From the NCBI GenBank assembly GCA_049510745.1, contig JBEKYR010000032.1:1-57644 (forward strand): a stretch of 57,644 nt of DNA. The letters are read 5' to 3'. Below the pieces are notes generated by a model. The model ran no database searches. It worked only from the letters and a program-made list of their open reading frames with translations, and was not told the origin of the DNA. Shown here in pieces: positions 1 through 57,644 of the stretch (positions within the stretch are counted from its first letter, which is position 1; each line of letters begins with the position of its first letter). The position numbers and the translations under genes are program-made. The stretch comes from Verrucomicrobiota bacterium. Its GTDB lineage: Bacteria; Verrucomicrobiota; Verrucomicrobiia; Limisphaerales; Palsa-1400.

Positions 1-44
1 TCCCTACCACCCGAAATCTGGTAGGGACGCGCTGCCGCGCGTCC
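1..44. repeat. GTAG-type REP-like palindromic repeat(s)
   Basis: TCCCTACCA (1-9) is inverted to TGGTAGGGA (19-27); GTAG is followed by the stem GGACGCGC-tgcc-GCGCGTCC (25-44). Confidence 0.55.
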
Positions 45-374
45 GGGGGTTCCCTAAAAGGTTTCATGAGCCAGCCGCGCGCGGGACGCCCTCTTTCCCG
101 AAGGGTGTTGACAGCGTCGGACATTCGTGATTCTGAATTGATACTGGATGACGCGGAAAGAAATCAAAAAACAGGCGGCGCGATATGCGAAGTTTGTGGA
201 GTGGAGCGATGAAGACCGGTGCTTCATTGGCCGCTGCCCGGAACTTATGGCCGGCGGCGTGCATGGCGCGGACGAGGCCGGGGTGTACGCCGAACTGTGC
301 CAGGCGGTCGAGGAAATGGTCGAATTGATCCACGCCGATGGCGATGAATGGCCGGAACCGTCAGGCAAGGAATT

Positions 375-544
375 TAGAGCAATTTCATGAAAACTGTAGC
401 CGCTGAGGCGTAGGGGTTTTGGGGAGCGCGGGCGCCCTCGCCCGCCGTGTTCGGCGCCTCGCCGAACACATTCTCCGTCGAACACCGGCTACACTAACAC
501 ATTCTCCGTCGAACACCGGCTACACTATTTCTTAAACCGCTCTA
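375..544. mobile_element. MITE-like element with TA duplication and ~28-bp imperfect terminal inverted repeats
   Basis: Left end TAGAGCAATTTCATGAAAACTGTAGCCG vs reverse complement of right end TAGAGCGGTTTAAGAAATAGTGTAGCCG (21/28 identical). TA at 375-376 and 543-544. Internal GC-rich palindrome and a 31-bp tandem duplication. Confidence 0.8.
465..526 (+). repeat. Exact 31-bp tandem duplication inside the MITE
   Basis: AACACATTCTCCGTCGAACACCGGCTACACT at 465-495 and 496-526. Confidence 0.95.
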
Positions 545-669
545 GCGGGAAATTTGTCCTGCGGCTTGAACCGGCGTTGCATCGCCGTCTGGCGGTCAAA
601 GCGCTGGCGGCGGGCGAAAGCCTCAACAACTTCTGCGCCAAGAAACTCGCCAAAGCGTGACGGCCTGGT

Positions 670-1641
670 TTACTGCGTTTCGCCGCGGGTGACGCGCAGG
701 AAGACTTCTTCCAACCCCAGTTCATCCTCCCACAAGCCGGTGAATTTGATGCCGCCGCGCACCAGCGCCTCCGGCAAAAAGGACGGATCGACGTCGGGAT
801 GGGCGAAGGTCACCCTGATCTGGCCATCGACGGCCACGGCTTGGGAGACTTCGGGGCGGGCCTTGAGCAGATCGAGGGCGGGGGCGGAGTCGCCGGAAAT
901 GACGATCCAATAAATCAATCCGGCGGACATTTGGTCGCGCACGCCCTGCACGGCGCCGCTGTAAATCAATTTTCCCTTTTCGATGATGGCGACGCGGTTG
1001 CACAGGGTCTGCAATTCACTCAGGATGTGCGAGGAAATGATGATCGTTTTGCCCAGGCGCTGTAGTTCCTGCAAAATGGCCATCATCTCGATGCGCGCCC
1101 GCGGGTCCAGGCCGCTGGCCGGCTCGTCCAGGAGCAGCACCTTGGGATCGTGAATCAACACGCGCGCCAGTCCGAGCCGCTGCTGCATGCCGCGGCTGAG
1201 CGCGCCGATGATCGCGCCGCGTTTCTCCGTCAGGCCCACCAGCTCCAAAACATCGTTGACAGTCTTTTCACGCTGCCCGGACGGGATTTTATAGCAGGCC
1301 CCGAAGAAATCCAGGTATTCGGTCACCTCCATGTCCTTATAGACGCCGAAAAAGTCCGGCATGTAACCGATGACGTGCCGCACGGCGTCGGCCTCGCGGA
1401 CAATATCGTGGCCGAGGATTCTGGCGGAGCCGGCGGAGGGGGCCAGGAAGGTGGCCAGGATGCGGAGGGTGGTGGTCTTGCCGGCGCCGTTGGAGCCGAT
1501 GAAGCCGAACAGATCGCCGGGCTGGATCGACAGGGTCAACGAGTTGAGCGCGGTGATCGGGCCGAACACGCGGGTCAAGTTGATCGTTTCAACCGCCGGA
1601 ATGGGGGGTGCGTCCATAAGTGGAGGGGTGCGTTGTGTCAA
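670..1641 (-). CDS. ABC transporter ATP-binding protein (ABC-2/DRI type)
   Basis: Walker A GSNGAGKTT, signature LSRGM, Walker B LLLDEP, H-loop SSH. Start could alternatively be 1617. Confidence 0.93.
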   Translation of the reverse strand: MTQRTPPLMDAPPIPAVETINLTRVFGPITALNSLTLSIQPGDLFGFIGSNGAGKTTTLRILATFLAPSAGSARILGHDIVREADAVRHVIGYMPDFFGVYKDMEVTEYLDFFGACYKIPSGQREKTVNDVLELVGLTEKRGAIIGALSRGMQQRLGLARVLIHDPKVLLLDEPASGLDPRARIEMMAILQELQRLGKTIIISSHILSELQTLCNRVAIIEKGKLIYSGAVQGVRDQMSAGLIYWIVISGDSAPALDLLKARPEVSQAVAVDGQIRVTFAHPDVDPSFLPEALVRGGIKFTGLWEDELGLEEVFLRVTRGETQ

Positions 1642-3804
1642 TCATAGTTCAAGCGGGATGACCAGGCGCAGCAGCGTGTCGCGATGGTAGCGCCTGGGCT
1701 GGAAACGGTTCAGCCCCCCGGTCAGCGAGTGGTCCGCGTCCCACGCCAGCAGGATGCCGTAGGCGTCGCCGGCAAAGCGGCTCAGGTCCAGGCTGGACGG
1801 GGCGGTGAAATTGTTCCAGCCGGACGGTCCGGTAGTATTGTTGACGTTGACGCTGGAGATGAACGACGCGGCCACGGAGCCGGCGGCCAGGTCCGGGAGC
1901 CGGTTGACGTTTTCGCCGAAGCTGCTGTGGCGGGCCTCGACCGCGCGGCGAAAGGTTTCTCCGTACTGCCGGGCCAGGTCGCCCACGGCGGTCCCCTGGC
2001 CGGCTTCCAGCGAGAAGGATTTGGTTTGGTCGGCCCCCAGCAAGCCCAGATTGAAAATCCGCCCGCCCAGCACGGCGTGAACCTGGGGCAGGGCGCGGTC
2101 CAGGTGGTTCTGGACCGTCACCCGCCAGGCGGTTCCCTGGCGGCTGGCGGTCATTGTCAGCGGCAACGCGGCGGGCTGGACCCAGTCGCTGACAAAGAGC
2201 TGGCTGGTCCAAACCGGCACAAAAGCGTCCGCCTCGAAAGTATCGCCCGTTTGCACCACGACCGCGCGGCTGGTTTCCTGGTTGCCGCCGAAATTGCCCA
2301 GGTACTCCCCGCGCAAGGAGGCGAATCTCTGGCTGCCCGCCAGTTCGTAATGCGAATTGTTGGGCGAATAAATGGACACGTAGGTCTGGCCGCGCAGCAC
2401 GGCGCGGTCGGCGTCCGGCAGAATATCGACCAGGCTCAACTCGTTCCATTCCAGTTCGCCCGCGCGCAAATGGAACCCGATGAGATAGATCAAGCCGGAA
2501 AAAATGAGCACGTAGCAGGGGAACGTCACCCAGGTAAGCATCTGCCGGTTGATTTTCTTGAGCCAGTACTGGTCCAGCGGCCCGATGACGGCCAGATAGG
2601 CCAGCAAGAGCGCCAGGAGCCAGCCCAGGGGCAGCTTGCGCACCTGTTTGCTGTCAATCATCGCGCCAAAAATCCCGTCGCTGCTCAAGCGGGCGGGCGC
2701 CGTGAAGGTCCCCCTCTGTAGGAAGGCCTCGGCGGGGATGCCGGCCAGCCTGGCCCAAAACCCGCCCCGGTTTCTCCAGGAGAGAAACGGCTCGCGTTCG
2801 GGGCTGAAGGTCAGGACGGTGATTTGTCCCCGGCCCCGGCTGGCCTCGATGGCCAGCGGCGCCGCCGCGGTTCCAATCAGGACTGTCCCGTCGCGCAAGG
2901 CGCCGGCGGCGACCTGCAACGGCGCGGCGGCAAATTGAGCATCGTCGCGCGGGTCCGATCCGGGAACGATGGCGGGCGCGGTGGCGGCCGCGGCGGCATT
3001 GCGGCGCGGACCCTTGGGGGATTCGGCGCTGTGCGCGCTCCATTCTTGCAGGGCGTCGTGGTCGCTCAACGAAGTCGTGGTGGTCAATTGGCAAGGCAGC
3101 AACTCCCGCAGCCACGGAGTGGCGTTGACGTCCGTCAACTGTTCGACTCCCAGCACCAAGTGTCCCCCGCGTTGCAGCCAGGCCATGAGGGCGTTGACCT
3201 GGCCCAAACTCAAATTCGCCGCCCTTTCCGAGCTGAGGTAAAGCAAATCGATCCCGTCCAGCGCCAGGGGATTATCGGGGAAAAGGGCGGGCTGCAGGCG
3301 CGCGGCGGTGTACTTTGCTTCGTTCCCCAGCAGGGGGGATGAGTCGGGAAACACCGGCGTGCCCGCCACCGTGCGGGCCAGGCTGGCCGTCAGCGGCAGG
3401 CCGCTTCTCATCACCTTGGCCGTGCGCAGGGTCTGCTCGGCGCGGACTTTTCCGCGCTCATCCAGCAAGCGGACACTCCAGTCGCGGGCGGTGGCATAGA
3501 CCGGGATGAAGAGGCGTTTGCGGGTGTTGGCCGGCAGGTCCAGCGCGACCCGGCGCGTCTGGCCGCGCCCAAAATCCTCGGCCGTGATTTCGATGACGGC
3601 GTTAAAGGACGGGCCGTCGTTGTGCAACTCGCAAGTGATGGGAAACCAGCTTCGTTCGGGCAAAATATCGTCGTAACCCAAAAAAACGTCGAACTGCAGC
3701 GCCGCGCGCGCCGTCCCGGCGGCGGAGAAGATCGCCAGCCCCAGAGACAAAACGCAGGGCCAAGAAGAAAGAGCAGCCTGGCGCATGACCTTCTTTGGCG
3801 GCAT
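1642..3804 (-). CDS. Large exported/membrane protein of unknown function (signal peptide, GATase-like middle region, two TM helices)
   Basis: 720-aa ORF with a signal peptide ending ARA, an LMAWLQRGGHLVL motif typical of class I GATase-like folds, and hydrophobic LAYLAVIGPLDQYWL / WVTFPCYVLIFSG helices. It abuts the ABC ATPase. Confidence 0.7.
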   Translation of the reverse strand: MPPKKVMRQAALSSWPCVLSLGLAIFSAAGTARAALQFDVFLGYDDILPERSWFPITCELHNDGPSFNAVIEITAEDFGRGQTRRVALDLPANTRKRLFIPVYATARDWSVRLLDERGKVRAEQTLRTAKVMRSGLPLTASLARTVAGTPVFPDSSPLLGNEAKYTAARLQPALFPDNPLALDGIDLLYLSSERAANLSLGQVNALMAWLQRGGHLVLGVEQLTDVNATPWLRELLPCQLTTTTSLSDHDALQEWSAHSAESPKGPRRNAAAAATAPAIVPGSDPRDDAQFAAAPLQVAAGALRDGTVLIGTAAAPLAIEASRGRGQITVLTFSPEREPFLSWRNRGGFWARLAGIPAEAFLQRGTFTAPARLSSDGIFGAMIDSKQVRKLPLGWLLALLLAYLAVIGPLDQYWLKKINRQMLTWVTFPCYVLIFSGLIYLIGFHLRAGELEWNELSLVDILPDADRAVLRGQTYVSIYSPNNSHYELAGSQRFASLRGEYLGNFGGNQETSRAVVVQTGDTFEADAFVPVWTSQLFVSDWVQPAALPLTMTASRQGTAWRVTVQNHLDRALPQVHAVLGGRIFNLGLLGADQTKSFSLEAGQGTAVGDLARQYGETFRRAVEARHSSFGENVNRLPDLAAGSVAASFISSVNVNNTTGPSGWNNFTAPSSLDLSRFAGDAYGILLAWDADHSLTGGLNRFQPRRYHRDTLLRLVIPLEL

Positions 3805-3871
3805 AGATTGCTAAACAACGGCAGTTATAGCCCAACCGCCGCGGAAGCAAAGGCAAATCCTCGGCCGCAAA

Positions 3872-5440
3872 TCACGGCTGTCCATCCGGCGATCCCTTGC
3901 CGGCCGTCTCGCCCAGGAAACGGTTGACGGCGTTCAAATAGGCCCGCGCGCTCGCTTCGATCACGTCGGTGCTCGCCCCTTTGCCAGTGACCACCTTGCC
4001 GCCGCCGAAATCCACCTTCACCGTCACCTCGCCCAGGGCGTCCTTGCCTTGCGAGACGGCGCGCAAGGAATAATCCAGCAACCGTCCATGCGTGTGGGTC
4101 AGCCGGTCGATTGCCTTCAAGGCCGCGTCCACCGGGCCGTCGCCGATGCCGGCGTCCTGCACGCAGGCGGCTTTCTTGCCCGTGAGCTTTTGCAGGCGGA
4201 CGGTGGCCGTCGGCACGGTGCGGTTGCCGCTGGTGACGTGCAGGTAATCCAGCGACCAGGTTTCGGGCACCTCGGTGATCTGGCCCTCGACCAGGGCGGC
4301 GAGATCGTCGTCATAGACAAATTTCTTCTTGTCGCCAATTTCCTTGAACCGGGCGAAGATCGCCGCCACGTCGGCCTCTCTCATTTTGAAGCCGAGATGT
4401 TTCAGGCGCACCGCCACGGCCGCGCGCCCGCTGTGCTTGGTCAGCGGCAATTCCGTCCGCCCCCAGCCGACGAGTTGCGGGTCCATGATTTCGTAGGTTT
4501 CGCGCTTTTTCAAAATGCCGTCCTGGTGGATGCCGCTGGAGTGGGCGAAGGCGTTTTCCCCGACGATCGCCTTGCTCCGCTGCACCACCAGCCCGCTCAT
4601 GCGCGAGACCAGCCGCGAGCTTTTGACGATTTCGCGCGTGTTCACTCCGCACTCGAACCCGCCAAAGAAATCCTGGCGCGTGCGCAATGCCATGACGATT
4701 TCCTCCAGGGCCGCGTTGCCCGCCCGCTCGCCGATGCCGTTGACGGTGCATTCCACCTGGCGGGCGCCGCCGCGGATGGCGGCCAGGGAATTGGCCACCG
4801 CCAAACCGAGGTCGTTGTGGCAATGGACGCTCAGGACCGCGCGGCCCGATTGGAATTCCGGCACCGAATCATAAAGATGCCCGATCAACGCGCTGTATTG
4901 GTCGGGCACCGCCCAGCCGACTGTGTCCGGGACGTTGACGGTCGTCGCCCCCGCCGCCACCACCGCGCGGCAGACCTGGAGCAAAAAGTCCGGCTCGGTG
5001 CGGGAGCCGTCCTCCGGCGAAAACTCGACGTTGTCCACAAACGTCTTGGCGCGCTTGACCCCCTCCACCGCCAGCCGGAGAATTTCGTCCCGCGCCTTGT
5101 TCAACTTGAACTCGCGGTGAATCTTGGACGTGGCCAAAAAGACATGGATGCGCCCGCGCCTGCCGGCCGGCTTGATCGCCTGCCCGGCGGCGTCGATGTC
5201 GCGCGGCACACAGCGGGCCAGGCCGCAGATGACCGGGCCTTTGATCTCGCGGGCGATGGCCTGGACGGCGGCGAAATCCCCGTCGCTGATGACGGGGAAG
5301 CCGGCCTCGATGACATCGACTTGCAGGCGGGCCAACTGGCGGGCGACCTCCAGTTTTTCGCGCAAGTTCATGGAAGCGCCGGGGCATTGCTCGCCGTCGC
5401 GAAGCGTGGTGTCGAAGATAAGGATGCGATTGTTTTTCAT
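3872..5440 (-). CDS. leuA: 2-isopropylmalate synthase
   Basis: IFDTTLRDGEQ, HCHNDLG, GIGERAGNA, HQDG motifs and a C-terminal regulatory domain (GDGPVDA). Start placed at MKNNRILIFD, downstream of the attenuator terminator. Confidence 0.96.
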   Translation of the reverse strand: MKNNRILIFDTTLRDGEQCPGASMNLREKLEVARQLARLQVDVIEAGFPVISDGDFAAVQAIAREIKGPVICGLARCVPRDIDAAGQAIKPAGRRGRIHVFLATSKIHREFKLNKARDEILRLAVEGVKRAKTFVDNVEFSPEDGSRTEPDFLLQVCRAVVAAGATTVNVPDTVGWAVPDQYSALIGHLYDSVPEFQSGRAVLSVHCHNDLGLAVANSLAAIRGGARQVECTVNGIGERAGNAALEEIVMALRTRQDFFGGFECGVNTREIVKSSRLVSRMSGLVVQRSKAIVGENAFAHSSGIHQDGILKKRETYEIMDPQLVGWGRTELPLTKHSGRAAVAVRLKHLGFKMREADVAAIFARFKEIGDKKKFVYDDDLAALVEGQITEVPETWSLDYLHVTSGNRTVPTATVRLQKLTGKKAACVQDAGIGDGPVDAALKAIDRLTHTHGRLLDYSLRAVSQGKDALGEVTVKVDFGGGKVVTGKGASTDVIEASARAYLNAVNRFLGETAGKGSPDGQP

Positions 5441-5461
5441 AAAATATGGCGGGGTCATGGC

Positions 5462-5496
5462 AAAAAACCCCACCGCCGGGTCGGGCGATGGGGTTT
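5462..5496 (-). terminator. Intrinsic terminator of the leuA attenuator
   Basis: Minus strand AAACCCCATCGCC-cgaccc-GGCGGTGGGGTTT-TTT: 13-bp stem with one G-U pair, ending in a U6 tract about 20 nt before the leuA start. Confidence 0.8.
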
Positions 5497-5517
5497 GAAA
5501 CTTCCTGTCAACTGAAA

Positions 5518-5589
5518 TTAAACCTCGACCGCCGCGCGGCAGGCCAGCAGCGCGTTGAGCATAAGTCGCAGGTTCAAATTATCATTCAC
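5518..5589 (-). CDS. Leu-rich leader peptide (GTG start; MNDNLNLRLMLNALLACRAAVEV)
   Basis: 23-codon ORF with 6 Leu codons between a sigma70-like promoter and the terminator upstream of leuA. Confidence 0.7.
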   Translation of the reverse strand: MNDNLNLRLMLNALLACRAAVEV

Positions 5590-5596
5590 GTTAAAA

Positions 5597-5625
5597 CCTA
5601 TACTCCGGAACGCCCGGTGCGTCAA
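5597..5625 (-). promoter_or_regulatory. sigma70-type promoter of the leu leader
   Basis: TTGACG-17 nt-TATAGG, 7 nt upstream of the GTG. Confidence 0.6.
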
Positions 5626-5710
5626 CCCCTTTTTTCGCAGCCGGCACGAAGTGGCTTTTGGCCTGAAAATTGGAATTGAATTGCGGGGTTGTTTGAGGCA
5701 AGTTACGCGC

Positions 5711-5890
5711 GTGAAAGCGACAATCAAACGCCGGGGAAAATCCGAGGCCGAATTGCTGGACCATGCCACGAACAATCTGTTGCGGGCGCTCAAGCAGGAC
5801 ATGCTGAAGAAGGACGGACGCGTTGACCGCGAAAAGCTGCGCAAGGAGGGTTACAGCGATCGTTTGCTCGCCAGGTTGGAACAAGCCTGA
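5711..5890 (+). CDS. Small basic hypothetical protein
   Basis: GTG-start 59-aa ORF (KATIKRRGKSEAELLDHATNNLLRALKQDML...) with coding-like composition. Confidence 0.55.
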   Translation: MKATIKRRGKSEAELLDHATNNLLRALKQDMLKKDGRVDREKLRKEGYSDRLLARLEQA

Positions 5891-5893
5891 CCT

Positions 5894-6097
5894 TCACTCA
5901 TTCTTCCGCAGCCGCATGAACTCCGAAACGGGGATGTCGAGCAAGGGGGCGGCTTTGCGCGCCAGCTTGATGGCCTCGAGGTAGGGCAGGCCGGAGGACA
6001 TCTCACGCACAATCCGCGCTGTGGGCCAGCCGCGGGCCTTTGCCATTTGAATGACCGCAGCCAGGTCCGTGTATCGCAAGATGTTCTCGTCGCTCAT
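5894..6097 (-). CDS. Small hypothetical protein
   Basis: 67-aa ORF MSDENILRYTDLAAVIQMAKARGW..., convergent with the previous gene. Confidence 0.6.
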   Translation of the reverse strand: MSDENILRYTDLAAVIQMAKARGWPTARIVREMSSGLPYLEAIKLARKAAPLLDIPVSEFMRLRKNE

Positions 6098-6196
6098 CGC
6101 CAAAGAGTTGTGGCAGGCTAACAGCCTGTCGGCTCTGGCTCAACGAGTTTCCCTCCCCCTTTTTTCGCGGCATCACTGTTAAAAAACCCCGGCCTT

Positions 6197-7618
6197 TCAC
6201 TGGCTGGACGAGGGGACCGGGTCCGTATTGTTCCGCTCCCAGGAATCGAAATTTCCGTCCGGTGCATTCGCCAATTGAACGCTGCCGTCGTACAAGAGGT
6301 ACGCCCGCTCCCAGCCTCCATGCGGCGAGGGGCGGGGAGTCTGTTCGCGGGCCACGATGGCCCGCGGCGATCGGGCGCTGACGGCCCCCGCGTTGACCAT
6401 TTCAAAACGGTCCAGCGAAATATCCCCCGGAAAGTTGGTCACGCCCCCAAGCTCGTTCCCGATTTGGCCAAGATTGGTCGGGTACTGATCGTTGTTGTGA
6501 TTGGCGTAAATCCGAAACGCCAGCCCAATCTGTTTGGAGGCGGCAACAATGTTGTTTTGCTGCTGGTCAAACTTGGCTTCTTCAGCCGACTGATCCTTCG
6601 CCGTTTCCACACCCGGCTGAGGACGGCGGCTTTCCTCCCGCGCCTTGCCGGGAAGGTTTGTCTGCTGTCGCAGCCGCCCCACTTCGCCGCGCAGCCGCAT
6701 CAGCTCCCGGAATTGATCGTCGGCCAGCCGCGGGGCCGCGCTGATTTGCCCGAGCCGGTTGGAGAGGCTCTCGTTGTCGGCCGCCAGGCTGGCGGCTTGC
6801 TGGCGCACGGCCTGGATTTCCGCGCTCAGCCGGCGCGCGGTTTGATGTTGAATGGCCACGGTGGCGGTCAGGCCCCCGATCACGATGGCCCCAAGGCCAA
6901 GTTGCAGTTTTGTCATGCTCATAAGTTTTAATAGGGTCAACGTCGCGCCGCCTTTTGCCGTCGCGCCCACCAGCGAGGCGCTGATCAACGCCGCCGCCAA
7001 ACCCGGCGGCGCCGCTTGCACCGCATGGAACGAAAGGGCGGCGGACAGCGCCACGGTGGTGGTTGTGACGCCGCGCCGCGCCAGCGCGCCGCGCAGCTTT
7101 TCGAGGCTGCGCGAGACGCGTTTTTGCGCCGTATCATCGCTCACCCCGAGGGCGGCGCCGACGGCGCGGAAATCCTGGTTCTTGAAAAAGCGCAACAGCA
7201 GCGCGTCCCGCTCCGGCTCGTCGAGCGTGGAGAGGGCTTCGTCCAGGAGGGGAGACACTCTGTTCCAATCGGGCGAAGTTTCGGAGGTGGAATCGAGTTC
7301 TTGCATAACCTGTCTTTCACGGGCATGGCGGCGGCGTTCCTGGCGCAACAAGTTAAGCGCCGCGTAGCGTGTGGCGCGATAAAGCCAGCCGGCCAGCGAC
7401 GCATTCTCCCGCATCCTGCCAGCCAGCGAGCCGGCTTTGCGGGCAAGATCGATGAAAACGCTCTGGGCGATTTCCGCCGCCAGGTCCGGCGATCCGGCTT
7501 GGCGCAAGGCAGCCGAATAGACCAAGTCGGCGTGGCGGTGGACGACGTCTCCAAAGGCGGGTTCGGAATTCTCCACGGCGTATTCCCGCAGCAGTTGAGC
7601 ATCGGACTTCGCTTGCAT
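6197..7618 (-). CDS. ECF sigma-70 factor with TM helix and extracytoplasmic C-terminal extension
   Basis: sigma2 (FGDVVHRHADLVY..LAGWLYRATRYAALN), sigma4 (LDEALSTLDEPERDALLLRFF..AQKRVSRSLEKLR), Ala-rich linker, TM helix, coiled coil, then KQIGLAFRIYA and HGGWERAYLLYDGSV. Confidence 0.9.
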   Translation of the reverse strand: MQAKSDAQLLREYAVENSEPAFGDVVHRHADLVYSAALRQAGSPDLAAEIAQSVFIDLARKAGSLAGRMRENASLAGWLYRATRYAALNLLRQERRRHARERQVMQELDSTSETSPDWNRVSPLLDEALSTLDEPERDALLLRFFKNQDFRAVGAALGVSDDTAQKRVSRSLEKLRGALARRGVTTTTVALSAALSFHAVQAAPPGLAAALISASLVGATAKGGATLTLLKLMSMTKLQLGLGAIVIGGLTATVAIQHQTARRLSAEIQAVRQQAASLAADNESLSNRLGQISAAPRLADDQFRELMRLRGEVGRLRQQTNLPGKAREESRRPQPGVETAKDQSAEEAKFDQQQNNIVAASKQIGLAFRIYANHNNDQYPTNLGQIGNELGGVTNFPGDISLDRFEMVNAGAVSARSPRAIVAREQTPRPSPHGGWERAYLLYDGSVQLANAPDGNFDSWERNNTDPVPSSSQ

Positions 7619-7755
7619 TCACCCAATATACAACCGCCCACCGCGAAATCCGACACGGAATCTTCCGTTTAACGCGCCGCCTACCCTCCATTCGTCGAAA
7701 GGCAGGGGGTTTGTCCAAAGATGGACAGCGGGCCGTCAGTGCGAAGCGCGTGAGA

Positions 7756-8133
7756 TTAATCGCGTGTTTTTCCCGCCAATTCAAATTCCACGGGAACACC
7801 GAATCGCAATCCGCTCAATTGGGAAGGCTTCTGTTGCTGCTTTTCAATCGCTTCAAGAACAAGGTCTTGAACTGCCGTTTGAATGAATCGTTGAATCTCC
7901 TCGTTGGTTCTCAGTGATTCCATACGAAGCTTCTCCACTGTGAGCGGCGCGGGAATATCGCGCCCCTCCTCGTTTGCAACCTCAATCCATTCCTGTGCGA
8001 TCACGAATAAATTATGAACGGCTTCTTCAGCGGTTTGGCCGTCAGCGAGGCAGCCTGGTAATTCCGCGATTTTGGCGAGATATGAATTATCTTGCTCGCT
8101 CCAAATAACCTGTGCTGAGTATTGCAATTTCAT
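7756..8133 (-). CDS. hicB: HicB-family antitoxin (orphan)
   Basis: MKLQYSAQVIWSEQDNSYLAKIAELPGCLADGQTAEEAV..EWIEVANEEGRDIPAP is a typical HicB N-domain. It lies in an AT-richer patch with no hicA recognised next to it. Confidence 0.8.
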   Translation of the reverse strand: MKLQYSAQVIWSEQDNSYLAKIAELPGCLADGQTAEEAVHNLFVIAQEWIEVANEEGRDIPAPLTVEKLRMESLRTNEEIQRFIQTAVQDLVLEAIEKQQQKPSQLSGLRFGVPVEFELAGKTRD

Positions 8134-8358
8134 ATTAAAGTGAGTGCGTTTGTATTTCAGTTTAATCCACGATTCCCCGGCCTGCAACTCGGTGAACAAC
8201 CGTCGGGAATCTTTACAGTGTTTCAGCAAAAATCTGACGACCCACTGCCCAAAGATGGGACACTGTATTCTGGACACTGTCCGTTCGTCCGACCTCATTT
8301 AGGGCAAAACCCACTATGCACACCCCCTTTTCGTGGGATATAGCGTGGCGGAACCCTA

Positions 8359-8374
8359 TGGCATGGTGATTGCT
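8359..8374 (+). promoter_or_regulatory. sigma54 (-24/-12) promoter
   Basis: TGGCATGGTGATTGCT matches TGGCAC-N5-TTGCW with GG-N10-GC spacing, about 13 nt upstream of the ATG at 8387. Confidence 0.6.
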
Positions 8375-8386
8375 GTCAAATCTGCC

Positions 8387-8551
8387 ATGGATAATAGTAT
8401 CAACAAGACATCCGTATCGCTCTTGGCGATGGCAGCGTTGGTCATCGCGGCAATTGCCGCCAAAGTCCGCGCTTCCGTCGATGCGCAAGCTCCTGAGGGA
8501 TATGAGGATGAGTCAGGTTTCCATTTTGGAAGCCCTCCCTTGGGTCAGTAG
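8387..8551 (+). CDS. Small single-TM protein with GYEDESGFHFG tail
   Basis: 54-aa ORF with a hydrophobic stretch (SLLAMAALVIAAIAA) and APEGYEDESGFHFG, directly after the sigma54 motif. Confidence 0.6.
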   Translation: MDNSINKTSVSLLAMAALVIAAIAAKVRASVDAQAPEGYEDESGFHFGSPPLGQ

Positions 8552-8661
8552 GCCATACGGATTGCTTCGAGGGGTGCGAACCCCGAAATGTCCCTGCCGG
8601 GACTGGCCCTGTCGTGTTTTGCACAGGAAGTTCTTACCGCATATTCGGGTAACAATTCCCC

Positions 8662-10899
8662 TCAGTTGAATCCCATCAATCGGCCGCCTTGGTAGGTGAC
8701 AAACGCAAAAACCCAGGCCAACGCCCCCATATAGACCCATTGGAAGAGAGGCCACTTCCAGGAATTGGTTTCCCGGCGCACCACCGCCACCGTGCTTACG
8801 CATTGCAGGGCAAGGACATAGAAAACCATCAGTGCCACCGCCGTCAGTGTCGTATAAACCGGCCTACCGTCCGGCCGCTTTTGCTGCCGCATGACTTCCG
8901 CCAAATCCCGCGTGTGCGTGTCCTCATCGGTCCCCTCGCCGACGTTATAGACAATGGACATGGTGCTGACAAACACCTCGCGCGCGGCGAAGGAGGAGAC
9001 GATGCCGATGCCCATCTTCCAATCGAATCCCAGCGGGGCGATGAGCGGTTCGAGCAAATGGCCCGCCTTTCCGGCGAAACTCCCGCGCAACCGCTCGCCC
9101 GCCGCGGCGGCGCTGGATGGCGCCGGTTTGCCGGCTGGCCGCTCCGCCGCTTCGTGCCGGGGATAGCTGGCCAGGAACCAGAGCAGAATGTTGATGCCCA
9201 AAATCACCGTGCCGGCGCGGCGCAGGAATAATCTTGAGCGGTCCCACATGTGGCGGAGGACGATTTTCAAAAGGGGCCGTTTGTAGGGCGGCAACTCCAT
9301 GACCAGCATCGGCGTCTCGCCTTTGAGCAGCGTTTTCTTGAACACCCACGCCATGCCCAGCGCCACCGCGATGCCCAGCAAATACATGCTTAACATCGTC
9401 ACGGTTTCCGCGGCCAGCCGCCCCGGCAGGCAGGCCGCGATCAAGAGCGTGTACACCGGCAGCCGCGCCGAACAACTCATCAGCGGCGCCACCAGGATCG
9501 TGACCAGGCGGTCTTTGGGCGTTTCAATGGTCCGTGTGGCCATGATGCCGGGAATGGCGCAGGCGAACGAACTGAGCATCGGAATGAAACTTTTGCCGTG
9601 CAACCCCACTTTGCTCATCAGCCGGTCCATCAGAAACGCCGCGCGCGCCATGTAACCGGTGTCCTCCAGCAGCCCGATGAACAGGAACAGCAGGCAAATC
9701 TGCGGCAGAAACACCACCACCGCCCCCACTCCCTGGATCACTCCCTTGACCAGCAGCGCCTGCAAGTCCCCCGGCGGGATCTGCCGTCCGACGAAATCCC
9801 CCAGCGCGCGGAACAATCCCTGCAACAAATCCATCGGCACCTGCGCCAGGCTGAAGATCGACAAAAACATCACCGCCATGATGCCGACGAAAATCGCCAT
9901 TCCCCAAATTTTATGGGTGACAATGCGGTCGATCTGGTCGCTGAAGGTCTCCTCCGGCCCGCCCGCTTCGGTCGTCACCGCTCTCTGAATGGCCGCCACC
10001 CGGCTGTAACGCGCTTCAATCGCCGCACTGCGCCAATCGATTCCCGCGCTTTCCAACCGCTGCCGCCCGCCGGCGACCGCCTGGCGGACAGAGGCCGGAT
10101 ACTGCGCCGGGGAGGAGGCGCCAGGTTTTTCGTCGCACAGAAGCAGCAGCGCCTCGATTCGGCGCGGCGCGGCAGGCTGGCCCCCCAGGCCGGCCAGCGC
10201 GCTTGCCACCGCGTCGATCTCGGCCTCGAAGTCCGGCGGCAGGGCGCAAAAAGAGCGCGGCGCCGCGGGCGGCCTCCCGGCGCGGATGGTTTGGATGATG
10301 GCTTGTTGCAGGTCGCGGAGGCCTTCGCCCGTGCTGGCCACCATCGGGACCACCGCCACTCCCAGCGCCTGGCCGAGCTGGCCGGCGTCGATGTGGTGGC
10401 CGATCTTCTCCGCCACATCGGCCATGTTCAAAGCGATGACCGTTGGATAGCCCAGTTCAATGACCTGGGTGGCGAAGTAAAGATTGCGTTCCAGGTTCGA
10501 GGCATCGACCACCACCACGACCGCCGCCGGCGCCGGAACCTCGGGCAGCCGCTGCAACAGGACATCGCGGGCAATCTGCTCATCCAGCGATTGCGGACTG
10601 AGGCTGTAGGCGCCCGGAAGGTCCAGCACCGTCAAAGGGAGGTCGCCGGGAGCGCCCTGGAAACGGCCCTCCCGCCGCTCGACCGTGACCCCGGCGTAGT
10701 TGCCTACCCGCGCCCGCAACCCGGTCAAGGCGTTGAAGACCGTGGTTTTGCCTGAATTGGGATTGCCGGTCAGAACGACGCTGCGGGAAGCGACCCGCAG
10801 AGGGGAAGACTTGGGGCCTGCGGGCGGAGGGGCGGCCGGGAATTGAGACTGAGTCTCAACTGTCCCGGCGCGACCTTCCACTTTCGACTGCGGTTCCAT
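8662..10899 (-). CDS. feoB: Ferrous iron transporter B
   Basis: G1 GNPNSGKT, G2 VGNYAGVTVE, G3 DLPGAYSL, G4 NMAD, gate/TM domain (LEDTGYMARAAF, SCSARLP). Start uncertain (10899 or 10947). Confidence 0.96.
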   Translation of the reverse strand: MEPQSKVEGRAGTVETQSQFPAAPPPAGPKSSPLRVASRSVVLTGNPNSGKTTVFNALTGLRARVGNYAGVTVERREGRFQGAPGDLPLTVLDLPGAYSLSPQSLDEQIARDVLLQRLPEVPAPAAVVVVVDASNLERNLYFATQVIELGYPTVIALNMADVAEKIGHHIDAGQLGQALGVAVVPMVASTGEGLRDLQQAIIQTIRAGRPPAAPRSFCALPPDFEAEIDAVASALAGLGGQPAAPRRIEALLLLCDEKPGASSPAQYPASVRQAVAGGRQRLESAGIDWRSAAIEARYSRVAAIQRAVTTEAGGPEETFSDQIDRIVTHKIWGMAIFVGIMAVMFLSIFSLAQVPMDLLQGLFRALGDFVGRQIPPGDLQALLVKGVIQGVGAVVVFLPQICLLFLFIGLLEDTGYMARAAFLMDRLMSKVGLHGKSFIPMLSSFACAIPGIMATRTIETPKDRLVTILVAPLMSCSARLPVYTLLIAACLPGRLAAETVTMLSMYLLGIAVALGMAWVFKKTLLKGETPMLVMELPPYKRPLLKIVLRHMWDRSRLFLRRAGTVILGINILLWFLASYPRHEAAERPAGKPAPSSAAAAGERLRGSFAGKAGHLLEPLIAPLGFDWKMGIGIVSSFAAREVFVSTMSIVYNVGEGTDEDTHTRDLAEVMRQQKRPDGRPVYTTLTAVALMVFYVLALQCVSTVAVVRRETNSWKWPLFQWVYMGALAWVFAFVTYQGGRLMGFN
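10843..10859. promoter_or_regulatory. Perfect 8-1-8 palindrome, candidate iron-regulator operator inside the 5' end of feoB
   Basis: TTGAGACT-G-AGTCTCAA; a near copy overlaps the feoA promoter. Confidence 0.55.
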
Positions 10900-10954
10900 C
10901 AATGGGGACTCATTCTGTGCCGGCCTGGGCCGATGCGCAATCCGCAACTCCGCC

Positions 10955-11197
10955 TCAAGTGGCGGGGCGGACCCAGATTTGTTCGGCCTCCTGGCGGCGC
11001 AGGGTCAGATGGTAGCCGCGCACCTTGATTTCGACCGGATCGCCCAGCGGGGCGAAGCGCACCAGTTGCACCGGCGTGCCGACCAGCAAGCCCATTTCCA
11101 GAAGGCGTCCGCGCTGGTCGGGGCGCAGCTTGATTTCGCTGACGGTGGCGTCCCCGCCGATCTTGAGGGAAGTCAGAGGCTGGCTTTCCGTGGACAT
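10955..11197 (-). CDS. feoA: FeoA
   Basis: RLLEMGLLVGTPVQLVRFAPLGDPVEIKVRGYHLTLRRQEA. Confidence 0.95.
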   Translation of the reverse strand: MSTESQPLTSLKIGGDATVSEIKLRPDQRGRLLEMGLLVGTPVQLVRFAPLGDPVEIKVRGYHLTLRRQEAEQIWVRPAT

Positions 11198-11198
11198 A

Positions 11199-11492
11199 TC
11201 AAGCGACCTTCTTTCGGGAAAGCGGCTCGACGAGAATTTTTTCGGCCAGGCGCGCGCTCAGGCCCAGGCGGGCGTTGCAAACCTGGCAGATGAGGTTGGT
11301 TTGGCGGCTGAGCAATTTGATCTTCTGCTCCTCGCAGAAGCCCATCTCGCGCAAGCGGTGGGTGACCTCCGGGGGCGCGGAAAGTTGCTTGATGCGCACC
11401 GCCACGCCCGCGTTGACGCGGCTCAACGGGCAGAGGAAGGGCTGGGGACACTGTCCATCCCCGCCGCCGGATTCCGGTTGCGACTTCTGCAC
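11199..11492 (-). CDS. feoA: FeoA-family protein (second, Cys-rich copy)
   Basis: HRLREMGFCEEQKIKLL..ICQVCNARLGLS..AEKILVE; GTG start. Confidence 0.85.
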   Translation of the reverse strand: MQKSQPESGGGDGQCPQPFLCPLSRVNAGVAVRIKQLSAPPEVTHRLREMGFCEEQKIKLLSRQTNLICQVCNARLGLSARLAEKILVEPLSRKKVA

Positions 11493-11498
11493 GCTGCC

Positions 11499-11527
11499 AA
11501 CCTAGGGCCATTGAGACTCAGTTGCAA
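11499..11527 (-). promoter_or_regulatory. feo promoter overlapped by a palindromic operator
   Basis: Minus strand TTGCAA-17 nt-TAGGTT, 6 nt before the GTG. TTGCAACTGAGTCTCAA (11511-11527) covers the -35 element. Confidence 0.65.
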
Positions 11528-11542
11528 GAGAGATGTTCGCTT

Positions 11543-12379
11543 TTACGACGCGCGCCCGCCGGCAGCTTCCCAGGCGATCATGGCCCGTTTGCGCTCCGCG
11601 CCCCAGCGGTAATCTCCCAGCACACCGGTTTCACGAATGACGCGATGGCACGGGATGAGCCAGGCCAGTTCGTTGCGTCCCACCGCCGATCCAACCGCCC
11701 GCGCCCCCGCGGGCGCCCCCACTGCCGCCGCCAGTCGTCCGTAGCTGCAAAGCTGGCCGGCTGGAATCCGCAGCAGGGCGCGCCACACCCGCAGTTGAAA
11801 AGCGGTGCCTTTGACGAGGGCTGTCCACTTCGGGCGCGAACCGGATTGGCCGCCCGGCCGGAAAACCCGCCGCAACAGCTTGCCGGCGGCGGCATCGTCG
11901 CGTTCCCACCGGGCGTTGGGCCACAGTTCCTTCATTTCGTTCCAGGCGGCGCGCGGGTTGGCATCGACAAAGGACAAATGGCAGACGCCGCGGGGGCTTT
12001 GCGCCACCAGGCACCGCCCAAACGGGCTGGGACCGAAGCCCGCCGAAATCGTCCAGCCCGCGCCGCCCGATTTTATTTCGCCGGGCGAAGCCGCTTCGAG
12101 GCGGACGCACAAATCATGCAGGCGCCCCGGACCGGAAAGGCCGGCATCGAGGGCGGAGTCAAGAATGTTTCCTCCCCGCCGAAGCCGGCTGCGCGCGCGC
12201 GCAAAGGTCAGGCAGCGCAAAAAGTTCTTCGGCGTTGTCCCGGCCCAGGCGGAGAAAAGGCGGTGAAAATGAAATTCGCTCAACCCGGCCTCCCGCGCCA
12301 GCGCGGAGAGCCGGGGCTGCCCCTCTTGGTGTTCATCCAGGTAGCGGATGACTCGGGCCATGCGCTCGTAATCGTTCAT
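11543..12379 (-). CDS. AraC-HTH / O6-methylguanine-DNA methyltransferase (Ada-like)
   Basis: LSEFHFHRLF HTH, GLSGPGRLHD, GTAFQLRVWRAL, active site IPCHRVI. Confidence 0.92.
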   Translation of the reverse strand: MNDYERMARVIRYLDEHQEGQPRLSALAREAGLSEFHFHRLFSAWAGTTPKNFLRCLTFARARSRLRRGGNILDSALDAGLSGPGRLHDLCVRLEAASPGEIKSGGAGWTISAGFGPSPFGRCLVAQSPRGVCHLSFVDANPRAAWNEMKELWPNARWERDDAAAGKLLRRVFRPGGQSGSRPKWTALVKGTAFQLRVWRALLRIPAGQLCSYGRLAAAVGAPAGARAVGSAVGRNELAWLIPCHRVIRETGVLGDYRWGAERKRAMIAWEAAGGRAS

Positions 12380-12427
12380 GCGCGCAGTTTGCCGTTTCCC
12401 CCGGCGCTTCCCACCCGTTTCTTGCGG

Positions 12428-15217
12428 TCATTTTGACTGAAATTCGAACGCCACTTTGTGCGCGTCGTCCAGGATCAGATACGCCGGAAACGGCTTGTCG
12501 TTCTTGGAGACGAAATGCGTGAGCAAGTCCGTCTTCCCGTTTTCGATCAGCTTCTTGAGTTGAATGAGGTCGATGGGTTGCTGCAACAGCACTCGCGGCA
12601 CCCTGAATTTGCACGGCTTCTTGTCCGCCTGCGATCTTTCGCAAACGTAATGGTACCCGGTCTCGAAGACCCGCCCGCCGCAAATCGGACAGACCGCGAG
12701 CGGTTCGGATTGGCTGAAGTCGCGTTTCGGCTCGGGCTGCTTCGGTTTGGCGTCGGCGGGTTTCCCACCCGTTTTTGGTTCGAATTCAAAACCGACCTTG
12801 CCGCCGGGCTGGAGGACCAGGAAGGCTTTGAAAGGGCGGCCCTTTCGGGAAATGAATTTATCCAGCAAAGCGGTGCGGCCCCCGGTCAATAATTTTTCCA
12901 ATTGCTCCTTTTCGATGGCGCGCTGCAAGATGATTTTGCCAACGCGAAAAGCGCAGCCGGCGCGGCGGGCGGCCTTCTCGCAAATGAAAGCCATGCCGCC
13001 ATCATAGACGGGCGAGCCGCATTGCGGGCATTTGCCCAACGGTTGCTGGCCGGTGAAATCCACCGGCGCGGACGCCTGGCCGCCTCCCCCGGACTGGCCG
13101 AAATCGAATTCGGGCTTCAGGTCCGCGCCAAGCTTGATGACGGCGGCGAAGGGCCGTCCGATTTTGCTGCGGAAGCCTTGCAGCGGCCCGACGGTGCGCT
13201 TGGCGATCAACTCCTCGACTTCCGGGATCTCGAGCTGGCGTCCCGCCACAATTTTCCAGAGCGCGAAGTCGCATTTCTGGCATTGGAACTTTTTGTAGTT
13301 TTCCTTGATGACGCCGCCGCACTTGGGGCAGGGCGTCTTCAATTCGCCGAAGTCGCCCGGCACGGTGTCGCTCTGGTGCAGCTTGGTCTTTTCGACGATT
13401 TGCCGGGTCATCTGCTCGATCTGCCGCATGAACTCGGGCCGGCCCAACTGGCCGCGCTCCATTTGCTTGAGCCTGAATTCCCAATCGCCGGTCAATTCGG
13501 GCGAGGACAATTCGGGAATCTCCAGCCCGCGCAGCAGCGTGATGAGCGAGAAAGCCTTGGCCGTCGGCGCCAGTTCGCGCCCTTCGCGCAGCATGTATTT
13601 CTCATAAATCAATCCTTCGATGATGGAGGCGCGCGTGGCGGGCGTGCCCAGGCCCTTCTGGCTCATGGCTTCGCGCAATTCCTCGTCTTCCACCAGCTTG
13701 CCGGCCCCCTCCATCGCCGAGAGCAACGTGGCTTCCGTGTAACGCGGCGGCGGCTTGGTCTGGGCGGCGATGATCTCGATTTTTTCCGTCCGGACCAATT
13801 CGCCCGGCTGCACCGGCGCCAGGCGCGGGCTTTGGTCGTCGCTTTGCGCTTCGCGCCCATAAACCGCCATCCAACCGGCTTGCAGCATGACTTTTCCCTC
13901 CGTCTTGAACGCCTCCCTTTCCACCCGCGTGAGCCGCGTGGAAACCAAGAACTCCGCCGCCGGATAGAAAATCGCCAGGAATCGCTTGGTCACCAGATCG
14001 TAGAGCTTCTGTTCCGGTTCCGTCAGACTTTTGGGCGCCAGCGACGTGGGAATGATGGCGAAGTGATCGGAGATTTTGGCGTTGTTGAAAATCCGCTTGT
14101 TCGGCCGGACCCATTGCTGTTTGAGAATCTCGCCCGCGAATTGCCCGTAAGCCGTGCCGCCGAGCATCTCCAGCGTCGCGCGGACCGTGCCGAGATAATC
14201 CTCCGGCAACGCGCGTGAATCGGTCCTGGGATAGGTCAGCACCTTGTGGCGTTCGTAGAGGGTCTGCGCCAGGCCTAGGGTGTTCTTGGCGGAAAAACCA
14301 AAGCGCAGGTTGCCGTCGCGCTGCAAGCTGGTCAGATCGTAAAGCAACGGGGAAAGCAGCGTCGCCGGCTTGCTTTCCTCGGTGACGGTGCCTGGTTTGC
14401 CCAGGCACTTGGCGCGGATGGCTTCGGCCTTCTGGCGGTCCCAGAGGCGCTCGGGTTTGAGGTCCGGATCGTTTTCCTTTTTGTCCTTCGCAAAATTCTC
14501 GTCGAGCCAGCGCCCGGCGTATGGGCCGGCCTGGGCAACGAAGGTGGCGTGCAATTCGCAATAATCCCGCGCCACAAACTTGCGGATTTTCTCCTCGCGC
14601 TCGACCACGATGGCCAGGGTGGGCGTTTGCACGCGGCCCACCGTGGTGAGGTGAAATCCCCCCGTCTTGGAATTGAAGGCCGTCAGCGCCCGCGTGCCGT
14701 TGATGCCGACCAGCCAGTCGGATTCCGACCGGCACACCGCCGCGTCGGCCAGCGGGCGCATCGAGGCGTCATCGCGCAAGGCGGAAAAGCCCTCGCGGAT
14801 GGAGGCCGGCGTCATTGATTGCAGCCAGAGCCGCTGGAGGGGCTGGGTGGCGCCGGCGTGCTGCACGATGTAGCGAAAGATCAATTCCCCCTCGCGCCCG
14901 GCGTCGCAGGCGTTAATCAGCCGGTCCACGTCCTTGCGTTGGAGCAGGCGGAGGAGCAGCTTGAGGCGGTTCTCGGATTTCTCGATGGGCCGCAGATCGA
15001 AATGCGACGGGATGACTGGCAGATGCGCAAACGTCCACTTCCCGCGCTTGACCTCCGTTCCCTCCGGCACGCACAACTCCAGCAGGTGGCCGACGGCGGA
15101 CGAAAGGACAAAACGGTCGCTTTCGAAGTAGTCGTCCTTTTTATGAAATCCGCCCAGGGCCTTGGCAATATCCGAGGCCACCGACGGTTTTTCGGCTATG
15201 ATCAGCGTTTTTCCCAT
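12428..15217 (-). CDS. topB: DNA topoisomerase III
   Basis: LIIAEKPSVA, NACDAGREGELIF, GRVQTPTL, TYPRTDS, GLGTPATRA and C-terminal Cys-containing repeats. Confidence 0.93.
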   Translation of the reverse strand: MGKTLIIAEKPSVASDIAKALGGFHKKDDYFESDRFVLSSAVGHLLELCVPEGTEVKRGKWTFAHLPVIPSHFDLRPIEKSENRLKLLLRLLQRKDVDRLINACDAGREGELIFRYIVQHAGATQPLQRLWLQSMTPASIREGFSALRDDASMRPLADAAVCRSESDWLVGINGTRALTAFNSKTGGFHLTTVGRVQTPTLAIVVEREEKIRKFVARDYCELHATFVAQAGPYAGRWLDENFAKDKKENDPDLKPERLWDRQKAEAIRAKCLGKPGTVTEESKPATLLSPLLYDLTSLQRDGNLRFGFSAKNTLGLAQTLYERHKVLTYPRTDSRALPEDYLGTVRATLEMLGGTAYGQFAGEILKQQWVRPNKRIFNNAKISDHFAIIPTSLAPKSLTEPEQKLYDLVTKRFLAIFYPAAEFLVSTRLTRVEREAFKTEGKVMLQAGWMAVYGREAQSDDQSPRLAPVQPGELVRTEKIEIIAAQTKPPPRYTEATLLSAMEGAGKLVEDEELREAMSQKGLGTPATRASIIEGLIYEKYMLREGRELAPTAKAFSLITLLRGLEIPELSSPELTGDWEFRLKQMERGQLGRPEFMRQIEQMTRQIVEKTKLHQSDTVPGDFGELKTPCPKCGGVIKENYKKFQCQKCDFALWKIVAGRQLEIPEVEELIAKRTVGPLQGFRSKIGRPFAAVIKLGADLKPEFDFGQSGGGGQASAPVDFTGQQPLGKCPQCGSPVYDGGMAFICEKAARRAGCAFRVGKIILQRAIEKEQLEKLLTGGRTALLDKFISRKGRPFKAFLVLQPGGKVGFEFEPKTGGKPADAKPKQPEPKRDFSQSEPLAVCPICGGRVFETGYHYVCERSQADKKPCKFRVPRVLLQQPIDLIQLKKLIENGKTDLLTHFVSKNDKPFPAYLILDDAHKVAFEFQSK

Positions 15218-15433
15218 GTCGTCAAATAATTCGCCCGCATGACAATCGACAGCAACATTAAACGCGGGAAAGTGGCTTAAACCCGCCGTGAAGTCAATAG
15301 TCCCCCGCATAATCCCCCCGCTGTTGTCGACGAAGCTTCATCTCCCACCGGCTTCCCAAGAGAGAAATTTCCGAACCCACTGTGTCTCAATTGCCGCACG
15401 GACAATGCCGGGTGAGCCTTCCGGCGTTTTCAT

Positions 15434-15706
15434 TTGTATCGCATCGCCGCACTCGCTATAAACCAACGTATGGCAGACATCGGCTACACCAAACCCTCGG
15501 GTATTTCCCGCTACGAAGTTGCGCTTCCACCGAAACAGTTTGCCGCCGAATTTACCGAGAAGATTCTTCCGCTCGTCGAACGAATCGCAACGAACATTCA
15601 CGAATTCCGCATCCTCGCCGCGCTGCGGGACGCGCTGTTGCCGAAGCTGGTGTCGGGCAAGTTGCGCGCGCCCGCCGCTCAAAAACTGCTGGAGGCCAGA
15701 TCCTGA
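15434..15706 (+). pseudogene. hsdS: 3' fragment of a type I RM specificity subunit
   Basis: VALPPKQFAAEFTEKILPL..LAALRDALLPKLVSGKLR is the conserved HsdS C-terminal helix. No N-terminal part, hsdM or hsdR is present. Confidence 0.7.
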
Positions 15707-16301
15707 TGTTTCAGCCTGAAGTCAAATTGGAGTTCGTGCGCCGCTACTGCCCGCCAAGAGCCGGCTGGAAGGTATTGGTTGATATTGACGCATCCGAAGA
15801 AGGTCGCACTGGAGGCGAAAGAAAGACGAAAAAGGCGAGACACATCCAGTGGGACATGCAAGACGCAGCCGAGAAGGCGCGCGAACAACTTGAATCGTTG
15901 GGTGTGCAAGTCGGCGGCGACCGGAAGAACTGGTCGCTGAAACAGGGTCTTCCGCTGGTAGAGGGCGACCGAGACATACTAGCATTCCACAACGAGAAAC
16001 GACTTTGCCTGATTGGCGAGGCAGAAGGACAATCCTCCGGGCAGCCGGAGCAGAAGCTTTACAAGGCGATCGGGCAGTTGGTGATGGCTGCGAGCGGCGT
16101 TCCGTTGGCCGGATGGCGGACGGAGCTGGTGCTGGTGGTTTATGGCAAGAGCATTTCAAAACACCTGTGCCAAGCGAACGCGCTCACGAAACTGGGAATC
16201 TCTGCGGTCGCGCTGGGCAAGAACCGGCAGTCGGACCGGTGGTTGTTTCCAGACGCGCCGTTGCCGAAGCTGCTGTCGGGCAAGTTGCGCGCGCCCGCCG
16301 C
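15629..16301 (+). repeat. 50-bp direct repeats (15629-15678 and 16252-16301) of the hsdS 3' end
   Basis: GACGCGC(T/C)GTTGCCGAAGCTG(G/C)TGTCGGGCAAGTTGCGCGCGCCCGCCGC, 48/50 identical. Confidence 0.9.
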
Positions 16302-16329
16302 CGCCAAACTCGTGGAAGCCCGCGCATGA
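15706..16329 (+). CDS. Putative PD-(D/E)XK-like nuclease with an HsdS-derived C-terminal tail
   Basis: ATG overlaps the hsdS stop (TGATG). GDRDILA..IGEAEG..KLYKAIGQLV resembles D..ExK..AIGQ nuclease motifs (EAE in place of EAK). Confidence 0.5.
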   Translation: MFQPEVKLEFVRRYCPPRAGWKVLVDIDASEEGRTGGERKTKKARHIQWDMQDAAEKAREQLESLGVQVGGDRKNWSLKQGLPLVEGDRDILAFHNEKRLCLIGEAEGQSSGQPEQKLYKAIGQLVMAASGVPLAGWRTELVLVVYGKSISKHLCQANALTKLGISAVALGKNRQSDRWLFPDAPLPKLLSGKLRAPAAAKLVEARA

Positions 16330-16889
16330 GCCAATCCTCCTCCAATCTTCCCGCGCCCACGGGCGGAGAAATCATCCTCTATCAGACGGAGGACGGGCGG
16401 ACGCGCATCCAGTGCCGGTTCGAGAACGAGACGTTGTGGCTGACGCAGACCCAGATTGCGGAGCTTTTTCAAACGACCGTGCCCAACATCAACCTGCACT
16501 TGAAGGCCATTTACGCGGAAGCTGAATTGCCGGCGGCGGCAACTATTAAGTCTTACTTAATGGTTCGATCCGAAGGTTCACGGCAGGTGTCCCGCCCCGT
16601 TCTGCGCTACAGTCTGCCGGCCATCCTCGCTGTGGGCTACCGCGTCCGCAGCCACCGGGGCACGCAGTTCCGCCAGTGGGCCACGGCGCGGTTGAGCGAG
16701 TATCTGCTCAAGGGCTTCACGATGGATGACGAGCGGTTGAAGAATCCGCCCGGCAAGGACCAAAAGGATTACTTTCCGCGGCAATTCCCCGCGTCTCTTT
16801 TTTGGATGCTCCTGCCCCAAAGACTTTCGGGGTTCTGCCCGGATCGTGGCAATTCCGCCCCTCCTTTGCCCAAATCACTGATTCATTGA
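16326..16889 (+). pseudogene. RhuM-family protein, 3' truncated
   Basis: IILYQTEDG, ETLWLTQTQIAELF, ILAVGYRVRSHRGTQFRQWAT..KGFTMDDERLKNP..DYF, then similarity is lost near 16775. Confidence 0.8.
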
Positions 16890-17296
16890 TTCACAACTCG
16901 CAACTTTTCGATAAAAAGCCCTTGCATATTTACATGAACAAATGGTAATACTTTCTTCGATGAATCTAATTCGTCACATAGGGAAAGGCAGGGATGGCCT
17001 CCAAGTCCTCCCCACTCCGCGCCTTCACCCCGAAGAATTTCGGGGCTGCGTTCCCTTGGTTGCCTCCAGGCGCTCCGCCGGCAACCCGGCGCCCCGCATC
17101 CGGTCCGGCGGTCCACCGGCAAATTTTGCCGGTCCGGCCCCTCCGGCAGATTTCGGTCAAGCCAAATCAAGCCAAAAATCAAACCAAATCAAACTAAATC
17201 AAACTAAATCAAACCCCAGAACAACAGGGGGGTGGGGGGTCAACCTCCAGTCAAGGCTGGCCAAACCCATTCACTGATTCACTGATTCATTGATTC
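16875..17296. repeat. Composite low-complexity element: ACTGATTC octamer arrays at both ends with an internal TCAAACYAAA decamer array
   Basis: TCACTGATTCATTGATTC at 16875-16892 and 17279-17296; about six decamer units at 17157-17216. Confidence 0.75.
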
Positions 17297-17384
17297 TCTA
17301 ATTCCTTTATGCCCCCGTTACAAATACCCCCCTCACTTTGTAAGTGACTACCGCGGACGGTTCTGGTAATCGTTGGATGCGCTT

Positions 17385-17945
17385 ATGGCACAGAATGTCT
17401 ATTTGATCTGTTTTCTGGTCGGTTTCCTGTTCACCGTCATCAGCCTTTTCTTTGGCCACGCGTTGGGCGGCCACGATGCCCACATGGATGTCGGCACCGG
17501 CGGCCACGCGGAGGCGGGCTATGAGCATACCGGTATGCCGGGCATTACGCCGTTCAGCCCAACCATTCTCTGCTCCTTTCTGACCGCCTTTGGCGGATTC
17601 GGGCTGATTTTCACCAATTTCGACGCCACCAAGGAAATATGGCGGAGCGTGCCTCTTTCCCTCTTGAGCGGGCTGATCATTGCGGCGGGGGTCTTCTGGC
17701 TCTTTGCCGCCATTTTCCACGGCACGCAAAGTTCCAGCGAATCCCATCTGGGATCCCTCATCGGAAGCACGGCCACGGTCATCACGCCCATCCCGGCGGC
17801 GGGCGTCGGCGAAATCGCCTACGTGCAATCCGGCAGCCGCTACACCGCGCCCGCCCGCGAACAAACCGGCGCCGCCGTGGCCAGCGGCCAGACCGTCAAG
17901 ATCACGCGCGTGGCCGAATCCCAGTTTTTCGTCTCAGTCATTTAG
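17385..17945 (+). CDS. NfeD-like membrane protein (flotillin partner)
   Basis: N-terminal TM helices, FLTAFGGFG, OB-fold C-terminus (LIGSTATVITPIP..GEIAY..YTAPAR), directly upstream of flotillin. Confidence 0.85.
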   Translation: MAQNVYLICFLVGFLFTVISLFFGHALGGHDAHMDVGTGGHAEAGYEHTGMPGITPFSPTILCSFLTAFGGFGLIFTNFDATKEIWRSVPLSLLSGLIIAAGVFWLFAAIFHGTQSSSESHLGSLIGSTATVITPIPAAGVGEIAYVQSGSRYTAPAREQTGAAVASGQTVKITRVAESQFFVSVI

Positions 17946-17981
17946 GCATCCGCCCTCCACCCCAAATCATAAAGGAACCCA

Positions 17982-19529
17982 ATGCACTCAGCCGTCCTGT
18001 CCATACTCGGAATCTCCCCCACCGCCACCGTTGTCCTTGCCGTTGTCGGTATTGTTCTGGTCATCTTTTTCTTCCTCGCCATCTGGGCCAGCCGTTACAC
18101 CAAGGTCGGCCCCAACCAGGTCCTGGTCGTCTCGGGGCGCAAACACAGATTCGTTGAAGCCGACGGCACCGTCCACGACCGCGGCTTTCGCATCGTCAAG
18201 GGCGGCGGCACCTTTGTCATGCCGGTGGTGGAAAAGGTCGATGTTCTCTCCCTGGAACTGCTCACCATCGACGTGCAAACCCCGGAGGTCTATACCAGCA
18301 AGGGCGTGCCCGTCAGAGTCGATGGCGTCGCGCAGATCAAGATCAAGGGCGACGACATCTCCATCGCCACCGCCTCCGAACAGGTCTTGAGCAAAACCAT
18401 CGACGAAATCAAAAACGTCGCCACCCAGACCCTCGAAGGCCATTTGCGCGCCATTCTCGGCACCATGACCGTGGAAGACATTTACCAGAACCGCGACGCC
18501 TTCGCCTCCAAAGTCCAGGAAGTCGCCGCGGGCGACATGGCCAACATGGGGCTGGCCATCGTCAGTTTCACCATTCGGGATATTCGTGATGGCCAGGGCT
18601 ACCTGGAAGCCCTGGGCAAACCCCGCATCGCCCAGGTCAAACGCGACGCCACCATCGCCCAGGCCGAAGCCGACCGCGACGCCATGATTCGTTCCGCCCA
18701 GGCCACCCAGGCCGGGCAGGAGGCCAAGTACGTGGCCGACACCAAAATCGCCGAAGCGCAGCGCGATTATCAATCCAATGTCGCCATGTATCAGGCCGCT
18801 GTCAATCAGAAGAAAGCGGAGGCCGACCTGGCCTACGACCTGCAAAAGTTCAAGACCGGCCAATTGGTCAAGGCCGAGGAAATACAGGTCAACATCATTG
18901 AGAAGCAGAAACAAATCGAACTGCAACAGCAGGAAATCCTCCGCAAACAGCGCGAGTTGGAAGCCAACGTGCAGAAACCGGCCGACGCCGAGCGTTACCG
19001 GGTCGAAACGCTGGCCAACGCCACCAAGTTCCAATTGGAAACCGAAGCCGCCGGCGCCGCCTCCGCCGCGAAGGCCAAGGGCTTCGCCTCCGCCGACGTG
19101 GTCAAAGCCACCGGTTTGGCCGAGGCCGACGCCAACAAGGCGCGCGGTTTGGCCGAGGCGGCCATCATCGAGGCCCAAGGCGCCGCCACCGCCCAGGCCA
19201 TGAAACTCAAGGCCGATTCCTTCAAGCAATACAACGAGGCCGCCGTCATCGAGATGATCGTGCGCGTCCTGCCGGAAGTCGCCGGCAAGATAAGCGAACC
19301 CTTGTCCAAGACCGAGAAGATCGTCATCATCAACAGCGGCAGTGGCAGCGGCGGCGGCGCCAGCAAGCTCACGGGGGACGTGACGCAAATCATCAGCCAG
19401 CTTCCGCCGGTCATCGAAAGCCTGACCGGGATTAAACTCGAGAAACTCCTCGCCCAGGTTCCGGCCTTGAAAAAGGCGATGGGCGACTTCGGGAGCAAGG
19501 GCGCCGACTCGCCGGGCGGCCAGGGCTGA
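17982..19529 (+). CDS. Flotillin-family SPFH protein
   Basis: N-terminal TM, GGGTFVMP, LEGHLRAILGTMTVE, Ala/Glu-rich coiled coil. Confidence 0.93.
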   Translation: MHSAVLSILGISPTATVVLAVVGIVLVIFFFLAIWASRYTKVGPNQVLVVSGRKHRFVEADGTVHDRGFRIVKGGGTFVMPVVEKVDVLSLELLTIDVQTPEVYTSKGVPVRVDGVAQIKIKGDDISIATASEQVLSKTIDEIKNVATQTLEGHLRAILGTMTVEDIYQNRDAFASKVQEVAAGDMANMGLAIVSFTIRDIRDGQGYLEALGKPRIAQVKRDATIAQAEADRDAMIRSAQATQAGQEAKYVADTKIAEAQRDYQSNVAMYQAAVNQKKAEADLAYDLQKFKTGQLVKAEEIQVNIIEKQKQIELQQQEILRKQRELEANVQKPADAERYRVETLANATKFQLETEAAGAASAAKAKGFASADVVKATGLAEADANKARGLAEAAIIEAQGAATAQAMKLKADSFKQYNEAAVIEMIVRVLPEVAGKISEPLSKTEKIVIINSGSGSGGGASKLTGDVTQIISQLPPVIESLTGIKLEKLLAQVPALKKAMGDFGSKGADSPGGQG

Positions 19530-19574
19530 AGCCAAAGCATTGCCTTTGAGTTTGATGCGGCTTATATTTGACCC

Positions 19575-19991
19575 ATGAAAACGCTGGAAACGGCATCGCT
19601 GGGATTTCGGTTGACGGCTCACGACATTCGCGCCGCCGCCGCGCGCTGGGCGCATCCCGGAGACCCTCTCGCGGAATGGCGGTTTGAATTCGGGGAATGG
19701 CGCAAGGCGTGCGCGGAACTGCAAGAGATGGAACAGGAGAAGATCATTTCCGAAAAGACGCCGGCGCCGTTGACCCTGCGCCAACACCGTTACCTGCTCT
19801 TTTTGTTAATGACTCGCGGAGAAGAACTGGCCCTGCACTTGATGCAGGACAAAGACGCCTCCGCGGCGGAGAAGGGCCGTCTGATTGACCAGGTGGATGC
19901 GTTCCTGGGCACGCTCCGCGATTCGTGGCAGACGTGGCATGGGGAGGCCTTGCCCGCGCACCGCGAAGCGCTGGCCAAGTTTTTTGCTTGA
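19575..19991 (+). CDS. Hypothetical alpha-helical protein (possible antitoxin-like)
   Basis: 138-aa ORF preceded by TTGCCT-17 nt-TATATT (19540-19568), 6 nt before the ATG. Confidence 0.65.
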   Translation: MKTLETASLGFRLTAHDIRAAAARWAHPGDPLAEWRFEFGEWRKACAELQEMEQEKIISEKTPAPLTLRQHRYLLFLLMTRGEELALHLMQDKDASAAEKGRLIDQVDAFLGTLRDSWQTWHGEALPAHREALAKFFA

Positions 19992-20200
19992 CCGTGCATC
20001 CGGTGTTGGAAGAGCTTTTTCGCTTGCGGGAGGAACGTGATGTCGAGATCGATCCGGCCGTCAAGACGGAGCTTCAGGCGCGGTTTCACGCCCGCCTGGA
20101 AGCGTTTCTTTGCGAGAATAACTTGAAAATGACTCACGCGGAGTTCCTCGCCGCCACTCGCGAGGATTATCGGAACTGGCGGCGCAACCCGCGCACGTAA
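19988..20200 (+). CDS. Small hypothetical protein coupled to the upstream gene
   Basis: TTG/GTG start overlapping or next to the upstream stop; HPVLEELFRLREERD..REDYRNWRR; stop lies 1 nt before the next ATG. Confidence 0.55.
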   Translation: MTVHPVLEELFRLREERDVEIDPAVKTELQARFHARLEAFLCENNLKMTHAEFLAATREDYRNWRRNPRT

Positions 20201-20201
20201 T

Positions 20202-21062
20202 ATGCGATTATTTGATGCTATACTTGACGCCAACCATCGCGCGCTGGCCGGAGACCAGTCGGCGGGCGTGCATGTGGCCGATTTCGCCAACGAGTTGCCG
20301 GTGGTCGCCCTGACCTGCATCGACCCGCGCCTGAACCGGTTTTTTCCCGGCGTGCTCGCCCTGCCGGTCGAGCATTTCATCTGGCTGCGCAACGCCGGCA
20401 ACATCATCACCAGCCCCCTCAGCAGCACGATGCGCTCCCTGGCCCTGGCCTGCGCGATCAAGGGCGGGCGGGAAATCGCCGTCATCGGCCACACCGACTG
20501 CCAGGTGCGCGCCACCACCGTTTCATTCTTGACAGACCAGTTCAAGGCGCTCGGCGTGGACCGGCGGCAGTTGCCGGAGAACTTGACCGAGTACTTCGGC
20601 CTGTTTGCCAGCGAACGGGCCAATGTCATCCGCGCCGTGGACCTGATCCGCCACAGCCCCTTGATTGGCCCCAAAATCCCGGTGCATGGCCTGATGGTGG
20701 ATATTGAGACCGGCAAGCTCGAGTGGGTCGTCAATGGTTACGAGACGCTCGATCAAGCCACCGCCGTGCGGCCCGGTTTGGATCTCCCGGCCGTCGGTTC
20801 CACGGCCGGTTTGTCCTCGGCCCGGGGCGCCTTTGACATCGGCGAGATGAAATTCCCTGAAACCAAAATCGGCGAAATGGTCGGGCAAGCCGGGCAACTG
20901 CTTTCCGAGATGAAACGGGAAGTTTCCTCGATTCTCCCCAGCGCGCCGCCCAGCGCTCCCCCGGCCCCGCCGCCTATCCCGCCGCCGATCCCGCCGCGGC
21001 GCGCCATTCCGGTCCCCCCGCCCATTCGCGTGCAACCGGGCGGCCGCGTCCGCCGGGGATAG
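20202..21062 (+). CDS. Beta-class carbonic anhydrase with Pro-rich tail
   Basis: Zn ligands in TCIDPRL and GHTDC; RNAGN motif. Confidence 0.88.
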   Translation: MRLFDAILDANHRALAGDQSAGVHVADFANELPVVALTCIDPRLNRFFPGVLALPVEHFIWLRNAGNIITSPLSSTMRSLALACAIKGGREIAVIGHTDCQVRATTVSFLTDQFKALGVDRRQLPENLTEYFGLFASERANVIRAVDLIRHSPLIGPKIPVHGLMVDIETGKLEWVVNGYETLDQATAVRPGLDLPAVGSTAGLSSARGAFDIGEMKFPETKIGEMVGQAGQLLSEMKREVSSILPSAPPSAPPAPPPIPPPIPPRRAIPVPPPIRVQPGGRVRRG

Positions 21063-21116
21063 CCGCAAAAAGTCGCGGGTTTACAGCCTTCGCTTTCGCT
21101 CGTATCTTGCCGGCCA

Positions 21117-22208
21117 ATGTCGGTGGCGGCTAAAACACGGGTGATTGTCGGGATGAGCGGTGGCGTCGATTCGTCCGCCGCGGCGGCTTTGCTCTTGGAG
21201 CAGGGCTACGACGTCGTCGGCATCACCCTCAAACTCTGGCCGCAGGATTGCGTCTCGCGGGCGGAGGACAAATGTTGCGGGCCGCAGGCCGTGACCGACG
21301 CCCGCTCCGTTTGCCACAAACTGGGGATTCCTTATTACCTGATCGATGAGGCTGGCGCCTTTCAAAAACAGGTCATCGCCTACTTCGCCGAGGAATACAA
21401 AGCCGGGCGCACTCCCAACCCGTGCGTCATTTGCAATGAAAAATTGAAGTTCGGCGCCTTGCTCGACCGCGCCCGTCAATTGGGCGGCGAATTCGTCGCC
21501 ACCGGCCACTTTGCCCGGCTGGAAAAAAGCGCGGACGGCCAACGCACATTGCTCAAGAAAGGCCGCGACCCGCGCAAGGACCAGAGTTACTTTCTCTTTT
21601 CCCTGCGGCAACACCAGCTTTCCCGCGCCCTGTTTCCCCTCGGCGAGAAAACCAAGCAGGACACGCGGCAAGTCGCGCGCGAGCGCCAGTTGAAAACGGC
21701 CGACAAAGAGGAGAGCATGGAAATCTGTTTTGTGCCGGACAACGATTACGGCAAATTCCTCTCCGCCGCCCGGCTCGTGCAGCCGCATGGCGGCGACATT
21801 GTCGATCTGCGCGGCCAGGTTCTGGGCCGCCATCAGGGCGTGGAATTTTTTACGGTCGGCCAGCGCAAGGGCCTGGGAATTTCCGCCCCCAAACCCCTTT
21901 ACGTCATCGAACTCGATGCCGCGCGCAACCGCGTCGTCGTCGGGGACGACTCGGCGCTGGACCGCGACGAATTCAAGGTCGAGCGGTGCAACTGGATTCC
22001 CTTCGACGCGCCGCCGGCGGAAATGGAAGTCACGGCCAAAATCCGCTACAACCATCCCGGCACGCCGGCGTCAATCCGGCCGATGGCCGATGGCACGGCC
22101 ACCGTCAAGTTGCGCGTCCCGCAGCGGGCGGTCACGCCGGGGCAGGCCTGCGTATTCTACGACAATGATTTGGTGGTGGGCGGCGGCTGGATCGCGGCGC
22201 ACGGGTGA
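21117..22208 (+). CDS. mnmA: tRNA 2-thiouridylase
   Basis: GMSGGVDSS, GRTPNPCVICN, ATGHFAR, KDQSYFL, ESMEICF, AVTPGQACVFY. Confidence 0.97.
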   Translation: MSVAAKTRVIVGMSGGVDSSAAAALLLEQGYDVVGITLKLWPQDCVSRAEDKCCGPQAVTDARSVCHKLGIPYYLIDEAGAFQKQVIAYFAEEYKAGRTPNPCVICNEKLKFGALLDRARQLGGEFVATGHFARLEKSADGQRTLLKKGRDPRKDQSYFLFSLRQHQLSRALFPLGEKTKQDTRQVARERQLKTADKEESMEICFVPDNDYGKFLSAARLVQPHGGDIVDLRGQVLGRHQGVEFFTVGQRKGLGISAPKPLYVIELDAARNRVVVGDDSALDRDEFKVERCNWIPFDAPPAEMEVTAKIRYNHPGTPASIRPMADGTATVKLRVPQRAVTPGQACVFYDNDLVVGGGWIAAHG

Positions 22209-22209
22209 T

Positions 22210-22761
22210 TTACGGACTCGTTCTTCCTTCCAGGCGCGCGACGGCGTCCTTCATTTCGCGCAGATGTGCCGACGGGTCCGGCGAATCGGTGATGTGAACG
22301 ATTTTGCCGTCCAGTCCGATCAGGAAACTGACCCGGCGATCCATTTTTTTCTCGCCGGTCATCCGGGCGTGATAGGCTTTGGCAATGCTGCCGGAGGTGT
22401 CGGCGATCAACGGGAAGTTAAGGTTGTATTTGAAGGCAAAGCGTTTGTGGCTGGCGGCGGGATCGAAACTGACCCCCACGACCGCGACACCCTCCTGTTT
22501 GAAATCGACCATGCTGTCGCGCAAACCGCACGCTTCGGCGGTGCAGCCGCCCGTGTCGTCTTTGGGATAAAAGTAGAGGAGCACGACCTGCTTGCCGAGG
22601 TCGTCTTTGAGTTTCCATTTCTTGCCATCCTGGTCATGCCCGGAGACGCGCGGGGCGGTGTCGCCCACCTTGAGTGGAAGGCTGCGGGCCAGGACCGGCG
22701 CGGCGGCAGCGGCGAAAACAACGGCGGAAATCCAACAAAGGCAGCGGCGGAATGATTTCAT
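22210..22761 (-). CDS. bcp: Peroxiredoxin (BCP/PrxQ) with signal peptide
   Basis: LYFYPKDDTGGCTAEAC. Confidence 0.88.
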   Translation of the reverse strand: MKSFRRCLCWISAVVFAAAAAPVLARSLPLKVGDTAPRVSGHDQDGKKWKLKDDLGKQVVLLYFYPKDDTGGCTAEACGLRDSMVDFKQEGVAVVGVSFDPAASHKRFAFKYNLNFPLIADTSGSIAKAYHARMTGEKKMDRRVSFLIGLDGKIVHITDSPDPSAHLREMKDAVARLEGRTSP

Positions 22762-22867
22762 AGATAGTTCTTTCGCCGTGTGACATACCCATTCCCCGGC
22801 CGATTGTCAAACCAGTCCGGCAGGTCAGCCCTCGTGGAACCGCCGGCACTCTCGAAAACGCGCGCGA

Positions 22868-25319
<2,452 letters not shown>

Positions 25320-25323
<4 letters not shown>

Positions 25324-26441
25324 GCGACCTCGTCCAGCACCGCCCCAGCCCCATGCCGACCCTCAACACGACCACCCCCCGTGTTTTCATCGCCGCCACC
25401 CGCCAGAACGAGGGCAAAACGACCATCTCGCTCGGTTTGCTCGCCGCCTTGCAACGCTTCTATCCCCGCATCGGCTACATCAAACCCGTCGGCCAGCGCT
25501 TTGTCGAAATCGAAGAGCAAAAGATCGACGAGGACACCGTTCTCATGGACCAGGTCTATCGGCTCAATTGTCCCCTGGTCGATATGAGCCCCATTGCGGT
25601 CGAGCCGGATTTCACCCGCAAGTATTTGCAGCACTCCAATAATGACGCCCTCGTCCGAAGGATCGTCAAGGCCTTTGACCGCGTCGCCTGGGAAAAGGAC
25701 TTCGTGCTCTGCGAAGGCTCCGGCCACGCCGGCGTCGGCTCGGTCTTCGACCTTTCCAACGCCCACGTGGCCAAAATTGTCGGGGCAAAAGTTATTATTG
25801 TCAGCCAGGGCGGCATCGGCAAGCCGATTGACGAAGTCTATCTCAACCAGGCCGTTTTTGAACGCGAGGGGGTTGAGATCATCGGCGTCATTTTGAACAA
25901 GGTCACCCCGGACAAACTGGACCACATCACCGAGTTCGCCCGCCGCGGCTTCAAGCGCATGGGACTCGATTTGCTGGGCGTTCTGCCCCACCGCCCCATC
26001 CTCTCCAGCCCCACTCTCGCCGCCATTCAGGAGGAGATGCGCGCCCGTTCTCTCAACTCTTTCAACGGCGCCAACAATCTCGTCGAGAGCGTCGTCATCG
26101 GCGCCATGGGCGCCCAGACCGCCATCGGCCATTTCAAGCGCGGCGCCCTGGTCATCACTCCCGGCGACCGCGAGGACATCATCCGCGCCGCCGTCGAACC
26201 GGGCCGCCAACTGGCCGGCATGGTCCTGACCGAGAAGCTCACCCCGGTCAACGGCGTCCTGCGCCTCATCGAGCAAGCCTCTTTCCCCGTCCTGCTGGCG
26301 GACGAGGACAGCTACGAAGTGGCCTCCCGCGTCCACAATCTCATTGTCAAAACCCGCGCGGCGGACACCGAGAAAATCTCGGTCATCCGCGACCTGATCG
26401 CCGAGCACGTCGATGTCAACAAAATCCTGCGCGCACTGTAA
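25320..26441 (+). CDS. AAA_26 (BioD-like) + DRTGG protein (stand-alone Pta N-terminal region)
   Basis: ATRQNEGKTT, YIKPVGQ, LCEGSGH, VITPGDREDI. Confidence 0.85.
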
Positions 26442-26452
26442 CGCCCTATTAT

Positions 26453-27559
26453 ATGAACCTTCCCTTCTCCTTGAATCCCGTCCTCGAACATTTGCCCGTC
26501 TATCTGCCGGGCCGCCCGATTGCCGAGGTGGCGCGCGAATTGGGCCTGCCCGCCCGCCAGATCATCAAAATGGCCTCCAACGAAAATCCGCTCGGCCCTT
26601 CCCCCGCCGCCCTCGCCGCCTTGCGCCGCGCCGCCGGCCAGGTGCATTTGTATCCGGACGGCAACGCCTTTTATTTCAAGCAAAAGCTGGCGGCCAAACT
26701 CGGCGTCGATCCCGCCAGCCTCATCCTCGGCAACGGCTCCAACGACCTCATCGAGTTCCTCGGCCACGCCCTGATGGGGCCGGGCACCGAGGTCGTCGTT
26801 TCCGAATACTGCTTTGCCATCTACCCCATCGTGGCCCGGCTCTTCGGCGCCCGGGTCGTCACCGTGCCGGCCAAAAATTACGGGCACGACCTGGCGGCGA
26901 TGGGCAAGGCGATTGGCGTCAACACCAAAGTCATTTTCGTGGCCAACCCGAACAACCCCACCGGCACCCTGGCCCCCGCCGCCGACGTGCGGCGCCTGGT
27001 CGGGGAAGTGCCGCCCAGCGTCGTCCTGGCGATGGACGAGGCCTACCTCGAGTTCCTCGACAAACCGCTGGATTTGCTCCCGCTGATTCGCTCCGGGCAA
27101 AAGCCCAATCTCATCCTCCTGCGGACCTTCTCGAAAATTTACGGCCTGGCCGGCTTGCGCCTGGGTTACGGCATCGCGCACCCCGATTTCGTGGCCGCGC
27201 TGGAAAAAATCCGCCAGCCCTTCAACATCAATTCCCTGGCGCAGGAGGCCGGCCTGGCCGCTTTGGACGACACCGCCCATGTCCGCAAAACCCGCCAGAA
27301 CAATTTCCGCGGACGGACCCTTTTGGAAACCGGCTTTTCCAAAATGGGCCTCGAATATGTCCCGTCGTCCGCCAACTTCGTTCTTGTCCGGGTGGGGCGT
27401 GGACAGGAGGTATTCGAGCAATTGCAGCGCCAGGGCGTCATCGTCCGGCCGATGGGTGGCTACCAACTGCCGGAATGGATACGCGTCTCGGTCGGCACGC
27501 CGGCGGAAAACCGCCGCTGCCTGGCCGCCCTGAAAAAAGTCATGCGCGCCGCTGCGTGA
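26453..27559 (+). CDS. hisC: Histidinol-phosphate aminotransferase
   Basis: KMASNENPLGPSP, GNGSND, ANPNNPTG, DEAY, RTFSKIYGLAGLRLGY. Confidence 0.95.
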   Translation: MNLPFSLNPVLEHLPVYLPGRPIAEVARELGLPARQIIKMASNENPLGPSPAALAALRRAAGQVHLYPDGNAFYFKQKLAAKLGVDPASLILGNGSNDLIEFLGHALMGPGTEVVVSEYCFAIYPIVARLFGARVVTVPAKNYGHDLAAMGKAIGVNTKVIFVANPNNPTGTLAPAADVRRLVGEVPPSVVLAMDEAYLEFLDKPLDLLPLIRSGQKPNLILLRTFSKIYGLAGLRLGYGIAHPDFVAALEKIRQPFNINSLAQEAGLAALDDTAHVRKTRQNNFRGRTLLETGFSKMGLEYVPSSANFVLVRVGRGQEVFEQLQRQGVIVRPMGGYQLPEWIRVSVGTPAENRRCLAALKKVMRAAA

Positions 27560-27610
27560 CAGGATTCAGTGCAATAGGGGCGCAGGCCCACCGCGCAGAA
27601 AGGCGGATTT

Positions 27611-27667
27611 TTGACAGGATGGCAGGATGAAGAATGGATTATCCTGTTTATCCTGTCATCCTGTCAA
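27611..27667. repeat. ACAGGAT/ATCCTGT palindromic repeat (possible terminator or REP-like)
   Basis: TTGACAGGATGGCAGGATGA (27611-27630) is inverted to TTATCCTGTCATCCTGTCAA (27648-27667), 18/20. Confidence 0.75.
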
Positions 27668-27934
27668 GAATTCCTCTTTCTTCGCGCACAGCTTGCGCAA
27701 TGGCCTCCGGATCGACCTTGACGCCCTCGGCCTTCAAAACAAGGGCATCACCCCGCTTTACGAGCCTGCCGACGATCCGCCTCGGCTTGATGCAGGAATG
27801 TTCCCTTGCTGGCGCGGAGACGTTCCTGGTGAACGGCCTGATTGCTGATGTCGCGCGGCTGATTTCAGATTGCCTGAATATCAATTCACCCGGCGCTTGC
27901 CAAAACCTGCAAACAACCGCAATCATTAAAAGCG

Positions 27935-28792
27935 ATGCACATTGCGCAAACAAAAGACACCAGCCTGAAAAGCGGCGGGCCGCAATACTATCTGCATGAT
28001 GTGCCGGATTACGTGAAGGAATATCTTCGCAGGCGCGGCGCGTGTCCGGTTGTGTTGCAAACGCCTTATGGCATCGCCAGCAGTTCATTTACAGCCGTTG
28101 GGAGCAGGCATAAAATTTCCAAAGCCGGGAAAATTGTTGCGGGCAAGGTCGGGCATGACCGGATCCAAGGAGAGGAATCTATCGGTGAGGCAATCCGATA
28201 TTGGTATGGACTCAAGGGCGGCGGGGATTTCGCACGAATTGATTTGGACGCGGCAATTCATCCCGACAATCATTTCATCCTTATTCCGACGGCCGTGACG
28301 ATGCGGGACGGATTGCGCTCACGGACGCTCGAAAAAGTGATTTCCCCCCTTTCATTCCATCACGATTATCAAAGCAAATTCTGGAAGAAACAGATCGAAA
28401 CGTGCCGGAAGGAATCAGTCAATGATGTTTCCTGGGCGGCTTCGCAAATCAAGCGCGTTGTCGCCGAACATAAAAGTGCGGATGCGAAAAATGTGCATGA
28501 AGCCGACTTGCTTCGCGCCGCAGGTGCGTTGTCTGTCTTAGGTCTTGATTTGAGTCTTTATCTCACGAAAGGCTACGACTGTCCCAAGAGCCAGTTTAAC
28601 TTTTGCGGTTTCCCGGCCTATCCTTGTCCTGTTGAAATCAAGAAACGATCTTCAGGATTTGATTACCAGATTATGCGCTACACGGAACTCCCCAGAGCCG
28701 TCGTCTTGTGCATCGACCATGACCTGGTAAATCCACCGGCCCATGTTGATATTTTAGAACTCTCGGCTTTGGCGGATTATTTTCGCAGTTAA
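27935..28792 (+). CDS. Putative type II restriction endonuclease
   Basis: AT-richer ORF with C-terminal GYDC..CPVEIKKRSS (D..ExK) and VVLCIDHD, directly abutting (TAAATG) a DNA methyltransferase. Confidence 0.6.
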   Translation: MHIAQTKDTSLKSGGPQYYLHDVPDYVKEYLRRRGACPVVLQTPYGIASSSFTAVGSRHKISKAGKIVAGKVGHDRIQGEESIGEAIRYWYGLKGGGDFARIDLDAAIHPDNHFILIPTAVTMRDGLRSRTLEKVISPLSFHHDYQSKFWKKQIETCRKESVNDVSWAASQIKRVVAEHKSADAKNVHEADLLRAAGALSVLGLDLSLYLTKGYDCPKSQFNFCGFPAYPCPVEIKKRSSGFDYQIMRYTELPRAVVLCIDHDLVNPPAHVDILELSALADYFRS

Positions 28793-30367
28793 ATGAATCG
28801 CGCCTGTATCGAACCGATCCTCGAAGCCATTCCCGCCGCCCGGCAGGAGGACGCCCGGCATTATGGCGTGCATCCTTACTTCACGCGGCGGCCGGCAAAT
28901 GTCGTTCGCGATTACGTCGCGCGCTATTCTCAAGAAGGTGACGTGGTGCTTGATCCTTTCGGCGGCACCGGCGTCACTGCGATCGAAGCGTTCTTGCTTG
29001 GACGCAGCGCCATTCAGAACGATTTGAATCCTTTCGCAAATTTCATCGCCCGCAACATCGCGGACACGACGCTGGCTTCCACCGCGCCGCTTCGCCAAGC
29101 TTTTGAGCGGGTGGCGCAACTGTGTTCCAAACAGGTCTTGGAAATCGAAAAAGACGAAACTGTCGCAAAACGGTGGCTGAAAAAACTGCCGCTGCCGGAA
29201 AACATCCGGTTGCCGCGAAATTCAGACGCGGAATTCTTTTTTGAAATGTTCACCCCGCGCCAGTTGGCCGGGCTTGCATTGATCAAACAGGCGATTGAAC
29301 GGGAAGAGGGCGTGATCAGGGACTTGTTGCTTCTGGCTTGGTCGGCATCCGTCGCCAAACTCAACAAAACTTTTCTTTCCGCCAAAGGCCGGGCCGAAAG
29401 CCGGGGCGGTTCCAGCATCTTCAGCATCTACCGCTACAAACTCGCATCGCAATCCGTTGAGCTTCCGATTTGGGAAACGTTCCGCGGCCGCTTCCTGAAC
29501 GTCGTCGCGGCAAAGCAAGAAGTTTTGGGATTGCGCGACTATCGCCAGGAACAGGCGGGCGGCTCGTTGAGCCTCGACAGCAAAAAACATTTCCGCGTCT
29601 TGGCGCACGACGCCGCGACCCTCGACCAAATCATCAAGCCTGGGAGTGTCGATTACATTTTCACCGATCCGCCCTATGGAGCGTTCATTAGCTACCTCGA
29701 CCTTTCCATTTTATGGAATCACTGGCTTGGTTTTCCGATCACAGACGAGTCCCGGCAGCAGGAAACAATCGTCGGCGGCGAACAAGGCCATTCAGAGGAA
29801 CACTATAAACAAAGTCTGGCCCGCGGCGTCGAGACTTGCTTCCGTCTTTTGAAACCAGACCGCTGGCTTTCGATTGTCTTTCAACATTGGGACACCAGTT
29901 ACTTTGCGACGATTCTTGAGACCGCCGGGAAATCCGGCGGAGAGCTGAAAGCCGCCATCACTCAAACCGGCGACGTCATCTGGTCCATGCACAAAAAGAA
30001 GAATTCGGCAAGCGTGCTGGCGGGCGAGATGATTTTGACCTTTTACAAGCCGGCCAAAGCTCCCAAAACATCTTCACCCGCAAAAGCCGCCGCTGAAGAT
30101 TCAGCGGCCATTCTCTCGGAAGTTTTCGACGCTTGCCTGAACAATGGCGCAACCCGCTTCACCAGCGAAGCGCTCTTTAATCGGCTTGTGATTGAGTTAT
30201 GGCATCGCCGCGCCTTGGGCTGTTTGAATCTGGATCGTGCGGAGTTTGCAAAACAACTCCAACGGCGCGGATGGACTTACAGCACGCAGAGTCATTTGTG
30301 GTCCAATTCCCGTTATCCCAAAAAGGTGTTCCCGGAAATGATGCTCTTCGACCGCGACAAAGATTGA
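28793..30367 (+). CDS. DNA amino-methyltransferase (N6A/N4C)
   Basis: Motif I VLDPFGGTGVT precedes motif IV YIFTDPPY; HPYFTRRP at the N-terminus. Confidence 0.9.
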   Translation: MNRACIEPILEAIPAARQEDARHYGVHPYFTRRPANVVRDYVARYSQEGDVVLDPFGGTGVTAIEAFLLGRSAIQNDLNPFANFIARNIADTTLASTAPLRQAFERVAQLCSKQVLEIEKDETVAKRWLKKLPLPENIRLPRNSDAEFFFEMFTPRQLAGLALIKQAIEREEGVIRDLLLLAWSASVAKLNKTFLSAKGRAESRGGSSIFSIYRYKLASQSVELPIWETFRGRFLNVVAAKQEVLGLRDYRQEQAGGSLSLDSKKHFRVLAHDAATLDQIIKPGSVDYIFTDPPYGAFISYLDLSILWNHWLGFPITDESRQQETIVGGEQGHSEEHYKQSLARGVETCFRLLKPDRWLSIVFQHWDTSYFATILETAGKSGGELKAAITQTGDVIWSMHKKKNSASVLAGEMILTFYKPAKAPKTSSPAKAAAEDSAAILSEVFDACLNNGATRFTSEALFNRLVIELWHRRALGCLNLDRAEFAKQLQRRGWTYSTQSHLWSNSRYPKKVFPEMMLFDRDKD

Positions 30368-30435
30368 CTGTCGAAAAATTGGAGTTGAATCGCGCCGGAA
30401 ACAGATTACTTATTGCATCGGAAAGTGCATAAAAA

Positions 30436-31719
30436 GTGAAACTCACGGACCTGCGCGGCATTCTGCAATATATTCCGCGTTTTCGCGAAAAGATTTTCGT
30501 CATCAGCATTGATGGCGCAATCGTGACGAGCGAGAACTTCGCCAACATCCTTTTGGATGTGGCGGTGCTGCGCTCCCTGAGCATCAAGGTCCTGCTCGTC
30601 CACGGCGCCGCCGCCCAAATCGACCTCCTGGCCCGCGAACAAAACATCCAGGCTTCCGACCTGGAGGGCAGCGGCGTCACCGACGCCCCGACCCTCAGCC
30701 TGGCGCTGACCGCCGCCAACCGGCTGACGCACGAGATTTTGGAAGGGCTTAGCGCCAACGATCTGCGCGCCGCCACCTGCAACGCCCTCATTGCCCATCC
30801 CATGGGCATTATTCACGGCCAGGACCATCTCTTCACCGGCAAGGTCGAGCGCATCGATGTCGAACTCCTGCAAGGCTTGCTCGCCCAGGGCATCGTGCCG
30901 GTGGTCCCGCCCCTCGGGTTCGACGGCGACGGCAAGACCTACCGGGTCAATTCCGACGCGGTGGCCCTCGAGGTGGCCAAGGCGCTCAACGCCACCAAGC
31001 TCATTTACATCACCACCATCGACGGCTTGGTTTATCAAGGCCGGCTCATCCGGCAAATCCTCGTCGCCGATCTTGACGCGCTGTTGAGCCAGAACAAGGG
31101 CGGCTTTGCGCCGGAGGTCTTTTCCAAGGCGCACAACGCCGCCGCCGCCTGCCAGGCGGGCGTGCCGCGGGTCCATATCATCAATGGCCGCGTCGATGAG
31201 GCGCTGCTGACGGAAGTGTTTTCCAACGAAGGCATTGGCACCCTGGTCTATGCCAACGAGTACCAGCAGATCCGCCGCGCCCTGAAGAAGGACGTTCGCG
31301 CCATCTTATTATTGACTAAAAACTCCGTCGCCAACGAGGAGCTTATCAAGCGCACCCGGCCCGGCATCGAAAAGGTGATCAACGACTTTTACATATTTGA
31401 AACCGACAAGAACCCCGTGGCCTGCGTGGCCCTGCATCAGATCGATCCAACCAAGGGCGAACTGGCCTGCCTTTACGTCAGCCCCTCCCACGAGAACCAG
31501 GGCATCGGCAAAAAGCTCATCGCCTTTGTCGAAGCCAAGGCGCGCGAGATGGGCTGGACGGACTTGATCACGCTCTCCACCCAGGCCTTCACCTATTTTC
31601 AGTCCAAGGGCGGCTTCAGCGAAGGCTCCCCGGATGACTTGCCGCCGGCCCGCCGCGAAAGATACGAGCAGAGCGGACGCAACTCGAAAATCCTCGTCAA
31701 AAAGCTCGCGCCCAAATGA
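30436..31719 (+). CDS. argA: Amino-acid N-acetyltransferase
   Basis: Kinase-like domain (LLVHGA, YRVNSD) plus GNAT domain (ELACLYV..NQGIGKKL, YEQSGRNSK). Confidence 0.92.
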   Translation: MKLTDLRGILQYIPRFREKIFVISIDGAIVTSENFANILLDVAVLRSLSIKVLLVHGAAAQIDLLAREQNIQASDLEGSGVTDAPTLSLALTAANRLTHEILEGLSANDLRAATCNALIAHPMGIIHGQDHLFTGKVERIDVELLQGLLAQGIVPVVPPLGFDGDGKTYRVNSDAVALEVAKALNATKLIYITTIDGLVYQGRLIRQILVADLDALLSQNKGGFAPEVFSKAHNAAAACQAGVPRVHIINGRVDEALLTEVFSNEGIGTLVYANEYQQIRRALKKDVRAILLLTKNSVANEELIKRTRPGIEKVINDFYIFETDKNPVACVALHQIDPTKGELACLYVSPSHENQGIGKKLIAFVEAKAREMGWTDLITLSTQAFTYFQSKGGFSEGSPDDLPPARRERYEQSGRNSKILVKKLAPK

Positions 31720-32270
31720 ACCCCGCCCGCGCCCCGTTTCCTCCCGCCGCCCGGCGCGCCTGCGCCCGTCACGGCATCGCGCCGACCCGGTATTTTTTGA
31801 CGGTCAACATCGCCCGGCAAACGACCGCGCTCTTCGAGCGGCGGCGCGGCGGCTACGAGCTGCGGAAAACCTTCCGCTGCTCGACCTCCAAGTTTGGCAT
31901 CGGCGAAAGGGCCGGATCCAACATGACGCCGCGCGGGTTGCATTGCGTCGGGGAGAAAGTCGGCGGCGGCTGGCCGGTCGGCACGGCCTTCAAGAGCCGG
32001 CGGGTGGTGGGATTCACCTGGCAAGGGCGGCCGTTGGCTCCCATTGCCCACCGCATTCTCTGGCTGGAAGGTTTGGAAGCGGGCTTCAACCGCGGCGGCG
32101 ACCGCGATTCGCGCCGGCGCTGCATTTACATTCACGGCACCGGCAACGAAACGACCCTCGGCCGGCCCGATTCCCACGGGTGCGTTCATTTGTCGTCCGA
32201 CGACCTGGTGCCTCTCTACGACAAACTGCCGCAAGGCACGCTGGTCTGGATCGCCGAAGGGCCAGGCTAG
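31716..32270 (+). CDS. L,D-transpeptidase (YkuD family)
   Basis: TPRGLH, RILWLEG, IYIHGT, SHGCV catalytic motif. Confidence 0.88.
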   Translation: MNPARAPFPPAARRACARHGIAPTRYFLTVNIARQTTALFERRRGGYELRKTFRCSTSKFGIGERAGSNMTPRGLHCVGEKVGGGWPVGTAFKSRRVVGFTWQGRPLAPIAHRILWLEGLEAGFNRGGDRDSRRRCIYIHGTGNETTLGRPDSHGCVHLSSDDLVPLYDKLPQGTLVWIAEGPG

Positions 32271-32378
32271 TGCAGCGTCCGATTTTCAGCCTTGAACCTT
32301 CGCCCCCCCTGGGCGCAACGTTTTGCTTGCTAACTGTGGCAGTACCCATAGATTTAGCGGCTCGATTTGCATATTTAT

Positions 32379-32726
32379 ATGAGTAATAACGGCCTGAGTC
32401 CGCTGCTGGCGCAACAACCGCCCCTGGCGCCAGATCAAACCGGCGCCCAGATCAAGTTCCTGGCCATGATGGCGATCTTTGTCGTCATGATGTGGGTCCT
32501 CATGATCGGGCCGCAACGCAAGAAAACCAAACAATTGGAGGCCATGCTCAAAACCCTCAAGCCGGGCGACAAAATCATCACCGCCAGCGGCATCGTCGGC
32601 GTGGTCATTTCCATCAAGGAGAGAACCGTTTCCATCCGGTCGGCGGACACAAAAATCGAGCTGCTGAAGTCATCCGTAGCGGAAGTCAGTGAGCGGAGCG
32701 GAGAAAGCAGCGAATCGAAAAGTTAA
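32379..32726 (+). CDS. yajC: Preprotein translocase subunit YajC
   Basis: Single TM, PQRKK, LKPGDKIITASGIVG; upstream of secDF. Confidence 0.93.
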   Translation: MSNNGLSPLLAQQPPLAPDQTGAQIKFLAMMAIFVVMMWVLMIGPQRKKTKQLEAMLKTLKPGDKIITASGIVGVVISIKERTVSIRSADTKIELLKSSVAEVSERSGESSESKS

Positions 32727-32732
32727 ATTTGC

Positions 32733-35270
32733 ATGAAAAAACCTAAATTTTGGTGGGCCTTGATCGTTTTCCTGGTGGCGTGGTCCTTGTGGGAGATTTA
32801 CCCGCCGACCAGCGGGGACTTGATTGCGGAATTCCGCGATCAGGCCGATCCGGCCAAGGCGGATGCCACTTTCAATAAAATCGTGGACAAGGCCCTGGCC
32901 TTGGGCCGCGCCAACCCGGACCCGCACCGCCAATTCGGCAACCTCATGGCCGCCATCGGCACCAATGACATCCGCCCCTATTTTTCATTCCTGGATGTGC
33001 GCAACGAGGAGCGGCCCACTTATGCCATTCTCAACGTCCTGCAAAAAAAGGCGGCGGGCAAGATCAAGCTCGGACTGGACCTCCAGGGCGGCACGCAGTT
33101 CCTGGTCAGCCTGGACACCAACCACATGGTGAACGTCGATACCAACGGCAACAAGACCACGCTCATGCCGGCGGCGGAACGGGCGCGCTTGGTCTCGCAG
33201 GCCGCGGAGGTGCTCCGGCGGCGCGTCGATAATCTGGGCGTGTCCGAGCCGGTCATCCAGCCGGCGGGGGAGAATCACATTATGATCCAACTGCCGGGGC
33301 TTTCCCAGGTGGCGCAGGACGAAGCCAAAACCAACATCCAGAAGGCCGCCTACCTGGAATTCCGCATGGTGCATCCGCAGAGCGACCAATTGCTCAAGGA
33401 GGGCATTATCGAGCCGGGTTACGAAGTCTTGAAGATGAAACGCAAGTTGCTCGACGGCACGGTCACCTTGGATTCCTATCTCGTTCAGAAAAAACTGGCC
33501 AACGGCCTGACCGGCAAATATGTCCGGCGCGCCTTCCCCAACCGCAACCCGGTTTCCAATGAGCCGGTCATCGAACTGGAATTTGACAGCATCGGCGCGG
33601 AGAAATTCGGCGACGCCACCGGCGATCACGTCGGCGAGGAATTGGCCATCGTCCTGGACGGCCAGCTTTATACCGCGCCCCGCATCCGCGAACCCATTCG
33701 CAATGGCCGCTGCGAAATCTCGGGCGGCAACATGGACATCGACGAAGCCATCACCATCGCCAACGTCCTGGAAAACCCGCTGGAAACGCCGGTCAAGATC
33801 GACGAAATGCGGGAAGTGGACCCGACCTTGGGCAAGGACTCCATCAGCAGCGGGATCAAGGCCGCCATTTACGGCACCTTGCTCGTGGCTGCCTTCATGG
33901 CGTTTTATTATCACCGGTGCGGCGTCATTGCCGATGTGGCGATGATCCTGAACCTCCTCATCCTGCTCGGCGTGATGTGCTCAGTGGGCACGACGCTCAC
34001 CTTGCCCGGCATCGCGGGCATTGTCTTGACGGTAGGCATGGCGGTGGACGCCAACGTGCTCATTTATGAGCGGTTGCGGGAGGAAATGGGGCAGGGCAAG
34101 TCGATGCGCGGGGCGGTCGCGGCCGCTTACAGCCGGGCCTTCAGCACGATTTTTGACTCGCACACCACCACGCTCATTTCGGCGATCATTCTCATTTACC
34201 TCGGCACCGGCCCGGTCAAGGGGTTCGGCGTGACGCTGACCATCGGCGTGGCCTTGAGCTTGTTCACCAGCTTGGTCATGACCCGCTTGATCTTCGATTT
34301 CCTCCTCGAACGCGGCTGGCTCAATCGCGTCGGCATGCTTCATATCATCAAGAACCCGCATTGGGACTTTATGCGCTGGGCCAAGCCGGCGTTCATCGCT
34401 TCCTGGACCATTATTCTGGTCGGTATTTGCTACGGTATTTTCATCCGCGGCGAAGCTGTCATGGGCATTGACTTCGCCGGCGGCGACGCCGTCAAGATGT
34501 CGTTCAAGGAAAAGGTGGATGTCGATAAACTGCGCGCGGCCCTGGTCAAGGTTGCCGACACACAAATCCAATACCAAAAAGGCGACCAGCAAGAGATACT
34601 GCAAGTGGTGGCGCCCTTCGGCAAAGGCGGCGCCGTGACCAACGCGCTGATGACCTCCTTCCCCGCCGCCAGCTTCTACCAGATCGGCCATGACACCGTC
34701 GGCGCGACCGTCGGGATTGAAATCCAGAAGTCGGCCATTATCGCCTCCTTCCTTTCTCTCTTTGGCATCCTCATTTACGTCGCGTTCCGCTACGAGTTTT
34801 CGTTCTCCGTCGGCGCGGTCCTGGCAGTCATTCACGATGTGCTCATGACGCTGGGCATTTTCTGCCTGTCGGGCCGGCAGTTGAGCGCCCCGATTGTGGC
34901 GGCGGTTTTGACCATCATTGGCTTCTCGATTAACGACACCATCGTCATTTTTGACCGCATCCGCGAAGACCTCAAACTGGGTATTCGAGGCACCTTCAAG
35001 GAAGTTATGAACGTCGCCCTCAATCAGACCTTGAGCCGGACGCTCATCACCTCCGGCACGGTGTTTATCGCCACTTCGTGTTTGTATATCTGGGGCGGGG
35101 GCGTGATCAATGACTTTGCCTTCACCTTCCTGGTTGGCATCGTGACGGGCACCTACTCGAGCATCTACATCGCCAGCGCGCTGGTGCTCTGGTGGCACAA
35201 GGGCGAGCGGCCCAAGAGCGCAACCCAAGTGCTGATGGAGGAAACCGAAGGCGCCCAGGCGCCCGTCTGA
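32733..35270 (+). CDS. secDF: Protein translocase subunit SecDF (fused)
   Basis: KLGLDLQGG, LTLPGIAGIVLTVGMAVDANVLIYER, GIDFAGG, GFSINDTIVIFDRIRE. Confidence 0.96.
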   Translation: MKKPKFWWALIVFLVAWSLWEIYPPTSGDLIAEFRDQADPAKADATFNKIVDKALALGRANPDPHRQFGNLMAAIGTNDIRPYFSFLDVRNEERPTYAILNVLQKKAAGKIKLGLDLQGGTQFLVSLDTNHMVNVDTNGNKTTLMPAAERARLVSQAAEVLRRRVDNLGVSEPVIQPAGENHIMIQLPGLSQVAQDEAKTNIQKAAYLEFRMVHPQSDQLLKEGIIEPGYEVLKMKRKLLDGTVTLDSYLVQKKLANGLTGKYVRRAFPNRNPVSNEPVIELEFDSIGAEKFGDATGDHVGEELAIVLDGQLYTAPRIREPIRNGRCEISGGNMDIDEAITIANVLENPLETPVKIDEMREVDPTLGKDSISSGIKAAIYGTLLVAAFMAFYYHRCGVIADVAMILNLLILLGVMCSVGTTLTLPGIAGIVLTVGMAVDANVLIYERLREEMGQGKSMRGAVAAAYSRAFSTIFDSHTTTLISAIILIYLGTGPVKGFGVTLTIGVALSLFTSLVMTRLIFDFLLERGWLNRVGMLHIIKNPHWDFMRWAKPAFIASWTIILVGICYGIFIRGEAVMGIDFAGGDAVKMSFKEKVDVDKLRAALVKVADTQIQYQKGDQQEILQVVAPFGKGGAVTNALMTSFPAASFYQIGHDTVGATVGIEIQKSAIIASFLSLFGILIYVAFRYEFSFSVGAVLAVIHDVLMTLGIFCLSGRQLSAPIVAAVLTIIGFSINDTIVIFDRIREDLKLGIRGTFKEVMNVALNQTLSRTLITSGTVFIATSCLYIWGGGVINDFAFTFLVGIVTGTYSSIYIASALVLWWHKGERPKSATQVLMEETEGAQAPV

Positions 35271-35278
35271 CAAGGGCG

Positions 35279-36214
35279 ATGCCGGGCACGGTTTCCATCA
35301 CGCCGTGGCACTGGGCGGGGTTCATCCTCGTCATCCTGGCCTGTCTGGCGCTGGACTTGGGGGTGTTTCATCGGGTCGCGCGGGTGGTGACAGTCAGGGA
35401 GGCGCTGCTCTGGAGCGGGATTTGGTTTTTGCTCGCCATGCTCTTTGCCGGCGCGCTCGGCCGTTGGCGCAGCCAGGAGGAATCCTTCCAGTTTCTTACC
35501 GGCTACCTGATCGAATTCACCCTGTCGCTGGACAACGTCTTCGCCATCGCCCTGATCTTTGCCTCCTTCGGCGTGGCCCAGGCGCAGCAGCACCGTGTAT
35601 TATACTGGGGGATTGTCGGCGCCCTGCTCATGCGCGGCCTGATGATCGGGGCCGGCGCCGCCCTCCTCCAATCCTTCCAGTGGCTGCTTTATTTATTGGG
35701 GGCGTTCCTGGTTGTGACCGGACTCAGATGGGGCCTCTCCAGGCAGGAAGCCGTGCGGCCGGAGCGAAACCCGGTCATTCGGCTGGCGCGAAAGTTCTTT
35801 CCAATCTCGCCGCAGTTCGATGGCGGCAAGTTTCTGACGGTGGTCAACTCGCGCCGCGCCTTGACCCCCTTGGCGCTCGTCTTGCTGATGGTGGAGACCA
35901 CCGATTTGGTTTTTGCCACGGATTCCATTCCCGCCATTTTCGCGGTCACGCAAAATGCGTTCATCGTTTTCACCTCGAACATGTTTGCCGTTCTTGGCTT
36001 GCGGTCGCTCTATTTTGCATTATCCGGGGCCATTCATTATTTCCGGTATTTGCGGGTGGGGCTGGCCGGCGTGCTGGTGTTGATCGGTCTGAAAATGCTG
36101 GCCGCCCGATGGGTCGCGATTCCGGCCGGGCTGTCGCTGGCCCTGGTGGCGGCGCTTCTGGCCGCTTCGATCTGCGGGTCCATCCTGGCGGCGCGGCGTG
36201 AGCGGGGGGAATAG
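35279..36214 (+). CDS. TerC/Alx-family membrane protein
   Basis: GYLIEFTLSLDNVF, QHRVLYWGIVGA, DLVFATDSIPAIFA, FAVLGLRSLYF. Confidence 0.92.
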   Translation: MPGTVSITPWHWAGFILVILACLALDLGVFHRVARVVTVREALLWSGIWFLLAMLFAGALGRWRSQEESFQFLTGYLIEFTLSLDNVFAIALIFASFGVAQAQQHRVLYWGIVGALLMRGLMIGAGAALLQSFQWLLYLLGAFLVVTGLRWGLSRQEAVRPERNPVIRLARKFFPISPQFDGGKFLTVVNSRRALTPLALVLLMVETTDLVFATDSIPAIFAVTQNAFIVFTSNMFAVLGLRSLYFALSGAIHYFRYLRVGLAGVLVLIGLKMLAARWVAIPAGLSLALVAALLAASICGSILAARRERGE

Positions 36215-36230
36215 AACTGATGAAGGAAAC

Positions 36231-37961
36231 ATGAACTACCGCTGGACACTGGCGGCGCCGCAGCCGGGGCTTTGCCGGGAACTGGCGGACGCGCTGCATA
36301 TTTCCCCGCTGCTCGCCCAGTGCCTCCTGAACCGCGATTTGCGCCAGCCGGAGCTTCTCGCCCGCTTTCTGACGCCGCGCCTCAAGAACCTGGCGGACCC
36401 CTTTCTGCTTCCGAACATGGCCGCCGCTGTGGAGCGTCTGCTCATCGCGCGGGAACGGAACGAGTTGCTGGTGATTTTCGGCGATTATGATGTCGATGGC
36501 GTCACCTCGACCGCCTTGCTGGTCGAATGCCTAGGCGCGCTGGGGTGGCGGGTCGAACCCTTTCTGCCGCATCGACTGGAGGAAGGATACGGCTTGAGCC
36601 GGGACGGCATCGACCGGTGCCTGCGAAGTTTCCCCACGCGCCTTCTGCTGGCGGTCGATTGCGGCTCCAACGCCCTGGACGTCATCACCCAACTGCGGAG
36701 CGACGGCATCGAGGTCATCGTGCTGGATCATCATCAGGTGTCCTGTCCGCCGCCGCCGGCAGTGGCTCTGGTCAATCCCCAGTTGGGCGGGGACTTTCAG
36801 GAACTCTGTTCCGCCGGCCTGGCCTTCAAGCTGGTTCACGCCCTGGTCAAACGGATGCGCGAGCAGAGTCTGGCCGCCGCCGTCGTCGATCTGCGCGCCC
36901 AACTCGATCTGGTGGCTTTGGGCACGATTGCCGACTTGGTTCCGTTGCTGGGTGAAAACCGGATTCTGGCCGCCGCCGGCCTGGAACGCTTGAACGCCAC
37001 GCCGCGCCCCGGCCTGATCGCGCTCAAATCGGTCGCCGCCAGCCCGCCGGTCCTCGGCAGTTATGAAGTCGCCTTTCAACTCGCCCCCCGCCTCAATGCC
37101 GCCGGCCGGCTGGAAGACGCGCAAGGGGCGCTGCGCCTATTGTTGACACCGGAGCCGGCCGAGGCGCAATCGCTTGCGCGTTCGCTTGATGAGCGCAACC
37201 GCCGGCGGCGCGAGATCGAGCGGGCGATCTGCGCCGAGATCACCGCCGCGGTCCGGGCGCGGTTCCACCCGGAAAATCAGTTCGTCATCGTGGAGGGGCG
37301 CGCCGAGTGGCACGTTGGCGTGGTCGGCATCGTGGCCTCGCGTGTGTTGCAGGAGTTTTACCGGCCGACCATTGTCTTGGGCGGCGAGGGCGAGGTCTGG
37401 CGCGGATCGGGGCGCAGCATCGAAGGCTTTGACCTCGCCGCCTCGTTGCGGGCCTGTGAGGAATTTCTGCTGCGCCACGGCGGCCACGCCATGGCCGCCG
37501 GGGTGAGCGTCCTTCCCGCCAAAGTGCCGCTCTTGCGCGAGCGGCTCAATCAAATCGCGCGCGCCACCCTCCGCCCGGAACAACTCCGTCCGACCCTGAA
37601 ACTGGACGCCGAGGCGCCGTTGTCCGGGCTGGGTTTGGAGCAGGTCGAGGAGTTGGCGCGGCTGGACCCGACGGGGCAGGGGAATCCGGTGGCGCGGCTG
37701 GCGGTGCGGGGCCTGAGCCATCGGCGGCCGCCCCAACGCATGGGCAAGGAGAACCAGCACGTCAAACTGCGCGTCACCGACGGCCGGCACACGCTGGAGG
37801 CGGTTTGGTGGAATTGCGGCCGCGCGGCGCTGCCCGAAAATACTTTTGACATAGCCTGCGCCCCGGCGGTCAACTGCTTCAACGGGACGCGCTCGGTCCA
37901 GTTGAAGGTTCTGGACTGGCAGCCTTCGGGCGCGGCTATTCCCGGCCCGCCGCCGCGATGA
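36231..37961 (+). CDS. recJ: Single-stranded DNA exonuclease
   Basis: GDYDVDG, VDCG, LDHH, GTIADLVPL, APRLNAAGRL, GSGRS, GGHAMAAG. Confidence 0.96.
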   Translation: MNYRWTLAAPQPGLCRELADALHISPLLAQCLLNRDLRQPELLARFLTPRLKNLADPFLLPNMAAAVERLLIARERNELLVIFGDYDVDGVTSTALLVECLGALGWRVEPFLPHRLEEGYGLSRDGIDRCLRSFPTRLLLAVDCGSNALDVITQLRSDGIEVIVLDHHQVSCPPPPAVALVNPQLGGDFQELCSAGLAFKLVHALVKRMREQSLAAAVVDLRAQLDLVALGTIADLVPLLGENRILAAAGLERLNATPRPGLIALKSVAASPPVLGSYEVAFQLAPRLNAAGRLEDAQGALRLLLTPEPAEAQSLARSLDERNRRRREIERAICAEITAAVRARFHPENQFVIVEGRAEWHVGVVGIVASRVLQEFYRPTIVLGGEGEVWRGSGRSIEGFDLAASLRACEEFLLRHGGHAMAAGVSVLPAKVPLLRERLNQIARATLRPEQLRPTLKLDAEAPLSGLGLEQVEELARLDPTGQGNPVARLAVRGLSHRRPPQRMGKENQHVKLRVTDGRHTLEAVWWNCGRAALPENTFDIACAPAVNCFNGTRSVQLKVLDWQPSGAAIPGPPPR

Positions 37962-38949
37962 ACGGTTTCAACTCTTCCATCAAGCGGGCGAATCCGTCCA
38001 GGGTCAGTTGTTGCGCGCCATCGCTCCAGGCCTCGGCGGGATTGGGGTGGACCTCGATGAGCAGGCCGTCGGCGCCCATGGCGGCGGCGCCGCGGCACAG
38101 GCTGGCGACCAGATCGGCCCGGCCCGCCCCCTGGCTGGGATCAATGATGATGGGGCAATGCGATTCGTTCTTGATGATCGGGATGGTGGACAGGTCAATG
38201 GTGTTGCGGGTGTAAGTCTCAAACGTGCGGATGCCGCGTTCGCAAAACATCAGATTCCGATTGTTGTTGGACAAAACGTATTCCCCGGCCAGCAGCCATT
38301 CTTCGATCCGCATCGACAGGCCGCGTTTGAGGAGGATGGGTTTGCCGGTCCTGGCGGCGGCGACGAGCAACTGGAAGTTTTGCGCGTTGCGCGCCCCGAT
38401 CTGGATGATGTCGGCGTACTGGGCCACCAGTTCGACGTGTTGCTCGGAGAGCAATTCCGTGATGATGGCCAGGCCGGTTTCGCGGCGCGCCTTGGCCAGG
38501 AGTTTGAGGCCCTTTTGGCCCAGACCTTGAAATTCGTACGGGGACGTGCGCGGTTTGAAGGCCCCGCCCCGCAGGATGGTCGCCCCGGCCTTCTGGACGG
38601 CGTGGGCCGTGGTCATCAGTTGCTTCTCATCCTCCACCGAGCACGGTCCGGCCATGACCTGGAATTTGCGGCCGCCGATGAGGTGCTGCCGGGCCGAAAT
38701 GACGGAATTGGCCTTTTGCGCCTCGCGGCTGACCAGTTTGTAACGCTTTTGCACCGGCATGACCCGTTCGACTTGCGGCCAGGAACCGAGTGCTTCGAGG
38801 GTTTTGTGCGTCCGCTCGTCGCCGATGGCGCCGATGACGACCCGTTCGACTCCGCGCATGACATGCGGCTTGTAGCCCAGTGCCCGGATCTCCTTGAGCA
38901 CTGCGGTTTCTTCCTTCCGGGCGATGCCCGGCTTGAGAATGATGATCAT
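37936..38949 (-). CDS. aroF: 3-deoxy-7-phosphoheptulonate (DAHP) synthase, type I-beta with N-terminal regulatory domain
   Basis: MAGPCSVE, RGGAFKPRTSPY, QIGARNAQNF, CERGIRTFE, IEVHPNP..SDG. Start at MIIILKPG, downstream of the terminator. Confidence 0.95.
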   Translation of the reverse strand: MIIILKPGIARKEETAVLKEIRALGYKPHVMRGVERVVIGAIGDERTHKTLEALGSWPQVERVMPVQKRYKLVSREAQKANSVISARQHLIGGRKFQVMAGPCSVEDEKQLMTTAHAVQKAGATILRGGAFKPRTSPYEFQGLGQKGLKLLAKARRETGLAIITELLSEQHVELVAQYADIIQIGARNAQNFQLLVAAARTGKPILLKRGLSMRIEEWLLAGEYVLSNNNRNLMFCERGIRTFETYTRNTIDLSTIPIIKNESHCPIIIDPSQGAGRADLVASLCRGAAAMGADGLLIEVHPNPAEAWSDGAQQLTLDGFARLMEELKPFIAAAGRE

Positions 38950-38968
38950 ATATTTGTCACTTTGGATT

Positions 38969-39000
38969 AAAAAAAAAGCCGCAGGCGGCGGGCCTGCGGC
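38969..39000 (-). terminator. Intrinsic terminator of the aroF attenuator
   Basis: Minus strand GCCGCAGGC-ccgcc-GCCTGCGGC-T9. Confidence 0.88.
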
Positions 39001-39019
39001 AACGTTGGGAAGCAATCGC

Positions 39020-39106
39020 TTAAGGCGGCCCTGCGCGGAATACGGTACGGATATAATAATATCCGCCGCTCCGCCAGCTAAAAAACCAGTTGCCGCTGCT
39101 TCTCAT
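39020..39106 (-). CDS. Aromatic-rich leader peptide MRSSGNWFFSWRSGGYYYIRTVFRAGPP
   Basis: 28-aa ORF with 2 Trp, 3 Phe and 3 Tyr between a promoter and the terminator upstream of aroF. Confidence 0.82.
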   Translation of the reverse strand: MRSSGNWFFSWRSGGYYYIRTVFRAGPP

Positions 39107-39113
39107 TGCAGCC

Positions 39114-39141
39114 AGTCTAACAAAAACGACGAGGCCGTCAA
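39114..39141 (-). promoter_or_regulatory. sigma70-type promoter of the aro leader
   Basis: TTGACG-16 nt-TAGACT with a TG extension, 7 nt before the ATG. Confidence 0.65.
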
Positions 39142-39220
39142 GCGGAAAAACAGGCCCCCGGAAAACAGGCTTCCCGCGTTGGAGGTTTACAGTGCGGCCG
39201 AGATGTGTCATAGATACTGC

Positions 39221-39445
39221 ATGAGCACAGTGACCGAAATTCAGGACGCGATTGACAAGCTTTCCGGCAAGGAAAAGACCGCTTTGGCCGCTTGGCTCGA
39301 ATCGCGAGAAACACCGTTCATGTCCCCGGAAGAGGAGGAGGTGCTGCTTTCCCGGCTTGACCAAGCCAGCGTGGAACTGGATGCGGGCAAAGGAGTTTCC
39401 TTGGAACGGGTGCGAACCCTGGTTACGAAATGGGCTACAAGGTAA
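39221..39445 (+). CDS. Addiction-module antitoxin
   Basis: MSTVTEIQDAIDKLS..ELDAGKGVSLE; overlaps the downstream toxin. Confidence 0.75.
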   Translation: MSTVTEIQDAIDKLSGKEKTALAAWLESRETPFMSPEEEEVLLSRLDQASVELDAGKGVSLERVRTLVTKWATR

Positions 39446-39720
39446 ACTTCGCCCCACAGGCCCTCCAACGGCTCGAGGAAATCGTCCGCGTCATCGCCAA
39501 AGATAATCCTCCGGCAGCGGAAAAGTTCGGACTCCGTCTGGTGGATCGCACCGTTTTGCTGGCGGACTTCCCTGAATTGGGCCGTCCCTACCGCAAACGC
39601 GAAGGAGTTCGGCGGTTGTGGTGTCGTCCCTATTGGGTTTACTATCGTATCCAACCAGAAAGACACGTCGTCGAGATCATGGATTTCTGGCATTCGGCGC
39701 GACGCGACTCGGAGTTCTAA
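39430..39720 (+). CDS. RelE/ParE-family toxin
   Basis: YKVNFAPQA..LEEI..IAKDNPPAA, LADFPELGR, YWVYYRI, FWHSAR. Confidence 0.88.
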   Translation: MGYKVNFAPQALQRLEEIVRVIAKDNPPAAEKFGLRLVDRTVLLADFPELGRPYRKREGVRRLWCRPYWVYYRIQPERHVVEIMDFWHSARRDSEF

Positions 39721-39778
39721 AAGCGGAACTTTGTTCCTTGAAGTCTCGCCCCTGCTTCCGTAGGATGTGCGTCCATTG

Positions 39779-40750
39779 ATGAGACGTGTTTGTTTAATCG
39801 CCGTCGGGCTTCCCTTGTTTTTCAGTTGGTCAGCGCGCGCCGAGTTGGTCAGCGCGGTCAGCGTGGTGGTCAACGACTCGGTCGTCACCTATGCCGAAAT
39901 CCAGAACGGCGTCCTGCCCAGGGCGCAGACCGCGGCGCGCGTTTACGCGGGCGACCCCCAGCGGTTTGAGCAGGAGGTGCAGAAATTGCGCGACCAGGAG
40001 ATTGAGCGGCAGGTGGAGGACAAGCTGATCCTGCATGAATTCGTCACCTCCGGCTACGTCACCAACGTGCTGGAAGCCTTCATTGATGACCGGATTCGCG
40101 ACGAGATTCAGAAAAAGTATTACGGCGACCGCGCCCGCTTGATCAAAACACTGCAGGCCGAGGGGATGACCTACGAGATGTACCGGCGCCAGGAACGGGA
40201 ACGGTTCATCATCGAGTACATGAACTATCAAAACATCTCCAGCCCCCACAAAATCCTCATCTCTCCGCTCAAGATTGAGCAGTATTACCAGGGGCACAAA
40301 GACACCTTCAAAGTCGAGGACCAGGTCAACCTGCGCATGATTGTCGTGGCCCAATCTCCGGACAAACCTCCCGGCGCGGCCAGACAGTTGGCGGAGGAGG
40401 TTCTGGCCAAAATCAGCTCCGGCGTGTCCTTTGCCGAGATGGCGGCGGTCAATTCTTCCGGCTCGCACCGCGGCGAAGGCGGCGCTCAAGGGTGGGTGGA
40501 TCGCTCGTATTACAAGCCGGAGATTTCCCAGGTGGCCTTTTCCCTCAAGGCCGGGCAACACAGCGGGATCATCGAGTTGCCGGAAGGCTGTTACCTGCTC
40601 CAGGTCGATGACGTGCGGCCCGCCCACGTCAAGGCCCTGGCCGAGGTGCGCGACGAGATCGAACGCACCCTCAAAGCGGAGGAAAATCTCCGTCTCCGCC
40701 AGAGATGGATGGAACGGCTCAAAAACAAATCGTTCGTCGAGTATTATTGA
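39779..40750 (+). CDS. surA: SurA/PpiC-type peptidyl-prolyl isomerase
   Basis: Signal peptide, VVVNDSVVT, parvulin motif SFAEMAAVNSSG..GGAQGW; upstream of pdxA. Start uncertain (39767-39779). Confidence 0.85.
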   Translation: MRRVCLIAVGLPLFFSWSARAELVSAVSVVVNDSVVTYAEIQNGVLPRAQTAARVYAGDPQRFEQEVQKLRDQEIERQVEDKLILHEFVTSGYVTNVLEAFIDDRIRDEIQKKYYGDRARLIKTLQAEGMTYEMYRRQERERFIIEYMNYQNISSPHKILISPLKIEQYYQGHKDTFKVEDQVNLRMIVVAQSPDKPPGAARQLAEEVLAKISSGVSFAEMAAVNSSGSHRGEGGAQGWVDRSYYKPEISQVAFSLKAGQHSGIIELPEGCYLLQVDDVRPAHVKALAEVRDEIERTLKAEENLRLRQRWMERLKNKSFVEYY

Positions 40751-41754
40751 TGACAGGCTGGATCGCCATCTCGCTCGGGGATGTCACGGGCATCGGTCCC
40801 GAAGTCACGCTCAAGGCGCTGGCGGCGGAGGCGGGGAACGATGACACGCGCTACTTGTTGATCGGCGACAGCCAGTACACGGCCTCCCTTTACGAACGGC
40901 TCGGATTGACGCTGCCCTTGCAGCCGTTCTCGGAATTTGGCGCGGCCGGGCGTTTCTTTTTGCACAATCCCATGAAGGCGCCCCTGGCGCCGAACCTGGA
41001 GCCAGGGTCGCCGGCGGCGGCGAACGCGGCGCTGGCTTGGCTGACCGACGGCGCCCAACGCTGCTTGAACCATGAACTGGACGCGCTGGTGACGGCCCCC
41101 TTGAGCAAGGTGGCCGTGGTGCGGGCGGGCCATCCGTTCATCGGGCAGACGGAGTTCCTCTCTCAACTGGCCGGAACCCAGCGCACCACCATGATGCTCC
41201 TGGGCACCGATGACCGGGGACGCTGGTTGCGCGTGGCCCTGGCCACCACCCATCTTCCCCTCAAATTGGTGGCCGCGCAGTTGCAGGCCGAAAAAATCGA
41301 ACTGGCCATCGAATTAGCCGCGCAAGCCTGCCAGGATTTGGGGTTGGCCCGCTGCCGCGTCGCCGTGTGCGGACTCAATCCGCACGCCGGGGAAGGGGGC
41401 GAGTTTGGGGACGAGGAAATCACCCTGATCCGGCCCGTCGTGGAGGCGGCGCAAAAAAAAGGCTTCGATGTGGTCGGCCCATTGCCCGCTGACACGCTCT
41501 TTCACGATGCCTATCGGGGCGATTACGACGCCGTCGTGGCGATGTACCATGACCAGGGGCTGGCGCCGATGAAAATGGTTGCCTTTGACAACGGGGTCAA
41601 TTGGACCCTCGGTTTGCCCTTCATCCGCACCTCGCCCGATCACGGCACGGCTTATGACATTGTCGGCCAGGGCAAGGCCAATCCCTCCAGCATGCAGGCG
41701 GCCATCCGTCTGGCCAAACAATTGGCCCGCCGTCGCGCCCGGAAATCCAATTGA
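40750..41754 (+). CDS. pdxA: 4-hydroxythreonine-4-phosphate dehydrogenase
   Basis: GDVTGIGPE, GLNPHAGE, AMYHDQGL, IRTSPDHGTAYDI. Confidence 0.95.
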   Translation: MTGWIAISLGDVTGIGPEVTLKALAAEAGNDDTRYLLIGDSQYTASLYERLGLTLPLQPFSEFGAAGRFFLHNPMKAPLAPNLEPGSPAAANAALAWLTDGAQRCLNHELDALVTAPLSKVAVVRAGHPFIGQTEFLSQLAGTQRTTMMLLGTDDRGRWLRVALATTHLPLKLVAAQLQAEKIELAIELAAQACQDLGLARCRVAVCGLNPHAGEGGEFGDEEITLIRPVVEAAQKKGFDVVGPLPADTLFHDAYRGDYDAVVAMYHDQGLAPMKMVAFDNGVNWTLGLPFIRTSPDHGTAYDIVGQGKANPSSMQAAIRLAKQLARRRARKSN

Positions 41755-42488
41755 ACAGACCCGCCGTGATTTCCGCCCTCATTGTCGCCGCCGGAAAAAG
41801 CGCCCGGATGGGAGCGCAAACGGACAAACTGTTCCTGCCGGTGGCGGGCCGCCCGCTCGTCGCCCATGCCTGGCAACGATTCGACACCGCGCCGTTGATC
41901 GATGAAATTATTCTGGTCGTGCGGGAGGGCCGGCAAAACGCCTTTGCCGATTTGGCCGCGCGCTATCGCTTCGCCAAACCCTTCCGTTTCGCCCTGGGCG
42001 GCAAGGAACGACAGGACTCGGTCTGGAACGGTTTGGAGAGCCTGTCGCCGCGCTCTGAAATAGTTGCCATCCAGGATGCCGCCCGTCCCTGCACGAGCCT
42101 GGCGTTGATCGAAGCGACGATCGCTGCCGCGCGGCAAGAGGGCGCCGCCGTTGCCGCCCAACCGGTGTCCGACACGATCAAGCTCTCGGAGGACGGCGTC
42201 CATGTCTCGCACCACCTGGACCGGTCGCGTTTGTGGTCCGTGCAGACACCGCAGACCTTCCGCGTCGAAGTCATTCGCCGCGCGCTCACGGCGATGCGCG
42301 AGCGGGGATTGCATTTCACCGACGACACCGCCGCCTGCGAACTGATCGGCCACCCCGTCAAGCTCGTTTTCGTGCCCGCTCCAAACCCGAAGGTGACCGT
42401 GCCGGGCGACGTGCCTTACGTGGAGATGCTTCTGAAGTCCGCGCAAAAATGTAATGCCTCAGTGACGGCGGGAAAAAGCGGAGCCTAA
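41751..42488 (+). CDS. ispD: 2-C-methyl-D-erythritol 4-phosphate cytidylyltransferase
   Basis: AAGKSARMG..K, GGKERQDSV, QDAARP, VQTPQTF, TDD. Confidence 0.93.
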   Translation: MNRPAVISALIVAAGKSARMGAQTDKLFLPVAGRPLVAHAWQRFDTAPLIDEIILVVREGRQNAFADLAARYRFAKPFRFALGGKERQDSVWNGLESLSPRSEIVAIQDAARPCTSLALIEATIAAARQEGAAVAAQPVSDTIKLSEDGVHVSHHLDRSRLWSVQTPQTFRVEVIRRALTAMRERGLHFTDDTAACELIGHPVKLVFVPAPNPKVTVPGDVPYVEMLLKSAQKCNASVTAGKSGA

Positions 42489-42546
42489 AAAAATTCTCAT
42501 TTCGCCGTCTGCACATCTTCCTTGACAAATAGAGAGAATCGACCCT

Positions 42547-42583
42547 AGCATACCCGCATTCCGGCTTTCAATGCGGGTATGCT
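42547..42583. repeat. Perfect 14-bp inverted repeat
   Basis: AGCATACCCGCATT-ccggctttc-AATGCGGGTATGCT. Confidence 0.8.
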
Positions 42584-42677
42584 CAATTTCGCATTTTTTC
42601 CCCCCCCATCACTGAGGCATTACGCAAAAATGGATTGCAGTCTTGATAATTCGGCTGCGCGGGGTTATACGTTTCGT

Positions 42678-42920
42678 ATGGTCATAGCGTCCATACGCGA
42701 GTTCAATCGCGCGGTGCCTTTCAAGCCGTACGAAATCCGCATGGTCAGCAGCCAGCGTTACAAGGTGCCGCATCCGGATTTTATTTCGATTTCGCCCAAA
42801 GGTTCGTTTGTGATTCTCTTTGACGCCGATGAAAGCCCGCATCATCTCAGTTCACTGCTGATCGAAAGCGTTTCACCGCGCAACGGCCGGCCCGCGCGCA
42901 AAGGCGGCCGGCGCCCATAG
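42678..42920 (+). CDS. Small hypothetical protein (PFKPY..VPHPDF)
   Basis: 80-aa ORF preceded by TTGATA-17 nt-TATACG, 6 nt before the ATG. Confidence 0.65.
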   Translation: MVIASIREFNRAVPFKPYEIRMVSSQRYKVPHPDFISISPKGSFVILFDADESPHHLSSLLIESVSPRNGRPARKGGRRP

Positions 42921-43052
42921 CCCGTGACGGCGCGAACCGGGGAAAGTTCCCCCACTCGGACGCCAATCCTCCCGCAGGACGGCTGATGGGGCGCGGAGAA
43001 TTACGAAATTGCGCTTGCCACGCCTCCCGGCATCCTGTATATACAAATATGT

Positions 43053-43298
43053 ATGCAAACGACATATCCCATCCGCCTGGATGAAGGCGACAAGCGGCTT
43101 TTCAAACAAGCCGCTCGCTCGGCGGGCCTCTCCCTGGCTGAGTTCCTCCGTCGAGCAGCGCGGGAAAAGGCGAAACCGGCGAAGAAAGAACCCGCCTGCC
43201 TCACTTACCCGGAGATTCAGGTCGATCGGGAAGCGGAAGCCCACCCCAAAGAGTTCATACGAAACCAACTCGCCCTCAGAAATGGACGCCATCGCTGA
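43053..43298 (+). CDS. RHH-type antitoxin (VapB-like)
   Basis: MQTTYPIRL..KRLFKQAARSAGLSLAEFLRRAA; overlaps the PIN toxin. Promoter TTGCCA-17 nt-TATATA with a TGTATATACA palindrome. Confidence 0.75.
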   Translation: MQTTYPIRLDEGDKRLFKQAARSAGLSLAEFLRRAAREKAKPAKKEPACLTYPEIQVDREAEAHPKEFIRNQLALRNGRHR

Positions 43299-43683
43299 CA
43301 CCGGGTTCATCGTCGCTATCTGGTCCAAAACCCCCGCGCGCCGCCAGTGGGCGCGGGCCTGGCTCGGCAAAGTCACGCTGCCCCTTCTGACCTCGACCGC
43401 CACTCTGCAAGAGGCCGGCTGGCTCTTAAACAATCACTCTTACCCGATCCAAATGGTATTGGACGGCGATTTGGAAATTGCTCTCGACACTCAAGCAGAG
43501 GCCAACGCCCTGCACGGGTTGATTTCCAAATACCGGGATCGCATGGATTTGGCCGATGCCTCCATCGTGCGCCTCTCGGAACTTCATCCCCGCGCCAAAG
43601 TCCTGACGGTGGACAAAGCCGACTTCAAGATTTACCGGCGATTTGGCCGCGAGCCTATTCCCTGCGAATTCCCGCCCGCCTAG
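43282..43683 (+). CDS. vapC: PIN-domain toxin (VapC)
   Basis: IADTGFIVA, TLQEA, MDLADASIV, LTVDKADFKIYR. Confidence 0.88.
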   Translation: MDAIADTGFIVAIWSKTPARRQWARAWLGKVTLPLLTSTATLQEAGWLLNNHSYPIQMVLDGDLEIALDTQAEANALHGLISKYRDRMDLADASIVRLSELHPRAKVLTVDKADFKIYRRFGREPIPCEFPPA

Positions 43684-43823
43684 ATGACTCTTTTCCCAAG
43701 TGGCCCGCCGCAACTCGAAGAGCGAAGGTCAAAGCCAGTGGCCGGCCTTGGACTTTGTCCCACGATTCAGATAAAGGGGATCAGCCTGCGGGCTATGCAA
43801 ATAATCTGCGCCAAATTCCGGGT

Positions 43824-44621
43824 TTATGGCGAGTCACCGTGATGAGGGGTGTTCCAAAAATGAAACAGGCTGTTGTCGAAGGTGAATTGGTAGGCAACAT
43901 AACACTGAAAGCGCGTCGGGCCGTCAATCGAACGACCGGCTGAAAAAAGCAAATGATGCCGTTCGCTGAAATCGAAGACCGCGCCAACATTAAATGCCGT
44001 GCCGGTGTTGGGAAAGTCGGTCTGATACGTTGTCTGATGATAAAACTCCGCGCCGATGGCAAGGTTGGGCAAAACCTGCTTTTGCAGCACGGCGCCGACA
44101 AATTCCCAATTATGATTGCCAGAGAAGGAATTGATGCCGTAACCGCCGCCGCCGTAGGCCGTCCACGATCCCCAACTCTTTTGCAGCCACAAGGGCAGGA
44201 AAGCCTGCATGTGACCATTGCCAAGATTGTTTTCGGCGCTGCCCGTGGGCAGTTCCAGCAAAGGAAAGATCCCCACTTGAGGCATCCCGTTGGTTTCCTG
44301 GATGAAGCGGTATTTCACGCCAAGCTCGGTGTCACCCAATCCATAATGGGAGGCTCCGGTGGGCGGCGAGTCGTAAGCCAATGGCGCAATCAGATGAAGC
44401 TGCACGTCGGGAACGACGCCGTAGTTCAATTCAAACTGCGGCCCGGTGCCAGACCAGTCGCCGCCGAGTTTGGAATGTTGGGAAGCGAGGTAAAACTCCC
44501 AATGCTGATATTCCACAGGCTCCGGGTCGTCGGTAACGTAGGGCGGGCCGCCGTAGGCGGTTCCGGCGATTCCGAAGATTGTCAGTGCGGCAACAGCGGG
44601 CAAGGATCGTGTGGTGTGCAT
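43824..44621 (-). CDS. Putative outer-membrane beta-barrel (MetA-pathway/transporter-like)
   Basis: Signal peptide, GPPYVTDDPEP, GLGDTELGVKYRF, alternating beta-strand pattern. Confidence 0.7.
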   Translation of the reverse strand: MHTTRSLPAVAALTIFGIAGTAYGGPPYVTDDPEPVEYQHWEFYLASQHSKLGGDWSGTGPQFELNYGVVPDVQLHLIAPLAYDSPPTGASHYGLGDTELGVKYRFIQETNGMPQVGIFPLLELPTGSAENNLGNGHMQAFLPLWLQKSWGSWTAYGGGGYGINSFSGNHNWEFVGAVLQKQVLPNLAIGAEFYHQTTYQTDFPNTGTAFNVGAVFDFSERHHLLFSAGRSIDGPTRFQCYVAYQFTFDNSLFHFWNTPHHGDSP

Positions 44622-44634
44622 GGTGCGGTTGTTT

Positions 44635-44955
44635 TCAGTCGGCGATCAAATAGAATCCAACAATGACGAAGCCGGCCGTCAACACTCCCGCGACTATCGT
44701 TTTGATTAAGCGGTTGACTGGCATCGTGAGTCCTTGACCGCCTTTGGCGTTTGCGAACAGCCAGCCGAAAGCGGCGAAAAGAACAAGAATGATGGCGACG
44801 TGAGTAATCCAATGATGGCCGGTCAGCTTTTGCATCCCAGCTTGGACGGCGGGGCTTTTTTCCTTTGCAATCACGAGAAGCGCATTGGCCACGCTGCTTA
44901 ACGCCAAAGATAACCCAAAGGAAACGGAGTATTTCGAGACGGTGTCGTTTTCCAT
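44635..44955 (-). CDS. Small 3-TM membrane protein with GHHWITH motif
   Basis: Three hydrophobic segments; lies within the PadR operon. Confidence 0.7.
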   Translation of the reverse strand: MENDTVSKYSVSFGLSLALSSVANALLVIAKEKSPAVQAGMQKLTGHHWITHVAIILVLFAAFGWLFANAKGGQGLTMPVNRLIKTIVAGVLTAGFVIVGFYLIAD

Positions 44956-44969
44956 AGTCAATCTCTTCT

Positions 44970-45431
44970 TTAAATGTGTTTCGCCAGCAATGCCACTTTC
45001 ACCCCCATGGCGATGATTGCCCCGTGACCTTCAATCATTAAACCGAGCAATGGGATGATCGCTGCCACCCAAAGAACCAGTCTGCGCGCCTCCTTGTTTG
45101 CCGCGAGGTTGTTGGACGCGACGATGGGGAGATACGTGGCCAACAGCAGCAGCATGATGACAAGATGTTCCTTCGTTTCCATGAAGTATTCGTGAGCGAA
45201 CGGCCACGGCCCCTTCAAGATGATGGCCTTGTCGGCGGGATAATAGATAACATACCAATAGCCGCCGAATAAAAGGGAGAGCCACATAAAAAGGGCCGCA
45301 GCCCGGCTCATCCATCTTATCCGGGGCAGGTTCATTTCATCGGCGTTCAACGTGTCCACAAGCACCCACACCGTCGTGACGATGCAGGCCACTCCGAACA
45401 GCACGTGGGTCATTAGAATCATTTCAGTCAT
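44970..45431 (-). CDS. 4-TM membrane protein of unknown function
   Basis: THVLFG, GGYWYVIYY, GPWPFAHEYFMETKEH; start overlaps the padR end. Confidence 0.75.
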   Translation of the reverse strand: MTEMILMTHVLFGVACIVTTVWVLVDTLNADEMNLPRIRWMSRAAALFMWLSLLFGGYWYVIYYPADKAIILKGPWPFAHEYFMETKEHLVIMLLLLATYLPIVASNNLAANKEARRLVLWVAAIIPLLGLMIEGHGAIIAMGVKVALLAKHI

Positions 45432-45780
45432 GTTTGTTTTCCTTGGGGTGTTTTGAGGCGCCGTTTTGAGACTCAACCACGACCTCGTCGTAAAGCTCCC
45501 TGATTTGTTCCCGAATCAGGCTGAGGACTTTTTTTCCCTTGGCCGTCAGGCGATAATCCTTGCGCGCCCGCTTGCCGCTACGCTTGCCGCTCTCGCAGTT
45601 GAGCCAGCCGTGCCGCACCAACCGGCCAAGGAGCGGGTAGAGGGTTCCGGGGCTGATTTCGTAGCCGTGGCGGCGCAATTCTGTGATGATCCATTGCCCA
45701 TGAATCGGCTCCTCGCCTGCGTGGTGCAAAATATGCACCTTCCAGAAGCTCAACAGTATTTCACGCTCGACTTCTTGCAT
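45424..45780 (-). CDS. PadR-family transcriptional regulator
   Basis: HILHHA..IHGQWI..ELRRHGYEISPGTLYPLL..RKDYRLTAKG. Promoter TTGACT-17 nt-TATATC lies upstream. Confidence 0.92.
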   Translation of the reverse strand: MQEVEREILLSFWKVHILHHAGEEPIHGQWIITELRRHGYEISPGTLYPLLGRLVRHGWLNCESGKRSGKRARKDYRLTAKGKKVLSLIREQIRELYDEVVVESQNGASKHPKENKHD

Positions 45781-45919
45781 TGTTGTTTATATTACGATTA
45801 CCGATGTCGGAAACCGATATAAGCCACGTTGGCTGCAAAGTCAAGCGGCGGGTTTTGAAACCCTCATTTTATCGGCAGGGTGCGGGTCGCGAGATGGCGC
45901 GAATGCAAGTAATCTGTTC

Positions 45920-46051
45920 GCTTTGGGGACGACCAACTCCGAACTCGAGGCCGAATTGCTCAAGGGCATAAATGGGCCGTTTACACCCTATTCGTCGCAA
46001 GAGATGCGCTCCATCGGGGAACGCATCATCAAGGAAAAACGGGGTCAATGA
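45920..46051 (+). pseudogene. 3' remnant of a ParD-like antitoxin
   Basis: Frame reading ELEAELLKGINGPFTPYSSQEMRSIGERIIKEKRGQ-stop with an ATGA overlap at 46048-46051; no start and no intact toxin. Confidence 0.4.
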
Positions 46052-46161
46052 GCCTGGCTAATTGTGGGCGAGGAGTGAACCATTCCGACGCATTTAGGAT
46101 TTGCTGGTTTTCGGCGGACGGGCGCCGTTTATGCGCTTGCATACCCTTGGGATCGGAAAAA

Positions 46162-46250
46162 GCCGTCACACCGTCACAACCGTTGATAATAAGGGACTTA
46201 GGCCGTAACATTTGCCGTCACAAACCGTCATACAATGCCGTCACAATGCC
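46162..46250 (+). repeat. Cluster of CCGTCACA-like short direct repeats
   Basis: About 6-7 copies of CCGTCACA/CCGTAACA/CCGTCATA around TTGATAATAAGGGACTTA. Confidence 0.7.
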
Positions 46251-46374
46251 AAAGATGGCCCAACGCGAAGATGGCGCGCGGGGGGAGCGGTTAGGGGTGA
46301 GCCACCTTTTGGTCTTGCCTTGGGGCGGCGCTGGAGGGGGTTGACAGGGTGACAGAACGATGTAGGATTCATCC

Positions 46375-46656
46375 ATGAAGACCGATACGTATCCGTTGGC
46401 CGTGCCGCCCGATCTGCTCGGGGAGGTGCGCCAGGCGTCTCAGGATTTGGGTTTGTCCATGGCAGACATCATGCGGCAGAGCATGAAGCTGGGGTTGCCC
46501 AAACTGCGCGAGCAGTTGTCGCCCGATCCGCTAAAAAACCTGAAGCCGTTGTCGAGAGCGGAGTCCCGCCGTTGCTACCAGCAACCGAACCGCGAATTTG
46601 ACGCGCTGGAACATCACCTCGCCGGCTTGCCCTCTCCGCCCCCGGACGCGGAATGA
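46375..46656 (+). CDS. RHH-like antitoxin
   Basis: YPLAVPPDLLGEVRQAS..LSMADIMRQSMKLG; ATGA overlap with the toxin. Promoter TTGACA-16 nt-TAGGAT. Confidence 0.75.
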   Translation: MKTDTYPLAVPPDLLGEVRQASQDLGLSMADIMRQSMKLGLPKLREQLSPDPLKNLKPLSRAESRRCYQQPNREFDALEHHLAGLPSPPPDAE

Positions 46657-46976
46657 AAGCCTGGGACATATTTAGCTGGCAGGCTCCCGGCTGGCCGGAG
46701 CCGCATCCGGTGGTCATTGTGTCCCACCCGGACCGGGTTGCCAACAAACCGGACGTGACGATAATAATGTGCGCTTCGCGAAGGGCCACCCGGCAACCGG
46801 AACCCAACGAGGTGGTTCTCGATGCCAACGACGGCTTGGATTGGCCGACCCTGTGCAAGTGTGACCTGCTCTACACCATCCAAAAAGCGAATCTGGTGAA
46901 TCGCCGTGGGGCAGTCAGCGCCGAGCGCAGGAGGCAGATCATCGCGACGATCAATCGCGTCAATGGTTGGCTTTGA
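46653..46976 (+). CDS. mazF: PemK/MazF-family toxin
   Basis: WDIF..PHPVVIVS, EVVLD..DGLDWPTLCKCDLLYTIQK..RRGAVS. Confidence 0.8.
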   Translation: MKAWDIFSWQAPGWPEPHPVVIVSHPDRVANKPDVTIIMCASRRATRQPEPNEVVLDANDGLDWPTLCKCDLLYTIQKANLVNRRGAVSAERRRQIIATINRVNGWL

Positions 46977-47101
46977 AGCGGCTTGCGGCGGACGAGTGGG
47001 GCCACCCGAAGATGCACGGATGATGTTGGGTTTTGGCTGAATTTCGTTAAAAATCTCCCCCCCTTGCCAATCGCCCCGGCGCGCTTTATGATAAGACCGT
47101 T

Positions 47102-48451
47102 GTGAAAAGTTTTATGAATCGCCGCATCTTGTATGGGTTCGTCATTGTTGCCCTGGGCGTCAATCTGATTTTTGGCGCCCAGATTTACTTTTATTCGGCC
47201 CACGCTTCCCAAAAGGACGACCCCTACGACAATTACAAATTGCTGGCCGATGTCCTGGAAAAGGTGCGCCAGGAATATGTCGATGGCGACAAATTGACTT
47301 ATCAGGACCTCATTCACGGCGCCCTCAAGGGCATGCTCAACAGCCTGGACCCGCACAGCGAATTCATGGACGCGGCCAAATTCGACGAACTCAAGAAGGA
47401 CACCGAAGGGGAATTCGGCGGGGTGGGCATCGTCGTGCAGATCAGCAAGGACAAGGCGCTGACGGTGGTGGAACCGATGGAGGACACTCCGGGCTTTCGC
47501 GCCGGCATCATGCCGCAGGATCAAATCGTCAAAATCGACGGCAAGAGCACCCTCCACTTCGATCTGGAGGAGGCGGTCAAGCAGTTGCGCGGCCAGCCGG
47601 GCACCACCGTCACCCTCACCGTCCGCCGCCCCTCCAGCGGCGTGACCAAGGACTACAAACTGGAACGGGCCATCATCAAAGTCGATACGGTCAAGGACCT
47701 CAACGACAAGCGCGAGTTTCCGCTCGGCGATAATGGCATCGGCTACGTCCGCCTGGTTCAGTTCGGCGAAAAGACCTCGGACGATCTGGACAAAGCCCTC
47801 AAGAAGCTGACCGAGGAGGGGATGAAGGCGCTGGTCCTGGATTTGCGCGACAATCCGGGCGGCCTGCTCGAGCAGGCCGGGCAGGTTTGTGAAAGGTTTC
47901 TGCCGCGCGGCCAATTGATCGTCTCCACGGTGGGACGGGGTCCGACGCCGCGCTCGGAATACCGGGCCAACGGCCACGGCAAGCGGATTGATTTGCCGAT
48001 GGTGGTGCTGGTCAACGGCAACAGCGCCAGCGCCTCGGAGATCGTCGCCGGTTGCCTGCAGGATTTGCAGCCCATCACCCACGCCATCGTGGTGGGAGAG
48101 CAGACCTTCGGCAAAGGCTCGGTCCAGAGCATCCTGCCCCTGGCCGACGGTTCCGCCTTGCGTTTGACGACGGCCAAATACTACACGCCCAGCCATAAGG
48201 TCATCCATGAACACGGCATTACGCCGGACATCGTGGTCCCGATGACGGCGGAGGAAGAGTGGGATTTGCGCTACAAACGCCAATCCGGCGCATTGGACAT
48301 GCTGGAGGCCAAGGACCGGGAACGCGTCGAGCGCGTGCATGACCGGCAACTGGATCGCGCCGACGACCTGCTCAAAGGCGTGTTGCTTTACTCCCAGCGC
48401 GGTCCCTCTCCGTCGCGCGTGGCCGCGGTCGCGCCGGCGCCGGCCCAATAG
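47102..48451 (+). CDS. ctpA: C-terminal processing protease (S41)
   Basis: LDPHS, PDZ domain, LDLRDNPGG, SASASEIVAG, TFGKGSVQ, RLTTAKYYTP. Confidence 0.93.
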   Translation: MKSFMNRRILYGFVIVALGVNLIFGAQIYFYSAHASQKDDPYDNYKLLADVLEKVRQEYVDGDKLTYQDLIHGALKGMLNSLDPHSEFMDAAKFDELKKDTEGEFGGVGIVVQISKDKALTVVEPMEDTPGFRAGIMPQDQIVKIDGKSTLHFDLEEAVKQLRGQPGTTVTLTVRRPSSGVTKDYKLERAIIKVDTVKDLNDKREFPLGDNGIGYVRLVQFGEKTSDDLDKALKKLTEEGMKALVLDLRDNPGGLLEQAGQVCERFLPRGQLIVSTVGRGPTPRSEYRANGHGKRIDLPMVVLVNGNSASASEIVAGCLQDLQPITHAIVVGEQTFGKGSVQSILPLADGSALRLTTAKYYTPSHKVIHEHGITPDIVVPMTAEEEWDLRYKRQSGALDMLEAKDRERVERVHDRQLDRADDLLKGVLLYSQRGPSPSRVAAVAPAPAQ

Positions 48452-48506
48452 GCGGGCACACTGGTCGTCTCTTTGGCTTTCTCCCGGAAAATTTCCGGGT
48501 TGAATT

Positions 48507-49538
48507 ATGACCCTTCTCGCCATCGAAACCTCTTGCGACGAGACCGGCGTGGCGGTGATCCGCGAGGGCCGTGTCCTTTCCAACGTCATTGCGTCGCAGA
48601 CGGCCGTTCACGCCGAGTATGGCGGGGTGGTGCCGGAATTGGCCACGCGCGAGCATTTGCGCAATTTCATCCCGGTGGCCGCCGCGGCGCTGGCCCAAGC
48701 CTCGGTCGCGCCCGCCGGGTTGGACGCCGTTGCGGTGACGCGCGGGCCGGGTCTGCCGAGCGCGCTGTTAGTGGGCCTCAAAGCCGGCCAGGCGCTGGCC
48801 TTCAGTCTGCGCAAGCCTATCGTCGGCATTCACCATCACGAGGCGCATTTGTATTCGCCCTGGATTTTGGCGGACCCCCCCCGGGGCGATTTCGCGTCCT
48901 TCGAGCCGTCGGTCTCGCTCATTGTCAGCGGCGGGCATACCTTGCTGGTGCAGGTGCAGGGCCTGTTCAAACATCGCGTGCTCGGTGCGACCGTGGACGA
49001 CGCGGCGGGAGAATGTTTTGACAAGATCGGCAAACTGATGGGGCTGGCTTATCCGGCGGGCGCGGAGATCGACCGCCTGGCCGCAACCGGCAATCCCAAG
49101 GCCTTCGACTTCCCCCGGCCCATGCTGTCGGAGGCAAACGATGATTTCAGTTTTTCCGGCTTGAAAACATCCGTCCGGTATTTCTTGGAAAAGAATCCCG
49201 GTCTGCTGGACGACCCGCAGCGGTTGCGCGATGTCTGCGCCAGCGTGCAAGCGGCCATCGTCGAGGTGTTGGTGGCCAAGACCGTGCGCGCGGCGCGGCG
49301 GCTGGGGGCGCGGTGCGTCACTGCTTCGGGCGGGGTGGCGTGCAACAGCGCGTTGCGCCGGGAGTTGGCGGCTGCCTGCGCCAAAGCCGGCCTGAGGCTC
49401 CGTCTGGCCGAGCGCATTTTTTCGACTGACAACGCCGCCATGATCGGTATTTTGGCCGAACGCAAGTTAATGGCCGGAGCGGGGGAAATGGACCTGGATG
49501 CCGAAATCGAACCAAGCTGGGCCTTGTCGCGCGCTTAA
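48507..49538 (+). CDS. tsaD: tRNA N6-adenosine threonylcarbamoyltransferase
   Basis: IETSCDETG, YGGVVPE, HHHEAH, VSGGHT, DDAAGECFDK, FSFSGLKT, TDNAAMI. Confidence 0.97.
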   Translation: MTLLAIETSCDETGVAVIREGRVLSNVIASQTAVHAEYGGVVPELATREHLRNFIPVAAAALAQASVAPAGLDAVAVTRGPGLPSALLVGLKAGQALAFSLRKPIVGIHHHEAHLYSPWILADPPRGDFASFEPSVSLIVSGGHTLLVQVQGLFKHRVLGATVDDAAGECFDKIGKLMGLAYPAGAEIDRLAATGNPKAFDFPRPMLSEANDDFSFSGLKTSVRYFLEKNPGLLDDPQRLRDVCASVQAAIVEVLVAKTVRAARRLGARCVTASGGVACNSALRRELAAACAKAGLRLRLAERIFSTDNAAMIGILAERKLMAGAGEMDLDAEIEPSWALSRA

Positions 49539-49547
49539 GCAAATGCC

Positions 49548-50912
49548 ATGAATGCCGTCCTGGATTACATCGACCGGAACAAAGACCGATTTGTTGACGA
49601 ACTGTGCCAGTATCTTCGCTTTCCCAGCGTGTCCGCCCAGCCGGAGCATCGCCCCGACATGACGGCGTGCGCGGAGTGGCTGGCCGCGCATTGCCGCGGA
49701 ATCGGTTTGGAGGCGCGGGTGTGCCCGACGTCCGGCCACCCGGTGGTGGTCGCCAGCACGCCGCGCACCGCCAGGCCGCATTACGTCGTCTATGGACATT
49801 ATGATGTACAGCCGCCGGAGCCGTTCGAGCTGTGGAAAAGTCCGCCCTTCGAGCCCCGGCGGGAGGGGCGCTCGGTCTTTGCGCGCGGGGCGTGCGACAA
49901 CAAGGGCCAGAATCTGGCGCACCTCAAAGCCGTCGAGGCTTATCTCAAGACCAATACCGATCTTCCCTGCGACCTGACCTTCGTGATCGAAGGCGAGGAG
50001 GAGGTGGGCAGCAGGAATCTGCAATCCTTCCTCCAAACCCATCGCCGGGAACTGGCCTGCCGCGCCATTGTCATTTCCGACACCGGCATGCCGAGCTTGA
50101 AACATCCGGCCCTGACCTACGCGTTGCGCGGCATCCTGGCTTGCGAGGTCACCCTGCGCGGGCCGTCGCGCGATTTGCATTCGGGCATTTTTGGCGGCAC
50201 GGTGGACAATCCGGCCCTGGCTCTCTGCCAGATGCTCGCCCAATTGCGCGACAAAAAAGGGCGCGTCAACATCCCCGGTTTTTACGACGATGTCGCCGCG
50301 CTCTCCGCCTATGAACGCGCGCAGGCGGCGCGCATTCCGATGACGGCCGCGCAATACCGCAAGTTCCTGGGCGTGCCCCGCCTCTTTGGCGAAAGCGGCT
50401 TCACGTTCGTGGAACAGCGCAGCGCGCGCCCGACCATCGAGATCAACGGCTTGACCAGCGGTTACCAGAGAGAAGGCAGCAAGACCATCATTCCCTCCTC
50501 CGCCACGGCCAAGCTGACTTTCCGCCTCGTGCCAAACCAGCGCCCGGACCGCATCAGGAAACTGGTTTTGCGGCGATTGAAAGAGCTGTGTCCGCCGACG
50601 GTGAAACTGGAGGCATGGGCCGGCCACGGCGCGGAGCCGTATCTGGTGTCGCCAACCAGCCCGCTGGCCCAAGCGGCGTTGCGGACGCTGCGCGCGGCCT
50701 TTGGACACGAGCCGATCCTGATGCGCGAAGGGGGAAGCATCCCAATCGTCACGCAGTTCAAGAAAATCTTGCGCGCCGATTCGCTCTTGCTCGGCCTGGC
50801 CCTGCCGGATGACAACGCCCATTCGCCAAACGAAAAATTCAGCCTGGATTGCTTTGAGGGCGGGATCCGGATGGGGGCGCTGTTGTGGCCGGAGCTGGCG
50901 AAGCTTCACTGA
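49548..50912 (+). CDS. M20-family dipeptidase
   Basis: YGHYDVQP, ARGACDNKG, EGEEEVGS, DLHSG, GGSIP, NAHSPNE. Confidence 0.92.
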   Translation: MNAVLDYIDRNKDRFVDELCQYLRFPSVSAQPEHRPDMTACAEWLAAHCRGIGLEARVCPTSGHPVVVASTPRTARPHYVVYGHYDVQPPEPFELWKSPPFEPRREGRSVFARGACDNKGQNLAHLKAVEAYLKTNTDLPCDLTFVIEGEEEVGSRNLQSFLQTHRRELACRAIVISDTGMPSLKHPALTYALRGILACEVTLRGPSRDLHSGIFGGTVDNPALALCQMLAQLRDKKGRVNIPGFYDDVAALSAYERAQAARIPMTAAQYRKFLGVPRLFGESGFTFVEQRSARPTIEINGLTSGYQREGSKTIIPSSATAKLTFRLVPNQRPDRIRKLVLRRLKELCPPTVKLEAWAGHGAEPYLVSPTSPLAQAALRTLRAAFGHEPILMREGGSIPIVTQFKKILRADSLLLGLALPDDNAHSPNEKFSLDCFEGGIRMGALLWPELAKLH

Positions 50913-51514
50913 AGCGGTATCTTCAACAGTTCCTCGGTCGTTTCCGGGCCGGGATGCGATTCGGCGCGGGCGGCCTTGACCAGGGCGGGGTCGATGTCCG
51001 CGGCTTTGTTGTCCCCCAATCTGCTGCGGATGTAGGTCAACACGGCAGCGAGATGCTCGTCGTCGAAATTGTCGCGCCATGGCGGCATGGTGAGGTTCCA
51101 ATCCTGGCCTTTGACGGTGATGGGCCCGGTCAAGCCATTTAAAACCACGCGCGCGATGCGGCCGCCGCCGGGCGCCAGCACCCACTCCGAACCGACCAGC
51201 GGCGGCGCGACGCCCTCTTTGCCCAGGCCGGTGAGCTGATGGCAGGCGGCGCACGTCTTCTCGAAAACCTCCCGGCCCATGGCCCGTTTCCTGGCTCCGG
51301 GGTCTTGCGGGTTGACGGCGGCCACCTGCTCAAAGGATCGGTACGGCGCGTAAACGGCGGCATTGAAGCCGCCGGCGTGTCCGTCAAGATAGAGTTGACT
51401 CCAATAAAACAGGCCGCCGAAGACGACGATCAGCCAGAGCGGAACGGCCGCAAAACCCGCGACCGGCTCGGCGCCGTTCTTTTGCACAGCTTGTTTTGGG
51501 TCGTTGGGGCTCAT
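50906..51514 (-). CDS. Membrane-anchored monoheme cytochrome c
   Basis: TM helix, CAACH, PPLVGSEWV, axial Met in LTMPPW. Confidence 0.9.
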   Translation of the reverse strand: MSPNDPKQAVQKNGAEPVAGFAAVPLWLIVVFGGLFYWSQLYLDGHAGGFNAAVYAPYRSFEQVAAVNPQDPGARKRAMGREVFEKTCAACHQLTGLGKEGVAPPLVGSEWVLAPGGGRIARVVLNGLTGPITVKGQDWNLTMPPWRDNFDDEHLAAVLTYIRSRLGDNKAADIDPALVKAARAESHPGPETTEELLKIPLQ

Positions 51515-52185
51515 TTGGCGGCGGTCTTGGCGCGGACCGGGGCGGCGTTCGTTTGGAGCGGCGGCGGCGGCGCTTCAAAGAGGTATCCCTCCTGCCGCAG
51601 GCTCAACAAGTAGGCGGCCAGCGCCAGGGCTTGCGGGCGCGGCACAACTTCGTAACCGGCCGCCGGGGCAATCTCAGACGGCAACACGAGCGCGTCGCGT
51701 GACGGGAATTGCTGAATTTTCCGAGTGTCAAACAAATAACGGTAGCTGGGCATGATCGATCCGGGAGTGATCAATGGCGGATCGTAGAGGCGCAGCAAAA
51801 CTCCGATCAGGTCGGTGCGCCGGCCATAGTTGGACAAATCCGGCCCGATGCGTTGCGCCCCCAGCATCACCGGTTGGTCGAAGAGATAATCCTCGGCCAG
51901 GCTGCGGCGCGCGCCCCAGCCGCGGTGCAGGTCCGAGCCGAGTTCCAGCGGCCGGACCATTTCGGTGTGGCAGGCGGCGCAGCCGTTGGCGCGATAGACT
52001 TCGGCGCCTTGCCGGGCCGCGCCGGGTTGCGCCAGAGGGTAGGTTTGGGGCGAGGCCTCGCCCACGACAACCGTATTGGTTTGCGTCAGGTGGCCGATTT
52101 GCAGTTGCGGCCCCAAAACAAAGCTCAGCCAGGAGCAGGCCATCGTCACGAACAATCCCAGAAACAGCAGCGGGCCGCTGTTCAT
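51511..52185 (-). CDS. cbb3-type oxidase subunit II-like monoheme cytochrome (CcoO-like)
   Basis: GAEVYRANGCAACHTEMVR, RIGPDL, PGSIMPSY. Confidence 0.85.
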   Translation of the reverse strand: MNSGPLLFLGLFVTMACSWLSFVLGPQLQIGHLTQTNTVVVGEASPQTYPLAQPGAARQGAEVYRANGCAACHTEMVRPLELGSDLHRGWGARRSLAEDYLFDQPVMLGAQRIGPDLSNYGRRTDLIGVLLRLYDPPLITPGSIMPSYRYLFDTRKIQQFPSRDALVLPSEIAPAAGYEVVPRPQALALAAYLLSLRQEGYLFEAPPPPLQTNAAPVRAKTAAK

Positions 52186-53633
52186 GCGCCCTCCTTTGGT
52201 TTTGCCGATGGAAAGGCGGCACAATACCGGCAGCAGGCGCGCGCCAGGAGGCGGGCAAAGTTGAGCAGGAAAAGGATGGTTCCCACGACGACGCACAGGT
52301 CTCCCAACGTGCTCACGCGCAGGGGAAACATCGTGTTTTTCATCACTTCCGGGAAGGTGTGCCGCGGGTCCGCCAGCAGGATTCCCTGGCCGACGCCGCA
52401 GACCAGAAGGGACAGGCAGGAAATGAGCACGCCGAGAAACGTCAAGTAGAAATGGGCTTTGACCAGCCGCGGACACCAGGCGCTTTCCTCCAATTCGAGC
52501 AGGCGCGGGACGATGTAATAGAACGCGCCAAAAATGCTCAGGGCGAAAAAGCCGCAATGGAACATTTCCTTTTGCGCCGCGCCGAACCAGGTGAAACCGG
52601 TGATCGCGCTGACGTTAGGCAGCGCCCCGGCGATCTGCTGCGCGCCGGCGATGAACCAGAACATCAGCCCCACGTAGGTGAAGCGCAACGTGGGGTTGGC
52701 ATCGAGCGCGTTGAGGTCGTGGCGGACGGTTTGGCAGAAATTGGCCGCCACGGCCAGGAGCGGGACCGCCGTCATCACGGTGCCCACCACGCCCAGGCTG
52801 ACAATCCAGGAAGGCAGGGGAGCGCCCTCGGGAATTCCGCCCCAACTGCCGAACAGGGCCAGCGTCCAGAACGCCAGCGCCGCCAGGTAATAACTGTGCA
52901 GCGGCCGTCCCAGCAGTTTCGGAATGAAATAAAAAACCGGCGCCAGCCCGGCAAAGCCCAGGAAGACCGTGCTCAGGTTCCGGGCGTACCACCAGGCGAT
53001 CAACGGTTGGAGCACCCCGCGCGCCGGCCTCTCCAGCAACAGCAGCGCGGCGGTGGAAAAAATCCAGGGAAACCAGAAAATCGATCCGAGGACAAACCAT
53101 TGCGACGGATAGAGGCGGCCTTCCTGGCGCTGATGAAAGGTGAGCAGACCGCAGACGCCAATCATAAGATAGGCCGCAAAGAGCATGGGCGCGCAATACG
53201 CCGGCATTTCAAAGGCGTCGTACCCGGTGCTGTCGCCGCAAAGAATGGCGGCAATGCCGATGGTGAGAGCGAGGTTCCAGAAAAACGTGCCCAGCAGCAC
53301 GACGCACGGGCCGGCCAGACTGGCGCGGCCCAGGCGGCAGAGCAACCAAAGTCCAACCCCGAGCGCGGCCAGCACGCCGAACCCATAAAGCAAGGCGGCG
53401 CTTTGGGCGGCGTGAACGCGCCCGTAGGTCCAATACGGCTGGCCGGCCAGAAAATCCGGAGCGTGAAACTTGAGCGACGCGATCAAGCCCAGCAGCGACG
53501 CCACCAGCAGCCAAAGCACCGAAGCGCCAATCAGGTAGAGGAACGGCGCCGGGCATGATTTCCCGGTTTCAGCCGGCGGAGTCTGCGGCGAAACGAGCGG
53601 AGCCGCGGGCGCTGGAGAAGGGGTCGCGCTCAT
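52182..53633 (-). CDS. cbb3-type oxidase subunit I-like protein lacking canonical His ligands (CcoN-like)
   Basis: Multi-TM protein colinear with CcoN (TYGR, WWY.N, YFIPK..RP..SY.L..FW, HF.L..G) but with the ligand His positions substituted. Confidence 0.85.
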   Translation of the reverse strand: MSATPSPAPAAPLVSPQTPPAETGKSCPAPFLYLIGASVLWLLVASLLGLIASLKFHAPDFLAGQPYWTYGRVHAAQSAALLYGFGVLAALGVGLWLLCRLGRASLAGPCVVLLGTFFWNLALTIGIAAILCGDSTGYDAFEMPAYCAPMLFAAYLMIGVCGLLTFHQRQEGRLYPSQWFVLGSIFWFPWIFSTAALLLLERPARGVLQPLIAWWYARNLSTVFLGFAGLAPVFYFIPKLLGRPLHSYYLAALAFWTLALFGSWGGIPEGAPLPSWIVSLGVVGTVMTAVPLLAVAANFCQTVRHDLNALDANPTLRFTYVGLMFWFIAGAQQIAGALPNVSAITGFTWFGAAQKEMFHCGFFALSIFGAFYYIVPRLLELEESAWCPRLVKAHFYLTFLGVLISCLSLLVCGVGQGILLADPRHTFPEVMKNTMFPLRVSTLGDLCVVVGTILFLLNFARLLARACCRYCAAFPSAKPKEGA

Positions 53634-53645
53634 GGCCGGGACAGC

Positions 53646-54023
53646 CTATTCGTATTCATTCTTCTTTTCCGGCGGCTTGGGGGCGGGGGCGAATTCACGG
53701 GCCGCGCGGGCCATCAGGTTGGAGCGGCCGGCCGCCGGGTCCTGCCACTCTTGCAGCATCAATACCTTGGCCCGCTCAACCGGGACGCGGACGAACCCCC
53801 TGGCCTGGTCCTGCCAATCATATTTTTCCAGCAGCGGCGCGTTGGCCGCCTTGAACTCGGCCAGGATTTGCTTCCGTTCGGCGGCGCGGCTTTCCGCCAG
53901 CGACGGCGCTGTGGTGTAGGATTGCATCAGCCAGACCAGCAGCGCCATAACCAGGAACGTCCCCAAAAGGCCCAGGACGTACGCGCCGCGGCGGGATTTT
54001 TGACAGCAGGATTCCGGATTCAT
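53646..54023 (-). CDS. ACIII small subunit (ActG-like)
   Basis: Single TM and YDWQDQARGFVRVPVERA; follows actF. Confidence 0.65.
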   Translation of the reverse strand: MNPESCCQKSRRGAYVLGLLGTFLVMALLVWLMQSYTTAPSLAESRAAERKQILAEFKAANAPLLEKYDWQDQARGFVRVPVERAKVLMLQEWQDPAAGRSNLMARAAREFAPAPKPPEKKNEYE

Positions 54024-55264
54024 TTGACGCCTTGGGAAGTGATCCGGATTTCCGCTGCCGGCGGAACGTAAACGTCCATCGCTTCGGCCATCCGCGGGTC
54101 CTTCAGCGGATAAAGCGGATAACGGTTGAGCGACGCGATGAAAACCTTCATCAGCACGCCGGTAAAGAGCAGGACGCAGCCCAGGTCCGACACGAGGCCG
54201 GCGGTCAGGATCGAGTTGGGATGCAGCGCCGGCATGATTTGGAATTCCAGATCGACAAAGTGCATGGCCCAGGCCCACACCGCCAGGGGCAGCATCGTGG
54301 CCAGTTTCAGTTTGAAGTCGATGCGCAGCAGCATGACGAACGGAATGAAGAAGTGGCCGAAGATGATGACGTATTTGCCCACCACATCCCAGGTTCCCTT
54401 TTCGCGCAGCACGTACCAGAAAGTTTCCTCCGGCATGTTGGCGTTCCAAATGATGAAGTATTGCGAGAAGTTGACGTATGCCCAGAAAACGGTGAACGCC
54501 AGGAAAAGCGAGCCGATCATGTAATAGGTCTTCTCCTTGACCAGATTCCGCAGCACGGTCGTCCGCTGCAAGATCAGCGTGATGACATAGACCGTGGGAA
54601 GAGTCACCCAAACCGAAGAGGCAAAGTAAGTGACGCCGTACATGGTGGAATACCATTCGTCCATCAACCCCTTCATCCACATGATCGCGGCCAGGGTCAG
54701 AGTCAGCGCGAACAGTACCACGCCCGACGCGGCAAAAAAGCGCATGCGCCGGGTGCAATCGGCCGAGCCGGTTTCATCCTGCCGCAGGGACCAGTACCGG
54801 AGGCGGTTGGAGTAGAACCACCAAATCCCAAACAGAATCGCCGCCACGATATAGTAGCCCGGCGCGGTAAAGAGCGGGTATTTGGCCTGCAACGCGTGGT
54901 TGGCATGTGTTTCCCGCATCCACGGATAAATGGTTTTCGCCAGGAGGGCGATGGGTAAAAACAGAACCAGCATGGTGGGGCCGAGCAGGCAGGCCAGATG
55001 TTCGCAGACCCGGCGGGTGGGCACCGACCAACTGGCGTCGAACAAATGATGCACCATGACCAGGAACAGCCCGCCCAGACAAAGGCTCAGGCAAAACATG
55101 AACGCCAGCAGCCAGGAGAAGGCCAACTGCTTTGCGCCGAGGCCGCTGGCGGCCGTGCCCAAGCCGGCGCCGATCGCGCCCGCCACGATCAAAATCACCG
55201 GCAGATTCCGATACTTTGACAAATCCAGTCCCGGCACGCCTGCGAAGTGAGGGTTCGAACTCAT
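54020..55264 (-). CDS. actF: Alternative complex III subunit F
   Basis: About 10 TM; WYSTMYG, FWAYVNFSQYFIIWNANMPEETFWY. Confidence 0.88.
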   Translation of the reverse strand: MSSNPHFAGVPGLDLSKYRNLPVILIVAGAIGAGLGTAASGLGAKQLAFSWLLAFMFCLSLCLGGLFLVMVHHLFDASWSVPTRRVCEHLACLLGPTMLVLFLPIALLAKTIYPWMRETHANHALQAKYPLFTAPGYYIVAAILFGIWWFYSNRLRYWSLRQDETGSADCTRRMRFFAASGVVLFALTLTLAAIMWMKGLMDEWYSTMYGVTYFASSVWVTLPTVYVITLILQRTTVLRNLVKEKTYYMIGSLFLAFTVFWAYVNFSQYFIIWNANMPEETFWYVLREKGTWDVVGKYVIIFGHFFIPFVMLLRIDFKLKLATMLPLAVWAWAMHFVDLEFQIMPALHPNSILTAGLVSDLGCVLLFTGVLMKVFIASLNRYPLYPLKDPRMAEAMDVYVPPAAEIRITSQGVK

Positions 55265-55267
55265 AGG

Positions 55268-55933
55268 CTATTTCTTAAACTGCGAGCGATAGGGATCGGG
55301 CACGTCCTCGACCGTTGCCAGTTGGCTTCGCTCCAGCGCCCGCACGTAGGCGATGATGGCCCAGCGGTCCTCGACGGCGACGTTTGGCCCGTAAGCGCCC
55401 ATCAGGTTTTTGCCCTGGGTTATGGTGTTAAAAATTTCGCCGTCGGCCATGTCGATGAGCCGTTTGTCATGGAAATTGGCCATGGAAAACATGTTGTATT
55501 TGCTGGTGATTCCTTTGCCGTCGCCGGCCGGGCCGTGGCAGGGCTGGCAATTGATCTGGTAACGCTCCTGCCCGCGCTCCAGCAATTGCCGCGTGATGGG
55601 CAGCGGGTTGATCGGCGTCCAATTGGTCGTTCCCGCAATCCGTCCCGTGTTGACCGGAGAATCTTCGTAGGGATAAACCGGTTTCCCATCGACGGTGAGG
55701 ACTTCGCCGTTGAGCCGATACGGGCCGCTCCGGGCCACCGTGTTGGCGGGGATGAGGCGCGACGACCATTGATCTGGGAAAAAATCGCTCGGCGTCTGCG
55801 GGCGCACCTTGTTTTGGCGCACCATGTCGGGAAATAACTCGATGGGCGGCCGGCGCGAGTGGCTGCCGCGCAACCCGCAGATGCCCGCCAGCGCCAGGCC
55901 GCTGACGGCGAAGATGAGGAGAAAGTAGCGCAT
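55268..55933 (-). CDS. actE: Alternative complex III monoheme cytochrome c subunit E
   Basis: PDMVRQNK, RGQERYQINCQPCHG, DGEIFNTIT.GKNLM, DRWAIIAYVRAL. Confidence 0.88.
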   Translation of the reverse strand: MRYFLLIFAVSGLALAGICGLRGSHSRRPPIELFPDMVRQNKVRPQTPSDFFPDQWSSRLIPANTVARSGPYRLNGEVLTVDGKPVYPYEDSPVNTGRIAGTTNWTPINPLPITRQLLERGQERYQINCQPCHGPAGDGKGITSKYNMFSMANFHDKRLIDMADGEIFNTITQGKNLMGAYGPNVAVEDRWAIIAYVRALERSQLATVEDVPDPYRSQFKK

Positions 55934-56463
55934 TATTCCTCCACCATTTCGATGTGCCGGCTGCCCAAAGTTTCGAGGAGCTGGCGGGTTTCCTGCTCGG
56001 AGTAGATCGGGTCGGTTGTTTCTATCACCACGAAAAAGCGGTCGTGCGTGGCCAGGGCAAAGCGCCGGTTCTTGAGCAGCGGATGATGCAAACGCGGAAG
56101 GCGGTTGAGAAACAGCATGCCCAGCAACGCGCCGAACGCTCCGAACAAAATGGTCAGCTCATACGACGGCGGAAACGCGGCGAACGGGCTGAACATCGGT
56201 TTGCCCCCGATGACGATGCGATAATCGACCGCGTTCATAAACCAGATCATCAGCATGCCCGTGGCGTAACCGGTGCATCCGCCAATGAAGGAAAACCATC
56301 CCACCTTCGAGTTCTTGATCCCCATGGCGCTGTCCATGCCGTGAATCGGGAAGGGCGTGAACACGTCCCACTGCCGGAAGCCGGCATCGCGCACTTTCTC
56401 GGCCGCGCGTAGCGTGGCCGCGGGCGTCTCAAATTCCGCCATGATGGCGTAAGAGGCCGGCAT
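55933..56463 (-). CDS. actD: Alternative complex III subunit D (DUF3341)
   Basis: AEFETP, DVFTPFPIHG, IGGKP, YELTILF, THDRFFVVI. Confidence 0.9.
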   Translation of the reverse strand: MPASYAIMAEFETPAATLRAAEKVRDAGFRQWDVFTPFPIHGMDSAMGIKNSKVGWFSFIGGCTGYATGMLMIWFMNAVDYRIVIGGKPMFSPFAAFPPSYELTILFGAFGALLGMLFLNRLPRLHHPLLKNRRFALATHDRFFVVIETTDPIYSEQETRQLLETLGSRHIEMVEE

Positions 56464-57644
56464 CAGTGTCCCTCCCCAACTTTTGCCCCGCCCAACGGAT
56501 GGTGCGGGTCGGCTTGTGGTGTCACTCCCTTGACCTCCGCGATGGCGATCAATGGAATGTAGCGCAGGAACAACAGGAAAAACGTGAAGAACAGTCCAAA
56601 CGTCCCCAGATACTGCAGGATGTCCACCCACGTCGGCCCGTAATAACCCCAGTTGGCCGGCAGAAACTCCCGGTGCAGCGACGTGATGACAATGACGAAT
56701 CGCTCAAACCACATCCCGACGTTGACCAGGATCGAAAGGACGAACACTGTCAACATGCTGGTGCGGACTTTCTTGAACCAGAAAAACTGCGGCACCACCA
56801 CGTTGCAAGTCACCATGGTCCAGAAGGCCCACCAATATGGCGCGGCCGGCACGTGGAACAGCGGCCCAAGGATGAACGGGTCCGCCGCGCGGTTTTGCAG
56901 GAAAAGGAATCGCTCGTATGGATTGCCGCTGTACCAGGCGATGAAAAATTCCATGCCGTAGGCGTAGCCGACAATCGACCCCGTGGCCAGGGTCACCTTG
57001 CACATCAATTCGACGTGCCGCACGGTGATGATCTCCTCCAGCTTGAGCATGCGGCGCAACGGCACCAACAGTGTCAGCACCATGCCGAAACCGGAATAGA
57101 CCGCCCCCGCCACAAAGTAGGGCGGGAAAATCGTCGTGTGCCAGCCGGGCAACTGAGACACGGAGAAGTCCAGGGACACGATGGAGTGGACGGAGAGCAC
57201 CAGCGGCGTGGAGAGGCCGGCCAAAATGAGGTAAGCCTTCTCGTAATTGCTCCAGTGCCGGTTCGAGCCGGTCCAACCCAGGGCGAAGAGGCCGTAGGAG
57301 AATTTGCGAATCTTCGTCCTGGCCCGGTCCCGCATCACCGCCAGGTCGGGGATCAAGCCCATGTACCAAAAGAGCACCGAGACCGTGAAATAAGTCGAGA
57401 CGGCAAAGACGTCCCACATCAAGGGAGAGCGGAATTGCGGCCAGATGCCGTTGGAATTGGGAACGGGGAACAGCCACCAGCCATACCAAATGCGTCCGAT
57501 GTGAATCAGCGGAAAAACGCCCGCGCACATCACGGCGAAGATCGTCATCGCCTCGGCCGCGCGGTTGATCGACGTGCGCCAGCGCTGGCGCAGCAGAAAC
57601 AAAATCGCCGAGATGAGCGTGCCGGCGTGGCCGATGCCGATCCA
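56463..57644 (-). CDS. actC: Alternative complex III subunit C (NrfD family), 5' part beyond the window
   Basis: [77 protein letters not shown]. Confidence 0.93.

Follow-up and report, generated by a model that had tools for sequence, protein, structure and literature searches.

Outside the model organisms, how the common aromatic pathway is balanced without TrpR, TyrR and a set of three isoenzymes is a largely open question. The gene considered here, aroF, encodes a DAHP synthase and lies in a 57,644-nucleotide stretch of DNA from a Verrucomicrobiota bacterium, hereafter the window. It is preceded by a short reading frame and a terminator, which a preliminary description interpreted as an attenuator responsive to Trp, Phe and Tyr. 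The locus raises the question of whether entry into the shikimate pathway could be controlled by a single RNA element, of which this leader is a candidate, that reads all three charged tRNAs. If so, a W/F/Y leader would take over what in E. coli is divided among three isoenzymes and two repressors, and leader-peptide attenuation would extend to the Verrucomicrobiota.

Architecture of the aroF leader

All elements of the leader lie on the minus strand. The sigma70-type promoter (39114..39141) has its -35 box at 39141-39136, a 16-nt spacer and its -10 box at 39119-39114; with 9 of 12 matches, it is the sole promoter-like site within 1.2 kb, where 0.4 would be expected. Seven bases past the -10 box, an ATG at 39106 opens an upstream ORF (uORF) of 28 codons (39020..39106), and the position of the promoter predicts that the transcript starts at this ATG or adjoining it. 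The encoded peptide, for which no match was found in NCBIfam or Pfam, contains two Trp, three Phe and three Tyr, namely Trp7, Phe8, Phe9, Trp11, Tyr16-18 and Phe23. In a post hoc test, 1.5 per 10,000 dinucleotide shuffles (20,000 run) had as many as eight aromatic codons out of 27. The uORF is predicted to form a long stem, topped by a hairpin (39048..39065) whose loop and flanks hold the Tyr codons and which would be a protector or pause structure.

Downstream, the intrinsic terminator (38969..39000) consists of a 9-bp stem (39000-38978; eight G-C pairs), a 5-nt loop and a T9 tract that ends 19 nt before the aroF ATG (38949); the energy of the hairpin is -18.8 kcal/mol. Folding with the ribosome-covered bases blocked predicts an antiterminator in which codons 25-28 of the uORF (39025..39034) pair with a 3' strand (38988..38997) that overlaps the 5' arm and the loop of the terminator. 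Promoter, uORF, Tyr-codon hairpin, terminator with T9 and aroF were all found where the preliminary description had placed them. So were the two blocks of control codons, but the eighth aromatic codon, Phe23, had been overlooked.

The gene itself (37936..38949) encodes a type I-beta DAHP synthase of 337 aa with an N-terminal ferredoxin-like domain, identified by the NCBIfam models NF006421 and TIGR01361, above cut-off, and by the Pfam families PF00793 and PF18152. Its best solved relative is 1rzm, which we take to be the Thermotoga DAHP synthase that is inhibited by Tyr and Phe. If AroF were inhibited in the same manner, the leader would add a Trp input that the enzyme lacks. Because the 3' end of aroF overlaps a recJ-like gene on the opposite strand (named from its translation), aroF is likely a single-gene unit, and across the order, the 28 ORFs that lie on the same strand include no conserved downstream gene, as an aro operon under the leader would have. 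Searches with Rfam leader, T-box and riboswitch families gave at best 18.5 bits in the window, all below threshold, and 0 matches in 18 loci. Divergent from the leader, the segment 39221-39720 (+) contains a pair of small genes, likely a type II toxin-antitoxin system: an ORF of 74 aa that matches no family, and a toxin of the ParE family (PF05016).

In the proposed mechanism, transcription would start at the uORF start codon, where a ribosome would load. With the aromatic tRNAs charged, this ribosome would pass the last aromatic codon and cover the antiterminator strand, upon which the terminator would form and an RNA of ~135 nt would result. With tRNA-Phe, tRNA-Tyr or tRNA-Trp uncharged, it would halt short of the antiterminator, which would then sequester the 5' arm of the terminator, and aroF would be transcribed. 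We infer where the transcript starts, that the uORF is translated, that the RNA switches between the two structures and that each of the amino acids is sensed. The alignments and folding models described below make it very probable that this class of leaders acts as an attenuator. With a lesser degree of confidence, the same evidence favors a leaderless, ribosome-mediated attenuator, with read-through on stalling at any of the three types of aromatic codon.

Conservation of the leader in related genomes

From 130 aroF loci we removed 16 duplicates and 2 without a gene start. The ortholog set comprises 102 loci of at least 70% identity, each with 240 nt of upstream DNA, which by their record titles belong to the Limisphaerales/Pedosphaerales (Verrucomicrobiota). 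Leader classes were assigned blind to amino acids, from a promoter and an ATG or GTG located 130-210 nt ahead of aroF. By this definition, 74 of the 102 orthologs have a promoter and a leader start, in 6 the promoter serves the start of aroF directly, and the remaining 22 have neither. The -10 box lies 6-11 nt from the start codon in all 74 leaders, in a search that itself required 5-11 nt; this agrees with the leaderless start put forward in the preliminary description.

The 74 leaders share a mean identity of 54%. An ORF of at least 15 codons is present in 73 of them (median 27), and a terminator-like hairpin, at the sequence level, in 64; Phe, Tyr and Trp occur together in 56 uORFs. When the leaders are grouped at 70% identity, all 36 clusters contain Phe, 33 contain Trp and 32 contain Tyr, and the three residues occur together in 30, among relatives that are not independent of each other.

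A covariance model of the leader gives one strong match in the window's genome, of 90 bits, the leader having been in the training set. Within the order, 68 of 121 genomes have a match with E<1e-7, by a hand count that includes the training genomes. The match sits directly before aroF in 21 of the 21 top loci checked, some of which are identical to training leaders, and in 13 of 14 mid-score loci, the exception being L197; none of the six weak matches checked does so. No extra copy of the leader was found before other genes. There is one leader copy per genome, and it is tied to aroF.

The same genome encodes a second DAHP synthase, of type I-alpha. No aromatic leader was seen before that gene, and the genome scan gave no other convincing aromatic leader; nor was there a match for class II DAHP synthase or TrpR in this genome (94% complete). 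The scan also revealed a Val-rich, leaderless-type ORF of 27 codons with a terminator and the same type of promoter (G000:C5:97359, minus strand), ahead of a gene that resembles the large subunit of acetolactate synthase, as read from its N-terminus. This leader is, from its sequence, likely an ilvB attenuator; since it has the same build, such control is not foreign to the genome. Of 190 sites in this genome with the same promoter pattern and a start codon 5-11 nt downstream, 65 begin an ORF of at least 100 aa, a count that has no control, and leaderless genes may be common there.

Selection on the aromatic codons

Aromatic codons were counted within codons 2-21 of the 74 leaders, and compared with the other two frames and with 500 shuffles. 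There are 437 of them in the reading frame; the other frames hold 144 and 173, and the shuffles average 222±11. Phe (251 in frame vs 160±7 in the shuffles), Tyr (108 vs 37±6, about three times as many) and Trp (78 vs 26±5, three times) each exceed all 500 shuffles, and there are 5 in-frame stops, compared with 43±6. Selection acts on all three types of aromatic codon, and the uORFs are enriched in codons for the end products of the pathway, as in ribosome-mediated attenuators. T-rich composition, as the sole source of the aromatic codons, is ruled out by the shuffles and by the other frames.

A predicted switch gated by ribosome position

The leader alignment comprises 56 of the 74 sequences, chosen for a canonical terminator, whose core is nearly invariant. 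RNAalifold recovered the terminator alone from this alignment. A two-part segment near the end of the ORF is complementary to the 5' arm of the terminator (84.7% of cells pair), and 5 of the 10 antiterminator pairs have changed on both sides (shuffle controls, 3 and 6 of 500). This covariation is modest, and related sequences can reach such a level without structure; for the protector helix, covariation among the order-wide leaders was not beyond that of shuffles. Of the features for which the preliminary description suggested testing relatives, the W/F/Y uORF and the terminator are conserved, whereas covariation of the antiterminator is only modest.

To compute the energy with which the antiterminator holds the terminator arm, 63 leaders were folded with the bases under and behind the ribosome blocked. 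This energy is 12.6 kcal/mol with the ribosome at the last aromatic codon, 6.6 kcal/mol two codons past it, 2.8 kcal/mol at the stop and 5.2 kcal/mol without a ribosome. In a profile that leaves out the final five codons of each ORF, it climbs from about ten codons ahead of the last aromatic codon and peaks there. The drop exceeds 2 kcal/mol in 59 of the 63 leaders, and 50 of them outdo 19 or all 20 of their segment shuffles. From the start of the last aromatic codon to the antiterminator core, the distance is 14 nt in 26 of 54 leaders and 11-17 nt in 45 of 54, a spacing of about one ribosome footprint. For the order-wide set, the computation finds a mutually exclusive antiterminator gated by ribosome position, and this modeled geometry is stronger evidence for the switch than the covariation is. 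In all, conservation, codon statistics and predicted switch geometry strongly support the earlier proposal of an attenuator before the DAHP synthase gene.

Which amino acids may be sensed

Three-way sensing by the leader is likely, judging from its codons and the folding models, and Phe is likely the strongest input. The segment of the uORF that is predicted to be responsive holds all three residues in 41 of the 63 leaders, and lacks Trp in 18. The aroR leader of Corynebacterium glutamicum, which is reportedly leaderless (Neshat et al., 2014), provides the closest comparison among leaders that have been tested. In the excerpts cited, aroR is described as an F-Y-F uORF before aroF (PMC11802643, PMC4046766, PMC7356990) that responds to Phe and, despite its Tyr codon, not to Tyr (PMC11802643). 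It resembles the present element in that attenuation depends on a uORF with aromatic codons ahead of the DAHP synthase gene aroF; however, as excerpted, it is an actinobacterial F-Y-F leader without Trp, whereas in the present case W, F and Y codons are arranged in two blocks ahead of the gene for a type I-beta enzyme.

The present attenuator might likewise be in practice a sensor of Phe, or of Phe and Tyr, in which the Trp codons, whether tolerated or retained because they pair within the RNA, contribute little to control. Phe is indeed the one residue found in every cluster, its codons are the commonest of the aromatic ones and the last in 46 of the 63 leaders, and they are UUU rather than UUC by 216:35, the reverse of the aroF genes (131:469). 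Nevertheless, this would leave the Trp and Tyr codons, each at three times the shuffle mean, the presence of Trp in 33 clusters and the dense W/Y/F codons of nine distant metagenome leaders, described below, to be explained otherwise, and we regard it as unlikely, though to be taken seriously. With respect to the favored three-way sensor, about 100 natural variants with differing W/F/Y mixes could reveal how sensitivity depends on codon number and position, and why aroR ignores Tyr.

The predicted switch in the window's own copy

The antiterminator of the window's copy departs from the consensus of the order and is near that of the preliminary description: the core GGGCC/GGCCC proposed there is the pairing chosen by the folding model, although the flanking pairs differ slightly. 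Assuming a trailing ribosome, this antiterminator is worth 9-12 kcal/mol with the leading ribosome at codons 2-23, and 3 kcal/mol from codon 25 onward; it closes right after Phe23, and the result is the same for footprints of 10, 13 and 16 nt. When a single ribosome is modeled, with the 5' side free, there is no clean switch, and with the ribosome at the stop the terminator arm is taken up by the 5' end (10.0 kcal/mol). In equilibrium folding, the terminator dominates at every ribosome position (0.91-1.0), with -27.9 kcal/mol for the terminator vs -21.0 kcal/mol. Because equilibrium favors the terminator and the switch needs a trailing ribosome, switching in the window's copy would be kinetic. 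Thus the footprint-constrained folding suggested in the preliminary description predicts a switch across the order, but in the window only with a trailing ribosome, and on these models the switch of this copy is less certain than that of the order as a whole.

In a script-based test of the window's own family, the promoter and start are kept in 7 of 29 relatives and the ORF and terminator in 3 of 29, compared with 17 of 20 and 15 of 20 in other families. Judged by these upstream sequences, most of the family has lost the leader. It could be, then, that the class is functional while the window's copy is decaying toward fixed termination or a fixed leak; the off-consensus antiterminator, the two foldings without a clean switch and the second, type I-alpha DAHP synthase would be in keeping with this. 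We consider it improbable, given that the promoter, the ORF, its eight aromatic codons and the terminator are intact, that the copy scores 90 bits as a member of the training set, and that a replacement antiterminator of 9-12 kcal/mol is predicted to form immediately past Phe23, whichever of the three footprints is used.

A series of decaying leaders can be seen among the relatives: L013, L015 and L019 retain the promoter and an aromatic-poorer uORF without a U tract, and in L009 the middle of the leader is gone. In L050 (G005), the uORF is only 3 codons long before it meets a stop, and aroF is split over three frames; these breaks are likely assembly errors rather than loss. In family f1, the terminator before aroF is kept in 5 of 5 relatives without a type I-alpha match (L018, L023, L028, L032 and L050), and of the 24 relatives with both DAHP synthases only L002 retains ORF and terminator, in a comparison of kin that are not independent and of genomes that are in part incomplete. 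Outside family f1, the leader and a second DAHP synthase often coexist.

Other possible signals

The uORF might also encode an arrest peptide that responds, like TnaC, to a free aromatic metabolite within the ribosomal tunnel and not to uncharged tRNA. Some non-aromatic positions do recur, namely Ser, Arg and a Leu-Arg near the end, but these residues use fixed codons (AGC 59 times, against 30 for all UCN) within paired strands. Phe, Tyr and Trp interchange freely among positions, with no conserved, residue-specific arrest motif, distant leaders have composition alone in common, and the predicted outcome, whereby a stall turns the gene on, fits starvation sensing for a biosynthetic gene. An arrest peptide is therefore very improbable.

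Modification of tRNA at A37 by MiaA/MiaB is common to the tRNAs that read codons starting with U, as all Phe, Tyr and Trp codons do, so the leader could mainly report this modification and, for example, iron status; this we find scarcely credible, because for the other codons that start with U the in-frame counts show no excess over those out of frame (UUA, 1 vs 29.5; UUG, 15 vs 26.5; UCN, 30 vs 43.5; UGY, 21 vs 33.5). A generic U-start-codon (MiaA) sensor is thus rejected as the main signal; it could be a secondary input.

Relation to known attenuators

Classical attenuators with control codons include thrL. The leaders trpL and pheL (PMC11802643) and the multi-residue ilvB1 leader (PMC13236596) belong, in the portions of these sources drawn on, to the same type, with control codons, antiterminator and terminator, and leaders that sense several residues have been described for the branched-chain amino acids. 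As portrayed there, however, trpL and pheL each respond to a single residue and act on terminal branches rather than on the first step that these share.

Other predicted leaders are found before DAHP synthase genes. The motifs uORF-13 and uORF-12 (Stav et al., 2019), from Firmicutes and metagenomes, are F-Y-F or F/Y-rich and, like the present leader, consist of a short ORF and a terminator predicted to be an attenuator; about half of the uORF-13 copies precede aroF (PMC6429828). The excerpt mentions no Trp in them, and their phyla differ from that of the window. An F-Y-F consensus without Trp does not fit the window's leader, which has no F-Y-F and two Trp. The F/Y-only, Bacillota-like leaders L288, L292 and L298 may belong to these motifs. 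The Phe leader uORFC-13-1 of Acholeplasma (Brewer et al., 2021), exclusively upstream of aroF (PMC8632094), likewise combines a uORF with an intrinsic terminator, but has Phe only and a ribosome binding site according to the part of the paper cited. Merino's database predicts terminator-based attenuators before the DAHP synthase operons aroA-tyrA of Vibrio and aroA(I-beta)-tyrA of Thermus, one of them of type I-beta (PMC1173090, Table 7); that table and its adjoining text, however, do not give a leader peptide or a sensed residue.

The consulted parts of PMC2965389, PMC4833913, PMC3082878, PMC3223726, PMC3937554, PMC13236596 and PMC2659441 contain no three-residue aromatic leader. In the full-text literature outside subscription journals, we found no Trp+Phe+Tyr leader, and none in Verrucomicrobiota or Syntrophus. 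A Russian comparative survey may have predicted such control in a deltaproteobacterium. The mechanism class and its place before aroF are thus published, whereas in the literature covered we met neither the Trp input nor this lineage nor such a spread over phyla. The preliminary description overstated the novelty, as aromatic uORF attenuators of the Phe/Tyr type are already known from before aroF.

Leaders beyond the order

Among 35 more distant loci (a phylum sample from outside the order, six of them from the first collection and some of other phyla), two, L132 and L135, have W/F/Y leaders that are unrelated in sequence and share the predicted geometry. In a metagenome set of 80 loci at 45-55% enzyme identity, 67 have enough upstream DNA, and 20 of these have an aromatic-rich short ORF and a terminator, compared with 1 in the reverse-strand control and 0 in five shuffles. 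Inspected by eye, the 20 comprise nine with all three residues in dense arrangement, several of them related to each other, three with Trp runs, five with two residues and three that are doubtful. Eight of the nine show a predicted drop of 5-16 kcal/mol from the last aromatic codon to the stop; L293 shows none. The L269 enzyme is identical to a Syntrophus aciditrophicus protein, and further enzymes carry the label Deltaproteobacteria, Syntrophales or Ignavibacteria, or group with Thermoclostridium. In seven named records, picked from 27 matches, ORF and terminator were recognized by eye in four: all three residues occur in the leader of Ilyobacter polytropus and in that of Thermovirga lienii, which bears the annotation hypothetical Tlie_1900, and F/Y in those of Subdoligranulum and Treponema saccharophilum.

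The preliminary description had thus understated the breadth of the design, which recurs in several phyla. We see roughly even chances that W/F/Y attenuators are a widespread, repeatedly evolved and unrecognized OR-gate at the head of the shikimate pathway, in front of the type I-beta DAHP synthase genes of Verrucomicrobiota, Syntrophales-type deltaproteobacteria, Fusobacteriota, Synergistota and Bacillota. I. polytropus and T. lienii provide cases that are in culture and harmless, and such a leader could serve as a compact pan-aromatic biosensor.

In L229, L239, L243, L250, L261, L269, L276 and L293, the gene after aroF resembles 3-dehydroquinate synthase, as read from N-termini, so the leader there would control an operon. 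The Trp-run leaders of L265, L272 and L275 precede type I-beta DAHP synthases, and in L275 the following gene resembles anthranilate synthase in its translation. Upstream of aroF in L301 and L302, short tandem repeats are found instead of an aromatic leader; from their sequence, these are possibly a protein-binding operator.

Follow-up and report, generated by a model that had tools for sequence, protein, structure and literature searches.

A CcoN homologue that has lost all of its metal ligands closes the ACIII operon of a Verrucomicrobiota bacterium, and the gene is nevertheless kept under purifying selection. It lies in the stretch of DNA analysed here (57,644 nt, hereafter the window). As the gene is conserved at the end of a respiratory operon even though it is ligand-less, its product is likely a membrane scaffold for the two cytochromes encoded with it. 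This cofactor-free CcoN probably holds a CcoO-like and a c552-type cytochrome as an electron exit of ACIII, mainly towards a CuA oxidase, and the exit scaffold with an acceptor encoded elsewhere, proposed in the initial annotation, appears to be the best reading of the locus.

The order actC-D-E-F-G, 483-aa CcoN-like protein, CcoO-like protein and cytochrome c that had been annotated was recovered, with all the open reading frames on the reverse strand (Table 1). Within this run the genes are spaced by a 12-nt gap or 4-nt overlaps, and at its stop the gene for the 202-aa cytochrome c shares 7 nt with the convergent M20 gene; the run ends there, and no oxidase subunit I follows it, as the annotation had noted. 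The 12 nt separate actG from the start of the CcoN-like gene, the same slot that carries ccoS in most intact orthologous operons. The genes actA, actB and the 5' part of actC were located on another contig (C18), which has an exact 30-nt overlap with the end of the window; with actC-G in the window, actA-B on C18 and full clusters in relatives, the operon has the composition actA-B-C-D-E-F(-G). A promoter and terminator scan gave nothing informative.

Table 1. Genes at the end of the window that belong to or border the ACIII operon.
Feature	Position	Strand	Profile match or remark
Ligand-less CcoN (pseudo-oxidase subunit I), 483 aa, 12 long helices	52182..53633	-	
CcoO-like membrane-anchored monohaem cytochrome c, 224 aa, C69xxC72H73 + M145	51511..52185	-	Pfam FixO E 2e-20; PDB profile matches all CcoO
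Monohaem cytochrome c, 202 aa, CcoP position, c552-type haem domain, C88xxC91H92 + M143	50906..51514	-	PDB profile matches
ActG, 125 aa	53646..54023	-	PDB 8k9e_G, E 2e-4
ActF, 414 aa	54020..55264	-	PDB 6lod_F, 6f0k_F, E<1e-54
ActE, monohaem cytochrome c, 221 aa	55268..55933	-	Operon position for assignment as donor
ActD, 176 aa	55933..56463	-	Pfam ActD E 5e-65
ActC, 3' part, runs off contig end	56463..57644	-	
M20 peptidase gene, convergent, outside the module, closes the operon	49548..50912	+	

The CcoO-like protein is an adjacent haem c subunit II with CxxCH and Met, and both features are also present in the second cytochrome, in agreement with the annotation. The latter has an N-terminal hydrophobic anchor, and its best PDB profile match is the tethered cytochrome c domain of a Cu nitrite reductase (E 4e-40), followed by cytochrome c552 (E 7e-30) and, lower, by CcoP (E 1e-20). 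ActE, described as the exit haem of ACIII (PMC5928083), is likely the electron donor to the N-O-c module. Elsewhere in the same genome, an intact ccoNO-Q-P operon with maturation genes was found on contig C36 and an A-family coxA/C/B set on contig C16, so that the search for an intact ccoN or coxA suggested in the annotation returned both.

When the CcoN-like protein was aligned to solved CcoN structures (3mk7_A, 9g6b_A, 8smr_E) and to the intact CcoN of its own genome, the six His positions were seen to hold Q77, R218, P268, E269, Q354 and E356, with E269 adjoining a 2-residue deletion. Both His ligands of the low-spin haem b (Q77, E356), that of haem b3 (Q354) and the three of CuB (R218, P268, E269) are gone, which confirms the loss deduced earlier from four motifs (GRVHAAQSA, WWYARN, WGGIPEG and FGAAQKE), all of them correctly read. 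The cross-link Tyr of helix VII, present in 86 of 87 intact proteins and in 0 of 40 ligand-less ones, is G262 here. The fold is predicted with a pLDDT of 89.9 and is matched best by CcoN (TM 0.85–0.87). A nitric oxide reductase NorB (cNOR/qNOR), characterised by six His ligands and the FeB Glu, was rejected, as the His ligands are absent and the TM is 0.87 for CcoN versus 0.79 for NorB 3o0r_B. The protein scores 128.5 bits and does not reach the curated ccoN cut-off of 583 bits, a result that is not decisive alone because intact ACIII-type orthologues also fall below it (225–254 bits). Sequencing error was discarded, since the gene is covered from end to end by Logan contigs of run X4 without differing letters.

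Many other Verrucomicrobiota carry the same operon gene with all the ligands; the pattern HHYHHHH is kept, for example, in Opitutaceae bacterium EW11 (L118) and Verrucomicrobia bacterium IMCC26134 (L122). The cofactor-insertion gene ccoS was found in 88 of 90 intact loci (the two misses begin at a contig end) versus none of 41 ligand-less loci, where intact to ligand-less ratios are not prevalences because 80 of the loci were collected with one pattern favouring intact forms. All 11 independent pairs agree with the association between ccoS and the ligands (p about 0.001), and in held-out loci ccoS was present in 6/6 intact and 0/33 ligand-less cases. Haem b, b3 and CuB are reported to depend on CcoS (PMC5742617), and a CcoNOQP complex made without ccoS to assemble in an inactive form (PMC8267372). 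With ligands, Tyr and ccoS all gone, the earlier description of the protein as catalytically dead is strongly supported, and an upstream ccoS offers a simple marker for the copies that are real oxidases.

Loss of the ligands has occurred at least four separate times in the gene tree, with N, O and c retained on each occasion, and an AU test rejected a single origin (p=4e-11). An initial gene tree under LG+G4 that retained the long branches gave three changes and joined the ligand-less Opitutales-type proteins with those of the window's own order; a tree with a mixture model and 10 rows out (3 outgroups and 7 long ligand-less proteins) gave four. A FastTree phylogeny of the ACIII operon, built from the window and 103 of the 130 loci with some genomes represented twice, gave 11, a count that could be inflated by recombination or hidden paralogy. 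Two genomes (L205–L208) have a free-standing intact ccoS-N-O-c-ccoI set beside the ligand-less copy in the ACIII operon. The ligand-less N descends from an ACIII-linked cbb3-type oxidase whose ligands are all kept elsewhere in the class. In a wider reading, towards which we lean slightly, Verrucomicrobiota would have switched off their ACIII-coupled cbb3 oxidase between 4 and about 11 times through the deletion of ccoS and of all the metal ligands, the empty subunit (N*) becoming an indispensable component of an enlarged ACIII (Act-N*-O-c) and the two c haems an outlet to aa3/caa3 oxidases and other copper enzymes.

A total of 660 homologues of the CcoN-like protein were found. When the query was set beside 129 full-length representatives at 50% identity, 115 of the 130 rows had none or one of the six His and three had all of them. 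In the synteny check proposed at the outset, all 19 relatives showed the order act-N-O-c, and the N frame is open and full length in 18, at identities down to 22–35%. In the remaining relative (L014), the N copy is split by a frameshift. Out of 147 columns invariant in 87 intact orthologues, 57 are still conserved in 40 ligand-less proteins; the columns kept are mostly Gly, Pro, Trp or aromatic, whereas the ligands, the Tyr and R57 relax. The partners are redox-competent, with CxxCH in 38 of 40 CcoO-like proteins and 38 of 39 cytochromes c. Besides the operon structure, fusions of a ligand-less N to its own CcoO (four clean cases among 150 representatives, plus L265) speak for an association of the two proteins, but they could be single-base errors at the 4-nt overlap. 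The ESM Atlas returned COX1-family clusters only, mostly from Verrucomicrobiota; loci L005 and L214 were excluded as other oxidase types.

In the scaffold proposed here, the empty CcoN would bind no cofactors in vivo and would hold the CcoO-like and c552-type cytochromes beside ACIII, so that electrons would run from ActA/ActE through the c haems to the CuA of a separately encoded aa3/caa3 oxidase. The c domain of the 202-aa cytochrome resembles donors to copper centres. Of 62 genomes in which a ligand-less gene was read directly, 58 have an A-family subunit I, and the CuA motif was found in subunit II of all 18 such genomes fetched for that check; however, this co-occurrence is weak evidence, because many genomes with an intact N also have an A-family oxidase. 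The genes coxA-C-B directly follow the module in all 12 genomes read from the methanotroph family, and also in L033 and L039, but coxA also comes after intact-N operons (L026, L040, L047), and this adjacency is therefore not specific to ligand loss. Moreover, ActE donates directly to caa3 in Rhodothermus (PMC5928083), which makes the need for a further wire less than obvious.

Four genomes (G274, G279, G292 and G305; 93–98% complete, in 90–380 contigs) that have the ligand-less gene in a full ACIII operon yielded neither an A-family subunit I nor a CuA domain; therefore, unless those genes are unassembled, a CuA oxidase is not the only reason for keeping the module. It is conceivable, though unlikely, that the same scaffold serves as a general electron outlet (or inlet) of ACIII, with non-oxygen periplasmic partners such as nitrite, NO and N2O reductases as much as a CuA oxidase. 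Apart from the retention of the module in these four genomes, this would agree with strong NrfA-family matches in G292 and G279 (the latter with three in-frame stops), with the only other haem-copper protein of G279 (745 aa, six His, without the Tyr), with the donor domain of copper nitrite reductase as best solved match of the c domain, and with the N2O-reductase genes reported inside a methanotroph ACIII cluster (10.1101/2024.01.15.574570). In contrast, nearly all the genomes examined have the A-family oxidase, which shares the operon in three families, and the assemblies of the four exceptions are fragmented.

A new chemistry or transport role, based on a relocated metal site or an ion or gas path in place of a passive scaffold, is improbable. 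The possibility had been raised that shifted His residues (H74 of RVH and H359 of MFHC) rebuild a metal site; His is found at H74 in 103 and at H359 in 95 of 121 close homologues, with both in 82, and the fold and many polar residues (Y235, N298, S247) are retained. Family-wide the idea is not supported, as both His occur together in only 1 of 130 representatives, the former ligand positions differ in residue from lineage to lineage, and no new polar column is conserved across the ligand-less forms. The T, S and Y that are invariant in intact orthologues, and that we take to be proton-channel residues, are replaced by G226, A251 and W326 and are variable among ligand-less forms, which argues against the ion path also suggested in the annotation.

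Another idea is that the ligand-less protein, itself inactive, pairs with or regulates the canonical cbb3 oxidase encoded by ccoNO on contig C36, for instance in a heterodimer, since both genes are present in the genome of the window and in many relatives. There is very little chance of this: no intact ccoN was found in any of the 15 genomes of f20, the family of the verrucomicrobial methanotrophs (best score 45.7 bits on TIGR00780, against 225–254 bits for intact ACIII-type proteins), in 12 of which the ligand-less gene was read, and in G026, G014 and G222 an A-family oxidase is all that accompanies it. The heterodimer with canonical CcoN is thus largely refuted by the f20 genomes. Verrucomicrobial methanotrophs have been credited with a high-affinity cbb3 oxidase beside ACIII (PMC8498564, PMC6688271, PMC10205796, 10.1101/2024.01.15.574570). 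The comparison with these papers is at the level of the family; the copy of Methylacidiphilum sp. Yel (L045) is ligand-less (SEFSHFV). Some bacteria credited with a cbb3 oxidase are probably without one; in the wider reading given above, verrucomicrobial methanotrophs would lack this enzyme and owe their high O2 affinity to ba3/aa3 enzymes.

A decaying relic carried inside the operon is hardly credible either. Selection is relaxed about 3-fold relative to intact orthologues (dN/dS 0.10–0.32 in nine ligand-less pairs versus 0.05–0.11 in eight intact pairs), branches are long, some copies are very divergent (L259, 24% identity) and that of L014 is frameshifted. On the other hand, dN/dS of the gene is 0.16–0.23, far below 1 and similar to the values of ActF, CcoO-like protein and cytochrome c in the same pairs, and the frame is open in the other 18 relatives. 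The annotation had named His-bearing orthologues as a sign of simple decay, and such orthologues do exist, but the purifying selection and the large ligand-less family contradict that interpretation. Finally, there is practically no prospect of a still active cbb3 oxygen reductase, the label used by databases, in source names and in papers on related organisms, given the lack of any ligand, of the Tyr and of ccoS, and the 128 bits against a 583-bit cut-off.

No description of a ligand-less CcoN scaffold was found in literature searches. As the six His are regarded as nearly universal among members of the haem-copper superfamily (PMC11214002), a large, selected and repeatedly evolved ligand-free branch is unexpected, and it suggests a structural function within ACIII supercomplexes that had gone unrecognised. 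Genome-based physiology is affected as well, because sources name the ligand-less proteins cbb3 subunit I. Cultured members exist on both the ligand-less and the intact sides, which makes the question directly testable.

Compared with cbb3 CcoN (3mk7_A, 9g6b_A, 8smr_E, 6xkw_n), the protein shares the 12-helix fold, a colinear alignment and the succession of a CcoO homologue and a third c-type cytochrome, but other residues stand in place of the six His, the cross-link Tyr, R57 and three residues of channel type, ccoS is missing, and the third cytochrome is a monohaem c552-type protein instead of the dihaem CcoP. A direct orthologue, with 34–39% identity, the slot after actG and the same O and c partners, is found in the C-type oxidase that accompanies ACIII in Opitutaceae and further Verrucomicrobiota (Refojo et al. 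2010, cited in PMC8498564); ligands and ccoS are kept there, whereas they are lost here and in Methylacidiphilum sp. Yel. The intact ACIII-linked N is the only haem-copper subunit found in three genomes (G051, G063, G213).

In ccoS mutants of Rhodobacter capsulatus, CcoNOQP is inactive yet assembled (Koch 2000 and Kulajta 2006, as cited in PMC8267372 and PMC5742617), and a cofactor-free CcoN can thus assemble with c-type cytochromes, as the scaffold reading needs; that is a laboratory mutant without known use, whereas in the present case the condition is fixed, under selection and of repeated origin. In the ACIII-aa3/caa3 supercomplexes of Rhodothermus marinus (PMC5928083) and Flavobacterium johnsoniae (via PMC8361435), c haems also wire ACIII to an A-family oxidase, but the link is ActE or an ActA domain, and the structures as described contain no dead oxidase subunit. 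ActF offers a parallel within ACIII, as a cofactor-free ActC paralogue without the quinol site (PMC5928083). Altered active-site residues on the same scaffold are described for gNOR, eNOR, sNOR, NOD and others, gNOR being presented as the first family in which any active-site His is replaced (PMC11214002); in all of these the metal site is kept, whereas in the ligand-less CcoN every ligand has been lost.

The CcoN-like protein of the window was aligned to solved CcoN chains and to the intact CcoN of its own genome. Q77, R218, P268, E269, Q354 and E356 stand at the six His positions, bearing out the claim of the initial annotation that all six ligands are gone, and G262 replaces the cross-link Tyr. 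A predicted model (pLDDT 89.9) superposed best on CcoN (TM 0.86-0.87; NorB, 0.79), and contigs from an independent sequencing run were identical to the gene, letter for letter. The protein descends from the cbb3 family yet shows none of its catalytic membership features, and it is real, conserved and almost certainly not an oxidase. The gene order read here is that initially annotated, with closely packed genes and a convergent M20 gene closing the operon.

Genes of the alternative complex III (ACIII) operon in the window
Feature	Position	Strand	Remarks
actC-D-E-F-G		-	upstream part of operon; ActF and ActG checked against solved ACIII subunits
CcoN-like gene, 483 aa	53633-52182	-	directly after actG
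CcoO-like gene	52185-51511	-	follows CcoN-like gene
monohaem cytochrome c gene	51514-50906	-	last gene of operon

The genome (94% complete) also encodes an intact ccoNO-Q-P operon with ccoG/H/I/S on contig C36, an A-family coxA/C/B set on C16 (subunit II with a CuA motif, without fused haem c) and a bd oxidase; both genes suggested for a search, an intact ccoN and a coxA, are present. Contig C18 carries actA, actB and 5' actC and has an exact overlap of 30 nt with the end of the window. Its last ~570 nt (G000:C18:91010-91583, against window 57079-57644), only 81% identical to the window and more distant from congeners, are probably a chimeric contig end, not a second ACIII operon. A stand-alone paralogue of the c552-type cytochrome (57% identity, different coiled N-terminal part) lies at G000:C7:36121-36882 (- strand), and a weaker one on C21 near 8571-8912. 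At G000:C21:3560-7025 (- strand), an FNR/CRP-type regulator accompanies small unknown-type domains and a membrane protein that has a partial, weak COX1 match (E 1e-8) and is not an oxidase subunit. Three two-gene pairs in the window (39241-39720, 42579-43683, 46375-46976) presumably resemble toxin-antitoxin modules (RelE/ParE-like, PIN-like, MazF-like).

Among 8000 scored candidates, 660 homologues were found. Full-length proteins made up 129 of 150 representatives (50% identity); with the query added, 115 of 130 rows retained one or none of the six His, and three rows all of them. The gene was present in 19 of 20 loci fetched from relatives of the same order, one copy being frameshifted; all 19 kept the order actF-actG-N-O-c (CcoN-like, CcoO-like, c552-type cytochrome) and none the six His. 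With a broader profile, 136 of 151 genomes from the order gave a match; some canonical ccoNO hits are among these. By our own NG86 script, with several dS values close to saturation, dN/dS was 0.23 and 0.16 for the window gene against two congeners, and 0.10-0.32 across nine ligand-less pairs compared with 0.05-0.11 across eight intact pairs (one pair saturated). Values for ligand-less N were similar to those for ActF and the two cytochromes. Selection is relaxed, yet clearly purifying, and this outcome, with the conserved synteny, answers a check proposed initially.

Other families of the class have, in the same operon slot, a protein with all six His and the Tyr; named records of Opitutaceae, Chthoniobacterales and Puniceicoccaceae are examples. 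Because this intact N is the only haem-copper subunit found in three genomes (G051, G063, G213), the ancestral enzyme was very probably a functional cbb3-type oxidase coupled to ACIII. The initial annotation had envisaged that, if orthologues kept the His, the copy would merely be decaying; they do keep them, but the purifying dN/dS speaks against decay. Ligand-less forms are scattered among lineages, requiring 11 changes on the ActC-D-E-F tree and four on that of N itself (ligand columns removed, 10 long or outgroup rows left out), and a single origin was rejected (AU p = 3.9e-11). The changes would be losses of ligands, since repeated regain of seven residues is implausible. Residues at the former ligand sites differ from lineage to lineage. 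Loci L065/L055 show HRYHHHH (one CuB His to Arg) or HHSHHHH (Tyr to Ser) at the seven positions with ccoS still there, possibly early stages of loss.

When 40 ligand-less proteins were compared with 87 intact ones, 57 of the 147 columns invariant in the latter stayed conserved, mainly residues that pack helices, such as Gly, Pro and Trp. Constraint was relaxed at the ligands, at the Tyr and R57, and at three polar residues that we take to be proton-channel members, and no new conserved polar column was seen across the 40, which argues against catalysis and counters the ion path initially offered as an option. Of 121 close homologues, 82 carry His at both H74 and H359, against a single one of the 130 representatives, so a lineage-specific site appears unlikely.

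The small ccoS gene (Pfam FixS) lies in intact operons, mostly immediately upstream of N. An HMM seeded with 78 such ORFs from intact loci and the genome's own ccoS gave a hit in 88 of 90 intact loci but none in 41 ligand-less loci, window included; 11 of 11 independent pairs agreed (p about 0.001). As the seeds came from intact loci, the test was redone on new loci (L214, another oxidase type, left out), with ccoS in 6/6 intact versus 0/33 ligand-less. According to PMC8267372 and PMC5742617, haem b, b3 and CuB all depend on CcoS; when it is missing, CcoNOQP still assembles, but is inactive. By analogy, the co-loss and this mutant precedent support a cofactor-free N that could still hold its cytochromes.

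Both cytochromes had been noted to keep their haem sites, and this extends to most partners of ligand-less N: CxxCH in 38/40 CcoO-like and 38/39 cytochrome c proteins, Met in 35/40 and 38/39. Ligand-less N was fused to CcoO in four clean cases in 150 representatives, and in L265. In two genomes the ACIII operon retains a ligand-less copy despite an intact free-standing ccoS-N-O-c-ccoI copy, linking the conserved role to ACIII. L205 and L207 (G335:C18, G337:C19) are free-standing intact operons of this kind and belong to the ACIII-type subfamily; the fetched stretches showed no act genes. In L033:9008-9817 and L042:8360-9202, the actG slot immediately upstream of ligand-less N holds an additional ORF for a monohaem cytochrome c (269-280 aa). 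L260 (G331:C16, same order), with actA-G directly followed by sco, coxB (haem c motif), coxA and coxC and without the N-O-c module, is a different ACIII operon type.

Among solved structures, the c domain came closest to cytochrome c552, which feeds CuA of ba3 oxidase, and to the donor domain tethered to copper nitrite reductase. PMC5928083 places quinol oxidation at ActC and electron exit at ActA/ActE. Electrons from quinol oxidised at ActC would depart via ActA/ActE; beside this exit, the CcoO-like and c552-type cytochromes would be held in place by the empty N and would pass the electrons on to CuA. Probably, N scaffolds a cytochrome outlet for ACIII; that a CuA oxidase is its main acceptor is the somewhat favoured version. 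The coxA-C-B genes directly follow the module in all 12 genomes read of the verrucomicrobial methanotroph family f20, in Methylacidiphilum sp. Yel (L045) and in L033 and L039. Of 62 genomes whose ligand-less gene was read directly (13 further ligand-less genomes left out), 58 have an A-family subunit I, in many cases assigned by score alone; a CuA motif was present in subunit II of 18/18 ligand-less genomes fetched for that test. The identity of the acceptor is the weakest link, because no A-family or CuA gene was found in four genomes retaining the module (G274, G279, G292, G305), some intact operons likewise have cox genes after them, and ActE suffices in Rhodothermus. At L005, L130, L131 (G023:C352, G174:C34, G210:C1) and at G138:C8, a divergent 567-575-aa haem-copper subunit I with a small CuA-type subunit II has beside it a second, weak match to the COX1 family (E 1e-8 to 1e-14), which may be a further ligand-poor homologue of the haem-copper type.

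A cbb3 oxidase is attributed to verrucomicrobial methanotrophs in PMC8498564, PMC6688271, PMC10205796 and 10.1101/2024.01.15.574570, three of which put it adjacent to ACIII. The Methylacidiphilum sp. Yel protein reads SEFSHFV at the seven positions, without ccoS, and f20 groups with this record on the operon tree. No intact ccoN was found in 15 f20 genomes; in one examined, three of four other haem-copper subunits were classed, as B- and A-family types. In L217-L223, L212 and L262, operons that include the second f20 genus, a separate actD was not detected; the 652-aa ActC of L262 suggests an ActC-ActD fusion.

No description of a ligand-less CcoN was found in the literature searched, with most subscription papers (Refojo 2010 and 2013 among them) beyond reach; the comparison also took in PMC13608581, 10.1101/2020.09.22.307553, 10.64898/2026.01.22.701106 and PMC8361435. 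PMC11214002 calls gNOR the first family replacing one active-site His, whereas all six His positions are replaced in the window protein. In Rhodothermus, ActE alone is enough as a link (PMC5928083), whereas the window operon carries the N-O-c module besides ActE. The ligand-less module, if it assembles free of CcoN cofactors as predicted, would resemble the inactive CcoNOQP formed without CcoS.
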